Assembly: GCA_049999805.1 (NCBI GenBank)
Contig: JBNGIO010005971.1
Span: forward strand, 1-64,000
DNA length: 64,000 nt
Source of the DNA: Folioceros fuciformis
Taxonomy: Eukaryota
Reading direction: 5' to 3'
In this document: positions 1 to 64,000 of the stretch, piece after piece
How positions within the stretch are numbered: the first letter of the stretch is position 1
How the letters are laid out: each line of letters begins with the position of its first letter
Notes under the pieces: generated by a model
The model's input: only the letters and a program-made list of their open reading frames with translations
Databases searched by the model: none
Told to the model about the DNA's origin: nothing
Position numbers and translations under genes: made by a program

Positions 1-449
1 GAAAGGGGGAAAAGGGATGGGGGCGGCCGCAACCCCTACCTCTAGCTCTAGCTAGGGCATGGCCTCCACAGCCGTTCATGCCAGCTAGGCAATCAGCCAG
101 CCTATCGTCAGACCTTGACATACCCAGATACCCGTTCCTATGTTCAAACCATTACTATATTATTTTATATTATTATATTATTTAATCATTTAATATTATA
201 TATCTTTAATTAATATTAAACTAATCACCCAACCTTATGGCCTGGTACCGAACCTAAACCTTCCCAGGTCTGAGACCAAACCTATACCCACTCTTATAAC
301 CAAACCAACTGTTTCCTGGTCAATTAACCTAATTAGCACAAAGAAAAATAGGAAAAATGACCAGAAAATCAAGGAAAATTAGGGAAAATAAGTAGAAAAA
401 GAAAACCAAACCATACCACTATTAACCCTTTTTCAACCAAAACAAACTA

Positions 450-1166
450 CTACCCCAAACTTTGGAGGTTCACAATGAGAAAACGGAAAATCATCGAAGG
501 GCGGGGGGAGGACAGAGTTAGATTCTTCCTCTCCTCGTCCATCCTGGCGTACAGGATTTTCTCCCAATCCACCTTGCTCCCCTTGACCACGTTGTGCACA
601 AACAGGAGCATCAGATCGGATAGATAATCTTGCTTGCAAACCTACAGGAAACACAAGAACCACCTAGCCAAACCCTTCAGCTGGGAGTTGGCCATATCGC
701 GGATCAGCCACCCATTGGCTTCCTTCTTGGTTCCCGGCTTGAGCAGCACCTCGGCGTCCGCTGTACCGCTTCGTTTCTTCGGGGACTCCAACACCAGTCC
801 TCCCTCCTCTTGCTCGTCGCGGCCATACACCCGCCTTACCAGCTCCAGGTTCCACTCCTGGGGTTTGCTGCTAATTCCTTCTTCCCGGGCAAGCTCTCTC
901 ATCTTCAGGGCGCACTCCCTGACCAGCTGCGGCGCCGCATGGTTCCACCTCTGAGTCATGAACCCGAGGCCCAGTTCTCCGACCAGTCCCCCGGCTCTAA
1001 CCCTCTAATGCTCCATATTGGGCCACAGGAGCACATTGATCTTTGGTACCAAGGATTCTCCTTCCTGCTCAGGTACCGTTACTCCTGGCAGCAACTCTGG
1101 TCGCGATCTCATCCTGCGTGATTCTCCCCCGTACTCCGAACCCTGCTGCCCTCGTGCGCTTGTCAT
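450..1166 (-). pseudogene. Decayed ~238-codon ORF of unknown function, probably transposon-associated
   Basis: One frame runs from ATG 1166 to TAG 450-452, broken only by TAG at 1005-1007 and 642-644 (track ORFs 1005..1274 and 642..959 share this frame). It reads ...NGWLIRDMANSQLKGLARWFLCFL*VCKQDYLSDLMLLFVHNVVKGSKVDWEKILYARMDEE... Upstream on the minus strand is TATAAAACCCTAGAGAGAGAG (~1290-1310). Confidence 0.5.
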
Positions 1167-2667
1167 CGCCAAGTTCTCCGCTCGCTCTGCTACCTGCCCA
1201 AGCTTCCACTCCACTCCCGGCCGTGGTCGCGCTTCGCTTCGCTTCGCTCCAACCCGCGAACGTTCCTGCCTCAATTACTGCCCAGATTTCTCTCTCTCTA
1301 GGGTTTTATACCGTTCCACTACCGTCGGTTGGGCTACCGCCGGTTCCCCTGTCACGGCTACCGACTACCGTCACCCAGTCATCACACTCTGGTTTTCAGC
1401 CTAAGTCCACCATTACCTAAGCCCCTACCCCATTTCCTATTTCTTATTTCTCAGGGGGGCATATATAGACCCCTGAACGCCCCCACACCACCAAGGGCCA
1501 AGGACACCCTTGTTCACACTTCTCCTTGGCACCACCAAGGGCCAAGGACACCCTTGTTCACACTTCTTTCTCCTTGGTCCTGTCACTCAATCCTATCAAC
1601 CTTCTCCTTGGTCTTGTCACTTAATCCTACCCACGAAGGAGCCTCTTGGGTCTAAATACCCAAGTATTATTTCCATACTTGAGCCGTTTCATTCGTATCT
1701 CACAAAAAAAAAACACTGCCCTTCAAAAAGGGAGTTCCGAAAGTTTTTTTCTTCTACATAGCATAGCTCAACTCTTGCCTAACTTATCGTTTCTTGCCAA
1801 CATTTGTCATTGAGGCTTGGTGGCTTCATGTTGTTGTCTAGTTCTAGTCGATGGCTCTTGAGGTCCGACATCTTGTTGCGGACGAGAACTGTTGCCATAT
1901 AACACCTTTGACTTCAAGGTCCATGAATGCACGCTCCACTGTAGCACACATCTTCTTTTAACTACATTTAGACACATCCATCCATTTTTCCAACCCTTGC
2001 ATCTTAACTTCAACAATATGTTGCACCATCGTCACCATTGTAGCATGTCATTCTACAAAATGCCCACCGTAACCCAAGTCATTGAATGCTGCTGTCTCAT
2101 CATCATCACTACCAATAGACACTGAACTTGCGAGAATGTTGTGTACCTAGTCGAAGCCGCTTCTAAACAATAGCAACAAGCAATGCTCTGTTCTCAACTT
2201 TCACTACAATGCTTTGTGGATGGACACAATCATTGCAACAAAATTGATCACGCGGTCAGCCCCCACCTTCTCGGAATCTTTATTCCATATCACCCCCAAG
2301 GGTGACTCCTCAGTATGAACAGGTGCACCAAAAAGGTCTGTTGATGGGAGTGTAGAGTCGGCAACACAATGCCTTTGTGGGTGCTTGGTATGCCTGCCCC
2401 CAGTCTGCACTGTTCCAACCTGGGCCAAGATGGGGTTGTGTGATATGCTGTCACGTTCTGGCCATGAGTTTACTACAGTGTTAGCAGCACACATGGTCCA
2501 ATCACCATTAGGAGACATGTATCCAATGTGCCTCCCCTATCCACATACTCCCGAAAATGTTAGTAACGTTAGCACATAAGGAGGAAGACAAACAACAAAT
2601 CACACCTTATGTGACAAGTAGATTTCAGACTGATCTACCACCACAATCAAACTGTGGGAGGGATACA

Positions 2668-2679
2668 CACCTCCTCCCC
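2668..2679 (-). other. Candidate polypurine tract and 3' LTR start of the gypsy element
   Basis: The minus strand reads GGGGAGGAGG (2679-2670) directly followed by TG (2669-2668), ~700 bp downstream of the pol stop. No matching 5' LTR was found, so this is unconfirmed. Confidence 0.45.
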
Positions 2680-3371
2680 ACGGTTGCTATTATGACGCTC
2701 ACAACTTGCTCTGATTCCTGAGAAGTCACACAGCATAGCACATGTCCCCTAGTAAGGTGCAAGCTGTGCACCGCAGCGGGCTGCTACATGAGAACTTCTA
2801 ACAATTGCCTAGCTAAGCCCTGCAGTCTGGTACTCATCTGTGCCGCCCTTGCTTCTGGTTGTTGCCCACGATCTCACTCCACACCGTCGGGGCCATGCCG
2901 CCCACGCTCGCAACCATCTTGTGCAATGATGCCCGAGCTGCCCAGTCGCTCATGTTCGCCATCATCCAGCACCACATGTTTGCCCTTCACGCCTCGCTCC
3001 TGAGCCCTAAACGAACCCACATGTTTCATGCTGGCCAATTCGGGCTGATTATCTAATAATCAGCATAACTACCTAGGTTAGTCTACCTAGGTTAGTTAAT
3101 TACCTAGCCTAATTGATCAACATAGCCTGACAGCTGTCGTGCTAAAACAGTGTTAGCTAAAAGTGCCCTTGACATTAGGCAAAAACGAAGAACCTAACCT
3201 CACACTCTCTGAGAAGGTTGCTGTGAACATGACTCTTAAGGTAGATGAGAAAATGAGCACAAACGAATGGAATCTTGGTAACCTTATCCCCCCCCAGTGT
3301 GGTGCTACAAGCCACCAAAACTGCAGGCAAGCTCTATCAGATGCCAAAGAAAAATCCAAGAGTTCACCTGA

Positions 3372-3540
3372 TCAGATGTTACTGGTGTCTCTAGCTCGGC
3401 AAAGAGGACAATACCACAAATTCTCTGGCACCTCAGTCTGTGGTGGCTGAAGACAAAATAGGTAGTAGCCTCCATTACAGCCATCACACAACAACATGAG
3501 CTCTGGATCATCAATCCTTCTACCCACCTGACATGGATAA
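3372..3540 (-). other. PHD finger at the integrase C-terminus (degenerate)
   Basis: CQVGRRIDDPELMLLCDGCNGGYYLFCLQPPQTEVPENLWYCPLC has C4HC3 PHD spacing with LLxCDxC, CLxPP, VP and WYCPxC. The 2nd Cys is changed to Gly and the His to Tyr. Confidence 0.88.
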
Positions 3541-4500
3541 TCAGCCAAAGGGACCCAATTTTCTGTGACCAGCGTGGAGTCCAACTTGGGTAGATGGCAT
3601 GGGGCACAGTTTTTCATGTGGTCTGTTGTTACCCGCCCATCAGACGCTTCCAGCAGCAACACTCCATTCCTACGCACCTCTCGCACACGTAACACATGCC
3701 TGCTAGTGCTAGGCTCCTAAGTGTCTTATGTTTGCCGTTGTAAATAGATATAGTCCCCTGGCTGAAATTTCCTGACCTTAGGATGGAAACTCCAACTCCT
3801 GGTATGAGCATACCTGAGTGTGTCACAATGTTGGCATCACATGTCTGAAAAAGGCTGCACGTTCTCCAATAGCCTTAGCCTAGGCTGCTGGGTTGTCCGA
3901 ACTTAACACCTCTTGCATCTGACGAGCAATGGCCACAGGTGGCACTAGCTCTCTCCCAAACAATAGGAAGTAAGGTGAGAAGTTGGCCAGTGATGCATGC
4001 TTGCTCATCCTGTAGCCCATAGCAATGTATGGCAAAGCCAAGTCCCAATCTGTCTTGGGCTTGGCGAGACACTGCTTCCTCAACGCCTGTTTGATGGTCT
4101 GCACCATCCTCTTAGCCAACCCGTCTGCTTGTGGGTGATCACGGCTTGTGCGCCGGTGGTCAATAAGTGCAACATCCAGCAGATCCTAAATCCACTCACC
4201 TCTGAATTCAGCTCCCTGGTTTGTGAGGCACTCAGCATTGCTCCCAAATCTGCTAAGCACATTGTGCCTCTGAATGAGGGTTGCTAAAAGAAGCCTTGAC
4301 CCTGTCACATTGAGCACATCTGGCCACCTCCTCGCGCACCTGAGTGAACACACCATGCCAGTGGAAATGTGGAAGGAGCAGACTGTAGGTGCGCTTCACT
4401 CCAAAATGGCCTAGATCTTCATGCACTCTATGGATAAGCCCTGCACGATCCTGTGGTGGAGGCACCAAACGTTCAGCCCTGTTGGCCAGCCTCCTCAGCA
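3541..4500 (-). pseudogene. Gypsy integrase with an internal deletion in the catalytic core
   Basis: The HHCC zinc domain (HEDLGHFG...CAQC) is followed almost immediately by the late core (DHRRTSRDHPQADGLAKRMVQTIK, DWDLALPYIAMGYR, SPYFLLFGRE). The first catalytic Asp region is not recognisable. Confidence 0.85.
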
Positions 4501-4749
4501 GGTACCCATCCCTCCATTCATAACGGGCTGCTCTCTACTGCACTCTCTCTTGCTTATGTACGTCCAAGATAACATCCATTTGCCCAGTCTTCACATACTG
4601 CAGTGTGGCTTCGTCACTCCACACATCCTTGTGGAGCTGAAAACGGCTATTAGCACAAACTTGTACCACACAAAGCATTGTCACCAAAGTTGCAGTATTA
4701 GGAGTTTCCTCCATGTCACTGTCCTGGCGAGCCTCAGTGTTGTCCTTGC

Positions 4750-6100
4750 TACTCTGTCAAGGGTTGCGTGACAATACATCTGCATTCTGGTGCTTGGTTC
4801 CAGGCCGATGGACCACCTCAAACTCATAGTCCTGAAGAATCATTGCCCACCTTGCGTGTTTCCCACTAAGCTTTGTGTTAGACATCAGCCATTTCAAGGG
4901 CTAATGGTCTGTTACCAAGGTAAACATTCGCCCGTACAGATAAGGATGAAAATGGCAGATAGCCCATTCAACTCCCCTTCATAGCTAGAGTAATTTGCTT
5001 CTGCCCTGTTGTTGCTTCTTGAAGCATAGACAATGACCCTCTCTTGACCTCCAGCATCCACTTGTGCTAGCACAGCTCCCAGCCCCAAAATGCTCTAGTC
5101 TGTATGGAAGACGAAAGGCTTGGTAAAATCAGGCCTGGCCATGACTGGCATTTGCATCAGCTTGCTCTTCAGGCTCTCAAACGCAGCTTGACAACTTTCT
5201 GTCCAATCCTAGGCTATCTCCTTGCGCAACAGGTCATTCAAGGGCTTAGCAATGCTACTAAAGGCCTGGACATAGACCCTATAGTAATTGCACAGCCCTA
5301 AGAGCAGACACATTAGTTGGAGCTTGGATCTGTTGGATGGCTTGCACCTTAGCAACATGTGGTGTTATGCCATCTGGCAAAATCCGATGCCCAAGATATG
5401 CAAGTGTGTCCATAGCAAATTCACACTTGGCTGGATGACATGTTAGCTGGGCCTTTTGCAACCTCCGAAACAAATCCTCCAGATGCATCAGGTGAGTGTC
5501 AAAGTCCACACTATGGACCAACACATCATCTATGTAACACAAAAGGTGAGGAGCCCCTGCTAGTACTTGTTCATGACTCTTTGGAAAGTTACTGGCGCAT
5601 TTTTGAACCCAAAAGGCATGTGACTAGCCACTCCCTTAGCTGGTGGACTCCATGAAATGCTATCTTGGGAATATACTCCTCTGCCACTGGCACGTGATTG
5701 AAGCCCTATCGCAGATCCAATGTAGAGAAGAACTTGGACTGTCCAATGCTGTAAAACAACTCCTCTGGTGTGGGCATAGGATACCTATCAAGAGCTGTGG
5801 TTGCATTGATGGGACGATAGTCCCCACACATTCGTTTTTCAGTCCAAAAGCCTTGGCTGTCCTTCTTAGGTGGAAGAATAGTGGCAGTTGCGTAATCCAA
5901 ACTAGAGGGCCTAATTAGCCCAGCCTTATACAACTCCTAGCAGTGACCTTCCATAGTTTCCCATTCAGACTGGCTCAACCTGTATCTGCGCCTATAGATA
6001 GGCTCAGTGGTGTTGAGCTTAATCCTGAATGTCATGACATTGCACCTCTTGAAATCCTCCATGCTAAAAGCAAAACAATTTGAGTACTGTAAAAGCAAAG
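4750..6100 (-). pseudogene. Gypsy reverse transcriptase and RNase H
   Basis: RT motifs PIYRRRYRLSQSE, GLIRPS, RMCGDYRPIN, DRYPMP, LDLR*GF, MPFG, YIDDVLVHS, KCEF, YLGHRI; RNase H motifs D*S, LGAVL, ASR, NADVLSR. Frameshifts near 5610, 5545 and 5285. Confidence 0.93.
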
Positions 6101-6399
6101 CCCGTATACACTGCCTCTGCCCTGAATCCAGCTGAGGACCCATGGTCCAACTAAAAGTCTCCGTAGTAGGTGAAGCTTTGGCAGCCGTTGACAGTCCTAG
6201 TCTTGGATCCAACTCTGAAGCAAAAAAAACAGGTTTGGGACACATGTGCTCCCCCCCGCCCCCCCCCCCCCCTTGCGTCGAGCTGGTAGGACCGGTAGCA
6301 AAAGCCAGGGAATGGCAAGTGAACAGCATCAGGATGACAAGAAAAAGTACTGGTATGGACAGTAGCGGATCCTAAGCCTCGAAGTCTGGTGAGCACCTA

Positions 6400-7355
6400 A
6401 AAGCCAAGCAAAGGCTAACCAGCCAAGTCAAAGCACTGACATCCATGGCACGGCCAAGTGCTGCAAACCTCTGAGCCCTGGAAGCCTTGGGTGCACCTGT
6501 GCTATGGGTCTGGAAACCCATCACATGCTCCCTTTCCTCCACTGTAGGTTCCTCCCACACCTTGGTATCTTCATTAAAAAGCATACCAGGACCGTTATTC
6601 CTATAAGCATAGGAGCCAGGATAGCTGACCACAGTGGGTAGAGTTCTCCTTGGCTGGCCAGGTGTGTTGGTAGGAAACCAAGGAGCTCTCTCCTTGGCTG
6701 CAACAGGCTTGGGAGTGTGATTGTCATCCAAGACATCTCGTAGGAGACGGGTGGGCTCCCGCTGCTGTTGTTGTAAAGCCAAGTGGAAGATAGGCAATGG
6801 GACCAAATTGGTCCAATAATTCTTGAGTCTGTGAGCATAGCTGCCCACCTGAGCTGCATCCATAGTAAAGGGAGGTCCAATGATGTGGATCATAGCCATG
6901 TCTTGGCGCAGCTGTGGCCGAGCATCTAATTGGGCTGGTGTGTTCCCCAGCACCTAAGCCACTTGAGGATGTTGATCCTGTAGCCAGTGAAGTACTTGCA
7001 CCAGATCCCTAAATAAGCCTGAACGGTTATCTTGCAACCCTGCTCCTTTCCCAGCTTGAGATAGGCCTTGGCACTCCCATACTGCAATTAGCAAATCCAC
7101 ATGCCCAAGGGCCTGAATGTGTGCTTGCTGGATGTACTGGATGTTTTGTGGGAGAGCATCAAACATGCTCTTACTGGTCTGCCTGGAAAATTGCTGGGGA
7201 AACTGCTGCCGCAGCAGGTGCACCGGATGTGCGGCAATGTGCCTAACAGCTGGACAGACATTACAATAGATGTACATGAAGACTGTGATGTCACACCTTA
7301 GCACTGCCTCAAGACCAGTGCATAGGCCCCCAAACAGCTCCACTAAGGTGGTACC
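6400..7355 (-). pseudogene. DNMT3-like C5 cytosine DNA methyltransferase domain inside the retrotransposon pol
   Basis: Motifs in canonical order: I LVELFGGLCTGL; IV DLLIAVWECQGLS; V GLQDNRSGLF; VI *VLGNT (ENx degenerate); VIII DAAQVGSYAHRLKNYWTN; IX EEREHVMGF; X RFAALGRAMDV. It is in the same frame as the downstream RT, separated only by TAG codons. Confidence 0.88.
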
Positions 7356-7839
7356 TTGTGGTGAAGGTTGCCTAGTAATCACAGACTGTTGAACAGGAGA
7401 AACATGTGCTCCCTCCCCTATGGCTGGGTCTGTGAAAGCTTTCTGCAGCACTTGCATAACACAAGTAACTGTCTCTTGAGCTTGCTGCATATGCTCCTTG
7501 CTGGCTATGGGAGGCTTAGAATGGCTGGACCCTAAGGCTTGAGAGAACAGCTGTGCTCCCAACACACCTTCCTTATGAGCATGTGAGAGGACGTCCTCGT
7601 CCTCTCCACACTTAGCTAGCCATACTTGAGAGTGAGGATCTGGTGGCAATAGGGGAACTGGCCCATCCCCCAAAGGCTGGATCTGCACCATCCAGGCCTA
7701 TCTTTCCACCAGTGTAGCCTCAGCTGCCTATGCAGCCCCATACAAATCCAAGGGCAGGTAGGCAATTCGCTTCCCCTCCTGCTGCTAATTTGGCCTAAAA
7801 AAGGCCTGTTCTATCCAGTTGTCAATTGAGACTCCTGAG

Positions 7840-8161
7840 GAAACAAAAATTCCCGTCCTAATAGAATGTCATAATTGGTGGCACCCTTGACTAGACAACG
7901 CACTGCCAAGCTCACCTAATCTGCTGTGTTGGGCTTCAAAGTGATCTTCACTGGTTGGACTGTTTCCCCTTTCACAAGCTCAATTGCCCTCGAAGCTGTA
8001 CGAATGTTCCATGGGGAAGGCTTCAACGCACTCCCTTCTAGCCGCAGCCTAGCAGCCAAAACCTTCCCTATGATCACTGGTTGTGCTCCTGTGTCCAATA
8101 ACACAGCTCTAGGCGCAAATCCATTTACTAGCACATGACTAGCCCGATTGTCCACAAGCAC
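7840..8161 (-). pseudogene. Retropepsin-like aspartic protease
   Basis: AVLLDTGAQPVIIG, then after one TAG (7916-7918) NYDILLGREFL. In frame with upstream ORF 8213..8899. Confidence 0.88.
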
Positions 8162-8212
8162 ACTGTTTACTGTAGCCTTGCGCCGGTTTGTGGGCTGTAC
8201 GATTGGTAGACC

Positions 8213-9160
8213 CTAGCTTTCCCAAGCCAATTGTGCAGCTTGCACAGTCTTGCCGAAAACAAGTGAATCCAGCCCTGTCTGACCATGATGACTGTTGCAA
8301 TCATCAGCCAATAGTACCTCAGCATGTGGAGACTGCAACACGGTGTCCATGCTGGCCTCTTCAATTCCCACACCTTGTAGGCTGAGCAAGGGTGCTGTGT
8401 ACACCCTCTTCAACAACTCCTTGTGCGTTAACACCATGGTCAGCAATCGAGCAGCCTGATCAGACTTGTGTGTGTCTAACCTGTGATGCTGGCTAGGAAC
8501 CTGGTCAGTCCTTTGCTCCACTTGATCCTCTTGAGGTAGATGATCTGACCCTCTCACTGGTATGCTGGACCCTAATGGCAGTTGCTGGAAAGACCTGGGC
8601 ATTATAGCCCTAGCTCCCTGCTGACATGTGGTGACAGCGGTCGTCTCTAGGGTATGGCCCGGCCAGGTTTGGGGTAACTGTACATCAGCTCTGGACAAGT
8701 CAACCTGCCCTAGGCCTTTGCCATGCAACGGCTCAGCCTTGGACTGCTTCTTGTGTGTTGCACAAGCCTCCATGACTGGTCCATAATCTTCACCAAGATC
8801 ATCTGATGTCCCAGTAGTTACAAGTTCCACACCATTGGCAGGCTTAGCAGCATTCAAGCTTGCCGCTAAAGTGCTGAACTGAGTAGTCAATGCAGCCATG
8901 GGCAGTCATTTTGTCTGCTTGAGTAGCAAGCTTCGGCTTAGCCTTGTCGCGCTTGACTTGGCTCTTACTGGCAGGATTTCCTTCTGTAGCTGCTCCTGCC
9001 GAGGCACTCCTTGAGCCAGTTGCTCCTGTTCCAGCAGTGGTAGTAGGTTGGGAGGTAGCACTAGAGTCTGCCCCTGTTTTCCAAGGTCGCCGCTCTGGGT
9101 ACTTTGAAAAACAAACTGCCTCTGTTGTGTGTGGTTTGCATCTTCTGCAACATTATAAAC
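8213..9160 (-). pseudogene. C-terminal part of gag (zinc-knuckle remnant plus linker)
   Basis: CRRCKPHTTEAVCFSKYPERRP near 9150-9085 resembles a CCHC knuckle. A low-complexity linker follows, and ORF 8213..8899 is in frame with the protease. Confidence 0.55.
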
Positions 9161-11363
9161 GAAAAGGGTTCTTGTGCAAACGGTGTTGCTCAATTGCAAT
9201 TGGTGAATTCTCGTGCATTTTGAAATGGTGAGAATCTTTGAGATTAGACTCCACAACTGTTGAGATGTCACCCCCGCCATGCTCAAAGGAGGTTAAAACA
9301 AGTTAGTTGAAGCAAGATGCAGAATCCCAAAACTAAGAGCACTATAACAAGGCTCTTAAACTCAAATAAAAAAGGAGAATTACAAAACAACACAATACAA
9401 GTGAAGAGGGAGTTAGACTGCCTCTACTAAGTGGGTTCATCCCTTCTTTTATGGACCTATGGGTGGCACTCTCATTTCGTGCCCAATATGGGATAAATGA
9501 CCCTACAATACTTCTTTTGCCCAACATAGCAAAGTCTAATAAGCTATATATATATATTAATCATAACCTTAATCACTCTTACCACTAATTAGTACAAACT
9601 CAATAAGCTGGATTAGCACTAATTAATATCAACATTAATCATGCTTAACAACAACAACTAGAAGGGTCCTTAATTATTCAGCCCCTTGCAGCTTTGTTGT
9701 GTTAACATTACAAACACCTACAAATCGACGCATCTACAACATTCGTAGGTCAAACCTACAAGTGAGACCTCTCCTCTTGACACAAATAAGAATATAGATA
9801 AGTGAAAATGGTTAAGCATCATTGACATTTCAGATATACCATACACGTAGGCATGGTTGACTTGTAAGCTGACCACCAAAGACCAAGGAAAACCAAACCA
9901 AAAGATACAAACAAAAAGAAAAGGAAAGCAAACCAAACCACTTGTTGGCAAAAACTCAAAACAGTAGCATAGAAGCCTGTCCCGTATCCCAAAATTTTTC
10001 ATCCCATAGTGGCACCAGAGTCACAGAAGAAGATGGAGATGCACCAAAGAGAAGATGGAGATGCACCAAAGAGAAGATTGGACACTGAGCAATGAGGGAA
10101 GAAGAGAATCAAGAGCAAAAATACACTACTCTAGGTCACAACAACTTAGTGGCAAGTGTGCATAGCATTGGGGAGGAGGGAAAGCAAGAGAGTGATCACG
10201 GTGCTAGAGAATTCATGATGGTGTGAAGAGGTGTGCAATCAAAAGTAACTAGTGCACTAGGCGTAAACCAACAACATCTGTCCTCCTCTCGCGAGAAGGT
10301 CTTGTAGTGGCATAAGAACTTATATGGCCATAATGGAATTATACATCCCAACCCCTTCTTAGACCTTTATGCTCCTCCAGTAGTTGTCCTTTAAGTGCTT
10401 TGCTATGTTGGTGTTAGAAGGCATACATCTGATTAGTCTATACTCTAACGCAGGCATTGAAGTATTCGAAGATGATATGAAGCCCAAAACTTGTTTATTT
10501 ATTTTGGATTGGAAAACTCCAACATAACAAACAAAAAGGAAGAAAAGAAAAGGAAAATAAAAAAGCAAGTACTCCAGTGAGGTGCGGCCAACCTTCTTTT
10601 CTCAAACCTTATTGGTTCCACACATAGTGAAAGATGTTTTCAGCTCTTGTTTTTGTCTTTTGTTGGGAAATTCCACATAAGTTGCATTCCATTGAGCCTC
10701 GGGTCGGGAGGCTTACCTTTACTTTGAGTAGTACGGATAATGATCACAAACTAGAAGTTGTAACCTCTCCTATGAGGTTTGTCTAATCCTTGTAAATCTA
10801 GCAAAAAAAAAAAAAAAAAAAATTTCTTTCCAGCTTGGTCGGAGTTTTGAAAAGACGAACTTTTTCAAGGACATCTCTTTGTGCAGCCCATTTTATATCA
10901 CACGTTGAAAACATCTTTGAGAACATTTGTCAACCTTCAAATGGGCTTCCCTTAGCTTAGCATCTTCTCCAAGGGTTTGGAAACCATCCTTCTTTCAAAC
11001 CCACAAGGGATATTTTGATATGAACCATAAATAAATTTTAATATCTCAGGTGATTTTTTAAATAATAGAATATATATATATATATATCCAAGTAATTTAC
11101 TTAGTTAAATAAAAGTCATAACCTATATATGAATTATGCTATTTTTATTAGGTGAAGGAGTTGTTAGATTGCACTCATCAAAACTTTCAAGCAATAATAA
11201 ATTAATCAAAATATAATTCAGACTAATTTATAATATTAGTTTAATTAAAAATTGAGGCTTGGAAATTTGTTTAAAATGGGCAAGCCTTTGTGGCTATCTT
11301 GCAAAATGAACAATATGTACTAAAAAACGTTGTAAAAACAGTACTTGTTGAAACTTGATTCCA

Positions 11364-14300
11364 ATGGCGGAAAAGGTAATTGTACCAAAGATCTTGAGGG
11401 ATGCTTTGTGTTGTGGACCATTTGATATTAGTTTTATTTTGTGAATCATTTATTCTTATCTTTATCTTAGTAGGGAAATGTTAAAAAGTTTGAGAACTTT
11501 TCGAATGTGGAAAGAGTTCATGAAAATTATGGAGTAGTTCAATGTTACTTCTCGTTCCAGAATGACAAGAAGGAAGATATTCCATGGAGGAGATACTCAA
11601 TAATGGATTCTCCTACTAGACACTATTCTATTCATGGACCCGATGAAGAATGGAGACTCTTCTATAAGCAAGGAGGACCTCCAAGAAAGAAAAAAAAAGA
11701 ATATGTATCTATTGAAAAAGTGCTTGCAGACAAAGCATGGCTACAGAAGAAAGCCTCAAAAAGGATTTCAAGAGATTTGGAGCTTAGTGCAGCCATCAAG
11801 AGACAGGTTGTTATACTTTCTCAACTTGGTGCATTACAAACTTTGTTTAACATGTGGGTTCTTTAATAAGCCACTTTAATGTTTTCCATTAGATCTTGGA
11901 GGATATTCACTACATGCAAACAAGACTATTACCTACTCAAAACCCACGTTATTGCACTCACCCACCAAAGACTTTCAAGGTGCAAATGGTTGTACTTTTG
12001 TAAAATGATAGTAAGCTTACTCATTAGTTGGGCAGCTTAAAAAGTTCTCTAGTAACAAATCTTGTGTGCAATAGGCATTGAGACTTTTTCAACTAAAGAT
12101 CACAGATGCTGGAGCTATGAGCTATCTCCTTGTAGATCCTCACTTAATTCAATTCATAGGATATGGTAGTGTGCCAGAATTTCTGAATTCCTAGTATGCC
12201 AATCCCATCCATCTTCTGCATGAGATTGCAATCATAATCAATCGAACAACAAGAATGGTTCACTAATACTTTAATTGAATGACTACAGAAATCGGAAAAA
12301 GTTATGTTGCCCAACTTTTATTGCTGAACATGAGTCCTTGGAGCCAACGGCTAAGGTTTGATTTTGAAGCAGTGACATAGTTTCACTAATTTATATGAAT
12401 AGAGTCAGAATCAAATTTGTAGAGACAACTAAGCTTGATTTATTTGAATGCAGGATCATTAAACCTCAAAGCAAGTCCTACTCTATGGGTTCAGATGAAT
12501 TACCATTCCAGGGAAAGACATTGGGTCCAGGAACTACTTGTTCATTCTATGTAACATTCAATCCTCGTAGTACACATGAAGGTGAAGATTACATATATGT
12601 GAAGACAGAGATGGATAAGATACGAATCAGACTTGTTGCTCACCAGCCTTTACCTGCTGTGTTCAGTTTCCCAAAGAAAATTGACCTAGGAAAGTGTTTG
12701 GTTGGACATGTTGCTTCTCACACCTTTGCCATCACAGCTATGGGTGCTTGTGCAGCATTTCGCCTGCTCTTAGAATATCGTTCATCTTCTCCTCCAGCAC
12801 AGCAGTTAAATCCGGGAGTCGATATGATTTATGTATGTCACAACATACTACTGTTCCCTCCTTTCGTTGCTTATCCTTGTTCTCTAGAGTTAGAAGCTGA
12901 GGAGACTGGAAATATCATTGTGTTGTTCAGACCTTCTGTAGCTGGAAAGTTCAATCATGTATTGAAGCTTGTTACGGATAGTGGCATTGAATGGAGGACC
13001 ACTGTATGCGGTTGTGCAGTAGACATGGTAGTAGATTTTGCACATCTGGATAAACGCCCATTTCGACCTGGAGAACTGGAGCTTGGGTTGTGGATCGGGG
13101 AAGCTACTGTTTCCTCCAGCACTGAACGAGAGATCAGCGTGATCAACAAATGCAGTGTGAGTTTGAGATATTTCTGGAAGGTAATGAACATGCACCCCAA
13201 GGACAAAGACAGGAATTGGGAAAGTGATACCATGGCACACACATACGAGAAGGAGGTTTTCTCCATGATTCCAAGCAATGGGATCTTGCTGCCAGGTGCT
13301 GAAGGGGCAACTACAATGAAGTTTGCACCCGCGGATGTAGTGGTGTACAAATCTCGTGCAGCTTTGTATGTGGATACTCGACACTGCAGCTCCATTCATC
13401 TTGAAGATGCCTATCGTGAAGTGCTGGATGTTCTGAACCAGGTGGAAACAAAGCTTAAGCTGACGAATGGACATACCTCGTTAACCAATATGAAAATGAA
13501 TTACACCGAGAATTACACTGGCCTCCGCCTATGTGCCATGGAATCTGCCAGGGGTGGGATATTCAAGGTACTGGAGGTTGATCTGATGGGTTCAGGTTCA
13601 CCATTCCATGTGCAGCTGTTTCCATCGGTGTTGTGCTCAGCAGGACTGTTAATGTTGGGCAAATACCATCAGCACCAGGTTTGGATCAGAAATAACGGAA
13701 TGACACCCATTTCCTTTGAATGGGATGTGATATGCAGGAGCAGCCCTTATTCAAATCTTGTGCAAGTGTCTCCCATCAGGGGTACAATTGGGGCCGTGTC
13801 AAGCCTCAAGATCTGTCTGACAATCCGAGCACGAAAAATTGGTGAGCTACGACGGAGTCTCTGCTGTGCGCTCCGAGATCCTAAAGGACTGTGCTATACT
13901 CTATCCTTGGAGGTTCAGGGTTTTGTGGAAGGTCCCGTAGTGACCATCGACGAACCGGTGCTCGATTTTGGGATAATACAGGTCCGAAGAATACACTCTG
14001 CTGACCCATGAGGCTGTCCTTTGACATACTGTGATTCATTTTTGATGATGTAGGCAGACCAGGTCCTCCTATACGTAATCATTTGGGTTGGTTGCAGGTG
14101 GCCTGTTTTTTTGGATGATTTCGCAACATTCACGGGTCTGTGATATGGCTTGTACAGGTGAAGAGGCAGGGCTACCTGAAGTTGAATGTAACAAATCATG
14201 GTAGTGTTGCAGCAGCTTTTCAGCTGTCTTTCACACTTCCACCTCCAGCAACGGTCACCGATGCACCCTTGGCTTCTCCTGGGTTTTGTAACTTTGTGAA

Positions 14301-17300
14301 ACTAGACGAGACCAATGGTATCGCAGACGAGAAGTTTAGGTCTGTCAGACAGGAGTTGCTGATGAAGGCAGGGGATGCTTTGCAGATGGGGGCCACATTG
14401 TTGCCCCACTTTGATCCTATGGGAGGTGAACCGGTGGCTACTCAAATAGTGAAGCATGCTGCTGTCAGGCCTTCAGAGGAACAACCACTATCATTTGAGC
14501 CATGGTCTGGCTTGTTACCACCTCAGAAAACGACGACGGTGGATGCCATTTTCAAGCCTGTTGTGTGTGGCAACTATCTGGCTACGGTTAGGTGTGTTGT
14601 AGCAGGTGGGCTTTCTCCTAGCCAGCATGTTGTGGCCACTGCCCGGGTCTTGGCTCCCAGAGCTTGTATTGTTCCATCACGAGTGGAGACTGGAACCATC
14701 TATGTTGATGTCATTGTCTCGAAGACCATCATACTTCGAAACATGTCAGAGTTACCTGTTTTCTTCTGTTGGTCTCTGGATGGCATTGGGGATGTGAAAG
14801 CTATTGATGTCCGCATCATACCACAGAAAGGGGAAGTGCCTCCATTGGAGGACTTGCAAATAGAGGTGCGGATGAACCCAAACATCCAAGGAGAGATGCA
14901 ATATATTGCTAGTTGTGATATACAGGATATGGATACCTCGCCGATTGGAGTGGTTATCAGTGGTTACATTTGTGATGTGTGCTGCAACTACTTTGTGACG
15001 AGGTTACCCACCACCAAACATTTGCAAAGCTTTGAAAGACGACCTCGCTACGATGGCAAGAAGGGCTGGGACCAGCGAGGGTGGACACGAGAGGCAGCTA
15101 CCTCGCATGACTCCCGGGCAGTTTTGCCGATCCCGTGCCTTGATTATGGGCGAAGATGTCCTCTGGGTATGGTTCAGTCCTTGAGGTTGAGCATCAGCAA
15201 CGAATCCGCTGTTAAAAGTAAAGTGAGTATACATGTTGGGAAGTATAAAGTGAAGCAGATGGAAGAGCCATTTGCACCGGAGGAAGTGCTAGTCCTCTCA
15301 CACCTATCTGGCAGATTAGGGTCCTTTCCCACAACTGATGTGGAAATTCGAGGTGGGCTCAAGGGAAGGTTCAAGAAGAGTCCAATCATAGGAACGTTTG
15401 ATGACTTCCATCAAGCGTACGCATCCAGTTCTGGATGGACAATGCTTTCAAGGCGAGTGGAGCGGAGCTTACAGGAGAGCCTTGTGGAGGACGGTTGTGG
15501 GGTTTGTTTCTTGGTATATCCTGCTTGCAAAGGAGCACTGAAACCATGGGGAGATTGGACGTGTGACGTATTATGCTTCAGTGTCTTGCCAGGGTTTTAC
15601 TCTGATCATCTCCATAGCAAGGTGTGTTCCTCGCAGCCTTTAGAGCTCAAGATTTATTGAGGAGGTGTTGAACAGGTGTGAAGCTTACCAACTCTCTTCC
15701 AACAATTTTGTTTCCCGGACAGAATCACTCAGCTTCTTGATGAGTAGCTTTTGTGGTTGCTCCTTGACTACTGATTGTTCATCTGTATCTCTCCTAACCG
15801 GAGGTCCTCATTCGTAACTCTATTGTTCCAGGTTGGTCCCTTGGACGTCGTGAAGATCCCCATAGAAATCGAAATCGTAGGGACTCCTCTGGTGATGAGG
15901 AGGAACTCCCTCGAGCCTGGCAGACTTTTCCACACGACAGAACAACTTGGACTGACTCTCACGTGGACTGCTATGCCATCCGGTTACCCTGTTTCATCCA
16001 AAGAGTTTCTGGTGGCCAATGTTAGTGCTTACGACATGGAGGTCAGCTGGCAGTTAAGGACACCGGCAGCTTCCTGGGACCTGGCCCAGATCGACATGCA
16101 CACGCAAGAGGCGGAGGACAAGCTGCTGCACGTGATTTTGGACGACTACTTGGATCAGACGGATGGAACCGTTCGCGTGTGCCTCGAATGTCAGACAGTG
16201 GGAGACATGGCCTGCTTCGCAGAATCTCTGGACCACATCTGTAAAATGGATGACTACTCAGACAATGCATGGATCTCTGCCATTTTCAACTTTGTGCCTG
16301 CCACAAAGGTTCGAGTCGAATTGCGTGAGCACATCGAAGCTCAAGGAGGTGCAGGAAGGGTGCACGTCACCTTGGACGAGAGGTGTGCGGATGCTGACGC
16401 AAGCTGTCCTTTCGCCATTACTCCATGCAAGCAAGTAAGCAACACCATCTCTTCCTCACCAAGAACACCGCAGCACATGTTGCACATGCATTCCTGATGT
16501 CTCTTCGTGTGGGCTCCGTCTTGCCGGGAGCTCAGATTGTGCCCAGCAAAGGCGTGACCAGATTCACAGTCACTTTTTTCTCTGTGTTGGCCTCCGATTA
16601 CGCCACCGTGTTCGTGGGACAAAGCAGGTTCACAGGCACAGACGTGGAGCCTGAGACGTGTGCAGAGATTACAGATTCATCAAGCCAATGCTCAGGTTCA
16701 AGCGGTGTTCTCGTTCTCGCCGAAGAGGCAGATCCAAACCTGTATCCGCTGCCTCCCAAGGCATCAGCTACCAAGATAGATGATGCTCTTAGGGCCCGAA
16801 GACCCAGGCCATTGAGGGTGTTTGCAGGCGGCACCATACTCGTCCCAAGGTGAGCTGTTCCCTATCCCATCCACGTTCCTCTTTCTTTCCACGTTGAAAA
16901 GGAGCAAGTTCTGAGGCAAGCAGCGGTTCCCTCAGGTTGGTGACGAGCGTGGATGACAGCCTGCACTTCCAGTACCCCATGACAGGACCCAACGACGGCA
17001 ACCTGTACATGGTGTCAGCACTGCTTCTCACAAATCCATACCGCTGCAGCCTTGCCTTCACCGTCACTGCTACACCCCCGTTCCACATTATCGGACCTCT
17101 ACGAGCCGGCATTTTCCAGCCAGTGGAACACGGCGAGGCTATGCAGCTGCTGCCCGTTCTTAAGGACCAGACCAAGCTCCAGTCCCTTAAATTCAACCTG
17201 CGCGCTGGCCGCACGCTTCAGCTCATCATGCGTTTCGACATACCGGAAGTGCCTCTGCCTCCGCCCGAGCCCACCGTTCCAGAACCGGTCCCAGCACCCA

Positions 17301-19080
17301 GCACGACATCCGAGGTCCCGCCGGACAAGCTCGAGATGACAAAACGAAGTTGCAGACTGTCTACTGCCGTGTCAAGCCCACCACTCAATTCTGAGAGCAA
17401 CAAAGGGCCCCAGAAGACCTCCAAGACCTCCCCTCCTGCTCCCACGAAACTGGATGATAAGACATCAAGGCCTTCAGTTGTCCCCGAGCCCGAGAAGGCC
17501 GTGCCGCCCAGCACAGATCCCGGAGCTGTGATGGACATCAAGCCCAAGGTAATAATCTGACACAACATGTCATGCAAATGTAGACGCACATGCAGACGAG
17601 CACGCAAATGCGCATGCATGGCACACCAAACATCTAAACGCCAATGACGGGGGTGGTTGTGGTGATGGCAGCCCCCCCGCTCCAACAGCGTCCTGGATCT
17701 AAAGGATCTGCTCATCAAATTCTCGGACACCTACCAGCAGCTGGTTCCATTGTACGGGGAGCTGGTGTTCCCTGAGGTGCGACTGCTCAAAAGCACTCTG
17801 TGGAATCCGCCTCCCGAGTCACGGGCGGCAGCTCCTGAGGTGCCGGTAGCGGAGCCCGGAAAGGAGGTGAAGCCGGACGCGAAGGGGGCAGGCAAAGGCA
17901 AGCCTGACGCGAAAGAGGCAGGCAAAGGCAAGCCTGATCCAAAGGGAGCAGGCAAAGGCAAGCCTGACGCANNNNNNNNNNNNNNNNNNNNNNNNNNNNN
18001 NNNNNNNNNNNNNNNNNNNNNNNNNNNNNNNNNNNNNNNNNNNNNNNNNNNNNNNNNNNNNNNNNNNNNNNCAAGCCTGACGCAAAGGGGGCAGGCAAAG
18101 GCAAGCCTGACGCAAAGGGGGCAGGCAAAGGCAAGCCTGACGCAAAGGGGGCAGGCAAAGGCAAGCCTGACGCAAAGGAGGCAGGCAAAGACAAGTCCAA
18201 GGCAGGAAAAGCTTCCACACCGGCCACCCCACCAGCAGCAGCAGGCTCGAAGAAGGGCAACAAACCAGCTGCTGGTGCTGGTGCTTCAGAGGAGGAGGCA
18301 GCGGAAGCCACACCTGACTTGAGCCAACCCACGTGCTTACCAAATGCAGATGGTATCTGGGAACTCTGGTTCGGATCCGTCTCCCTTGAGATGTCTCAAA
18401 CGTTCGAGGTGAGCATCATCAACCCCACCATCGCCCACGCATTCTGGGAAATTGCCTTAGACGGAACCAAGGGAGAGCCTTCCCCCTGCCTCGACCCAGC
18501 GACTCCTCCTCCTCCGCCCCCGAAGAGACGACTCACTTTGACAGAGGTCAGTATGAGCAATATATCTCTTTTTTATCTTTTCTTTTCCATAAAATTCAAT
18601 ATCATAGACAATATATACATGTATGTATCTATGTATTGATTTTTGCCAAGATATCATAATAGTATAAAGATATATGTTTTTAAAAGAAAGAAAGAAAGAA
18701 AAATAATGCATGCTTAAGTTAAGAATTATCTTGTTGTTAATGTTTATTAGTAACAAACGTTTGAAAAACTTAGACCATTGTTTTTTTTCTTCTCTTTCAT
18801 AAATTTGTTGTTCAGAGGAAGATGCTGAGGAAACAATCTGTACATGGGCCCTACGAGCAATGGGAGATGCATATGAAAGTGGGGAAAAATCCTCATGTCA
18901 ATTTAAGGGAACTTCATGAAAGTTATAATATTGCACAAACTTTAGACAATGCAAATAGATATACCATGGATACCCAATGGCCATACAACTGGAGCAGGGC
19001 ATTCGAAAGAAACCCTAGAAAGTCTTCTCGTTTTTCAATGCTTGATCCCAATCAGGTTAGTCTCCACAATTGAGTGAGTT

Positions 19081-19116
<36 letters not shown>

Positions 19117-19488
19117 TAAAATTAAAAAAACATACGATTTCAGGGATATGGAGATGATGGAGATGGTTTGGATTGGGATGAAGAACAAATTTTTCTTATC
19201 AACATACAGAAGGGCATGATATGTGGTAGAGAGCTCTCACAAAAAGAGCCCAACAAGCAAAGTTTTCTAGTCACATTTTCTCCTAAAGAAACTATCAATT
19301 ACAGAGAGACATACCATTTACAAGTGTATAAAGGTCATGGCTTCAAAATAATCTTTGAGGGTGTTGGCATTCTTCCAATGCAACCAATAGATGAGGTTGT
19401 GATGAAGGAAGAAGAACTTGAACTTGTGGCAAAAGATACTAAGAAAGCTACCAAAGATTCTAAGAAACCTAAAACACCTAAGAAGTGA
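11364..19488 (+). CDS. DLEC1: DLEC1/CFAP81 (FAP81)-like axonemal central-apparatus protein, multi-exon
   Basis: Long exons of ASH/PapD-like beta-sandwich repeats: LGPGTTCSFYVTFNP..DYIYVKTE, IDLGKCLVG, PSNGILLPG, VLDFGII, FEPWSGLLPP. The C-terminus is VTFSPKETINY...FEGVG. GT-AG introns join track ORFs 12395, 14140, 15775, 16425, 16937, 17750, 18319, 18822 and 19168. The start codon is tentative. Confidence 0.8.
17868..18200 (+). repeat. Coding 30-bp minisatellite (KPDAKGAGKG)n spanning a 100-N gap (17972-18071)
   Basis: The unit GGCAAGCCTGACGCAAAGGGGGCAGGCAAA is repeated on both sides of the gap. Confidence 0.92.
19083..19113. repeat. (AAT)n microsatellite in a DLEC1 intron
   Basis: About 10 perfect AAT units. 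Confidence 0.9.
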
Positions 19489-20134
19489 AGTTTGTTGCAA
19501 AGTATGTCCAACTAACTATATAGGACTTCATGTTTATCCTAAGCGCATTAGAATGTATGTAAGTATCCTTACATGTAGCTAGTAAGAAATATACAAGAGT
19601 TAGTGAAAGGAACTCCTTCTATGATACCACGTATGACATCTAACAAATATATATTGTCAAAATTTACCACGAAGATGAGGAATTAAGGTTGTGGGTGTAG
19701 TATCATATTAAGTATCCAAAGGTGCACAAAAGTTCAAGTAAGAATGTTAAGATTGTTTCATTGTCATTTGAAGCTTGTGATATTAATATCTTATGAAGAA
19801 GAATGAGATGTTGTCACAAGTTTAGACTAATTTGATACCATGGCTAGTATGCACAGCTTAAGGATAGAATTGATTCAAGATGGTTGGTGGAACAACACAA
19901 TAAAAGAAGACATTCTATGTACTAACCCACAAATTTGTTTAGAGCACAGAGAAAAAAATGATCCAACAAATCGTTTCTTGTGCAGTATTCACTTCATACA
20001 AGTTGCAACCAAGTTTCAAATATGCAAACTTTGCAATGTCAAAACACAAATTTGTAGAAGTGCATATAAACTAAGAAACTCAATGCTTTTAAGGACATTG
20101 AAAAATGAATCATTAATAAAAAATATAATGTACA

Positions 20135-21277
20135 TCATTTTTTTTGGGGAGGTGTGGCAGCACCACCTGTAGTTGGAAGACCCACAAAAACCTTGAAAGC
20201 ATCATATATGCCCCATTGAGCTCCTGTTAGTGTACCAATCATGAGAATTCGTAAAGGGAGACCTCGTGTGAATAATCCCACAATCCCTATCTTGTTAATG
20301 GCTTCACCAACGGAAATACCCTTTTGGCTGTTAAGCATGGACACCAAGTTGTCTGCTGGATGTGAAATAATAGCACAAAGGATTCCTGCAATGTACCCAG
20401 CTGCAAAACTAACTGCTAGCTGGGTACCCTTAGAGCATTGTTCTTTGGGAGTGGGAACTACATTTTTGTACAAAAGCTCCACTGTGCCTTCAAAGCAACC
20501 AAACTTCATCATAGTGTAAGGAATTTGGCGTCCCCACAATGGTACCAAACCTTTGAAGAGACCACCATAGCCTTCAGAAGCAACAATTTTACTAAAGCCA
20601 TCAGAAAGTCCATTAGCAAATCCAGGTTTGGTTTGCACTCGAACTTTTATAGCTTCAAAAGGACACAATGCGATATCTGCAATGAACTCTGCTGATGCTG
20701 ATGCTGAAAGATAGACAAAAGTTTTGTGCTGCTTGAACACATCTGGTCCGACAATGTCTGCATACTTGATCTTAAAATACTCATAGAATCCAAATTTGCA
20801 AGCACCTTGTGAGCTGTAACCTAGAAGAGTAGGTACCCATCCTTTAAACAAGCCTTTCACTCCTTGATCCTTCAATATCAGCTTGAAACTACCAGGCACG
20901 CTCTTGAACTTTTTGGGATCAATTTGCATATTACATTTGACAATGTCTATTGGTGTAACTGCTAAGTGTGTAAGTCCACAACTTAGTACACCACCAGCTG
21001 CACAAGCAGCATAAAACTCAGATGAGCCTACAACAATCTTCCCCCCCTCGCTTGCAGCTGGAACCATGATTGTGCCACCGGCTCGATGGGTCTTCCTTGA
21101 GCTCATATATCCGGCTGCAATTCGAGCATACCTCTCAAGTCCTTTAACAGGGTGATGGCCATAAATATTATTTGTGGTGGACAAGATCATGAGATCAGCT
21201 GTGGAGTACGGCATTGTGCCTCGCGTATTGTACAGTTGAGAAGGCATCCATTTGTGGCGATGTCTCAAGGACTCCAT
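20135..21277 (-). CDS. MPT: Mitochondrial phosphate carrier (PHT3/MPT, SLC25A3 family), single exon
   Basis: 380-aa ORF with FYAACAAGGVLSCGLTHLAVTPIDIVKCNMQ, GYSSQGACKFGFYEYFK, CPFEAIKVRVQT, PLWGRQIPYTMMKF, SHPADNLVS and MIGTLTGAQWGIYDAFKV. Confidence 0.97.
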   Translation of the reverse strand: MESLRHRHKWMPSQLYNTRGTMPYSTADLMILSTTNNIYGHHPVKGLERYARIAAGYMSSRKTHRAGGTIMVPAASEGGKIVVGSSEFYAACAAGGVLSCGLTHLAVTPIDIVKCNMQIDPKKFKSVPGSFKLILKDQGVKGLFKGWVPTLLGYSSQGACKFGFYEYFKIKYADIVGPDVFKQHKTFVYLSASASAEFIADIALCPFEAIKVRVQTKPGFANGLSDGFSKIVASEGYGGLFKGLVPLWGRQIPYTMMKFGCFEGTVELLYKNVVPTPKEQCSKGTQLAVSFAAGYIAGILCAIISHPADNLVSMLNSQKGISVGEAINKIGIVGLFTRGLPLRILMIGTLTGAQWGIYDAFKVFVGLPTTGGAATPPQKK

Positions 21278-22328
21278 CTTGTACTGATCAGCATAAGTGA
21301 GTGAGCCGTGTGGAAGGACTTGAGACTCTTGAGCCCTAACCCAAAGGGTGGGCTTGTCCTCGCTCGGAACCGTGAGCCAAAGAAGTGTCGAAGCCCTAAA
21401 GTGAGTGATACTTCAACCGCCACTCCCGCCCGGCTCAACCGCCACTGCGAGGCATTAGTCTAACCAAAAAAAAATGGTTGGCCTCGTCGAGACAGCTAGG
21501 GCAGGGCAAGGCAGGGTGAGGGCTCTTGCTTATTTCACACACTTTTTTAGGAGGCTAGCAAGCCTGTGGAATTCAGAGAGCAGCGAGCGCTGTAGATTTC
21601 GTGGAGATTTGTGCCGCGAAGACTTTGCCAAAGGCGTGTTCATAGAGTGACGCCAACCTCAATCAGCTTGCAAGTGCAAGCAAATGTGAGGGCCAAGTTC
21701 CCATAACCTTACACCATTGCAAGCAACACCTGCAAATGACTGATCTTCGTGGTATGTAGTGAGTGGCGAATTCGCGGCTTGAAAGCAATGCATGCATTCA
21801 GAGATTGTTGCAAATGACTTTTGCAAATTTGCATGTCTCCATGCCCTTTTCGCAGGTTCACACATCTTCATCAAGACGGGGCCTTGTGTACGAGTCACAT
21901 GCATTTCAAACCCATGGCAAAGGAGTCACCAAGACGTTTGTCGGATGCTTTATGGCAAGCAAAATGTTGGACGAGCAGATGTAAAGTTTCCCATGAATTG
22001 CGTAATGACTGTATCATGGAGAAGAAATTGTGCATGTGCGATTCACACGTGGAGGTTTGCAACGCAGTGACCTGCGTGTAGAGTAGGTAGCTTGTAGATC
22101 TCTTGAGCCAGGGCTGATATCCAAAACTGATATGGCAAGTGTAGCGGTCAGTCATGATCAAGAGATACGCGCCGGCCGTGGCAGCCTGCTATGCTCAGAA
22201 TTATGCGCTGTGGCCTCGTCAAGGAGGACCGTGCCTGCTCGTGACAGAGCCTTAGGGATTGTGGTACCATTCGGTGTCAGCAGGAAATTGGCTTCAGAAC
22301 AGGCTACGGGCTTCTTCACCACAGAGAA

Positions 22329-23552
22329 ATGGCTCCTCCAGCGTCTGGGACGGATTTGGCACCATTCATGCTTCCCAACCAGCAGTACATCAAGAAGGAG
22401 TATGACAAGGAGAGCTTCCAACGCCGCTACTCCCTCCGCAAGGCCACAGAGAGCGCACTCCGCGAGAGCCAGATGATGGACGAGGTCCGCCGGAAGAGCA
22501 CAGAGCTGAAGGAAGCCAAGGCGCTGGAGGACGCGCTTAGGGAGAGCAGGCGGCCGAGCTCCACAGGCTTCCGCAAGTCCTACCGGCGCATCTCCATCGC
22601 GAAACCGATGCCGGGCCCCCGCGGCAGCCAGTTTCTTCAGGGCGTACTACACCCGGGGCCGGGCCCTAGGCAGAGTCGAGCTAGCCTGGCGTGCGAGTCC
22701 CTAGCAGCAACAGGAAGGCCTAGCGTGTTCGTGAACCAGGCAGGGCAGACATCGCCGGTGAACATGGTACCCTATCGACCATCCGGGTACATGGACATCC
22801 CGCGGCCGAGCATCAAGCCGCCCCCGCCTCAGGTGGACAATCTCAACCAGTCCTTGCCGTGGTCACGAGGAGGCTATGGCGCGGGCTTGTACGCTGGGCA
22901 GCTCATGCAAGGGCTGTTTGCCAAGGACTGGGAGCTGGGTGGGCACGCACACAACTTCTGCGGGATGTGCAGGGGCTCAACCTGCGATGACATCCCCAAG
23001 TACCACGAGCAGGAGCCCGGGCGGTTGGCTCGCCACAATGCCATCGTCGCGGCATTGACTGAATGGAACAAGCAACGGCAGCTGAAGGCGGACATGACGC
23101 ACCAGCTATGCCGTCTTCACTCCATAGCCAAGACGAGGCGCCAGTTCGAGTTGATGCGCAAGCATGTCAAGTACCCTCCGGGCACGCGTGGACTCGGGGA
23201 CCCGGCCCTCCTGGCGCTCCAGCCTATCCTCTTCCCCGAGTCATGGCGAGACGATCACATGCAGGCAGACCTTGGGAAGGTGAAGGTGGACATGCTAGGG
23301 CATGTGGACGTGGCTTGGCACCAGTTCGACTGCCCGAACTACATGTTTCCTTTGCTACCGTGCTCGCGGGCTCGACCTAACAAGCCGCCCGCTAGGCCCA
23401 AAGCTGACCTGCTGCTGGCCATGAAGCTCAACCCCACTGCCGACCCCATCCAACCCCCTGCGCCCGTCTCCGTCGACATCCTCGATCTCGACCACTTCGA
23501 CCGCCGTTTGGAGGCCCGAGCATCTGTCTCTGCCAAGTCCGCGAAGTTCTAA
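22329..23552 (+). CDS. Uncharacterised 407-aa single-exon protein
   Basis: Long ATG-initiated ORF with GC-rich third positions, a coiled-coil-like N-terminus and Arg/Ser/Pro-rich RxS motifs. No family recognised. Confidence 0.7.
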   Translation: MAPPASGTDLAPFMLPNQQYIKKEYDKESFQRRYSLRKATESALRESQMMDEVRRKSTELKEAKALEDALRESRRPSSTGFRKSYRRISIAKPMPGPRGSQFLQGVLHPGPGPRQSRASLACESLAATGRPSVFVNQAGQTSPVNMVPYRPSGYMDIPRPSIKPPPPQVDNLNQSLPWSRGGYGAGLYAGQLMQGLFAKDWELGGHAHNFCGMCRGSTCDDIPKYHEQEPGRLARHNAIVAALTEWNKQRQLKADMTHQLCRLHSIAKTRRQFELMRKHVKYPPGTRGLGDPALLALQPILFPESWRDDHMQADLGKVKVDMLGHVDVAWHQFDCPNYMFPLLPCSRARPNKPPARPKADLLLAMKLNPTADPIQPPAPVSVDILDLDHFDRRLEARASVSAKSAKF

Positions 23553-25031
23553 CCCAAGCATTTCAAAGGCTAAAGGTGTTCAAAACTGTTTTGGCAGTAC
23601 ACGCAAAGTTTCTACAAACGCAACCACATCCAAGTTATGTTGCGTCCAATTACACGTTGCCCAAGAAAAATGGGTTGATGTATCATCGCTTTGTACAACA
23701 AGTCTCACTGTAGGCTATCGAGAGCTTGCATCGTATGCAGCCTAGACTCCCTCCAGGAGCGGGATTCATGGAACCGCGGATCTGCTTACAAAATTCATAG
23801 TCAAACTCCAACGCAAGACAGGATAAACACGGCTTCGGAGAAGAGGGCTTCTAGGAACGATCGTTCGATCAGACTACAAGACATGACATACGAGCAACTC
23901 GCGCTCACACGGCAACTATGCTTGCACCTCAATCGCATGCAACATAACAACAACAGGGATGAGCTTGCCAATCGTTTATCCTTCCCTGGTTCCTGGCAGC
24001 AATCAGAAACTGCGTAGTTGGCCATTCGGGCGGGCCGGTGATTGCCACTTTAGTGAACATTTACTGTGTACACCACGCATTTTTTCTCTCAAGGTGCCCG
24101 CTGGACAGGAATGACAGCACACCTGAACCAAGCGCCGTAAGACGACGGAACTCCTGCGTTCTTGCAATGCAAAAGATCTAGAGACGGCGATCCGTCCTGA
24201 CCCAAGATTGTGAAGGCATGAACATTATGGGCCCACAGACTGTGCGCGTGCCGCACCAAGTGAGGCTCTGCTCATTGATCGGCCGGTTGGTGTGATTATA
24301 AGCAGCCGAGCCTGCGGCAGCCTTGTGGCCTTCCGATGAAGAGACCTTAGCTCTTGACCAAAAACAACAAAGAACAATCGGATTCCAGGACGACGCTAAG
24401 GCCCGCAATTCGTTTGCACCTTCAGACGCTCTGTACATTCCTGACATGAGGATCGGTGCAGTTCGTCCCGGAACATTGAAAATACAACGTTCAAACCAAG
24501 ATTGGAACGTATAATGGAGCCCCTTCTCACACTCTGCACCTAGCACATCCGCCTTCCAAAGCTGGGCTCGCGCCTGCATTGCCGGGAACTTTCCGCTGGA
24601 ACGTTCCTAACCGTTAACCGTTATATGTCAGCTGACTGCAACCCCCCGCCTCCTGCCCCGTCCCGTGTGGTTGTGCAGAGCGTTGTAAGGGGGAAGAAGG
24701 AGCTCCAAAATTCTCGGCTCACTATGGACGATGCGGTTTGGTTGTAGAGGTGCGGGGCTGGTGCTGGTTGCACAAGCACCACTCAAGCCCTTGTAAAATT
24801 CAAAGTGTTGAAGAAGAAGAACGTTAAAGACGAGGAAGGCTCCTCCTAAGTTCGCAATTCACAGCTGTTCCAAAAATGTAAGATTGCCTGCACGTTAGAA
24901 CATGTAAGGTTGCCTGCACACACAGATGAGAGCATAGTGGATTGGTGAGAGATGTGCCAGGCCGCGTAATTCATGCGTGACGTAGAATGTGAAATCATGC
25001 GTGTGTGGATTGTTATGTGTTGGTGCCTGCA

Positions 25032-26695
25032 GGAGGAAATGGGTGGGAAAGCTGGTAGAAAGGAGTTCAGGACGAGGAGGAGGAGGCGGAGGCGGAGGAA
25101 CAGATGCAGGCGGCATAGACACCACCTCCGAGTCTTCAGGGCAGTCGTCATCGCAGCGCAAGTCATGGATTTGCGGGTGGAAGAGAGGGGACCTGTCGTG
25201 GCGGAAGCTTGACAAGCAAAAACTGGCAGATGAGATCAGCGGGTCCCTGGGAGACCTGGGAAGCTACATCCCGGTGGTGATCGCCCTGGCCATGGTGAAC
25301 GGGCTGGACCTGGGCACCACCATCTTCTTCTCCGGCTTCTTCAACATTCTTACGGGCCTCATCTTCGGCGTGCCCATGCCGGTCCAGCCCATGCAGGCAA
25401 TAGCCGCAGCCGCGATTGAGCCGGGACAGGTCATGAGCATCCCGCAGATGATGGCCGCTGGCCTCTCCGTCTCCTTCATCCTGCTCTTCCTCAGCGTCAC
25501 GGGCCTCATCGGATTCGTCAACTGGCTGGTCCCGCTCCCCGTGGTGCGCGGCGTGCAGCTCTGCCAGGGCCTCAGCTTCGCCCTCACCGGCGTCAAGTAC
25601 GTCCTCCGGGAACAGAATTTCGGCCAGGTCCGCAACGTCGGCCTCCCACGCCCGTGGCTCGGCCTCGATGGCCGCATGCTCGCCATCGCTGCATTCTGCT
25701 TTGTGGTTGGCGTCACGGGCGTGGGCGGGGACCACCGACCTACAACCCCTGCCCTTAAGCAAGACGTGGAGTCCGGAACCCTACAGCCGTCCGCCCCGAC
25801 AGATCCGTCGGGAGCAGGAGGAGAGGACGATGGAACAACGACAACGGCAACAGTCGGGACGGGAGCAGACACAGGCAAACGGAAAGGATCCATGGCCAAG
25901 CTTCCATGGAAGCGAGCCGGAGTCTACCTGCGAGACGCGAGGGGGAAGTTTGCCATTCCTACTGGCTTGCTCCTGGTGGTGTTAGGAATGTTGCTTGCTT
26001 TTGCTCGCATGCCCAGCATCTTCAAAGCTCTCCGAGTGGGACCATCCCGGCCCCGAGTGGTGCACATCAAGCTGCAGGACTGGAAGGTAGGGTTCAACAG
26101 GGCTGCCGTGCAGCAGCTCCCGCTCAGCGTGCTCAACAGCGTCATCGCCACAGTGAAGCTGGGGCATGATCTCTTCCCGGCTCAGCAGGGCAGGTTGACC
26201 GTGGCGAGAGTTGCGGCCTCGGTAGGGCTGATGAACGTACTGGGATGCTGGTTTGGGGCCATGCCCGTCTGCCATGGCGCAAGCGGGCTGGCCGCTCAGT
26301 ATCGGTTAGGAGCAAGAACAGGACTATCTGTGCTGATGCTGGGAGGGATCAAGATGTTGGTCAGCCTGTTCCTAGGAAGCTCCATCCTGCGCCTGCTGCT
26401 GCAGTTCCCAGTAGCGCTGCTGGGAGTGCTGCTGCTACTGGCAGGGCTGGAGCTGGCCATAGCCGCGCGTGACCAGGCCTCCCGCTCCGATGCCTTCGTC
26501 ACGTTCCTGGTGGCCGTAGTAGGTCTGGCCTGGTCCAACGGCGCCTTGGGGTTCGCCTGCGGCATGATGATCGCCTGGATCCTCAAGGTGCGCAACCTCG
26601 ACCTCGACCTCCTCGATCTGCCCACGCTGGATCCCGCTGCCATGCACGCGCACCTCTCTGCGGCGCCCCTCCCTCCGCACATTTCCCCTCGTTAA
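25032..26695 (+). CDS. MOT1: Molybdate transporter (MOT1/MOT2 family); 5' end unresolved
   Basis: EISGSLGDLGSYIP, FGVPMPVQPMQAIAA, PLPVVRGVQLCQGL, QLPLSVLNSVIA and FGAMPVCHGASGLAAQYRLGARTG. There is no in-frame ATG before the conserved region; a TGCAG acceptor at ~25031 suggests an upstream exon. Confidence 0.93.
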
Positions 26696-27758
26696 ATATG
26701 TAGATCCTCAGCATTCCCTCCCCTCCTCCCTCCGCTCTCACCTGTTTCAGTCCTCATGCCTACCTGCATCGGAAAACTTTTCATCATGTTTCCTTAATTA
26801 ACAATGGACTTTGCAACACAAAAGGAGTATGCTGCAAAAACGCTAGGGCTCGAGTCAAGGTGGTCATGGCTGCTCTCACGGCGTCTCAACGAGTGCCTTG
26901 CGAACAAACGCATCTCACGGTTCTGGTTGTCGTCAAGACGAGCCAGCGTGGAACAACGATCATAAGCTCGTCCCTGTTCTGTTCATCGCTCTCGCACGAA
27001 AAGGTTGCCGTTCTATGCTAAGGTAAGCTACTGCGGTTATTATGAGAGCACAGCTGCTCCGTGCAGGTTGAGGGTGGTTGTGTTTCACTTGTTGTAGATG
27101 GGAACGGTGTAGTTTCTAGACTCCATTTATCTTCGTGTTGATACTTTTTGTCCCTGAGGTTTGCTATGCTGCGTTCCAAACTTCGAAGTAAGCAATGGAC
27201 AAACAGCTGATACCATGCCCCTCTGTGCCGATTGCCACAGAATTTTCTCGGTGCCAAAACAGCATTGCATTTGTACACCTGTTGAGGTGCCCTTACCAGG
27301 ATCAAGGACAATTTGACGGTTGTTCTATGACACCACAAGATGAATTGTCGAGCTCGTGGGATGCTGTTCTTGCTCCCAGCCGGTATGTACATACTGTTCA
27401 TCCTGGTGACATGAACTGTTCTTCTGGTGCGTATGTACACACACATATTCCAGTGTTCTGTCGGACCTTGAATTCCTTCAGCATGAGGAGTCCTTCAGCT
27501 CGGGCTCTGAAACGGTTACGACATTGCAGGACTGGGAAAATAGATTCCACATGTGCGAGAACGATCTAAGTCCGAAAAGATGGTGTCCATGGAGATGATG
27601 GTACCAGTGGACCCGTGGGAGAAAGGAAAAACACTTGTGTCCTACACAAATCTCAATTACCTGTGGCAGGTAAGTGAGCAATGTGTAGGGTCAAAGTGCT
27701 TCTTCATTCGTCCATACTTTCCGCCATGGCAAGGAGGTCCGCTGCCTGGTAGTTCACT

Positions 27759-30700
27759 CTACTCCCAAGTGGGCGCTTGCTCCAGGGATGTTTCATCAGA
27801 GATGTTCCCTGACGACGACACCTGCACGACTGGCACATACCCAATTTTCTCCATTTCCGAGAACAGCAGTTTCAGTCTTGCATAGATAGCGTCACTTTCG
27901 AGATGTCTTTCGTCTCCAACCAAAAATGTGTGCACCAGTCCCTCCATGTCTGTCCACCAACTCTGGCCTGGCTGCTTCCAAGCCCCAACTTCTATTCTCC
28001 TCGCCTGCATCTCCTGAGCCTCCGCCCACATTTGGGCTCCGCTATATATGTTGGACATGAACACATATGCTGCAGCATCTCTTCGGTCCAGCTTCACTGC
28101 TTCATTGAAAGCAAAGCGGCCCACATTCACATCGTTCCACTTTCGACAGGCACCCAAAAGGGTATGCCAAACGGCAGCAGTGGGCACAATTTGCATGGTC
28201 TTTAACAAATCCAGTGCCTCATCCAATCGACCTGCACGACCCAGGAGATCCACCATGCATGTGTAGTGCTCGACTGTTGGCGTGATGCCATAGTGTCTGC
28301 TCATGGACTCAAAGTACTCTCTCCCCTTGTTCACCAGACCTGCGTGACTGCACACAGTTAGTACACTGAGGAATGTGATGCCAACTGGCTGGATGCCATC
28401 GTCCCTCATTTTCTGCACCAAGTCAAAAACAACGTCACTGTCTCCCTGACAGGCGTAACCTGCAACCAGGGCACTCCACGCGACAGCATCTCTTACAGGC
28501 AACTCATCAAAAACCTGCTGTGCATCAACCATGCTCCCAGACTTTCCGTACATGTTTATTAAACTGCCTGCAACAAACATATCAGCTTTAAGCCCTTGCT
28601 CCTGGATCTCTGCATGTAGCTGCCTTCCAAGATGTAAAGCTGCCACATTTGCGCATCCCTGCAGGAGGAACACAAAAGTCAGAGCATCGGGTACAGCGAT
28701 GCCTTCTTGTTGCATAGCACTGTAGAGACGAAGGGATTCCTCCCCCAGCCCTTGCTGGGAATACCCTGCTATCATGGCAGTCCATGTCACCACATTCTTT
28801 TCACCAAGTCCATCAAACAATCGCTGTGCATCTTCCAAGCCACCACACTTTGCATACATGTTCACCAAACTGCTGGCAACAAATACGTCAGCTTCATGTC
28901 CCTGTCCTTTGATTTGTGCGTGTAGCTGCTTCCCTTTCTCCAATGCCGGAGTGCCAACGCTTGCACATGCCTGCAGGAGACACACAAATGTCACAGAGTT
29001 GGGTGCAGCAGTGCCTTCAGCCTGCATGTCAGTGAAGAGATGAAGAGCTTCCTGGCCCATGCCCTGTTGGGCATATCCAGCAATTAGAGCAGTCCACATC
29101 ACCACATCTTTTTGACCAATCCCATCAAACACTTCCTGGGCTTCTTTCAAGCTGCCACACTTTGCATACATGTTCACCAAACTGCTGGCAACAAACTCAT
29201 CAGCTTGGTGTCCGTGTTCTTTGATTTGTGCATGAAGCTGCTTCCCCTTTTCGAGGGCACGAGGTCCCAAACTTGCACATGCTTGCAGGAGGCACAAAAA
29301 TGTCACGGAATCAGGCACCGCAACCCCTTCTTGTTGCATGACACTGTAGAGAGAAAGGGCTTCCTGCCCCATGCCCTGCTGGGAATACCGTGATATCATG
29401 GCATTCCACGTCACCACATCTTTCGATGCACCCAGTCCATCAAAAGTTCTCCTGGCGTCCTCCAAGCTGCCACACTTCGCATACATGTTCATCAAACTCT
29501 CGGCTACAAACACGTCATCTTGGAGTCCTCGCTCCCTGACCTGCGTATGAAGCTGTTTCCCTTCCTCTAAAGCCATGGGCCCGACACTTGAACATGCCTG
29601 CAGGAGGCACACAAATGTCACAGTATTGGGTACAGCCCTGCCGTCTTCTTGCATAGCTCTGTACAGCCGAAGGGCTTCTTGGCCCTTTCCCTGCTGGGAA
29701 TATCCTGCTAACATGGCATTCCACGTCACCACATCTCTCTGAACAAGTCCGTCGAACACACTCTGAGCATCCTCCAAGCTCCCACACTTTGCGTACATGT
29801 TCACCAAACTGTTAGCCACAAACGCGTCACCCTCATGTCCTCGTTCCCTAATTTGCCTATGCAGCTGCTTCCCCTTCACCAGGACTGGAGCGCCCACGCC
29901 TGCACATGCCTGTAGGAGGCACACAAACGTCACAGAATTGGGAACAGCGATGCCTTCTTCTTGCATACCGCTGTATAGAGAAAGAGCTTCCCGACCCCTG
30001 CCCTCCTGGGCGTATCCTGCTATCATGGCAGTCCACGTTACCACGTCCTTCTGATGAAGTCCATCAAACACTCTTTGAGCCTCGTCCAGGCTGCCACACT
30101 TGGCATACATGTCCACCAAGCAATTACAGACAAACAAATCAGGCTCAACCCCACTGGCCAGCACATCAGCATGAACCTGCTGCCCAGATTCTAAGTCTGA
30201 TCCCGTTGCACAGGCCTGAAGGGCTGCCACAAACACATGCCCATCTGGCCTGACGTTTGACGTGCGCATACGATGATACAGTTGTATGGCCTCCTTGTCC
30301 TGACCATGCTTCACATTCGCAGACATAATGGAAGACCACATGAAGGCATCAGGCTCAGCAACCCCGGTGAACACGTCCATCGCGTCTTGCAGCCTGCCAT
30401 GAGAAGAATACATCCGCAGAATATGGTTGCACAGGAACGTGTCCGACTGATACCCATTCTTCACCGTGAAGGCATGCACGCGGCGACCCAGAACCAGATC
30501 CTTCTTGGCCACACATTGCTTGAGGACAGCATAAAACACAGCCTTGGCAACACGGCACTCTCTCTGCACCAGAACTCCCAAGGCCTCCACGGCCTCACCT
30601 AGATGGCCCTCATCACATAGCATGCTCACAGTTTCAGCCGTTACTACCTTGCCATCATCCGGCAAGCTGCAGCTGGAATCGGAACCGTCACGGTCCGTCT

Positions 30701-30929
30701 CCACATCCAGCGCAGCAAGCAGCGTTGCACGTCCTCTTGGACGGGCCAGATGTCTTGCAAATGTGCATATCCTCGAGTCTTGCTCATCCTTCCCCCAACA
30801 CTGCGTCCTCGAAGTCAGGTGGCCAGGAGCTCTACCCATAGAACCCCTTCGCTGGGTCAAGGAAGACCTTCTCCATAGCTGGTCCCGCAGTCCTTTGCAT
30901 GGCTCACTTGCCATGCTGGAGATGGCCAT
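27759..30929 (-). CDS. PLS-class PPR protein (~23 P/L/S motifs, E1-E2, truncated WW-type DYW); organellar RNA-editing factor candidate
   Basis: Single-exon 1056 aa with repeated DVVTWxAMI (P), TFVCLLQAC (L) and LVNMYAKCGSL (S) motifs, then HYTCMVDLLGRAG and E domains. It ends with KQPGQSWWTDMEGLVHTFLVGD...GYVP and stops before any HxE/CxxC. Confidence 0.97.
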   Translation of the reverse strand: MAISSMASEPCKGLRDQLWRRSSLTQRRGSMGRAPGHLTSRTQCWGKDEQDSRICTFARHLARPRGRATLLAALDVETDRDGSDSSCSLPDDGKVVTAETVSMLCDEGHLGEAVEALGVLVQRECRVAKAVFYAVLKQCVAKKDLVLGRRVHAFTVKNGYQSDTFLCNHILRMYSSHGRLQDAMDVFTGVAEPDAFMWSSIMSANVKHGQDKEAIQLYHRMRTSNVRPDGHVFVAALQACATGSDLESGQQVHADVLASGVEPDLFVCNCLVDMYAKCGSLDEAQRVFDGLHQKDVVTWTAMIAGYAQEGRGREALSLYSGMQEEGIAVPNSVTFVCLLQACAGVGAPVLVKGKQLHRQIRERGHEGDAFVANSLVNMYAKCGSLEDAQSVFDGLVQRDVVTWNAMLAGYSQQGKGQEALRLYRAMQEDGRAVPNTVTFVCLLQACSSVGPMALEEGKQLHTQVRERGLQDDVFVAESLMNMYAKCGSLEDARRTFDGLGASKDVVTWNAMISRYSQQGMGQEALSLYSVMQQEGVAVPDSVTFLCLLQACASLGPRALEKGKQLHAQIKEHGHQADEFVASSLVNMYAKCGSLKEAQEVFDGIGQKDVVMWTALIAGYAQQGMGQEALHLFTDMQAEGTAAPNSVTFVCLLQACASVGTPALEKGKQLHAQIKGQGHEADVFVASSLVNMYAKCGGLEDAQRLFDGLGEKNVVTWTAMIAGYSQQGLGEESLRLYSAMQQEGIAVPDALTFVFLLQGCANVAALHLGRQLHAEIQEQGLKADMFVAGSLINMYGKSGSMVDAQQVFDELPVRDAVAWSALVAGYACQGDSDVVFDLVQKMRDDGIQPVGITFLSVLTVCSHAGLVNKGREYFESMSRHYGITPTVEHYTCMVDLLGRAGRLDEALDLLKTMQIVPTAAVWHTLLGACRKWNDVNVGRFAFNEAVKLDRRDAAAYVFMSNIYSGAQMWAEAQEMQARRIEVGAWKQPGQSWWTDMEGLVHTFLVGDERHLESDAIYARLKLLFSEMEKIGYVPVVQVSSSGNISDETSLEQAPTWE

Positions 30930-31152
30930 TGCTGATTACAAATTGCACCAAATTCGATGACGCTACGTACGTCCCAGACGATAAACCATACGTTTCCTTC
31001 CATGGAAAGAAACTACGTGATCGAAACAGCCTCCACCCATCGATACGACCTATCATAAACTGAGCTTCCCAAAGCGACTTGCAACTCGAATTTGAATTCA
31101 TTTTGGAAGTTGGGCTGCTGCTCCTCTTAAAGGAAGGCCAGGAACGCCGTCC
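30930..31152. promoter_or_regulatory. Probable bidirectional promoter between the PPR gene and LIN37
   Basis: Divergent start codons are only 223 bp apart. Confidence 0.55.
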
Positions 31153-32615
31153 ATGGCAGCCGCCAGTGAGGACCAAGCCCAGACCCAGCAGCAGCAGCTA
31201 CCAGAAACGTCCTCTCCTTCTCCGGCAAGCCAGTCGTTCCGGTCTGGCGTGATTGTGGGTCTGGCAAAGGAGCCTCTGAAGCCTGGCCATATCATCGTCC
31301 AGAGGGTGTCAACCCCACAGGCTCAGCCTCCTCCTCCATCCAAGGCGCAAGTCCCAGGCCAAGGCCCCGGCCCAGGACCAGGGCCAGGCCCAGTCCCAGT
31401 ACCAGGCCCAGGTGTGCACCTCCTCACCTCGTCCCATCGCCCAGCAGCAGCAGCAGCAGCAGGCGAGCCAGGCCAGCGTGCTCCTAATCGCATCGCGGCT
31501 GCACAGGCTTCCGCATCACTGTCCTCCTTCCAACCAGCTAGATCCTCCCCTCAGCAACTGCCTCAGCCTGGTGTGCTTCATCCGTCTTCCATGATGTTGC
31601 GGCAGCAGTCAGGTGCAGAGCCCGGTGGGCTCAGACCTGCACATCTCCCTGCAGCTGCCCACCAGGTACAGCTGCCTATTTGTCTCGCATGCTACAGTCT
31701 CGGCTCAGGCAGCGCATTTTTTTTGTTTTGTGAATTGTTGTGTGAATGTGCTTGCTTATGCAGGGTCCTGTGGCTTCCTCTTCGATGTCCACTGAATTCG
31801 AGACAGGTCAAAGGTGAAGCTCCTTGGCTCTGTCCTTGGGTGTGCTGCTGCTTCGGTATCGTGCTTCCAAATGAACTTCTCACTCAATTGTTTGATTCTT
31901 CGTATGCAGAGATAGGTCTGCTGACACTTCCGTGGTGGTTCACATCTTGGACAGGAAGGTAATCACCGTTCTTCCAAAAACACCTTCCTTTTTGGCTCAC
32001 TCCATTCTCACAACGTGCTTCATGGCTGGACAGGTAAGACTGGTGTCAGAAACCGATCCAAGCTCCATATATGCGCTCGCCCGGCGATGGGTGCGCAATG
32101 ATATGCCAAGGAAAGACCAGGTGCTTGCTTCACCTTCTCCGTGGTATGCATGGCTGGATTCCTGGGTTGCAGCTGCTCTTGTAACGCTCTTCTGTGGTGT
32201 CGGGATGAACAGCCAGGATTCTGGGATTGCACGATACCTCATTTGCCGAGGCCTCTATCAGGAGCAGAGGCAGATGGAAATGAAGCCGAGGCAGCCGACA
32301 AGCATGGGATGTTGGATGATGAAATGCTCGGTGAGCAGGATGTGGATTTCGATGGACCTGTAGACGGGCTTGCCACTCAGGACATTCTTAACTCACATCT
32401 GAAGCGTTTCCGGATCATCCGAAAGAGGCAAGTGGGCTGCACCTACCAAGCACACTCTTTCACTCATCTTTCTTCCTTCTTGTGACCGAACTTGTCATGA
32501 CAGTGAGCGTTGCAGGGCAAGGAGAGCTCATGTCCATCGGATCGACAGATACAGGCATAGACTTGCATACCTGATCCCACCAATCCCGGAACCCCCCACC
32601 CGACAACTCCCATGA
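31153..32615 (+). CDS. LIN37: LIN37-like DREAM/MuvB complex subunit, multi-exon
   Basis: Pro/Gln-rich N-terminus, RKVRLV..SSIYALARRWVRND, IPHLPRPL, and DILNSHLKRFRIIRKR|ARRAHVHRIDRYRHRLAYLIP. The last intron is GC-AG (32428-32515). Confidence 0.8.
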
Positions 32616-34254
32616 CCGTTAGAAGGAAGTAGGTGCAGAAGGTTTATGTGGAAAGCCATGCCCCTCCATGTCAATACTACCTTATCAACCATGCTGCACA
32701 CGAGTTACCACGAACTTTCTTTCACATGTATGGCCGGGTTGCTAAAGCAAGTACATGTAACCTTAACCTACCTGTTGAAAGTACAAATAGCCTGATGTTT
32801 CCTTCGCGAAGTGCGATAACGGGAGCAAGAGATGCCATTTCGTACTCAGCCGCAACAGCCACCTGGTCGTAGATGTGTAGTACAACGAACGCTAGGGCGT
32901 GTACTAGCGTCGAGTCCTGCAACAGAGCCGGAAATTGAGCTGAGTTTGGTGCAGTACACGATCGGTGGTACTCCAGCAGTACAGCTAGCGGCTGCCCCAG
33001 ACTAAAAGGGAGCTCCATACTTTGACAAGTTTCGTATGGTGTGTCCCACAAGGGCATGGCTCGGCAAGGCAAGGGAGGCAGGAGGGGCTGGCAACGGTGC
33101 TGCAGAGGGGCCGGGGATGCTTGTGGCATCCAGGGTGCGGTATTGCATGACAGCCACACGAGCAGAGACTTCTCCTGTGGCCCTCATGCACTGCCTCTTC
33201 CCTGGCTTCTCTTTGTCTTCGTCCCCTCAGGCTTCCACTGCTAGCCTCGTCCCGAGCCTGCCCTCCCTTTCTTACTAGCCGCACCAATTCTCATCTCTCC
33301 TTGCCCATCCAAGCTCCAGCTACCAAATTGCAGGGTTTCGAAAGAGTTTGGAATGACGACGAGGATTTGTGCTCTGGTTTCAGTTGAAGCTGAGAGAAAC
33401 GGTTCTCAGAGCACTAAAGGATGCGGCTGAGCGTCAAGGTTCGATTCCGAATTTTAAAACTACCTTACCGTCGGACGGCGGAGTGCACTCTTCATCGTCT
33501 CTCCTGGAGCTATATCTAACCTTTCCATGTTTTGAAAACGAAGTCTCGATCGAGCGGAGGAGGAGACGGGAAGAGCAAGCCCCTGCGCCAAGAAAGGCTG
33601 AGGCCGAAGATTGCGGACTTGTAGGAACTAGACATTCTAGCAATGATACCAGAAGGTATGTGGACAGGCCTAGCAAATGGAGGTGATTTGTCTGTAGGAC
33701 AGAAACTGTTGAGACCTTGCTCATCCAACGGAACCTAGCATGCCAGCGGATCCTTGCAGATTGCAGTCCCTTACTTAGATCCGAATTAGAGAGCTCGGAA
33801 AAAGCTATGAATCTTCTCTTGGTTTCCGTCGTGTCGTCAGTTCGTGGATTCGTCGATTGTAAAAAACCGTTCTTTTATAATTGGTTGTTTATTGTTAACA
33901 GTGTTCTTATAAACTGCGATGGGGACAGTTGGAATAGACATAAATGCTAGATATCTAATTCGTTTTGCAACTGGTGGTGGGCTTAAGTAAGCTTGGCGCA
34001 CGTTCTTTTCAGCCCGGTGAAGCTTGGTGATGTTGAAGCATTCTCTTCCATCGTAGATAAACGTAGGTTTTTTTTTTCTCAAAAAACCTTAGTGATCTTG
34101 GGCAAGTTTTCTTCATCCCAATAATCTCAAATGAACCTTAGACTCAGTTCTCTTCGACCTTAGAGTAAGTTCTCCTAGTAAACCTTATGTTGTTGCAATG
34201 AACCTTAGGTAGCTTTTCTTGAGACGTGTCATATGTTGGGTCAAGAAGATAAGT

Positions 34255-34520
34255 ATTTCTGAGTTGATAGAGCTCTATCCCTAGCCAAAGCTCAAGTTGC
34301 TAGAGTTCAAAGCCTAAAGCTTGAGTTGCTAAAGCTCTTTGCCCAAAGCCAAAGTTGCTAGAGCTCTAAGCCCAAAGCAAGAGTTGCTAAAGGTCCATGC
34401 CCAAAGCCCAAGTTGCTAAAGCTCTAAGCCCAAAGCCTAAGTTGCTAAAGCTCTAAGTCCAAAGCCTAAGTTGCTAAAGTTCTAAGCCCAAAGCCCAAGT
34501 TGCTAGAGCTCTATGCCTAA
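34255..34520. repeat. Degenerate 30-bp tandem repeat (~8-9 units) within TE-like DNA
   Basis: Unit approximately GTTGCTAAAGCTCTAAGCCCAAAGCCTAA(A). Confidence 0.9.
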
Positions 34521-35437
34521 ACCCAACAACCACTATCTTTAAGGTTGCCATTGCAGCACTTCATGCTCTCCACCTAGATCCTTATTACCATAAGATATTT
34601 TTGACTTCATGGTTAATAAGCCTTTTTCTTTGAAGAGGGTGATCTTAGGTCAAGTTCTCTCCATCACCTCGTGACTATCTCAAGAATGACTTTTCTCAAG
34701 AGCATCTTTTGCCAAGTGGATTTTTGAAGCTTTTTCCTTTGGCACTTGAGAGAAGAGGTCCTTCATTAGATCTCTTAGGTCTTGGGTGCTAGCATTTTAC
34801 TAGCTTTGGACAAGGCCGACTTTGGGTTGCATCCTATTGCTATTAAGGAGGGGTTTCTATGCCTCATTAGTCATAGTAAACTTTGGAATAATCTTAAATG
34901 ATCTCATCTTTCCTTCTACCAATTTGCAATTGTCACTCTGAGTGGTTGTGAGTAATAATAACTCATTCAGCGTCTAGGTACTCTTCGAGTCCCACCCACT
35001 TTGGGGACTTTAAGCTTTGAATAGGATATGAAGAATGCCTTTAATGGAGATGGCCGCTCGCAATGTCATGTTCTTCGACCCCTAAGGAGTGTGGCGGAGC
35101 CATACATATGTGATGACCATGTTGTCAACAGGGTTATCACATATGCAACTAGGGACTCTACCTGCAACCATGTCACCATCAATCCCCCTAGATAGGGGCA
35201 TGTGAGTGGCAAGGTCCATAAGTATGGTGACAAGGTTCACAAGTATGGTACCATAAGAACACTTTCATCCCCCTTGTTCATGAGTACAAAGATGGCATAT
35301 ATGCAACAAAAGGACATTTTAGGCAAGGACTTTTCAAGACTAATGAAGGTTGTCAAGACTAATCAAGGTTGTGCCAAGGCTTGTGACAATTGTACAAACA
35401 AATCCCACCCATTTCCTCGCTAGTGACCTTCTTTTAA

Positions 35438-35547
35438 TAGGCATCTCCACAAAGAGCACTGGCCAAACTTCTTTATATAGGCATCTCCACAAAGAGCACT
35501 AGCCAAACTTCTTTATATAGGCATCTCCACAAAGAGCACTAGCCAAA
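35438..35547. repeat. 40-bp tandem repeat, ~2.7 copies
   Basis: TAGGCATCTCCACAAAGAGCACTRGCCAAACTTCTTTATA starts at 35438, 35478 and 35518. Confidence 0.9.
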
Positions 35548-36146
35548 TAACACCAATCCAGTCAACCACTAGCAACTTTGGCCAAATAACACCAACCAGG
35601 TCCACAACTAGCAACTTCATCAAATGTACAAGCAGGTAGGCCCTTCTCATCATCTCTAATCATCTTAGGATGATAGGTAGTTATGGGAGTATAATAGATA
35701 AGGGTAAATAATTTTCTTATCTCTTCTTTTAATATTTGTTTATCATGTTTATTGAAAGCCACTTTTCTTTATGAGGCGGCGAACTCCCACGCATGAGGTT
35801 CTTATACTCGACAGCTTTGCGTGATAATGCTAATGGTACTGGCCATAGACGAGCGTCCCGTGTACTTTACATAGCTTGAAAACAAAAAGAGGGGTAGGTC
35901 TGTCTCAAGCTCATCAAGCTCATCAAGCTCAATCCTTAAAGTATGTGGATGTGTCCGCGTAAGTGTGAAAGGGGCCAGCATGAGCAGGCAGCGGGCAGCC
36001 ACCCACGGATGAGGAGAAGAAGCTCACCCTGACGTGAGTGAGAGAAGAGACAGACAACAAGGCCGTGTGAAACATGAGCACGAGCAAGTAAGCGTCCACG
36101 GTCCGATACATGTGACAGCACAGTGGCATCGACGAGGCAGGCTACC

Positions 36147-39100
36147 ATGTGGGACTGCTCCTGTTCCTGCAGGGGGGTGGGCTTGCTCTCCACTCCGCCG
36201 CCGCCTGCCTGCTGCGGGCTGGGATTGGGATTGGGACTGGGATTCCTGTCTCTGGGCTCACCCGCATTTCCTGCCCCCTCCGCCGCCCGACTGGGCCTGA
36301 GCTCCCGCCCACCTCTCAGCCTCAGCTGCTGGGCGGCCAGGAGTGCCAACCTCAACTCTGCCGACGTTGATGATCGCACTCCTCCTCCTCCTCCCGTGCA
36401 CCCCTTCCGGGTCTCCTCCGGAGTGCAAGCCTCTGACACCCCCATTCTGTCGCCTACTTCCCTCTCCATTCCGTTCGGGGACCGAGAGGTGAGCCTGAAT
36501 TGCGTCTCGTCCTGCTCCTGAGGCCTATTTCCCATTCGCAATCCACGTCTGTCTCCAGCTTGCGCACAGCAATGCAGCTTTTTCTGAGTGTAATCTTGGA
36601 GTTGGCAGGTCATCATCGAGACAGGGCTTATCGGCCGCCAGGCGAATGGGGCTGTCACCGTATCGGATGGCGAGACCGTGAGTTTTGCTCAGCACCCACT
36701 TCTCCCCTCAAAATTTTCCGGACCCACCAATTCCATTTCTTGACCAGAGCAATCTCGCGTTGCCGACAGGAGGGAGCTCCTCCTCTCTTCTGTTACTGAG
36801 TCCCTCCGTTCTGCTGCAGATTGTTTACACCACGGTTTGTGCAGCCACAGACCCGACGGAACCCTCGGACTTCGTGCCTCTCACAGTCCAGTACCAGGAG
36901 AGATTATCTGCAGCTGGCCGGACCAGGTACCACTCCATCCCTTTGTGGGTGTCTGTCTCGCATTTGTTTCAATTCTGGAGGATCGGCGCCCCCTCTGAGG
37001 ACGTTGCCTCACTTTTCTTGGAATTTTGTACAGTGGAGGGTTCATAAAACGGGAGGGCAGAGCTCGGGAGAACGAGGTGAGAACATCAGCCCAGTGTGGA
37101 AGTACTTTTCGTCGTAGCAGCTCTTCCCAAGTCTGGATTGATTTTGAATGTCTTGGGTTTTGGTTTCAACAGATCCTTGTCTGCAGGCTCATTGACAGAC
37201 CCATCCGGCCCCTCATAGCTAAGGGCTTCAACTACGAGACTCAAGTGCTGGTTTGGGTGCGTGTGCTCCTCAAAGCGTACCCAATGCCTTGTCCAGCTGG
37301 ATTTGACGGACAAGTTGACTTGTGTCCAGCAGCTCTGGCTGCAAGTTTGAGAGTCCGCCTCTAGCACTGACAAAAGGCTGTGCTCCTCACGCTGCTTTCT
37401 TGAAGGTTTTAAGTTATGATGGTGTGCACGCTCCAGAACCGCTAGCAATTACTTCTGCCGGTGCAGCCTTGTGAGTCAGTCCTCTGCTCTCCTTCCAGGC
37501 CTACCCTCTCGAGTCCTTTGTGTATTTGCAGTGAATGTGACGTGGGTCTGAGTCCTGCGTGGACCTTTCTCTCGTTGGATTGTGGTGCCTCGCTCTGAGG
37601 GCTCCCTGTCGTTATGCCAGGGCTTTGTCGGACATCCCATTTGAAAGGGCAGTTGCCGGTGTTCGAGTTGGCTACATTGATGGTGCATATCTGGTTAACC
37701 CGACTGTGCAGCAGCTCAGTCGTTCTAAACTTGACCTAGTATTAGCGGGAACATCAGAGGCGGTTCTCATGATTGAGGTATACCTGATTATTCAGCCCTT
37801 GTCTTAGGCACAGGTGTGGCTGATTGCAGGCTCCTGGGAAGTGGCATGAAATGTCTATCTTGTGCTGCAGGGCTACTGTGAATTTTTGACCGAGGAGCAG
37901 CTCTTGGCAGCTGTCGAAGTTGGGCAGGTAAGCAAATAGTGGTGGTCTCCGTGAGTGACGTCCATAGGCTGCGTGCAGGCTATTTTCTCAGCTGCCCTGA
38001 ATGATGGCGTCTTTACATCAATATCTGGTATTCAGAAGCAAGCACTGTGGTCATGTCCAGACCGCTAAAGTTTGTGACTATGGTTGGGTGGGGCAGCAAG
38101 CAATTTCCAAGATTTGTGAGGAGCTAGAAAACTTCGCAAGCAAATATGGCAAGAAAAAAAATTTGGATGCAATATCTCTTCCACCCACAGTGATCGAGAG
38201 TTACATTCAGGTACTATACCGACCTTGCGGCCAAACTCTGAGGGACCTACATTCTGGTGAGAAGCTTCCTTACGTGAAATTTTTGGCCATCAGGATCTGT
38301 TCGGGGAAAAGCTTGCAAGTGCCTTGCAAATAAAGGGGAAGAAAGCACGCGCAGCAGCTATAGGGGTCTTAGAACAGAAGATTCTTACTGCCCTAGCAGA
38401 GGACGGGCTAGACCAAGTGGCAAATAAAGATGATGAACGAGATGCGGTGTGGGATGAGGAGGAAGATGAAGAACTAGTTGTGGAAGATGGAGAAGTAGAT
38501 GAAGGTGATGTTCATGTGAAGCCGGTTTTGAGGAGGCCAATCACCCAGGTCTGTAATACGTAGGTCTTAACCCTGCCTTGAAAAGTTTTCTATAGGCGTT
38601 TATGCTGTTCGCTCTCAGCCTCTTATCATGCTCTTCATATTCTTTCCTTACACTGTGTCACATGTTCACAGCGCTTTGATCCGGTTGATGTGAAGACTGT
38701 TTTCAAAGAGGTTTCATCAAAAGTCATGCGTGAACTCATTGTACAGGTCTGTCCTTGGGATTGAATGATACGGAGAGCCCTGCAACTTTGCGCGTATTCA
38801 ATCCTTTTCGTTGGGATTCATCGTGTTTTTCTTTTTTCGGCGTCTCTACAGAAAGGCTTGCGAAGCGATGGCAGAGGCGTGACGCAGGTCCGTCCAATTC
38901 AAAGTCTCTGTGGTCTCCTCCCACGGGCACATGGAAGTGCGCTGTTCACGCGAGGAGAGACTCAGGTGCTGACTGTTCTTGTTTAGCTCACTCGCAGGCT
39001 AGAGAACTTAGAGCCTCTCTTTGACGGGATCACTGGAGTGCACGCAGGCATTGGCTGTGGTTACCCTGGGAGGAAATGACATGGGGCAAAGACTTGACAA

Positions 39101-42100
39101 CCTCAACAACATCGAGGACATTAAACGTTTCTATTTGCAGGTCTGTTACCTTATCTGCCATCAGCTTCTGATTCCTCCCACATGGGTGGGAGCTATGCAG
39201 AGGTGAAACTTCATATGGTTAGTGTGTGGATTTCTGGAATGAAAAACAAACTGGCAGTGTCATAGTTTAATCTGGGTTTGGGTTGAGCATGACGGCTACT
39301 GAAAGCGTCTTCAGACACGTAACTTTTTTAACACAGTCATCCGTGATTGTAGTATACATTTCCTCCCTCGTGTGTGGGTGAAACTGGACGGATCGGTGCA
39401 CCTACAAGGCGAGAAATAGGACATGGGACCCTTGCCGAAAGGGCTCTTGAGCCAGTTCTCCCATTGGAGACAGAGTTCCCGTACACAATCAGGGTGGAAA
39501 GCACAATCACAGAGAGCAATGGATCCTCCAGGTTTGACCCTTGTGCTTTCTGACAATTGTGAAATTGTTTGCTGGTCGTGAGACTGTTGGCTTCTCCTAC
39601 GCAGTAAATGGCTGTACCGAGTGTGCTGCAAGTTTTGTCATTGCCCAATGAATTCGCACATTTCCATGCATTGTTTCAGCGGTTGCCTTTGTCTTTCAGC
39701 ATGGCGTCTGTTTGTGGTGGTTGCCTGGCGATGCTGGATGCTGGTATTCCCTTGAAAGGTCCCATTGCTGGAGTGGCCATGGGTCTGATACTTAGAACAC
39801 GAGAGTGTGGGGGTGATGGGGAACCAGTGATCTTGACTGACATTCTTGGTTCAGAAGATGCGTTGGGTGATATGGATTTCAAGGTTAGGTACTTCTTTGA
39901 GTTCCGAATAAGATCTACTGGTTTTTACTTTATGTTTGGGGTCATATTGATGCTCATGGTCCTGTGCAGGTCGCTGGGAACGAAGATGGCATAACTGCTT
40001 TTCAAATGGACATAAAGGTGAGTGAGCGCCTGCTGTGTGGGTTGTCCGTTGTGGAAGTTTGTTATGTACCATGGCAACAGAAGAAAGCAGACTATTTGGT
40101 GATGTAGGTGGAAGGGATCAGTTTAAAGATTTTAGAGAAGGCCCTTGCCCAAGCCAAGATAGGAAGACAACATATTCTTGGTGGGATTATGCTTCAGCTG
40201 ATTCTAGAGACAGTAGCTCAGCTGTGGTTGAACCAGTAAGTTCTGATGACAATACTCCTCTGGTTCAGTCGAGATGACAAAAAGCTCTCCACCACCCGCA
40301 AGATCACTTTCCAAATATGCTCCTTTGATCGAAATGATGAAGGTACGCACGAAGAATCTCAGGCCTCACAGCTGTCTGCAGGAGCATATGAGCTAAGCTA
40401 TCTTGGCCATCGATTAACGCATCAATTTGGTGCAGGTGGATTCAGACAAGCTGAACATAGTAATTGGTCCGGGTGGAAAAACCGTCAAGGGTATCATTGA
40501 AGAGACTGGTGTGGATACTATTGACATAGAAGATGATGGCTCAGTAAGTATGGCCCCTGTCATTTAAAAATGCAGGCAAAGTTTCCCGGACCTCGCCTGA
40601 CAATGTCTGATGTCTCAGATATCTATCTGCGGTAAATCCACTGAATCCCTTTTGCTCGCCAAAGCAAGAATAGCTGGGCTCACAATGGTTCCAGTTGTGG
40701 GTCAGATATACAAGTACGTGGTTTGGTAAATCTGATTGTGCTTCCTGGACTACTTGTCTCTGCAAAAGCCTGAACAGTGTATCAGCTTTGTTTTTGCAGA
40801 AACTGTGTTGTGAAGAGAGTTATCGCGTTTGGTTGCTTCGTGGAACTGGCTCCAGGACGTGAGGTGTATACATATTACGCGCCTTCAAAGTCATGTGTAG
40901 TGTGTCGCAAGGTTGTTGTGCTTCATGTTGCTAACCCCACGATGACCGTTGCAGGCACTGTTGCATATCAGCGAGTTGAGCACGAGGCGGGTTGCTCGGG
41001 TCGAGGATGTGTGTACTCGAAGAGTGTGAATTCCATCCTGAGTGCAATCTATGTCTTGTGTAGGCATGCTGAACTCTGCTGCTGATTTTGATGTCGTGCA
41101 GGTAGCAAACGAGGGTGATCGTTTAGATGTCAAACTGATTGAGGTACGCCTCCTTCTGTTGTCCGCGAAAGACGCGTCCTTGCCCGCTAGCATGATGCAC
41201 ATCACGGTCTTGTTGGAACCGATTTAAGCACTCCCCGGATGTGCAGATCAATGCCCGAGGCCAGCTGCGGGTGAGTAGACGAGCCCTTCTCCCTCCAGAG
41301 CCAGCCGAAGCAGGAGGAGAGGGGGAGAAGAAACCGAAGCAAAATGATCCCCGTGTGTGGACACGACAAACTGATCAACCCGCAGGGCCAGCCGATGGTG
41401 AAAGGAAGGACAGTGAGACAAGCCTGCGGACAGACACGTCCGATCAACCCCCAGCGGTAGCAGATGAAGACGGAGAGAAGAAAACAAGGATGAAGTCTGA
41501 CCAACGCCCCGTGGTCGCAGATGGAGGAGAGAAGAAAACTAGGGTCAAGTCTGGTCAACCCTCAGTGATAGCAAATGGAGAAGAAGAGGAGACATCGAGG
41601 ATCAAGTCTGCCCAATCCCCAGTGGTAGCAGATGGAGAAGGAGATGAGAAAAGAAGGATCAAGTCTGATGAACCCGCAGTGGCAGCAGATAGAGAAGGAG
41701 AGAGAAAAACAAGGAGCAAGAGTGACCAACCCCCAGTGGCAGCAGACGGAGAAGTAGAGAAAAAGACAAGGAGCAAGACTGATCAACGCCACGATGGAGC
41801 AGAAGAAGAGGGGAAGCAAAGTACGGGGACGAGGAAGCAAAGCACGGGGACGAGGAAGCAAAGTACGGGGACGAAGAAGTCTGATCAACCCCGTGCGGAG
41901 GGAGTGAAGAGGACAAGGCGGACTGACGCAAGCCTTGGAACAGAGACGGGGAGAAAGGCCTCTAAACAGAGAGAACTCATCTCAGGAATCGGGGACAACG
42001 GTGACGCTGGCACTGTTAGCTTAGTGGAGACGGAAATGCAGTTGGCAGCAAAACTGGCAACTGCAGCAGCTTCAGAGGACAGGTTCGCCGAAGTCGAGTT

Positions 42101-42104
42101 GTAG
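36147..42104 (+). CDS. PNP1: Polyribonucleotide nucleotidyltransferase (PNPase), plastid type, ~20 exons
   Basis: Transit-peptide-like N-terminus, [112 protein letters not shown], then KH and S1 domains. Confidence 0.96.
41440..41890 (+). repeat. Coding repeats in the PNPase C-terminal tail (~57-60-bp units x6, 21-bp units x3)
   Basis: KSDQxPVxADGExEKKTR-like units followed by (KQSTGTR)x3. Confidence 0.85.
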
Positions 42105-42681
42105 GGGACGAAGCCTTGACAACACGATGTATGCCAATACTCCGTTTCGAGCTTTGGCCGGAGGGGTTCCGAAGGCGCCCGCTTTACTCCTTTTCCGCCA
42201 TCTAACGCCTGAGCGATATTTGGCGGCCCCTTTTACCGTGGTATGACGTCTTTCTCGTCGTCTTTCTGCATGCGGGGACGTTTGTCAGGTTTCATGTATG
42301 AAACTGACTAGATTCATTGCGAGACGGCGATGGACCCGTCTTCATTCAGACCAAATGCCACGTACAACAAAACTGCCATTTCTTGCGCTGCCATTGCAAG
42401 CACGTACACAACGCCTTGGACAATTCAGCCCGAGAGGAAACTTTCCTGATCTGCATGTTATGAAGCTATCGCGTATCGTGCATTTCACCCGGGTAGTGGA
42501 CTCAGCCCCTGACATAGGACATTCCTCCACAAGGAGGACAAAAGATGAGTGGCAGCATCTCCCATTTACCGTGCACGTCTCAGGCGCCATTAGGGAGCAG
42601 ACAGAGATGAAGCACAATCAACGATACCAAACATTGCTCCCCGTTACTAGTGCAGACGAAGAAGGATGTGCTAAACAAAAG

Positions 42682-45600
42682 TCATGGCCCAGAAGCTCGC
42701 GGAACTCCGGCTTTGATCGCTTGCTGACTCGTGTAGCACACAAAATGTACCACCACACCTGAGGGGTAAACGGCAAAAGCACTGTTCCCCATTCTCTTGT
42801 GGCAGGTGGCACAGTTCCGGTCGGTGGTTGTTTTCACCGTTCGCCTGCGACAGTTCAACAGCTCCTCACGAACCTGCTCGCCAGGGAGCGTGTTCATCCG
42901 TGTGAGCAGCGTAAAACTGGACCACGAATAGTCTTTATGGGAAAAACATTCTAAGGTATCGATTGGAACGCAGCCCACAAGCAAACAGAACCCAAGAAAC
43001 TGACCTGAATGTGCTCACTTCGTCGAAGGCTTTTTATGACAGCAAGATTGCGCCGGGCTTCACTGACTTTCCGCAACAGGGGCTCAAGGAACGGAAGCAA
43101 TTGCTGCACGTGAACCACAAGGCCTTTATGTTGCTGCCATGCCCTACGCTGCAGTCACTCCAGCCTCACATTTCAAAGCAAGGTCCCATACCTGTAGCTT
43201 CGTGTCTGATGGTATCATTCTTAGTGCTTGGACCCAATTCAACCGGTCCCATCTCTCACTGAGCAGGCGCAACGCTTCATCCAGCATTTGGCCCTCACCA
43301 CTGGTTCCCTCGTCACTGTCACCCCTGCTGCTGTCAACTGCATTATCGCCACTGCTGTAGCTTGGACCCTGTTCTGCACCCTCTATTTGCGCGATCTTCT
43401 TTCCCACATTCCCCCTATGTTTTTGCACCGCGCCAGCTTTTTGATTTGGAGTTCCCTTCGATGGAAAGACTCTCCACAGAGACCGTTCAAACTCTTTCAA
43501 AGCTGCCTCTGGCCTAAGGTAGACCTCAAGCAATGTTAGGTAGACATGCACTGAATCCTGATCCGATGAGCTTTGTCCTCGGACAGAGGGAAACAAAGCG
43601 TCCCCGCTGCTTGATCTTCCAGAAACAGATGAGTACACCCTATCACAATATGCCAGAGCTAACTCCCGCTCATGGAGCTGTGGTACCAGACAATAAAGTC
43701 AGAACTCATTGAATTGAGAGCAACCTACAACATCTAGCGAAGGTCAAGCAAAGTGCAACAACCTTGTGGACATAAAGAGTGAGAGCCAGTTTGTGCTGCC
43801 CCATCCTCCCAAGCAAGAAAGCTCGTTCATGGTAGAGACCATCAGATGGGAGCTGCTGGAATATGATCTCCGGAATGTAGTCGGAACTAGTTTCAAGAGC
43901 AGTAAACAACTTCTGTCTCGTCAAACTGTGCTCCCTCTCATCCCACTTCCCTTGAGACAGAAGGTCATCCCGCTCCACCAGGACCCTAGACAGATATAGT
44001 TGCACCTAGATGGACAACATTTCCCAACAGACTTTACCAACCAGGTTGTACAAGTTAACCAGGAACACCAAAGAAAGACTGGGTTCCAACCGGAAAGTAT
44101 ACCAGCTCATTTTGGAGATCAGCGGATGAAAACTCAGGATGCTCAGTAAGCACAGTCTCCAAATATGTTGCTCGCAACTGTGGTGCATGTTCATTGAGAT
44201 GGGAGAGGACAAGCTTCGCTGGAAGTGGTGGCTTCAAAGCAGAAAACAATCTCAAAGCCTGGTCAGGCTCAGTCTTCAAAAGCTTGGTGGATGTTAAAAG
44301 TACGAGAGATGGATCATAATCTCCCAAACCCTGTAGCACAGGAGTGTGCAAGCCTAACATCAGAACATGCCTGGCATTTTGGGACATGTTCAGAAATAGT
44401 TGGAATTTGCAGAAAACGCAAAAATTCATGGCAGAAACAACGTCAAATCCGACACCTCTAAATGCCTCGTCCTAGACACATCATGGACATGATGAACAAG
44501 TGCAGACTCTGGTTACCAGAATGTAATCTATAACTTGCTGAGGGCCGAACGTAACAGAACTTGACGGCTGCACATCAAAGGACTCCGGCTCTAATGCCAG
44601 TCGATTGAGAAGCTCCAGAGCTGCACGATGATGGTGGTTGTGCCTGTACAACTCTATCACCTCAGCATAATGGCCTCCTGCAAGCATCACCTTTTCACAG
44701 GACGGGACATCACAGTAATTGGGCCCCTTCAGAAGCTCGACAGCTGCTTGAGAGTGGCCAGTGGCCACCAATGCTTGCACCAGAGCAGTGTCCAGCACAA
44801 TGGCCAACTCTTTTGGGCCTCTCTTCTGCTGTGAATCCGTACCAATACTCTGTAACAGGGAAATGCCCGCAAGTGTCAGGTACCATCTTATTTGGACAGA
44901 TAATCATGAACATTTGCAGCCAAGATGTTGCAGGAAACTTTGGGACGAGCGCAAACCTGATCATCAAATTTCCTTTCACCAGAGGGTCCTCGTTTGAGAG
45001 CTGAAACTTCCACAATAGCGGCGACGGCAGCAGTCGTCTCCTCAGCCTGCACCTTCCCAATAACAGCACCCCTTCTGGATGTCAGAAGTCCTGACAATGC
45101 ATTGAATGCCGCTGTGCTTGTTTTCACTTCCACATGATGTTCCTCATCTTCCGATTTCCCAGTTGCACCCTCTAATTGATCGAAGGGTAGCGACAACTCT
45201 TCCCCATATCCTTGAGAAAGGACATTAGCAGGCCTGGACACCCAACTTGGAAGCTTTATAGATGGGAATAACGATAAAATGGTGACGAGGTCCAAGGAAG
45301 AGGCTGCAAAATGCTCCATCGCTTGCACATATTCACCTTGCTCGAACAACGTGTAACCATACCTGATCTCAAATCAGACAGCAACAGCTAGTCAGTTCTT
45401 TCTGTGTCATGCGGTCCACAGGCACCAAATCCTGGCTGAGATGAAGCACATTTCTCTGCCAAGCTAACACCAAACAAGAAGTGAGCCCCCAGCTTCTATT
45501 TCCAGCTCCCCAAGACCAACAACAAAACCCACACCGCACACATGACAACGTATCACAAGGCTCTTGAACAGCAAACATCGAGAGCATAGGTTGCAGCCCC

Positions 45601-46888
45601 ACCGTTGGTGAATGCCATCTTCCTTTGCTATCCGGAGTGCAGCATCTTCGGGAGGAAGGAGCTTGCAGAGCGCTAAGGCATCCTCAAAGTTGCCAGAAGC
45701 AGCTAGCTGCACTACCTGGATTTCCAGCCGCCATGGAAACGCGTTACATACCCTCCCCTTATTTGCCAAGAGGCCAAGGGAAAGAAAGAAGTATTGGGCA
45801 CCTGCATGGCGATGGGGACGGAGACAAGAAGGTAGACGACGGTCTCCGACGCCGCAACCACACCACTGTCGTCAGAGAGTAACAACTGTGGCTCCCGGAT
45901 GGGAATTGTTTGCACCAACCCATGGGGAGTCCGAAGCGACCTTACCTGCAACACCATTCCAAAAGCGCCATGGGTGGGAAAACGAGGCCTCCACACGAGC
46001 ACGACATGCTAGCAGTACCACCGCAGGCAGCAGTACCTCTATGAAACGGGGCATGCGTGCCAGCGCATGCGGACCATGAGTTACGACAGTGCCGGGTGGC
46101 TCAGACCAACTGATGCCACTCTGTTGAGTGAGCTTCCCATTGCTGTCCACGAAAACCCCAACATTCTCCTGGAGATGGCCGGCCAAACGCGTCCATCACA
46201 ATCCATACCACTGCCGCACATGCGGAAGCAGCAGACCGCAATGTAAGGATCTCACCTTCCCCAACAACAGCTGGTCTCTACTGAGCGCCACAGCTAAAGG
46301 GGGAGCCACCCTCCCCGCAGGAAAAACGTCGATGGACGCCCCAGTGCTCACATTCACGATCACATACTCCTTCCGGATCCCCAAACACACGGAATCCCCA
46401 CACCACACCATGGACTTGACCGCATCCGGGATCCCCAATTCCTTCACCTCGCTCACGTCATGCCTGCCGTCCAGGCGGTATATGTAGAGCCGCTTCTTCA
46501 CTGCCACCGCGAGCTGAGACCGGTGAGCGTCCAAGGCGTAGAGGGAGGCACCCTTGGTCTTGGCCAGCGTGGAAACCAGGTCGAATTCGGGAAGAGTGTG
46601 GATGGCGAGGGCGTCGGAGAGCGAGACCAGGCAGGTCCGCAGGGCGTGCATGCAGGTGATGGGCTTCTTGGAGAAGGCGACCCGGGTGTGCCGAAGTGCA
46701 TAGCGCGGGGCCAGCTGCTGCACTTGCTCTTCTCCAAAACCCTCCTCATTCTCGATCTCGGGAGCGTAGAGTCGCAGCGCGCCATCGATGCAGGCCAGCA
46801 GGAGACGGCGATCCCACAGCACCAGGCTGCTGATCTTGATGGGGCAGTCCCGGACCACGGCTACCTCGTCAAACGCGTTGTGCACCAT
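42682..46888 (-). CDS. VPS39: Vacuolar sorting protein 39 (VPS39/Vam6, HOPS complex), multi-exon
   Basis: Starts MVHNAFD with a CNH domain (LAVAVKKRLYIY, SMVWCGDSVCLGIRKEY). Further motifs QLAASGNFEDALALC, LDTALVQAL..GPNYCDV and ERAFLLGRMGQH, and a C-terminal CATCHKRMGNSAFAVYPSGVVVHFVC. Confidence 0.95.
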
Positions 46889-47080
46889 GTCCACTGCCTC
46901 GCCCTCTTCACAGCCCCTTAACACGGGCAGACAGTTTAAGTCTTGTTTTATTCCTCATTTTTGACTCCTCGCCAAAAACGTGTACATAGAGTATTTCTGA
47001 AACCCGCCTTTTGAACAAGGGATTTCCAGATCCAGGTCTGGATAGGCAAATATCCTTCCGTTCAAGGCTGCAAACTTTTA

Positions 47081-47272
47081 CTGTACCTCTCGGTCGTCCC
47101 TTACCAAGGGGGGCGGAACCCCTAACCTGGGTTGGATTGTTCTGCGCGTTTCCTGTACCTCCTGGTCGTCCCTTGCCAAGGGGCGCGGAACTCCTANNNN
47201 NNNNNNTTCCTGTACCTCCTGGTCGTCCCTTGCCAAGGGGCGCGGAACTCCTACACTTGTTTGTTCTGCGCT
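47081..47272. repeat. Tandem ~70-bp hairpin-containing repeat (at least 3 copies, 10-N gap inside)
   Basis: CTGTACCTCCTGGTCGTCCCTTGCCAAGGGGCGCGGAACTCCTA and variants at ~47081, ~47153 and ~47210. Confidence 0.85.
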
Positions 47273-47859
47273 GGAGACACTTTGCAATAATAAACTAAAC
47301 TTATGCGCCATTTGGGTCATCGTCCATGCTACAGAGTTTCATGATTTTAAGTATGGATGTCTACCACTCCCCCTCAAGTTCACTAGAGCTGGACTTGGCT
47401 CTTGTTTTTTTTGACCTCTACCAAGCGTTCTAACTTTGGTCTTGGGTTTGTCTGAGGTTGGTGACAACAATGTCCCTCTTTATTGGTGGTGATGGTGACT
47501 AATAGACAATTCTCATAACATATAATCCCTTACTTCTCCCATTTATTATATGGAAGGTCATGTAGATATTTCATTTCCACCCTCAAGCTTGTCCAGTCAT
47601 CCATGTTCCATACTTGTTGTTGTATGTGCTACTCCTTGAGCCATGATTTAGCTTCCATTCTTACAACAACTTCTTGGTATTTGTTGGCAAGTTAAGCATC
47701 CACACCCCTTTAGCCAACTTTCAATCCATAATCTTAAGCTGTACTCCCCAATTGACACTCAAAGTTAAGCAAGAGAGATAGAGGAGAAGTTAAGACTTAG
47801 AAAACACTCAAATGTACGAGGGGTATGGCCTTAGACTCATATTGGGTCGTAATAAAGCT

Positions 47860-48016
47860 TTTTAGTGGGATGAAGCTAATGGTCTGATGCAAGTACCCAA
47901 GAAGTGGAAGAGCATAAGATCAACTTGATGCCTAGATTTTAGTGGGATGAAGCTAATGGTATGATGCAAGTACCCAAGAAGTGGAAGAGCATAAGATCAA
48001 CTTGATGCCTAGATTG
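47860..48016. repeat. 77-bp direct tandem duplication
   Basis: AGTGGGATGAAGCTAATGGT...CTTGATGCCTAGATT begins at 47864 and again at 47941. Confidence 0.9.
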
Positions 48017-48097
48017 ATTCCATGTGAGTATGCTGATACAAACTGAATCCCAAGCATTTGGCAAAAGCTCTACATCATATATCCACTGATAAATAGT

Positions 48098-49085
48098 CCA
48101 TAAGTATTCTTCCCTGCAAGACGACATACTTTCATTGCTCTCTAGACTCATGGGGTTATGGGCGAGGACTTTTCAAGGTTTGTCAAAGAGTGCACCAGGA
48201 TTTATCACAGCCATAAGAATGAAATGGTGTCCTTCTTCTTTCCTATCACAACCATAGGAATGAAATGGTGATCTCCTTTCTTTCGACAATGTGCTTAGGA
48301 CAATTGCTTTGCAAAGAGCATTGGCCAATGCAGTTTTTAGAATAATGATAATCTTATCATAGTTATAAGAATGAAATGGTGTTCTCCTTCTTTCCTATGT
48401 GGTGGTCTTCTTTCGACACTGTGTATCCATTAATTTGCAAAGAGCGTATCCATTACTTTGCAAAGAGCGTATCCATTGCTTTGCAAAGAGCATTGGCCAA
48501 TGCAGTTTTCAGAACAGCGACAAGCTTATCATAGCCATAAGAATGAAATGGTGTTCTCCTTCTTTCCTATCACAGCCATAGGAATGAAATGGTGTTCTCC
48601 TTCTTTCTTTGGACAACATGTATTCATTGCTTTGCAATGAGAATAGCGACAAGCTTATCATAGCCATAAGAATGAAATGGTGTTCACCTTCTTTCCTATC
48701 ACAGCCATTTGAATGAAATGGTGTTCTCCTTCTNNNNNNNNNNTCTTTCCTATCACAGCCATTTGAATGAAATGGTGTTCTCCTTCTTTCTTTCGACAAC
48801 GTGTATCCATTGCTTTGCAAACAACCTATCCATTTGCTTTACCCAGAGCATTGGAAAATGTAGTTTTTAGAATAACAACAAGCTTAAGTCAAGTAACTTC
48901 TTTTGGCATCGGTGGTAAGTAGGCCTTTTGTATCATGCCATTTGGGGAGCTGTAGGTAGTTTGAGAATGATATTCCAAGGGGCTAGTATTGACTGTTTTT
49001 GACCTTTGGTCGGTCATCTTGGGATTGTTCCTCCATTGGAATCTTTGGAGTAGATGGACTTTCCATCTCTTTTTTAATCATAAAC
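48098..49085 (+). mobile_element. Degenerate 3' fragment of the CRE-like non-LTR family at 61-64 kb, with internal tandem amplification
   Basis: Colinear with the reverse complement of ~61330-61760: CCATAAGTATTC..TGCAAGACG, GACTCATGG, TTTTCAAGGTTT, GAGTGCACCA, GTGTATCCATTGCTTTGCAA, GCATTGGCCAATGCA, GGCATCGGTGGTA, ATCTTTGGAGTAGATG, CTTTCCATCTCTTTT. Confidence 0.85.
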
Positions 49086-49898
49086 AAATATTTGAATTTC
49101 TAATAAATAGTGAATGTGTGATATCCATCATGGTTGTCTCTATGAATCAACCTATAATAGGCCAAGATTCAATTTAAACCCTTGATCTCGGTTGAACAAA
49201 TGCATTGAACATGAATTGGAGAAAGAGCAATTCATGCTCAATGCATGGGGTTCAAGCTACATCAAGGGTTTAAATTCATGCTTCAATTGGCAGCGCAAGT
49301 ACCCACAAGTACATGCGTGGGGTGGGGCGAAAGGAATAAAAAAAGGGCAAAGCGCAAAGGGGGTGAAGGCATGGGTAAGGAAGGAATGCCGATACGGTGT
49401 GATGGGGACACTTTAGATGAGTGGCTTGGCTGACCTATCGATAATAAGGGAAATCATGCACGTTGGCCTGGCGCTGATGGGGCCGCACTCGCCGGCCGGC
49501 GCCCGGGCCTGCCAGCGTAAGTAGCNNNNNNNNNNNNNNNNNNNNNNNNNNNNNNNNNNNNNNNNNNNNNNNNNNNNNNNNNNNNNNNNNNNNNNNNNNN
49601 NNNNNNNNNNNNNNNNNNNNNNNNNTTGGTGTCACCAGTCTAGCATAGTGCAGTGCTGAGGGAAAGGGAAGTCGCGTCTCAAAAAAGAGGCGAGTTCTTG
49701 CAAGCAAGCCAACAAGCAAGCCCGAGGCCCCCGAGACGAGACGTCTCCTCTTCTTATACTTGCGATTCTCTTCGTGTCCAGAGCGACACGAGAAGCAAGC
49801 CAAGCGAGGCCGAGCGCGCGCGAGAGGAGACGTCTCATTGCTCTCTCCTTTCGTGCGCTGCTCTCTTCGTCGTTGCGGAGCAAAGCCAGGCAGCCAGC

Positions 49899-52800
49899 AT
49901 GAGCAGCATAGGCTCCGGCGCTGCTCTCCCCGGCGCTGCCGCCTCGGGACCAAACAAGCGGCAGGCACCTGTGGCACAGAAGAGGCAGCCCGGGCTTGGG
50001 TCGGGTCCTGGCCCGGGCGCAGCAGTCGGCCGCAAGCTGCCCTTGCCGGATAACAACGGGATCCCACCTCCCCGCAAGCCCAGCAGCATCAGCGGCCGCA
50101 ACTCGTACGCCTCCTTCCTCTGCCTTTCTTGCTGCTGCTCTTGCTGTTGCCAAGATCTTGAGGGTAGCTTTCCGTTTTGCTCCAATTGGCCCGCCTGACG
50201 AGCCTTATGAGATCCGTAGCAGATCACTGCATTCTTTGCCTTAGAGCACTGATCTCGCCCGTCCTTTCTCCGCACTACCGAAATTGATTGGCGTTCATGC
50301 AATCATGGAGTCCTGGAACCTTTGCATACCAAAGAATCGTGCTGCTAATCGGTCACTTGCTGCATCAATTGTGTTAATTAGCGTAGGACCAGGCCGACTG
50401 GTCCTGGACCTCTTCATTGTAACATCCGGCGCCGTCCGGATGCGGGAATTCCAGCTGATTGCAGGAGTTGCTTGTGAGCTTGATCAGGTCATCTGGAGAG
50501 CGGACTGTGAAACGGCTCAGACTGTCCAAGGCGCTCACCATTCCAGATGGCACTACTGTCGCGGATGCCTGTCGGAGGATGGCGACCCGGAGGGTGGACG
50601 CTGCTCTGCTCACCGACTCCAGTGCTCTCCTGTGTGGAATCATCACCGATAAGGCAAGTCCCTCTCGCTCTCTCCCTCTCCCTCTCTCGTCGAAAACCGT
50701 AGCTTCTCTACCCCGAATTTGCTCATGGCCTCCTCTTCACCGTCTTCAGGATGTGGCAACCCGAGTTATAGCGGAAGGTCTCAAACCGGAGGACACCCCT
50801 GTGTCCAAGGTCATGACGAGGCATCCTATTTTTGTCATGGGTGACACCCTGGCTGTGGAGGCTTTGCAAAAGATGGTTCAAGGTACGAGTGTGAGTGTGT
50901 TCCCTCACCCACCTTACCTTCTTCTCGTTCCTGCTTCCCGAAACATGTCGTGGTTTTCCTCCATCTCGTTCAGCTCAATCTGCCGTCTCTCTCTGGCAGG
51001 CAAGTTCAGGCACCTTCCAGTGGTGGAAAATGGAGAAGTTGTTGCTCTCCTGGATATTACTAAGTGCCTGTACGACGCTATTGCCCGAATGGAGAGAGCC
51101 GCTGAAAAAGGAAATGCAATTGCTGCAGCGGTCGAGGGTGTGGAACGCCAATGGGGAAACACTCTGGCTGGTTAGCTCACCTCATATACTTGCCTTCTTC
51201 CCGCCATGAGATCCTTCACAGGCCAAACTTGACGCTCTCTCTTCCTCGCTACCCTCCCCGACCCCCCCCCGCCATGCAGCACCCTCAAGCTTCATTGAGA
51301 CATTACGGGAGCGAATGTTTCGGCCTACATTAGGCTCTCTGGTCAATGACACTGTTAAGTGAGTGTCAACTTTGTTCTTCGGGCTCATTCTGTTTGTTTT
51401 CAGGTCACATCTATTTTCTTATACTGCTTTCGACGGTTGACTTGTGTTTGTAGAGTAGCCACAGTATCACCATCTGATACGGTGTACACAGCAACTAGGA
51501 AGATGCGGGAGCTTCGGGTTAACTCTGTCATCATCACCACAGGGAACAAGCCTCAAGGCATTCTCACGTCTGTATTCCATTTCCACCTGGTCCAATCTGT
51601 GCTTGATGGTCCGTGAGCCTTGGTTTGCATGACCTGGTGGCTATTTGAATTTGCTATCCCAGATAGTGTCTAGGGCTAATTGCTTGTTTGTGCTGTACTT
51701 CAGGTCCAAGGATGTTTTGATGAGAGTTGTTGCTTCGGGTCATCCTCCTGACACTACAACAGTAGATAAGGTAACTCTTGCCATGTACCATCGGATAGCG
51801 CTGTATGTAGTGTATGGAAGCTGTCTGACGAAGTTGCCCTCCGTCAGTTGCCCCGTTTTATGAGGAGTGCAACCCTTGACCCTCTGTCGTGTTTGAGTCT
51901 TGAGTTTTGAGGGTTACCCATAACTGGAGTGCTCTCATGATCCTTGTAGCTTTAAGTGCAGTTATTGAGTGGAATCCTTGGCTGTTTGACAGGTCATGAC
52001 ACCAAATCCTGAATGCGCTACTTTGGATACTACGATAGTGGATGCCCTGCACACCATGCATGATGGGAAATTTCTTCATCTGCCCGTTTTGAATCGAGGT
52101 ATCCCGACCAGCTTGTCAATGAGCTGATGATCATCGACACCAGCTTGGAAGTAGCACCTGATTCGTGTTGGTTTGTACTATGGCAGATGGCCATGTGGTT
52201 GCATGCATGGATGTACTTCAGCTAACTCACGGAGCTGTTGCTACTGTAAGTGAGGTTTGGTCGTGGTTAGTTATTTCGCTACCATTAGACGAGAAGCTTG
52301 TTGAGGGAAATTCCTGTTCTTATGACCAAATGATCTGGCTCGGCTTTAGGTCGGAAGCGGTGGTGGCTCCGGTGGTGTGCCAGGTTCTACTGGCAGCGAC
52401 ATGGCAAGCACTATGCTACAGAAGTTCTGGGACTCGGCGCTTGCCCTTGAGCCACCAGAAGATGATGATGACTCCCGCAGGTGAGCCTTCCCTTGTTATT
52501 CAGTGGACGGGTTCAACAGACGTCGGCTCTGTTCCATGTGTGTCACAGTCTTCGTTAACTTTTTGTAACTCTTTGTTGCTTTTGTTCCACAGTGATATCT
52601 CGAATAGGCTTGCATCAGAAGCTGCATATGGATCTGAAGCGGGAAGGATGGGTAATGCTTTGCTGGGTCCAGGGTTCTATTTTGACTTCAAGCTGGAAGA
52701 TGGAAAAGGACGGGTGCATAGGTTCCCCTGTGGTACGAGACCTCGATAGTTTGCTTCACTACCAACTGTTTGTTTTTGTCCACCGAAGTCTCACCAAAGC

Positions 52801-53434
52801 TTTGAATGCCGCACAGGAACTGAGAGCCTCACAGAGCTTGTTTCAGCTGTTGTGCAACGTGTGGGCGATGATGTGAACTTGTCCCGTTTGCCAAATTTGA
52901 TGGTATGACTCAAGTACCCTTTTCTTGGGGATGTACTCAACATTCACTCTTCCCTTGCTGTAAATTGTGACGCCTCTGTTATGGTGCAGTACGAAGATGA
53001 GGATGGGGACAAGGTTCTCCTTACTAATGACAGCGACCTCGTATCTGCCATCACCCATGCCCGTGCCACTGATCGGAGGGTATGTAGTGTTCGACATGAA
53101 TAGCCTGTCGAGTCCGATGTGACGTGACCCAGTTCGGCCTCTGAGGAGATGAGAGTTCGATGTGTGTGCATGCATGCAGGTGCTGAAGTTGAAGTTGGAC
53201 TACGCGGAGCAGAATAGCAGCAACGGCCATGGTCATAATGCCAGCGGCGGTGTGAAGGGTGAGGTGGGGAGGGGCCCAAACAGCACCCACGAGGCTGCTC
53301 GAAAAGAGATTTGGAGCTCAACGCACACGGCCGTGGTGGCAGGAGCAGCCATGGTCGTGGGCGTCAGCTTGCTCTTCTATCTCAGAAGGTCCGGTTCCGA
53401 TGGCACTCCCCCAAAGATTCGGTGGAATCAGTAA
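49899..53434 (+). CDS. CBSCBSPB: CBS-CBS-PB1 protein (CBSCBSPB family) with C-terminal TM anchor, multi-exon
   Basis: GERTVKRLRLSKALTIPDGTTVADACRRMATRRVDA, VMTRHPIFV, GKFRHLPVVENGEV, VMTPNPECAT, HDGKFLHLPV, PB1 (FKLEDGKGRVHRF, YEDEDGDKVLL) and the TM segment AVVAGAAMVVGVSLLFYLRR. Confidence 0.96.
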
Positions 53435-53887
53435 CGAATATACTGAATTCTCACGCTGAAACTTTGGAACCATCATCCTTCCAGCAAGAACGAGATGTCA
53501 TGTTGTGTTTGCGACTATTTTGGGCATGTATCACTATCGCGAGGATGGGAAGCGTGTTGTTATTTTCTAACTAAGTTTCCTCCGTAGATAGTTGATGAAA
53601 TCAAACGTGATCCTTGCAGGTCCTAAAGTGGCTTGCATACATTTCGCCGTCCGTCGCGTCGCGGGAGACGTCTTGCTGTAGCTGTCATTCATGAACCAAG
53701 ATCTGAAACTGTTTTTTTTGGTGAAGAAGAGAAGACTTTTTTATGTCGACGAATTACGAATTACTGGATTGGAACTGAATTAAGTTGGAACTACATTAAA
53801 AGGTGGAATAAATTAATACAAAATAAATATGCAAAATTATCTTTATGTTTTTATCATATATCTTAAACTTCGAACGCTTGCCGTCAG

Positions 53888-53960
53888 GGGGATGTAGCTC
53901 AGATGGTAGAGCGCTCGCTTAGCATGCGAGAGGTACGGGGATCGATACCCCGCATTTCCA
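53888..53960 (+). tRNA. trnA-AGC: tRNA-Ala (AGC)
   Basis: GGGGATGTAGCTCAGATGGTAGAGCGCTCGCTTAGCATGCGAGAGGTACGGGGATCGATACCCCGCATTTCCA: 73 nt, cloverleaf, G3-U70 pair. Confidence 0.96.
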
Positions 53961-54176
53961 TTCGTTGTGCAGTCCATAACTTTTCTTCCGGTCGACATGA
54001 TCTCGGGTTTGTCTGAGATGCGGCGGTGCCTGAAGGATGGCAACCGGGACTTCCCTCTCACCTCAGCTCTGGGACTAAACGCCTGTCAAACAACCGGGCG
54101 ACCATGTGCAGCAGCGTGATCAGCTCAGCACTCCCACTTCCCAAAAAATTTGGGGCTGGGGACGCATTTCCCTTGG

Positions 54177-55200
54177 ATGGGCCTCGCCAGGAGCAGTTGT
54201 GGGAACGATTTTTTGATGGACCCTACCGTGTGGTTGGATAACACACGAGGTAAGACAAGGTCTAGTTCGCCTGACTTCCGGCATAGGGGGTCCGACGAGG
54301 TCCTGTGGGTGAAGAGCAGGCTCAAGCTAGCCAGGGTTGATTAGCAGCTGGTTGCTTTGGATTTGCAGATGGGTCATGGTGCCTCTCCTCACAAGTGGAA
54401 CTCTCGGCACAAGCCTGAAGCTGGCAGGGGTGCAGGATCGGGAATGGGCGTCGTAACGGCTCGAACTGTGAGCATGCTATGCGCGCAGGGGAAGCTTTCT
54501 GAAGCCGTTGGAGCCCTGGAATGTCTGGCACAGACAAGACTCTGTTATTTCTCAATCTCTGTTTGACACTGCGATAAAGCTGTGTGCTAGCTATCAAGGC
54601 GAACAAGGATTTGGTTGTGGGGCGACGAGTTGGTGATCTCGCTGTCTAGCAAACTTATGTACGAGTCGGATGCCTACTTGGGGAAACCATTTCTTACGCA
54701 TGTATGCACAGGCTGGAGGAGGCCGTTGATGTGTTTAGCAGGGTGGACAAACTACATGTCTTCATGACGTCTTCCATAATCTCCGCCCGTGCCAGCATCA
54801 GAGACCGCAAGCTTGTGCATTTGCTGCTGACTTGGAATCTGGCACAAAGCTTCACTCTGATGTCTTGCACAGTGAGTGGCATTCCTACTAACATGTTTGT
54901 GTTGGCAACTGCCTCGTAGACATGTATGCAAAATGTGGTGGATGGGAAGGTGCACGCCTGCTTTTTGACAGAATGGCCACAGAGGATGTAGCGACGTGGA
55001 ATGCTCATGCCCTGATAGCTGGGTATGCCAGCCAAGGGCTGGCACACGAGGCACTTTGTTTTGTACGGACAGATGGAGCAGGAAGGAGTGCTTTTGGGTG
55101 ACTGTGTTACGTTTGCTTGCCTTCTCACGACGTTGGCCACAAAGAATGTGGAGACATTGGACTGCGCTGATTGCTGGGTACCAGTGAAAGTCAGAAGCAC
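54177..55200 (+). pseudogene. PLS-PPR pseudogene related to the PPR gene at 27759-30929
   Basis: VVTARTVSMLCAQGKLSEAVGALECL versus VVTAETVSMLCDEGHLGEAVEALGVL, followed by frameshifted remnants (KDLVVGRRVG, LVDMYAKCGG, DVATWNA, DCVTFACLL). Confidence 0.85.
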
Positions 55201-55671
55201 CCAGTGTCCTTAAAGATTCTTTGAATTTGCAATGTCATGCAGTAGTAGACGCCAAGCATGAAAGAAGGGCCATGGTTGTTCCTTCTTCCTCAAGAACTTA
55301 TTGAACGGACCCCAACCCAAAATGTTTGTTTCTTTTCTTGCTCCAAACTGGAGCGGCTAACTAGGTGGGTACCTTATGCACCTACAACCCGTGATCTAGA
55401 ATTTGACCTACGACCTCCAATTGTAGGTAGGTAGATCTAAAAAGCTGTAGCCTTGGACAAGCGAACACTAACAAGAAAGTCAAAGATGGAGAAGAAGATG
55501 AAGAAGACAAGAGAGAAGAAAAGGATATTAATAATAAACAACGGAAATGATGAACCGGAAGACAACGGAAGTGAACACGGTACTTCAAAAGAAAAGGAAA
55601 AATCTCCATTCGTTGGAAGCGAACAGTTGGAAAAGAAAGAGATAAAATAAGACATTTGTATTGGATTATCA

Positions 55672-55754
55672 TCCGACTTGCCGGATTCGAACCAGCGACC
55701 TAAGGATATCTGTTGCTCTACAGTCCTCCGCTCTACCAACTGAGCTAAAGTCGG
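55672..55754 (-). tRNA. trnY-GTA: tRNA-Tyr (GTA) with 10-nt intron
   Basis: CCGACTTTAGCTCAGTTGGTAGAGCGGAGGACTGTAG-agcaacagat-ATCCTTAGGTCGCTGGTTCGAATCCGGCAAGTCGGA; the acceptor stem CCGACTT/AAGTCGG is fully paired. Confidence 0.96.
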
Positions 55755-56196
55755 TCGATGCTCCATGAGTAAAATGTATAATATATAACTGTATAAATAG
55801 CACGCAGCGTTTTTAGTAACTAAACTACGGCAGTGGCTGCCCGTTCCCTCATGCCTACGATTTGTTCTGGTGCTCGTTTTGAGTTAGCTACAGGACTGTG
55901 TCAGCTTGTTATGCCAAGCAGCAGATGTCGCCGGTGGAATCCGGAAGCTGGCGACAGGCGTGAGATCGTGTTTCGGCTACACTTGGGGCTGGAGCGTTCG
56001 GAGTGTGGGATGCCAGCCCTTGCAACAGAACCGACAGTTCCTCTTCCTCTTCCCAACTAGGGAGCGGAACATCTGGTGCACATTTGGAATTACAGACGTG
56101 GCACACAAAGGAGGGGCCTAGTTTGACTGTGGTGTCTGGAAAAGGCTTGTCTCAAAAACGGTAAAGCACCGTCGCGATCGCAACACTTTGGTGCTC

Positions 56197-57766
56197 TCAC
56201 TTGGAGCACAGCTCCTCGATGTCTCCACATATTTCAGCCCCAGCCTTGGGTTGCTTGGAGATGACGAGCTGGCCACAGGCACCTGCAATGTCTTGTCCCA
56301 TCTCTTGCCGCACTGTTGTGCGCAAACCGTATTGTTCCCTCACAACCTTCTGGAAACGAGACAGGCTTTCCTCGCTGCTTCTTTCGTATCCGGCAGTGAC
56401 ACTCACTGGGTTGTAGGGAATGAGATTTACAACCTGCAAATCAGATACCTCACGTCAACTACTTGTCGAGGTGATCCTCCCTGTGACAACACTTACTTGA
56501 TCCATACGGCCCGAAAGAGACTGAACTCACAACTTTGCGATCCTGTAAGAGAGACCCCAGCTGATGTGCGTGGAGCTCAGAGTCATTAATGCCGGCGATC
56601 ATTATGTACTCGATCAGCACGCTGTTCCCACTGTTGAGATGAAACCACAACATTTGTCAGTGTGCGCATCAGGCTTCAACAGCAGCAACAAACTCTGAGT
56701 GATCATACGTGGCCGTTTGGTAGGAAGCTACAGCCGCCATGAGCTTGTCCAAGGGGTAGGCTCCGGCCACAGGAATGATTTGCCGACGAAGCTCCTGGTT
56801 GCAGGCATGCAAGGACAGAGCCAGGTTCACTCCAGGCAAGTCACTGGCAAGGGACATGATCCGAGGAATGACACCGACCTGAAAGGACGACAGGAAAAAG
56901 GTTCAATTCCAATCATCACTAGCAGCATAAAACTACACGCATCTGATCTGATGCCCAAAAACTACCGAACATGACTACTGCCAATAGCATCACTGCAAAC
57001 TGTCACCGTGGATATGGTGATGTGATGTTGAGACAAGCCGAAGGCATCACTCGTAACAGCCTTGACAGCTTGCACAACAGCAGCATAGTTATTCAGAGGC
57101 TCCCCCATGCCCTGCAGCAACCAAGTGCGGCCTCAGCAAGCGATCGAACAAAAAGCAGCTGAAACTGAAGCAACCCTTGGACTGGAATGGAAACAAGGAC
57201 GCACACACCATGAACACGATGTTGCGCACAGGAGCAATCCGCGAGGCGTGCACGACCTGCTCCACAATCTCCCCGGCAGTGAGGTTGCCCTTGAACCCCA
57301 TGGTACCCGTGGCGCAGAAGGTGCACGCCATCTTGCACCCGACCTGCGACGAGACGCAGAGCGTGGATCGCAAACCCTTGCCAGCGCGTGTGGCGCGCGG
57401 ACCCCCGGCGAACGTCCCGTTGGAGGCATCGTGCCGCATGAGCACCGCCTCCACATCCTGTCCGTTCTGCAGCGAGATGAGCAGCTTGGTAGTACTCCCG
57501 TCTGTGGAGGTGCGTTGCGAGCGCACCCGAGACGTCAGGCTCCTGAAGCGCGACCTCAGCAGCGGGTACGCCGCCGCCGGCAGGTCTGGCACCTCATGCG
57601 CCTGCCCTATGCCATCTCCATCCTCTGCCTTTCCATCCTGCTGCCGCTGCTGCAGAACGTGCTTCCAGATGCGCCGGACGTGAACTGGCTTCACTGCGAC
57701 GCTGGCCAGCTGCGCCTGCAGAAACTGCTCATCGAAAATGCTGTGGCACGCCATACCGGCCTCCAT
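56197..57766 (-). CDS. rlmN: RlmN/Cfr-family radical-SAM RNA methyltransferase, multi-exon
   Basis: [21 protein letters not shown] (CxxxCxxC), [39 protein letters not shown] and [12 protein letters not shown]. Confidence 0.96.
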
Positions 57767-58420
57767 CCTCAGCCGCTTCCGCCTTCAACACTAGTCTGTC
57801 ATATGACTTACATCTTTCACATGCTTCCCTTGTCCCACACTCTCCGTCTGTCACATGTCTGCATGTTTAAACTCCTTCCCCTTCCATAGTCGCCTTCCAC
57901 AGGCTTCCTTTCGACAGTGCCTTATCTTTGCCATGCTTCAAGCTTCACCCATTCTGAGCCAATCTCTCTGGCATGGGACAGGAGGGCTAGAAGTTAGTGA
58001 TGGTAGAAACCCTCGAGTTTAATGGTGAAACCCTCGTGGGCTGGCCACCACACTGCCCATTCTATTCCACAACTTGACAACTTCAGCATTAGTTCAGATG
58101 CTTCTCTCCAAGCAGCTGTCTAGTCTAGTTACAGAATCAACCTCTGCATAGCCCAGTTGTCAGCTGTACTTACAAAACACATGCATTAGCGTTCTCGCTT
58201 GTGTGAATCTGTGTGCTTAGTTCTTCATCCCTTTTTGGTTGGTGTCCTCCGGTCTCCTTCCTTGGCCTCGGGGACGCTCGTCTTCGTGTTGTTCTTCTTC
58301 CTGGCCCCTGGCCAACAAGCGCCGAGCAACGCGAGCGGCTGGCAGCAGCGTGTGGGATGAGCTGCCGGCCGGGTGCAGCTCCCACCCCAGTCCCAGGCCC
58401 AGGCCCAGGCCCGCGCGGCC

Positions 58421-60641
58421 ATGGCTGGCGGCTCCGGGACGGGGGTATGGAACCTGCCGCAAGACGTGGCGAGGGTGGTCCTGGGCTGCGTCCAGGACCC
58501 CTTGGACCTGGCGTCCGCGGCCAGCGCGTGCCGCTACCTGAGGGACGCGGCGCTCGCCGCTCCCTGCCGCCTGCGCCTTCGCCCCCCGCAGGCGGCTCAC
58601 CATCAGAAGTGGACGGTTGCCGTGCTGGCCTGGCTCCGCCGCCTCCTGCCGCATACCCGCGCGCTTGATCTGGCCGGCTGCCCCATCTTCGATCAGGATG
58701 TCGCACTCCTGCTCCACGACCTCCACGACCTGGACTGCCTCCTCCTCGACAACTGCCAGAAACTGTGCGCCCTCTCTTCTTCATCCATCTCCTCTTATCC
58801 TCGTCTGCCACTGACTCCGGATTCCCCCCCTCTTTGCGTTTGTTTGTATGCAGGACATCCGCTGTTGCAGACAAGCTCGCCGCCTGCGTCAGCTCCGGGC
58901 CTCGGATTTTGAGTCTGCAGCGATGCTACAGGCTTGGGGCTACTGCCGCCGGCAATCTTCTGGTGGCAGCGTCGGGCCACGGATCCAGGCTGGAGTGCGT
59001 CCTGCTTAGTCATTTGGATGGACTGAATTTTCCCGCCCAGTCGCAGCAGCGGCATCTCGGCGCGGGCCTGCGAATTCTGGCTCTCCACAACTGTAGCACT
59101 CTCGGTTCTCATGACTTTGCTGCCGTGGTATGGATTCTTCAGCTGCCTTGGCTACTCTGGCTGGACTCTGCCTGCCGTAGTTTTGTGAGCTTGAATTTTT
59201 ATTATTTTTCTCCTACTTGTCTGTGTAGGCCGGGGCATCTCCTTGCCTGGAGATGCTCATGGTAGGGGGCTCTGTACATGGCTTGGGTCTGGCCAAGTCC
59301 GATGACCTTCTTCCATACAAGGTTGCACTTGTGTCTGCTGTCCTTGTGGCCACTGTTGAAGCTCTGCCTAGGCTGCAGGTTCTGGAGATCACTTTTTTTT
59401 CGGCTCTTGTTGTTCAAGCTGTCAGGTGAGCTCCTGGCGTGCCGAATGCGTTGTTTCGCAAGCAAACAAGCTTTTTTGGCTGTAATACCCGAGTTATGCC
59501 CTCTAATGTATGAATGCAATGAGCTGACAGTCTGCGCAAATGGATGGTTGTGTAGAGACCAGGTCAGGAAAGGAGTGCTTGTCTGGGATTTTTGTGATCC
59601 AGCATCTGTGGCGAAGGCTGCTGCAGTGCTATCTAGGTTGAAGATATCAGGTGGCCTTGGGTCGGATGCCGTACAAAGAAGAGATCCACACCATAGAACT
59701 TGTACAGAGTGTTGTGGTGATGAGAATGACACGAGAATGGAGAACCGGATTTTACAACAGTCGGAGGAGGATGTTGCACTTGCTCTTCAGGCAGCCGCTA
59801 ATTGCTCGGACGCGAGGAGGCTGACACCTTTGCATGTAGCTGCCTCTCGTGGAAATTGTGACATGATGAGAAACCTCCTCTGCACCGGTGCTTCTGCATC
59901 GGGGAAGAAGGATTTGAGCGGGGCCACTGCCTTGTTCTGGGCGGCTGAGTATGGGCATGCGGAAGCTTGTCGTATCCTTTTGAAGGCAGGTGCTGAGTTG
60001 TTTGAGAGGAACAATGGCGGAGAGACTCCCTTGTACATCGCCGCCCTCAAGGGGCATGCCGCCTCGGTTGAAGGCATCGTTGAACATTGCTGCGAGCACG
60101 GTATCATTTGGCAAGATCCTACACTCTATTGTAAGCCTGTGCCACAGATTTACTTGTATTTTGATACGAGCATCCGACGATTTTCTGGCCTTAGGACTGG
60201 TTTTCACTTTTTTTTAACTTCGGTGCAAATGTAGGTGATGGCTGGACCCCCCTCCTGGCAGCTGCAGTGGCGGGTCACCAAGAGGAGGGTAAAATTTTGC
60301 TCTCTGCTACGGGAGATGAGAAGCTTGCTCGTCTTCTTCTGGATGCTCAAAATCGTTACGGCTTGACTGCCCTGCACATCGCTGCACGGAGGCCGTCAGT
60401 TTGGTTTGTGGAGACGTTGCTGGACGCCGGTGCGTCCTTTGATATTCGGGACAACTGGGGCCACACAGCTCTGGACCTGGCCCTCAAATTCGGTCATCAG
60501 GATGTAGCTCAGATCCTGAGGCGACGGAAACCTTCCCTGGAACTGGCAACTAGTCCTAGTCTGAGGGGCCCAACAGTCCTAAAAGACTCCTATCTCGGAA
60601 GAAGCAGACACGGCGACATATCGAAGGTGGAGTTTCAGTAA
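58421..60641 (+). CDS. F-box-like / LRR / ankyrin-repeat protein, multi-exon
   Basis: N-terminal WNLPQDVARVVLGCVQDPLDLASAASACRYLR (F-box-like), LRR motifs (LDLAGC, LLLDNCQKL, LSLQRC, LALHNC) and ankyrin repeats (TPLHVAA, TALFWAAEYGH, GETPLYIAALKGH, GWTPLLAA, GLTALHIAA, GHTALDLA). Confidence 0.85.
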
Positions 60642-60893
60642 GGTGGGTGTCTAAATCGGTCGTCCTGCCCTTTCCTTCGGAGGAAGGGGCTGCTGTTGTT
60701 GCAGCTGGGACACGCTCTGCTGATGACACTCAGAAATTAACCAGGTGTCCAAAGGAGCTGCGATCAGACAGCTATGGAGAACTGAGTTTTGTAGGCGCAC
60801 ATGCTGTGTGCCGTGTGACAACCTGCACGAGCAGAACGTAAGGTGGGCTGGGGGAGTTTTCCAGCAGTTTTCCAGCTGACCGATTCCGCACTT

Positions 60894-61072
60894 TTCGGAC
60901 CCTCAATATGAAAGTTTCGGACCCTCAATATGAAAGCTCCTCCCCAAGCACTACGTCGTTCAAGGCGCCGTTCGTAATGAACCGTGAGGCTGAAACTGCG
61001 CAGGTTTCCGATGCAGCTCATTAAAGTGCACTGCGCAGTGAAGAGGAAGTGCACTGCGCAGTGAAGAGGAAG
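60894..61072. repeat. Two short tandem duplications (22 bp and 23 bp)
   Basis: TTCGGACCCTCAATATGAAAG x2 and GTGCACTGCGCAGTGAAGAGGAA x2. Confidence 0.8.
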
Positions 61073-61230
61073 CTTTCATTAAAGAGGAAGCTTGTCTTCT
61101 TCGAAAGCCACATGAAGCACGCGCCTAGAGGAAGTTTTTCTAGGCTTGTTGTTTCATATTTTACTTATTTTATATTTTACACTACCAGTATAAATTACTG
61201 GACCCCTTCCTAAGGGGTCGGTAAAGGTGT

Positions 61231-64000
61231 TTTTTTATTATACTTAAATTACAACAAAATTATACAGTTGGTAAAATTATATGGCATGTGTAAATTGATA
61301 CACCTTTTGTAATATAATCTGGTATTTTCTATGATTGAAAAAGAGATGGAAAGTCTCATCTACTCCAAAGATTGGAGGAACAACCCCATTAGGGCCAAAA
61401 GCAAAAAGATGTACTCTCCCATGCGAATATCATTTTCAAAACCTACCTACTGCTCCCAAAATGTCATGATGTGGAATAACAAAAGACCTAACTACCACCG
61501 ATGCCGAAGAAGCCGCTTGACCTGTGCTTGTTGCTGTTCTAAAAATTGCATTGGCCAATGCACGTTGCAAAGCAATGGATACACGTTGTCAAAAGAAGGC
61601 CACCACAGAGGAAAGAGGGAGAACACCATTCCTATTGCTCTGATAAACCTTGGTGCACTCCTTGATAAACCTTGAAAAGCCCCTTGCCCCATACCTCCAT
61701 GAGTCTCAAGAGCAAGGGGGATGAAAGTATGCCCGTCTTGCAAGGGAGAATACTTATGGATTTTGGCACTTGCACAACTCTCTGCCGCCCCACTAGGGGG
61801 TTGATGATGACGTGCTCACAAATCGAATCCCTAGTGGGATCCGTAACAGCCAATTCAGCAACACAAACCTATTCTCCCCTAATGAAGAAAACGTCGGCTC
61901 TAAGTGAAACCCCATTGCGCAAAGTATATGGACGCTCCCTATACGGAAGAAACCCACACTCCCTAGCCATTGAGAACATGATATCCCGAACTGCATCATG
62001 AGTGGCAATGCGGTGCCCCCCAACAAGACAACGTGCCAAATGGAACCTTGTATCAATGGCAACCCCACAACTACATGTAAAGAGAGAAAAAGCCAAGGGG
62101 TGGGCCAAACCTAAGCGAAGTCTCATCGCGGTGGCGAAAGTTGCTGGTGCGATTCGAAACGCATGAATGCAAGGTCGAGCTAAAATCCAAGAGCCCGCTC
62201 CTTTACCTGAACAAGATCGAATACAAGCTCGAGAAGACCTAGGGATGGATGAGTCTGAAAGCAGGGCTCTTAGTGCTTGGCCATATTTCTTTTCTAGGAG
62301 GGAGGCTGGAGACCCTTCAACCCTTCCCTAGAGAAGGAGGTGAAAGGAGATAGAGCCTCACGAGCCTCCAAAGGTAGAGAATCCCTCGCTTGCCTAAGAG
62401 ACACCTGTAAAGGGAAAATGCCCTCCTCAACACTTGAAATAAAACTTTCAAGAACAGGGGAATCTTGTAGCAAAAAACGAGAGGCCAAAATTTGAGCAAA
62501 GAGGGCCCTGCTTCCAAGAAAGGCGGCTGGGGCAGAGTCCTCCATGGCCAAAAGACCAACCCCTCGAAAGACGACTAGCAAAGAAGCTTGCTTCCGAGCC
62601 AAATCACCGACAGCATACTCGAAGGTGCCTAGACCTATGATGTTCCCACGAGCTTGCATAACTTGATTGTCAAACTTCTTGAGACTTGATAAGAGAAATG
62701 GAGAAGGCGCAACAGTTTTAGTGAGGTAACATGGTCGGCGTGCAAAACAAGAAGAAAGGATACTAAACGCAATCTGAGGATCACCGATTTGTGAGAGGTC
62801 CATAATATGAACCACATCTTCATCCAACGCTTCATCCACAAACCTATGAACAAAATCAGGAGGTCCCACAGGCACTCCCAAGACTCGAAGTCCCTGCGAG
62901 TAGGTGATATCCACCCCCCTCCCCCTCCCCCCCCCCCAAATATTGAAGGGGGGGAGTGATGCTTGAAGGGGACCAAACCCTGCATTTAAATAGCTTGACC
63001 CGCAACCCCACCTTGGAGAGCTCTGACGATAAGAAATCAAATGTTGCTTTGTTTGTGACTTCTTGCCCAAGAATATGAGTGTCATCAGCCATAGAAGGGA
63101 AAGGCATTCCCGAAATGCTAAGGTAGTAGAGGACAACGCATGAAAATGCGCCATTGCAAAAAGAGCACCCCCCTAGCGGATCTCCTTGCCTTGTACCTGT
63201 TGCTGAATCAAAAATTGAGATCCCCTCAATAGTCGGGCCGTGTTGGTAGTAGAGCTTGGATGGCGAGCCATAGAAGGAGCGAATAAAATGGGTAAGACTT
63301 GCCAATTGACCTCCTGCACTCTTGAGCTCAGAGAAGATGGCAACCCTAGAGATGGTGTTGAAAGCATTTTCAATATCAACCTGCAAAGCTACTCAGTGAG
63401 GATGTAACTCAAGGGCCGCCAGGATGTCGAGAGCGGCAGATTCACACCCACCTGGGGTAGCAATCCCAAATTGGTGGGGTGCAAGATGCGCTTGGAAGTA
63501 CTCCCGAAGTTGAATTGCGATACTTCGGCTGATAAGGCGCAAAAATACCTCCCCCACAGCAATATAGCGCACTCCTGAGGTGGGGTTTTCCAATGCAAGT
63601 AGCCTACAAGCCGCCAAAACTTGAGAGATTCGATTGGGAACTTTGCCCCTAGCCACAGCATCTGCTAGTGTGTAAAGCTCCGAAAAACCACTTGAGGGAT
63701 CCCGAGGAGAAAAATAATCTAAAAAATGGTCATAAACTGTGCCAGACAAACCCCCTGAAGAAAGTCGTGGCGCAAAAGAGAGTGCATGCCCAAGAACAAC
63801 CTTATCCAAGCAAAAAGCCTCCTCGACCGTATGGTCAAGAAGATCTTGTGGTATAGTGTCATGAGGTTCTGGATGAAGGGCATTAAGTGCAGCAATGGTG
63901 TCCTCAGTTGCAAATGCAGCCGGCTCTGGGCGCAATGCTCTAGCAGCTCGAGCATATTCACCATCCTTGCCCAACATGAGACACCGCTTGAGACGCGCTT
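61231..64000 (-). mobile_element. Degenerate CRE-clade-like non-LTR retrotransposon (RT plus restriction-like endonuclease); continues beyond the window
   Basis: RT: RYIAVGEVFLRL, PHQFGI..GGCE, VDIENAFNTISR, GTRQGDPLG, MADD, GLRVLGVPVG. Zinc knuckle: CSCG..HLARC..GG.RIATHDAVRD. RLE: RADV, VTDP, FIPLALETHGG, QRVSIALQRALA. Frameshifts and stops throughout; A-rich 3' end at ~61231-61240. Confidence 0.9.

Follow-up and report, generated by a model that had tools for sequence, protein, structure and literature searches.

What does a PHD finger do at the tail of a Gypsy integrase when the same polyprotein also carries a DNMT3-type methyltransferase? The question is raised by an element on the minus strand of a 64,000-nucleotide stretch of Folioceros fuciformis DNA (contig JBNGIO010005971.1, positions 1 to 64,000), the whole of which is called the window here. 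The element belongs to the KnitGypsy-Dnmt3 type of Ty3/Gypsy elements, and this copy of it is dead. An earlier note, made from the window alone, had proposed that its integrase ends in a C4HC3 PHD finger, and this was confirmed: the minus-strand frame at 3372-3716 (stop to stop) matched Pfam PHD (PF00628) with 39.6 bits (E 5e-10; cut-off 24 bits). The interval given for the finger, 3372..3695, does hold it, but the finger covers only 3399-3533, and the rest is the second half of the SH3-like tail. The parts of the window copy are as follows.

3399..3533, minus strand: PHD finger (C4HC3, first to last Cys), from the Pfam match and the ligand table
3534..3836, minus strand: SH3-like integrase C-terminal module (GPY/F position) and linker to the PHD, by tblastn to amino acids 2229-2381 of the intact frame
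3832..4500, minus strand: integrase zinc-binding domain and DDE core, broken, by sequence comparison with the intact frame
4500..5940, minus strand: reverse transcriptase (RT; YIDD kept) and RNase H, interrupted by stops and frame changes (RVT_1, 39.9 bits)
6396..7382, minus strand: DNMT3-type cytosine methyltransferase domain, broken (PF00145, 25.3 bits)
7838..9116, minus strand: aspartic protease with its upstream linker (DNA 78% and 73% like that of copy L063, as far as 9116)
3288..3295, minus strand: G-run polypurine tract directly before repeat B, read from the sequence
3135..3287, minus strand: repeat B1, ending CACGACA (83% like the second B of L036)
3133..3134, minus strand: two-base spacer of the internal B-A joint (CA-GC-TG), the same joint being found in other subfamilies and in family 2
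2692..3132, minus strand: start of repeat A2 (begins TGTC), truncated (78-84% match to L005, L036 and L098, ending at about 2690)

Exactly two zinc ligands are mutated in the window copy, as had been claimed. The ligand series reads C-G-C-C-Y-C-C-C, with six of the eight kept, ligand 2 changed to Gly and ligand 5 to Tyr. Between the finger and the integrase core lie a stop (3717-3719) and a shift of frame near 3832-3836, which sever the two, and the GPY/F motif itself is missing from the SH3-like module when it is compared with a chromovirus tail. In the integrase, a deletion at 4267/4268 takes out the region of the first catalytic Asp, and the second Asp is replaced by Asn. The DNMT3-type domain contains a stop, and the Glu of its motif VI is changed to Gly. 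The gag and the 5' repeat are missing (amino acids 1-488 of the intact frame were unmatched by tblastn), and no B2 repeat was found within the window. The internal B-A joint is visible at 3132-3141 and is likely the attachment joint of the integrase. In a check for expression, no RNA data set was listed among those containing the sequence; the single one listed also covers the unique flank and is probably the source DNA.

The window also contains sequences that do not belong to the element. A different repeat at 9258-9650, located where gag should be, is 94% like an insertion inside L062 and also resembles a flank of L077; it is probably the LTR of another family. The repeat at 561-1758 is 69-84% like a region beside a decayed chromodomain element (L116, L127) and L067, and short 38-bp and 33-bp tandem copies lie within it at 1486-1634. 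A host gene with repeated CFAP65/HYDIN/DLEC1 Ig-like domains and long exons is present on the plus strand at 12368-16494; such a gene suggests a plant lineage that has flagellated cells.

Intact copies exist elsewhere in the genome. L031 is a single frame of 2386 codons in the order Gag, protease, DNMT3, RT, RNase H, integrase, SH3-like tail and PHD, and all eight PHD ligands are intact. Pfam identified protease, DNA_methylase (21.3 bits, just below the cut-off of 22), RVT_1, RT_RNaseH, Integrase_H2C2, rve and the terminal PHD in it, and no Chromo; zinc knuckles could be read off the gag sequence. The order protease, RT, RNase H, integrase is that of Ty3/Gypsy elements. The intact integrase folds like the PFV and Ty3 integrases with the DDE triad present, and its SH3-like module is predicted to form five short strands in the structure model. 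A second family (L034, L051, L054), with DNMTs about 40% identical, has the same domain order as L031. In L034 the rve and PHD domains share one frame, as they do in L031, and the proposal thereby passed a test that the note itself had set, namely that the finger be in frame with the integrase in intact copies. At least 147 places in the genome match the PHD-bearing tail (of 163 candidates, 150 were scored), and some of the weak matches are host PHD genes; for the methylase the count is at least 131 (128 of 186 candidates scored). All 13 retrieved copies spanning protease to RT contained the DNMT.

Two other kinds of element were considered and rejected. L033, L034 and L057 looked like a DNMT-integrase-PHD family without RT, but their breakpoints differ and L051 and L054 of the same family have RT, so the losses are deletions or assembly errors. 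Candidate loci for an element with both PHD and chromodomain were host CHD remodeller genes. In family 2 (L034:3085-3279, L033), an acidic, Pro-rich extension of about 65-80 amino acids follows the PHD, which family 1 does not have.

The finger is kept outside the window copy. All eight ligands are present in 20 of the 30 copies of this genome that cover every ligand position, most of them decayed (35 loci were used, the best 30 tail matches plus five), and in 69 of the 70 database relatives covering the finger; the intact copy and the same 69/70 relatives also have the Trp two before Cys7. The zinc ligands, whose absence from the consensus would have spoken against the proposal, are therefore present. 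In conservation the PHD equals the catalytic core of the integrase. With the other subfamilies pooled, the nonsynonymous difference to L031 was 0.18 for the PHD (14 copies), 0.15 for the integrase core (9 copies) and 0.16 for the tail (14 copies), against 0.38-0.46 for linkers and 0.28 for the DNMT (6 copies, one probably of another family). Only pN is given because synonymous sites were saturated. The PHD is a real, conserved domain and is probably functional.

The likely ligand can be read from related structures. In the PDB search the solved structures nearest to the intact finger were PHD1 of KDM5D, lid and KDM5A, and WSTF, followed by BAZ2B and UHRF1/2. PHD1 of KDM5B binds unmodified H3, with L325, P347 and W351 holding Ala1, D328 holding Arg2, and D308, four residues before Cys1, holding unmethylated Lys4 (PMC4225485). 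The element finger shares with PHD1 of KDM5A/B/D (PDB 7klo/7klr, 2mny/2mnz, 2e6r; PMC4225485) the spacing, the Leu-Leu-Cys-Asp and Pro-x-x-x-Trp pocket, and the lack of a cage Trp. At the KDM5B-equivalent contact positions the relatives carry Asp in 66/70, Leu in 59/70, Pro in 67/70 and Trp or Phe in 70/70. PHD fingers that read K4me3 carry a Trp two before the His; at this position Gly was found in 65/70 relatives and Trp in none of the 70. The features are those of the H3K4me0 type (KDM5 PHD1 class), with an Ala1 pocket (Leu, Pro, Trp), an Arg2-binding Asp and no cage Trp. The finger therefore likely binds the free H3 end, and it lacks a K4me3 pocket. In contrast to the KDM5 fingers, no acidic residue was matched four before Cys1, the position of the K4 sensor. 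An Asp stands three before Cys1, one residue nearer than D308, in 27/30 own copies and 26/70 database relatives, and the positions of E321 and G349 of KDM5B differ in the own family. Because of these differences the degree of K4 sensing is uncertain. In one screen, H3-tail binding was seen in only 31 of 123 human PHDs, PHD1 of KDM5A/B included (PMC6979384).

The PHD occupies the slot of the chromodomain, as the earlier note had supposed. In L123, a chromovirus of the same genome, the chromodomain lies about 25 residues past the SH3-like module, and the PHD of the element begins about 21 residues past the equivalent module. Chromoviruses (Tcn1, Chlamyvir and others; PMC6317226, PMC6673714) likewise have a reader domain after the GPY/F-SH3 module of the integrase, whereas the element has no chromodomain and no GPY/F motif, its repeats are split, and its integrase is nearer to non-chromoviral families. 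It is tempting to think that a chromovirus swapped its chromodomain for a PHD, since the position is the same and the element shows a self-priming signal (described below) like that of the Tcn1/Tf1 chromoviruses (PMC6317226). However, the integrase-core profile of the clade scored 98-123 bits with the non-chromoviral Gypsy families of this genome and 70 with the chromovirus, and the RNase H profile scored 75-96 (full-length hits) and 51, a weak comparison with one chromovirus and no root. Because both domains score higher with non-chromoviral Gypsy, descent from a chromovirus is unsupported; the element probably does not come from one, and such a swap seems quite unlikely. That a host PHD exon was caught by chance at the end of the element, or joined to it in an assembly chimaera, is hardly credible: host KDM5 and CHD genes do score well on the finger profile, but intact copies of two families hold the PHD in frame, which refutes it, the genome matches number 147, and the PHD also occurs in algal relatives and is conserved like the catalytic core.

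PHD and DNMT3 occur together in a clade whose hosts include green algae. The tail search found 74 polyproteins, with the PHD in 71 (partly by construction), the DNMT in 69 and both in 66. In the reverse search with the DNMT, 63 polyproteins were found, and the PHD was present in 46 of the 51 that reach the tail, the other 12 being too short to judge. Named hosts are Cymbomonas, Haematococcus, Chlamydomonas eustigma, Monoraphidium, Tetradesmus, Hariotina and Closterium. The integrase tree (122 sequences, rooted on one chromovirus, made from proteins with a full core) placed DNMT-less, PHD-bearing elements at two separate places inside DNMT-bearing groups. The DNMT lies upstream of RT in this genome's clade, including both own families (support 0.97); in most relatives its place is between RNase H and the integrase. 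P0075, P0117 and P0126 of Closterium carry the DNMT but stop after the tail and have no PHD, which shows that such elements can do without the finger. The PHD stays with the integrase, and the DNMT moves or is lost, twice with the PHD kept.

The methylase is of the DNMT3 type. All 29 PDB matches of the intact domain were DNMT3A/B/C, and its motifs stand in the standard, non-permuted order. Motifs I, VI (Glu-Asn; kept in 65/69 relatives) and VIII (Arg-x-Arg) and the catalytic Cys are kept. Motif IV reads W-E-C here versus P-C; 29/69 relatives share this Glu next to the Cys, and 30 have Pro there. In young copies, 0.2-3.2% different from L031, C-to-T changes were found at 49/1701 CG, 118/4267 CHG and 66/12542 CHH sites, a rate that is equal for CG and CHG and much lower for CHH. 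Host CG/CHG silencing accounts for this pattern, so self-marking is not needed to explain it, and the C-to-T decay of these copies held no methylation signature beyond it.

Around 22 loci of the young family (24 flanks), retroelement Pfam matches were found at six loci and host-gene matches at none. The scan took the six longest frames of at least 70 amino acids per kb, 73 in total, and had no genomic background, so the counts are compatible with targeting and are not proof of it. At L038:1025-1400, a full copy has entered a 27-bp tandem array with a 4-bp duplication.

Taken together, we give a probability of about 0.55 to the reading, drawn from comparison of sequences, that the PHD finger tethers integration as a chromodomain does and that the DNMT3 is a separate module, in an element of the KnitGypsy-Dnmt3 type. 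The PHD would remain on the integrase after proteolysis and would tether the integration complex to nucleosomes by binding Ala1 and Arg2 at the free N-terminus of H3. Since the finger has no K4me3 pocket, insertion would be biased from H3K4me3 promoters toward silent, repeat-rich DNA; the finger would thus do the chromodomain's job through another mark. The DNMT3 most likely would act on the element's own cDNA inside the particle. It is also possible, though on the unlikely side, that the finger is functional without choosing sites; it would then keep the complex on bulk chromatin, bind to a chromatin protein of the host or stabilise the integrase. Binding unmodified H3 ends would confer little specificity, since such ends are abundant; the K4-sensing residue is out of register; and selection after insertion, which can mimic targeting (PMC6673714), would give the same flank picture. 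Against this, the Ala1- and Arg2-binding surface is kept across the clade beyond the zinc core, the position equals a known targeting slot, and Gypsy-7a_cRei, a PHD-bearing Gypsy of Chlamydomonas, is reported to insert between genes 2.6 times above chance (bioRxiv 2022.06.16.496473).

The note had gone further, with a reader and a writer coupled as the ADD and catalytic domains are in animal DNMT3, and of this the co-occurrence stood and the coupling did not. In such a machine the complex would dock on K4-unmethylated chromatin and methylate the new copy or its flanks. The ADD reads the unmodified H3 end, which is also the predicted ligand of the PHD, and both domains are found together in most polyproteins of either search. 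In most relatives the DNMT is directly upstream of the integrase, so that a DNMT-integrase-PHD product is possible, and the DNMT motifs, the motif IV Cys among them, are kept. However, each domain is lost independently of the other and the position of the DNMT varies, which leaves an ADD-like unit unsupported; in this genome's clade RT and RNase H separate the two; and young copies carry only the host-like CG/CHG signature. The DNMT of KnitGypsy-Dnmt3 also did not methylate yeast DNA, a result called inconclusive by its authors (PMC5890265). We consider the coupled reading unlikely, and the PHD and DNMT3 look like two independent tools, not parts of a single machine.

The ends of the element are unusual. 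Copies have the structure A1-coding-B1-NN-A2-B2, starting with TGTCGTG and ending with CACGACA (TG..CA ends), and four copies end at B1. Two identical full LTRs were absent; copies were either A-coding-B-A-B or ended at B. A 4-bp target duplication was found in all three insertions with both flanks, two of which are solo A-B units. The spacer of the internal joint is two bases in 7/7 young-family cases, and in 13 copies A2 and B2 meet at a ragged joint. In 35/39 loci, a G-run or G-rich tract lies within 1.5 kb downstream of the PHD. At seven of nine 5' ends, 14-21 nt of the sequence after A1 pair perfectly with a site inside A, where 5000 shuffles gave no more than 12, and this pairing shows A-T/G-C covariation. 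When 5' and 3' ends on different contigs were paired by their 4-bp flanks, three matches were obtained versus an estimated 0.4 or so expected, which is suggestive only. A DIRS/Ngaro identity (tyrosine recombinase, no target duplication) was rejected, as a DDE integrase and 4-bp duplications were found.

The simplest reading of these ends would be self-priming, a cDNA with B-A repeats and a circle opened at the joint. The minus strand would be self-primed in a Tf1-like manner and the plus strand primed from the G-run; the cDNA with B-A terminal repeats would be circularised, and the circle would be opened by the DDE integrase at the internal CA-NN-TG joint. Random opening of a two-joint circle should give some permuted A-B-A 5' ends, and none was seen among nine 5' ends; asymmetric cutting or assembly collapse could account for their absence. 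The end structure suggests a DDE integrase that uses a circle joint, a route which to our knowledge is generally considered non-productive for retroviral integrases.

Each part of the element is already known in such elements, namely the integrase PHD and the DNMT3. The closest description is KnitGypsy-Dnmt3 of Klebsormidium nitens (de Mendoza et al. 2018, PMC5890265), which shares a non-permuted Dnmt3 in the Gypsy Pol in frame with RT and RNase H, a DIRS-like repeat arrangement and a green-lineage host; the likeness is drawn from the published description, and no Klebsormidium-named protein was among the relatives found by the tail and DNMT searches. The text of that paper gives neither a mechanism for the repeats nor the position of the DNMT, and the word PHD is absent from it and from three supplement files, although the domain map in Fig. 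4c may show one. Retroelements uniting a reader with a writer have already been published as EpiLTRs (bioRxiv 10.64898/2026.05.21.726589), LTR retrotransposons that join a histone reader with DNA methyltransferases. One of their hosts, Cymbomonas, also harbours the clade studied here. In contrast to the element, the reader of EpiLTRs is a chromodomain and their DNMT is sister to DNMT4 and accompanied by DAM, and they are stated to be distinct from streptophyte Gypsy-DNMT3 (same preprint). An EpiLTR identity (chromodomain, DAM and DNMT4-like DNMT) was rejected, as family 1 has a PHD, a DNMT3 and no second methylase.

Other PHD-bearing elements differ in more respects. Gypsy-7a_cRei and, as cited there, REM1 of Chlamydomonas reinhardtii (bioRxiv 2022.06.16.496473) carry a PHD in Gag-Pol that is proposed to steer insertion, but no DNMT is listed and they have two LTRs; the order in the legend is RH, PHD, INT, so the PHD may not be a tail. 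The DNA transposon Ginger1-9_HM (PMC2836005) has a PHD at the C-terminus of a Gypsy-like integrase, as here, but differs in its inverted repeats and Ulp1 and in having neither RT nor DNMT. PHDs in retrotransposons have been called widespread (PMC6673714) and PHD-TE fusions common (bioRxiv 2021.11.30.470311). No published DNMT3 Gypsy with a tail PHD was found in a search that reached few subscription papers and not Repbase; the word PHD is absent from the text of four plant or Gypsy LTR surveys, and no paper was found that links a PHD with the Selaginella or Chlamydomonas chromodomain elements. The finger would add a second reader besides the chromodomain to the chromatin choice of plant-lineage retrotransposons, with the specific prediction of free H3 end and no K4me3 pocket. 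Gypsy-DNMT3 is widened from one charophyte to a clade, in which natural losses of either module allow reader and writer to be studied separately.

A wider synthesis is doubtful as a whole and is put forward tentatively. An unnamed Gypsy clade, from prasinophytes and chlorophytes to streptophytes, may find K4-unmethylated nucleosomes with a KDM5-like PHD, methylate its own cDNA with the DNMT3 (joined in many algae by a second, amino-methyltransferase-like domain behind the PHD), self-prime, and integrate from a circle opened at the internal CA-NN-TG joint, and would then be self-targeting and self-marking with a non-standard substrate.

Many algal-type relatives (P0003, P0001, P0046, P0087, P0056 and others) have about 330-360 more amino acids after the PHD. 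Two parts can be told apart in this region, a small segment resembling a beta-barrel (by eye Tudor/SH3-like) and a domain like a Rossmann methyltransferase (DPW-G-G, VVTSPW). Pfam was silent here, and the Atlas pointed to phage clusters (0.95) in which 14% of the members carry N6_Mtase. It is a possible second writer and is absent in family 1 of this genome. P0001, P0014, P0046 and P0088 have precomputed matches to PF01585, which we take to be the G-patch domain.

Follow-up and report, generated by a model that had tools for sequence, protein, structure and literature searches.

A decayed Ty3/gypsy pol on the minus strand of the window (the whole 64-kb stretch of DNA analysed here), lying at ~8200-3381, is in our judgement very likely to be an ancient copy, now inactive, from the streptophyte Gypsy-DNMT3 lineage (KnitGypsy-Dnmt3), with the layout gag-PR-DNMT-RT-RH-INT plus a PHD finger, a probable land-plant host, and a methyltransferase (writer)/PHD mechanism that we infer for its live members. 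It belongs to a known kind of element, and the window copy probably extends Gypsy-DNMT3 to land plants. It is notable for two features, a PHD finger on the integrase and a Glu-Cys at the catalytic motif that otherwise reads Pro-Cys. The initial annotation had raised the possibility of a system new to land plants; the kind itself turns out to be published already, as a charophyte family, whereas the land-plant host is likely. Literature searches returned no report of DNMT-carrying retrotransposons from land plants or from Closterium, those in print coming from dinoflagellates and one charophyte. It is a striking oddity for retrotransposons to supply the very enzyme by which they are usually silenced.

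Organisation of the element and its host context

The domain order of the pol is protease, DNMT3-like C5 methyltransferase, reverse transcriptase (RT), RNase H, integrase and PHD finger (Table 1). Since protease, RT, RNase H and a DDE integrase with an H2C2 domain are all present, the element is a Ty3/gypsy retrotransposon. The protease scored 24.9 bits with Asp_protease_2 and 28.3 bits with gag-asp_proteas, and was matched at 8200-7856 by residues 776-886 of the relative P0167 (tblastn). RVT_1 gave 23.8 bits at 5870-5613, which is below the Pfam cut-off, and 33.9 bits at 5554-5381, with tblastn segments at 6149-5622 and 5614-5297. For RNase H, RT_RNaseH_2 (84 bits at 5205-4963) and RT_RNaseH (47 bits at 4972-4826) were accompanied by tblastn segments at 5292-4972 and 4972-4715. 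Integrase_H2C2 scored 46.7 bits at 4462-4292, residues 1058-1173 of P0001 matched the integrase region at 4627-4277, and the integrase core of P0167, P0172 and P0001 matched 4263-3829 at 42-46% identity. The gag candidate matched no Pfam family and no gag of the relatives.

Table 1. Features of the element, in window coordinates
Feature	Position	Strand	Remarks
Possible gag remnant	8216..8905	-	230-aa stop-to-stop frame upstream of protease; by position only, weak
Aspartic protease (PR), decayed	7844..8200	-	Pfam matches at 8134-7844; one in-frame stop
DNMT3-like C5 methyltransferase	6372..7691	-	Open frames 7691-6954 and 6953-6372; domain proper ~7370-6399
Linker and reverse transcriptase	5297..6149	-	N-terminal part in DNMT frame, C-terminal part frame-shifted
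RNase H, two frames	4715..5292	-	Pfam and tblastn
Integrase: H2C2 zinc-binding domain and catalytic core	3829..4630	-	Pfam and tblastn
Integrase C-terminal extension with PHD finger	3381..3836	-	PHD 3533-3399; Pfam PHD 34.0 bits, cut-off 24

The copy was initially judged to be dead, and so it is: the pol contains 14 in-frame stops and 6 frame changes, in addition to damaged methyltransferase motifs (see below). Its CpG observed/expected ratio is 0.25, compared with 0.35-0.75 in the host genes. The DNMT and RT had been described as sharing one frame interrupted by only four TAG codons. Translation of the window at 7691-4800 (minus strand) confirmed these stops, at 6956-6954, 6374-6372, 5939-5937 and 5708-5706, but RT exits the DNMT frame at ~5620. 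The placement of the DNMT between protease and RT stands, on both Pfam order and collinear tblastn matches, with the correction that the protease occupies a different frame, the shift falling between 7856 and 7697. The DNMT is an integral pol domain of the element.

Neither LTRs nor other direct, inverted or terminal repeats flanking the element were detected in the window, and no second copy was found in its 64 kb. The absence of repeats is only weakly informative, given the age of the copy and the other high-copy sequence that its 5' side meets at 9076. From this position upward the sequence is different and extremely high-copy. No Pfam family was found on either strand in the flanks (1-3400 and 9000-12400).

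The element lies in a gene-rich stretch of a contig that also encodes a PLS-type PPR protein of 1058 aa, whose E motif scores 43.2 bits, together with CFAP65-type flagellar exons and a MOT1 protein. An Atlas search with the PPR protein resolved no further than Streptophyta. The PLS-E class of PPR protein is typical of land plants, and we take the CFAP65-type exons to exclude Zygnematophyceae as the host. Among the 120 best MOT1 matches, all the named ones were from land plants and none was from Klebsormidium, Closterium or Chara. Klebsormidium and Closterium were rejected as hosts on the MOT1 matches and the flagellar gene. The probable host is a land plant whose sperm are flagellate, and the PPR and flagellar genes, with a MOT1 protein only about 50% identical to those of land plants, would fit one not represented in the protein databases. 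If it were instead an unsampled flagellate streptophyte alga, or if the contig were algal contamination, only another charophyte would be added to the known range. Such a reading would fit the modest identity of MOT1 to named land-plant proteins (44-51%, with 56% to an unnamed one) and the fact that every relative of the element with a named source comes from a streptophyte alga. However, the PPR protein, the named MOT1 matches and, on the assumption just given, the flagellar exons all argue against it, and we consider it unlikely, though a serious alternative.

The methyltransferase domain

The C5-methyltransferase motifs initially reported inside pol were reproduced in the minus-strand translation of 7691-4800 (LFGGLCTGL, WECQGLS, AHRLKNYWTN, EEREHVMGF and LGRAMDV), and the Pfam check that had been suggested gave a match to DNA_methylase (PF00145) of 24.2 bits (cut-off 22; E 2.6e-5). 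The best solved-structure match of the window DNMT was DNMT3A (E 1.3e-5), with motifs I-VIII aligning to DNMT3A 12-172 and motifs IX-X to 235-274, that is, in the canonical, non-permuted order. Relatives covered the domain at 7370-6399 in tblastn, and no PWWP, ADD or other companion domain attached to it was found with Pfam. This copy lacks the intact frame, motif-IV Pro-Cys, motif-VI Glu-Asn-Val and acidic motif-II residue of an active C5 methyltransferase: motif VI is interrupted by a stop and its conserved Glu is missing, the acidic motif-II position is Asn, and motif IV reads Glu-Cys. We considered the WEC of motif IV as a product of decay and rejected this, since it is a trait of the family: in the window's subfamily, Glu-Cys replaces the near-universal Pro-Cys (73/140 domain rows).

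A HMMER search of 1.84 billion representatives returned 1230 relatives of the DNMT at E<=1e-3, and 217 clusters at E<=1e-30. The top relative (E 4.5e-68; 41% identity) places the similarity far beyond chance, even though the identity of the window DNMT to any database protein is only 31-41%. A word-index protein search with the window DNMT, at near lengths, found no match, which reflects a limit of sensitivity since HMMER found 1230 relatives; with the family alignment and longer lengths it found only 7, none from a named organism.

Against solved structures, the family profile matched DNMT3A (1.2e-24) and DNMT3B (8.8e-22) better than DRM (3.4e-13) or M.HhaI (2.3e-9). An AlphaFold model of the relative P0091 (pLDDT 89.3) had only DNMT3A/B/C as its top Foldseek matches (E 1.1e-16; TM 0.80). 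Profile and predicted fold thus support a DNMT3-type assignment for the family, in agreement with the earlier suggestion that the domain is DNMT3-like rather than DRM-like. Over the 140 DNMT domain rows, counted at the protein level, the motif-IV Cys was kept in 123 and the motif-VI Glu-Asn in 124, and motifs VIII and IX were also retained, all within 122-124 rows. At the protein level, conservation of the DNMT within the family nearly equals that of RT-RH (mean identity over 250 pairs, 42.7% versus 46.9%).

It might be argued that the DNMT of a live element does not methylate DNA, but acts on the RNA genome or serves as a non-catalytic module binding DNA or SAM. No methylation by the KnitGypsy DNMT was seen in the yeast assay of de Mendoza et al. 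(2018; PMC5890265), a result that its authors called inconclusive, and the Glu found in place of the motif-IV Pro in about half of the members may point in the same direction. Against this stand the retention of the catalytic Cys and of motifs VI, VIII and IX, the DNMT3-like profile and fold, and the de novo CG methylation demonstrated in the same study for the DIRS-borne DNMT3 domains (SymbioDIRS). We therefore regard a non-methylating enzyme as distinctly improbable. The choice between Glu-Cys and Pro-Cys at the catalytic loop nevertheless poses a concrete biochemical question.

Relatives, domain layouts and sister copies

Two domain orders occur among the relatives. In layout A, which is that of the window, the DNMT lies between protease and RT; the commoner layout B is RT-RH-DNMT-INT-PHD. 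The intact relatives P0061 and P0167 each have a single gag-pol ORF with zf-CCHC, protease, DNMT, RT, RNase H and integrase, which bears out the initial proposal that the family makes its methyltransferase as part of the polyprotein. Residues 969-1495 of P0167 gave a single collinear tblastn match to window 7370-5622, running from the DNMT through the linker into RT, and its protease, RNase H and integrase were also collinear with the window. The intact metagenomic polyprotein that gives one collinear match from DNMT into RT is 2327 aa long. In contrast, layout-B proteins matched the window in permuted order. The Klebsormidium nitens protein GAQ93235.1 (P0085), which is partial and without RT, has zf-CCHC at 297-313, protease at 598-691 and DNMT from 833. 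Closterium sp. accounted for 9 of the 30 relatives looked up; the DNMT precedes RT in P0071, P0107 and P0120, and in P0004 zf-CCHC precedes the DNMT. Scanning metagenome DNA with the family alignment yielded 80 loci, of which just two had RT or integrase, L001 with a full and L003 with a partial layout B; the window's layout was in none of the 80, and a scan with P0006 found no locus.

In the RT-RH tree (57 rows), the window grouped with three layout-A rows, including Closterium P0107 (SH-aLRT 98). In the FastTree DNMT tree (140 rows) it fell within a set of 24 rows (support 98), K. nitens among them, that holds 6/6 layout-A rows and 0/70 layout-B rows. In the IQ-TREE C20 DNMT tree (53 rows), which uses the better model, the window is basal, between a layout-A grade and a layout-B clade, with unstarred supports of 88 and 89 and a long branch (1.16). 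The window DNMT shows no greater identity to K. nitens (34%) than to layout B (35-40%), and layout-B rows form their own clade in both the IQ-TREE DNMT and the RT-RH trees.

Sister copies were sought over region 3000-9500 in contigs from two of the source organism's own sequencing runs, X1 and X2, which gave 525 and 416 contig pieces, respectively. In X1, 344/525 pieces were below 99% identity, and depth over the DNMT bins was 25-154, compared with 10-15 for the locus's own contigs. The same organism thus has diverged sister copies in which the DNMT part is present, where the initial annotation had allowed that sister elements might lack the domain. The runs of other organisms (X3 and X4) gave 7 and 40 short pieces, most of them from RT, RNase H and integrase and nearly all below 90% identity, too few to judge whether the DNMT form is present in related species.

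These results bear on whether the window records a one-off capture, in which, independently of the algal family, a gypsy element either took up the host's own DNMT3 or inserted next to a pseudogene of DNMT3. Such an event would be in keeping with the lack of detected LTRs, the single copy in the window and the low identity of the DNMT to database proteins. However, DNMT, linker and RT form one match to intact polyproteins of the same order, this order recurs in K. nitens and Closterium, the RT-RH groups with layout-A elements, and sister copies cover the DNMT. A one-off capture is largely refuted, and we rate it very improbable. That the locus is a host gene domesticated from an element of this kind, a reading for which only the gene-rich surroundings speak, is more improbable still in the face of 14 stops, 6 frame changes, a CpG ratio down to 0.25 and a sequence that is multi-copy in the genome.

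Proposed mechanism and comparison with known systems

The integrase extension suggests what live members of the Gypsy-DNMT3 lineage might do with their insertions. The window PHD finger has two altered zinc-ligand positions, and its best solved match is the KDM5/Lid PHD (E 1.4e-13). The closest solved PHD fingers are, we assume, readers of unmethylated H3K4. The integrase-PHD tail aligns with layout-B tails at 36-46%, and the multi-copy depth runs on through the extension; no PHD finger was found in the two full-length layout-A relatives. One layout-B relative carries an additional Tudor domain. The term 'PHD' is absent from the main text of PMC5890265. The family extends well beyond what is in print: it counts 217 clusters at E<=1e-30, comes in two domain orders and repeatedly shows a PHD finger on the integrase.

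We propose that in live members the methyltransferase would be translated inside Gag-Pol and packaged in the virus-like particle, either staying joined to RT or being cleaved off beside it. It might then methylate the new cDNA, or the DNA of the insertion site, de novo, so that a new copy would arrive already marked. The PHD finger would tether integration to a particular state of the histone H3 tail, for which H3K4-unmethylated chromatin is our guess because the closest solved PHD fingers read that state. A land-plant host would mean that the lineage extends into the embryophytes, where methylation pathways are best understood and genetically testable. A bolder version, which we offer as speculation and think rather unlikely, is that a lineage with a DNMT3-type writer and an integrase PHD reader of the H3K4me0 type survived from streptophyte algae into land plants, that intact mobile members making self-targeted, pre-methylated insertions are still present in this host, and that layout B, with its hundreds of environmental protein clusters, is a domain-shuffled offshoot. 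The element would then be a source of de novo methylation outside the host DNMT3, DRM and CMT pathways.

The nearest described system is KnitGypsy-Dnmt3 of K. nitens (de Mendoza et al. 2018; PMC5890265), for which the name 'Gypsy-DNMT3 of streptophytes' is used in bioRxiv 10.64898/2026.05.21.726589. Like the window element, it is an LTR/gypsy pol whose DNMT3-type domain lacks introns and is not permuted; in GAQ93235.1 this domain follows the protease, and the two elements share motifs I, IV, VI, VIII, IX and X. For KnitGypsy, PMC5890265 gives a DNMT Ka/Ks of <0.2 and a DIRS-like arrangement of the repeats. The two differ in that DNMT identity is only 34%, motif IV is Pro-Cys in K. nitens but Glu-Cys in the window, and the window holds a dead copy with a PHD finger after the integrase, in what is probably a land plant. 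Layout-B metagenomic elements belong to the same DNMT clan (35-41% identity) and are 32-56% identical to the window in RT, RNase H and integrase, but carry the DNMT between RNase H and integrase.

Among more distant systems, SymbioDIRS-Dnmt3 of Symbiodinium resembles the window family in having a DNMT3-type domain inside Pol and two layouts in one lineage. It is, however, a DIRS element with a tyrosine recombinase rather than a gypsy element with a DDE integrase, and the authors of PMC5890265 judged it to be an independent acquisition. Of host enzymes, DNMT3 (mammalian DNMT3A/B/C; plant and moss DNMT3) is the relevant comparison, the catalytic fold and motif order of the window DNMT being closest to DNMT3A/B; yet host DNMT3 is a stand-alone, multi-exon gene with reader domains (PWWP/ADD in animals, DUF in plants), whereas the window DNMT is intronless and embedded in pol. 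Plant DRM is circularly permuted (VI-X before I-V), which the window DNMT is not. Finally, chromoviruses also carry a chromatin-reader module at the integrase C-terminus, but theirs is a chromodomain and that of the window element is a PHD finger.

Architecture and decay of the element

The initial annotation had placed a cytosine methyltransferase inside a Ty3/gypsy pol, in one frame with reverse transcriptase (RT) and separated from it by TAG codons only. Translation bore this out: a single minus-strand frame from 7691 runs through a C5 cytosine methyltransferase (DNMT) domain to the start of RT, and its sole interruptions are TAG at 6956-6954, 6374-6372, 5939-5937 and 5708-5706. The DNA_methylase profile, suggested as a check, matched above its cut-off, and the positions of the Pfam domains therefore give the element order protease (PR)-DNMT-RT-RNase H (RH)-integrase (INT)-PHD finger.

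Features of the element and other features of the window
Feature	Position	Strand	Evidence
Aspartic protease	8134-7844	-	Pfam, 24.9 and 28.3 bits
DNA_methylase	within 7691-6372	-	Pfam, 24.2 bits (cut-off 22)
RVT_1, N-terminal part	5870-5613	-	Pfam, 23.8 bits (below cut-off 29.6)
RVT_1, C-terminal part	5554-5381	-	Pfam, 33.9 bits (cut-off 29.6)
RNase H	5205-4826	-	Pfam, 84 and 47 bits
Integrase H2C2	4462-4292	-	Pfam, 46.7 bits
PHD finger	3533-3399	-	Pfam, 34.0 bits (cut-off 24)
30-nt tandem repeat array	17840-18234		around N run, about 17970-18070
tRNA-Ala(AGC)	53888-53960	+	Rfam, ARAGORN
tRNA	55672-55754	-	Rfam; not called by ARAGORN
Open frame, candidate non-LTR RT-like motif (…VDIENAFNTISR…)	62859-63392	-	no Pfam match in two neighbouring frames

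The DNMT is an integral part of the element. Window 7370-5622, which spans the DNMT and the linker and enters RT, forms one alignment to residues 969-1495 of P0167, an intact metagenomic polyprotein (2327 aa) whose protease, RNase H and integrase are collinear with the window on either side of this match. Both P0167 and P0061 (2188 aa), likewise intact and metagenomic, have the order zf-CCHC, protease, DNMT, RT, RNase H, integrase. Exact-sequence look-up of 30 related proteins gave metagenome sources only for 20, Closterium sp. (strain NIES-53, -54, -65 or -68) for nine and Klebsormidium nitens for one. Five more ENA proteins of 1226-1281 aa combine DNA_methylase with zf-CCHC or a gag-type protease.

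The window copy is dead, as originally proposed, with 14 in-frame stops and six frame changes (seven collinear segments). Its CpG observed/expected ratio is 0.25, versus 0.35-0.75 for host genes within the window. Searches of the 64-kb window revealed neither a second copy of the element nor LTRs or any other terminal repeat. Contig data from the organism speak against sister elements lacking the domain, a possibility raised earlier. Two sequencing runs of one sample of the source organism, X1 and X2, yielded 525 and 416 contig pieces matching 3000-9500 at 80% identity or more, and diverged sister copies clearly cover the DNMT part. Among the X1 pieces, 181 were at least 99% identical, 78 fell at 95-99%, 77 at 90-95% and 189 below 90%; they differ from the window at 592 places by transitions and at 256 by transversions. 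Summed contig depth, which is not a copy number, was 25-154 in the DNMT bins, compared with 10-15 for the locus's own contigs. Runs of two other organisms (X3, X4) gave only 7 and 40 pieces, short and diverged.

Two layouts in the family

Sorting of 174 related proteins with BLAST probes gave 10 of layout A, the window's own arrangement with the DNMT before RT; 77 of layout B (RT-RH-DNMT-INT-PHD), in which the DNMT follows RT or RNase H; and 21 that are probably layout B, with the DNMT directly before integrase. Another 57 were DNMT-only fragments and nine were without DNMT. A single-probe-set classification agreed with these later classes. Of 22 proteins checked with Pfam for layout B, 11 were confirmed, and the alignments of layout-B proteins to the window fall in permuted order.

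Intact gypsy polyproteins with the order RT-RH-DNMT-INT-PHD (P0001, P0008, P0019 and others) form a large family, at least 77/174, of metagenome contig origin, one member of which has an added Tudor domain; a metagenome locus, L001, holds a full open copy at 1646-6307. None of the publications consulted describes such an arrangement. A further ENA protein, P0150 (1457 aa), combines RT and a C5 DNA_methylase with a weak match to Dam (23.9 bits, below cut-off), an N6-adenine methyltransferase.

In a quick IQ-TREE analysis of RT-RH (57 rows: 50 layout B, three layout A, three others, plus a read-through translation of the window in which X marks the breaks), the window grouped with the three layout-A rows (SH-aLRT 98). 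The DNMT trees differ on the position of the domain. FastTree (140 rows) put the window, with support 98, inside a 24-row set holding all six layout-A rows and 17 fragments, including that of K. nitens, and 0/70 layout-B rows. A quick IQ-TREE under the C20 model (53 rows, with layout B represented by its first 26 of 70 rows, probable layout B by 4 of 19, and the long-branched P0150 dropped) recovered layout B as a clade (support 89) and placed the window as its sister (support 88, unstarred), the window's own branch being long (1.16). Domain order and the RT-RH grouping therefore make membership of the layout-A lineage a well-supported reading.

The PHD finger of the window best matched KDM5/Lid PHD1 among solved structures (1.4e-13), followed by those of BAZ2B, KDM5D, KMT2D, BAZ2A, WSTF, UHRF1, CHD4, ATXR5, PHF21A and AIRE. 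Many of these bind the unmodified H3 tail (H3K4me0), which the ADD domain of host DNMT3 reads too; by analogy, a predicted role of window-type PHD fingers as H3K4me0 readers is a lead. Two zinc-ligand positions are altered in the window. Its PHD-bearing tail is 36-46% identical to layout-B integrase-PHD tails, and neither of the full-length layout-A relatives (P0061, P0167) shows a PHD finger.

Methyltransferase type and constraint

The assignment to DNMT3 rather than to DRM stands. Against solved structures, the window DNMT alone retrieved 42 sequences at E<=1; DNMT3A fills the first 16 places (best 1.3e-5), and in the alignment to it the window's motifs I-VIII and IX-X lie in canonical order. 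HMMER against 1.84 billion representatives returned 1230 relatives at E<=1e-3, of which 624 reach E<=1e-10 and 217 reach E<=1e-30 (top E 4.5e-68, 41% identity). A family profile of 24 domain-sized relatives plus the window matched 54 solved sequences at E<=0.001, headed by 29 of DNMT3A, 3B or 3C (DNMT3A from 1.2e-24, the block ending at 5.7e-18) and followed by plant DRM (3.4e-13), M.HhaI (2.3e-9) and DNMT2, with no DNMT1 chain among the matches listed. All Foldseek matches listed for the AlphaFold model of the relative P0091 (pLDDT 89.3) were DNMT3A/B/C (best E 1.1e-16, target-normalised TM 0.80).

Pattern matching in 140 domain rows found motif VI Glu-Asn kept in 124, motif VIII in 122 and motif IX in 124. 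Motif IV read Glu-Cys in 73, Pro-Cys in 40 and another residue before Cys in 10, and was unmatched in 17; Pro-Cys is the form in K. nitens, Glu-Cys that in Closterium and in the window. We rejected decay as the origin of 'WEC' in the window; since Glu-Cys is widespread in the family, Closterium included, it is a family trait. In the putative Glu-Cys enzymes, which occur in both layouts, Glu takes the place of the Pro that is otherwise almost universal in the catalytic dipeptide, with Cys and the other motifs kept. The true defects of the window DNMT are its stops, the loss of Glu from motif VI and an Asn where motif II has its acidic residue, the latter two as first read. Across 250 random pairs from 50 polyproteins, mean identity was 42.7% for DNMT versus 46.9% for RT-RH (r = 0.53), a sign, at the protein level, that the two may be under similar constraint.

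Host locus and known systems

Host genes of the window comprise a 1058-aa PLS-type PPR with E motif, CFAP65/HYDIN-type flagellar exons, a mitochondrial carrier and a single-exon MOT1. The best MOT1 match is an unnamed protein (56% identity), followed by mosses, liverworts, a lycophyte, ferns, conifers and flowering plants (44-51%); no Klebsormidium, Closterium or Chara name occurs among the 120 matches listed. Judged by sequence, this gene set is compatible with a motile-sperm land plant whose proteins are absent from the database.

From 9076 upward lies a different sequence of enormous contig depth: at 9076-9500, and probably beyond, about 16,000-48,000 in the runs of this organism, where single-copy contigs reach 10-20. 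Such a jump suggests that a repeat of extreme abundance, or DNA of organellar origin, adjoins the 5' side of the element. The neighbouring 10-12 kb are AT-rich (GC 0.36), and no Pfam, tRNA or Rfam match was found in this high-depth and AT-rich stretch. The window's 220 N mark an assembly gap.

In live members, the methyltransferase would travel within Gag-Pol, the published idea that we favour, and would methylate freshly synthesised cDNA or the site of insertion; integration would be steered by the PHD finger. DNMTs of the Symbiodinium SymbioDIRS elements methylate CG de novo, and the methylation assay of KnitGypsy, the K. nitens element, was inconclusive (PMC5890265). DNMT-carrying retrotransposons are in print for dinoflagellates and 'streptophytes'; our literature searches yielded no land-plant or Closterium report, and some family-wide features seen here lack earlier description. 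P0150 resembles the 'EpiLTR' elements, which carry two methylases and were presented in a 2026 preprint. KnitGypsy-Dnmt3 has been described in K. nitens (PMC5890265), and the K. nitens protein P0085 (GAQ93235.1) has the same zf-CCHC, protease, DNMT order as the window element; the dead window copy is a new member of this published gypsy-DNMT kind and probably extends its host range.
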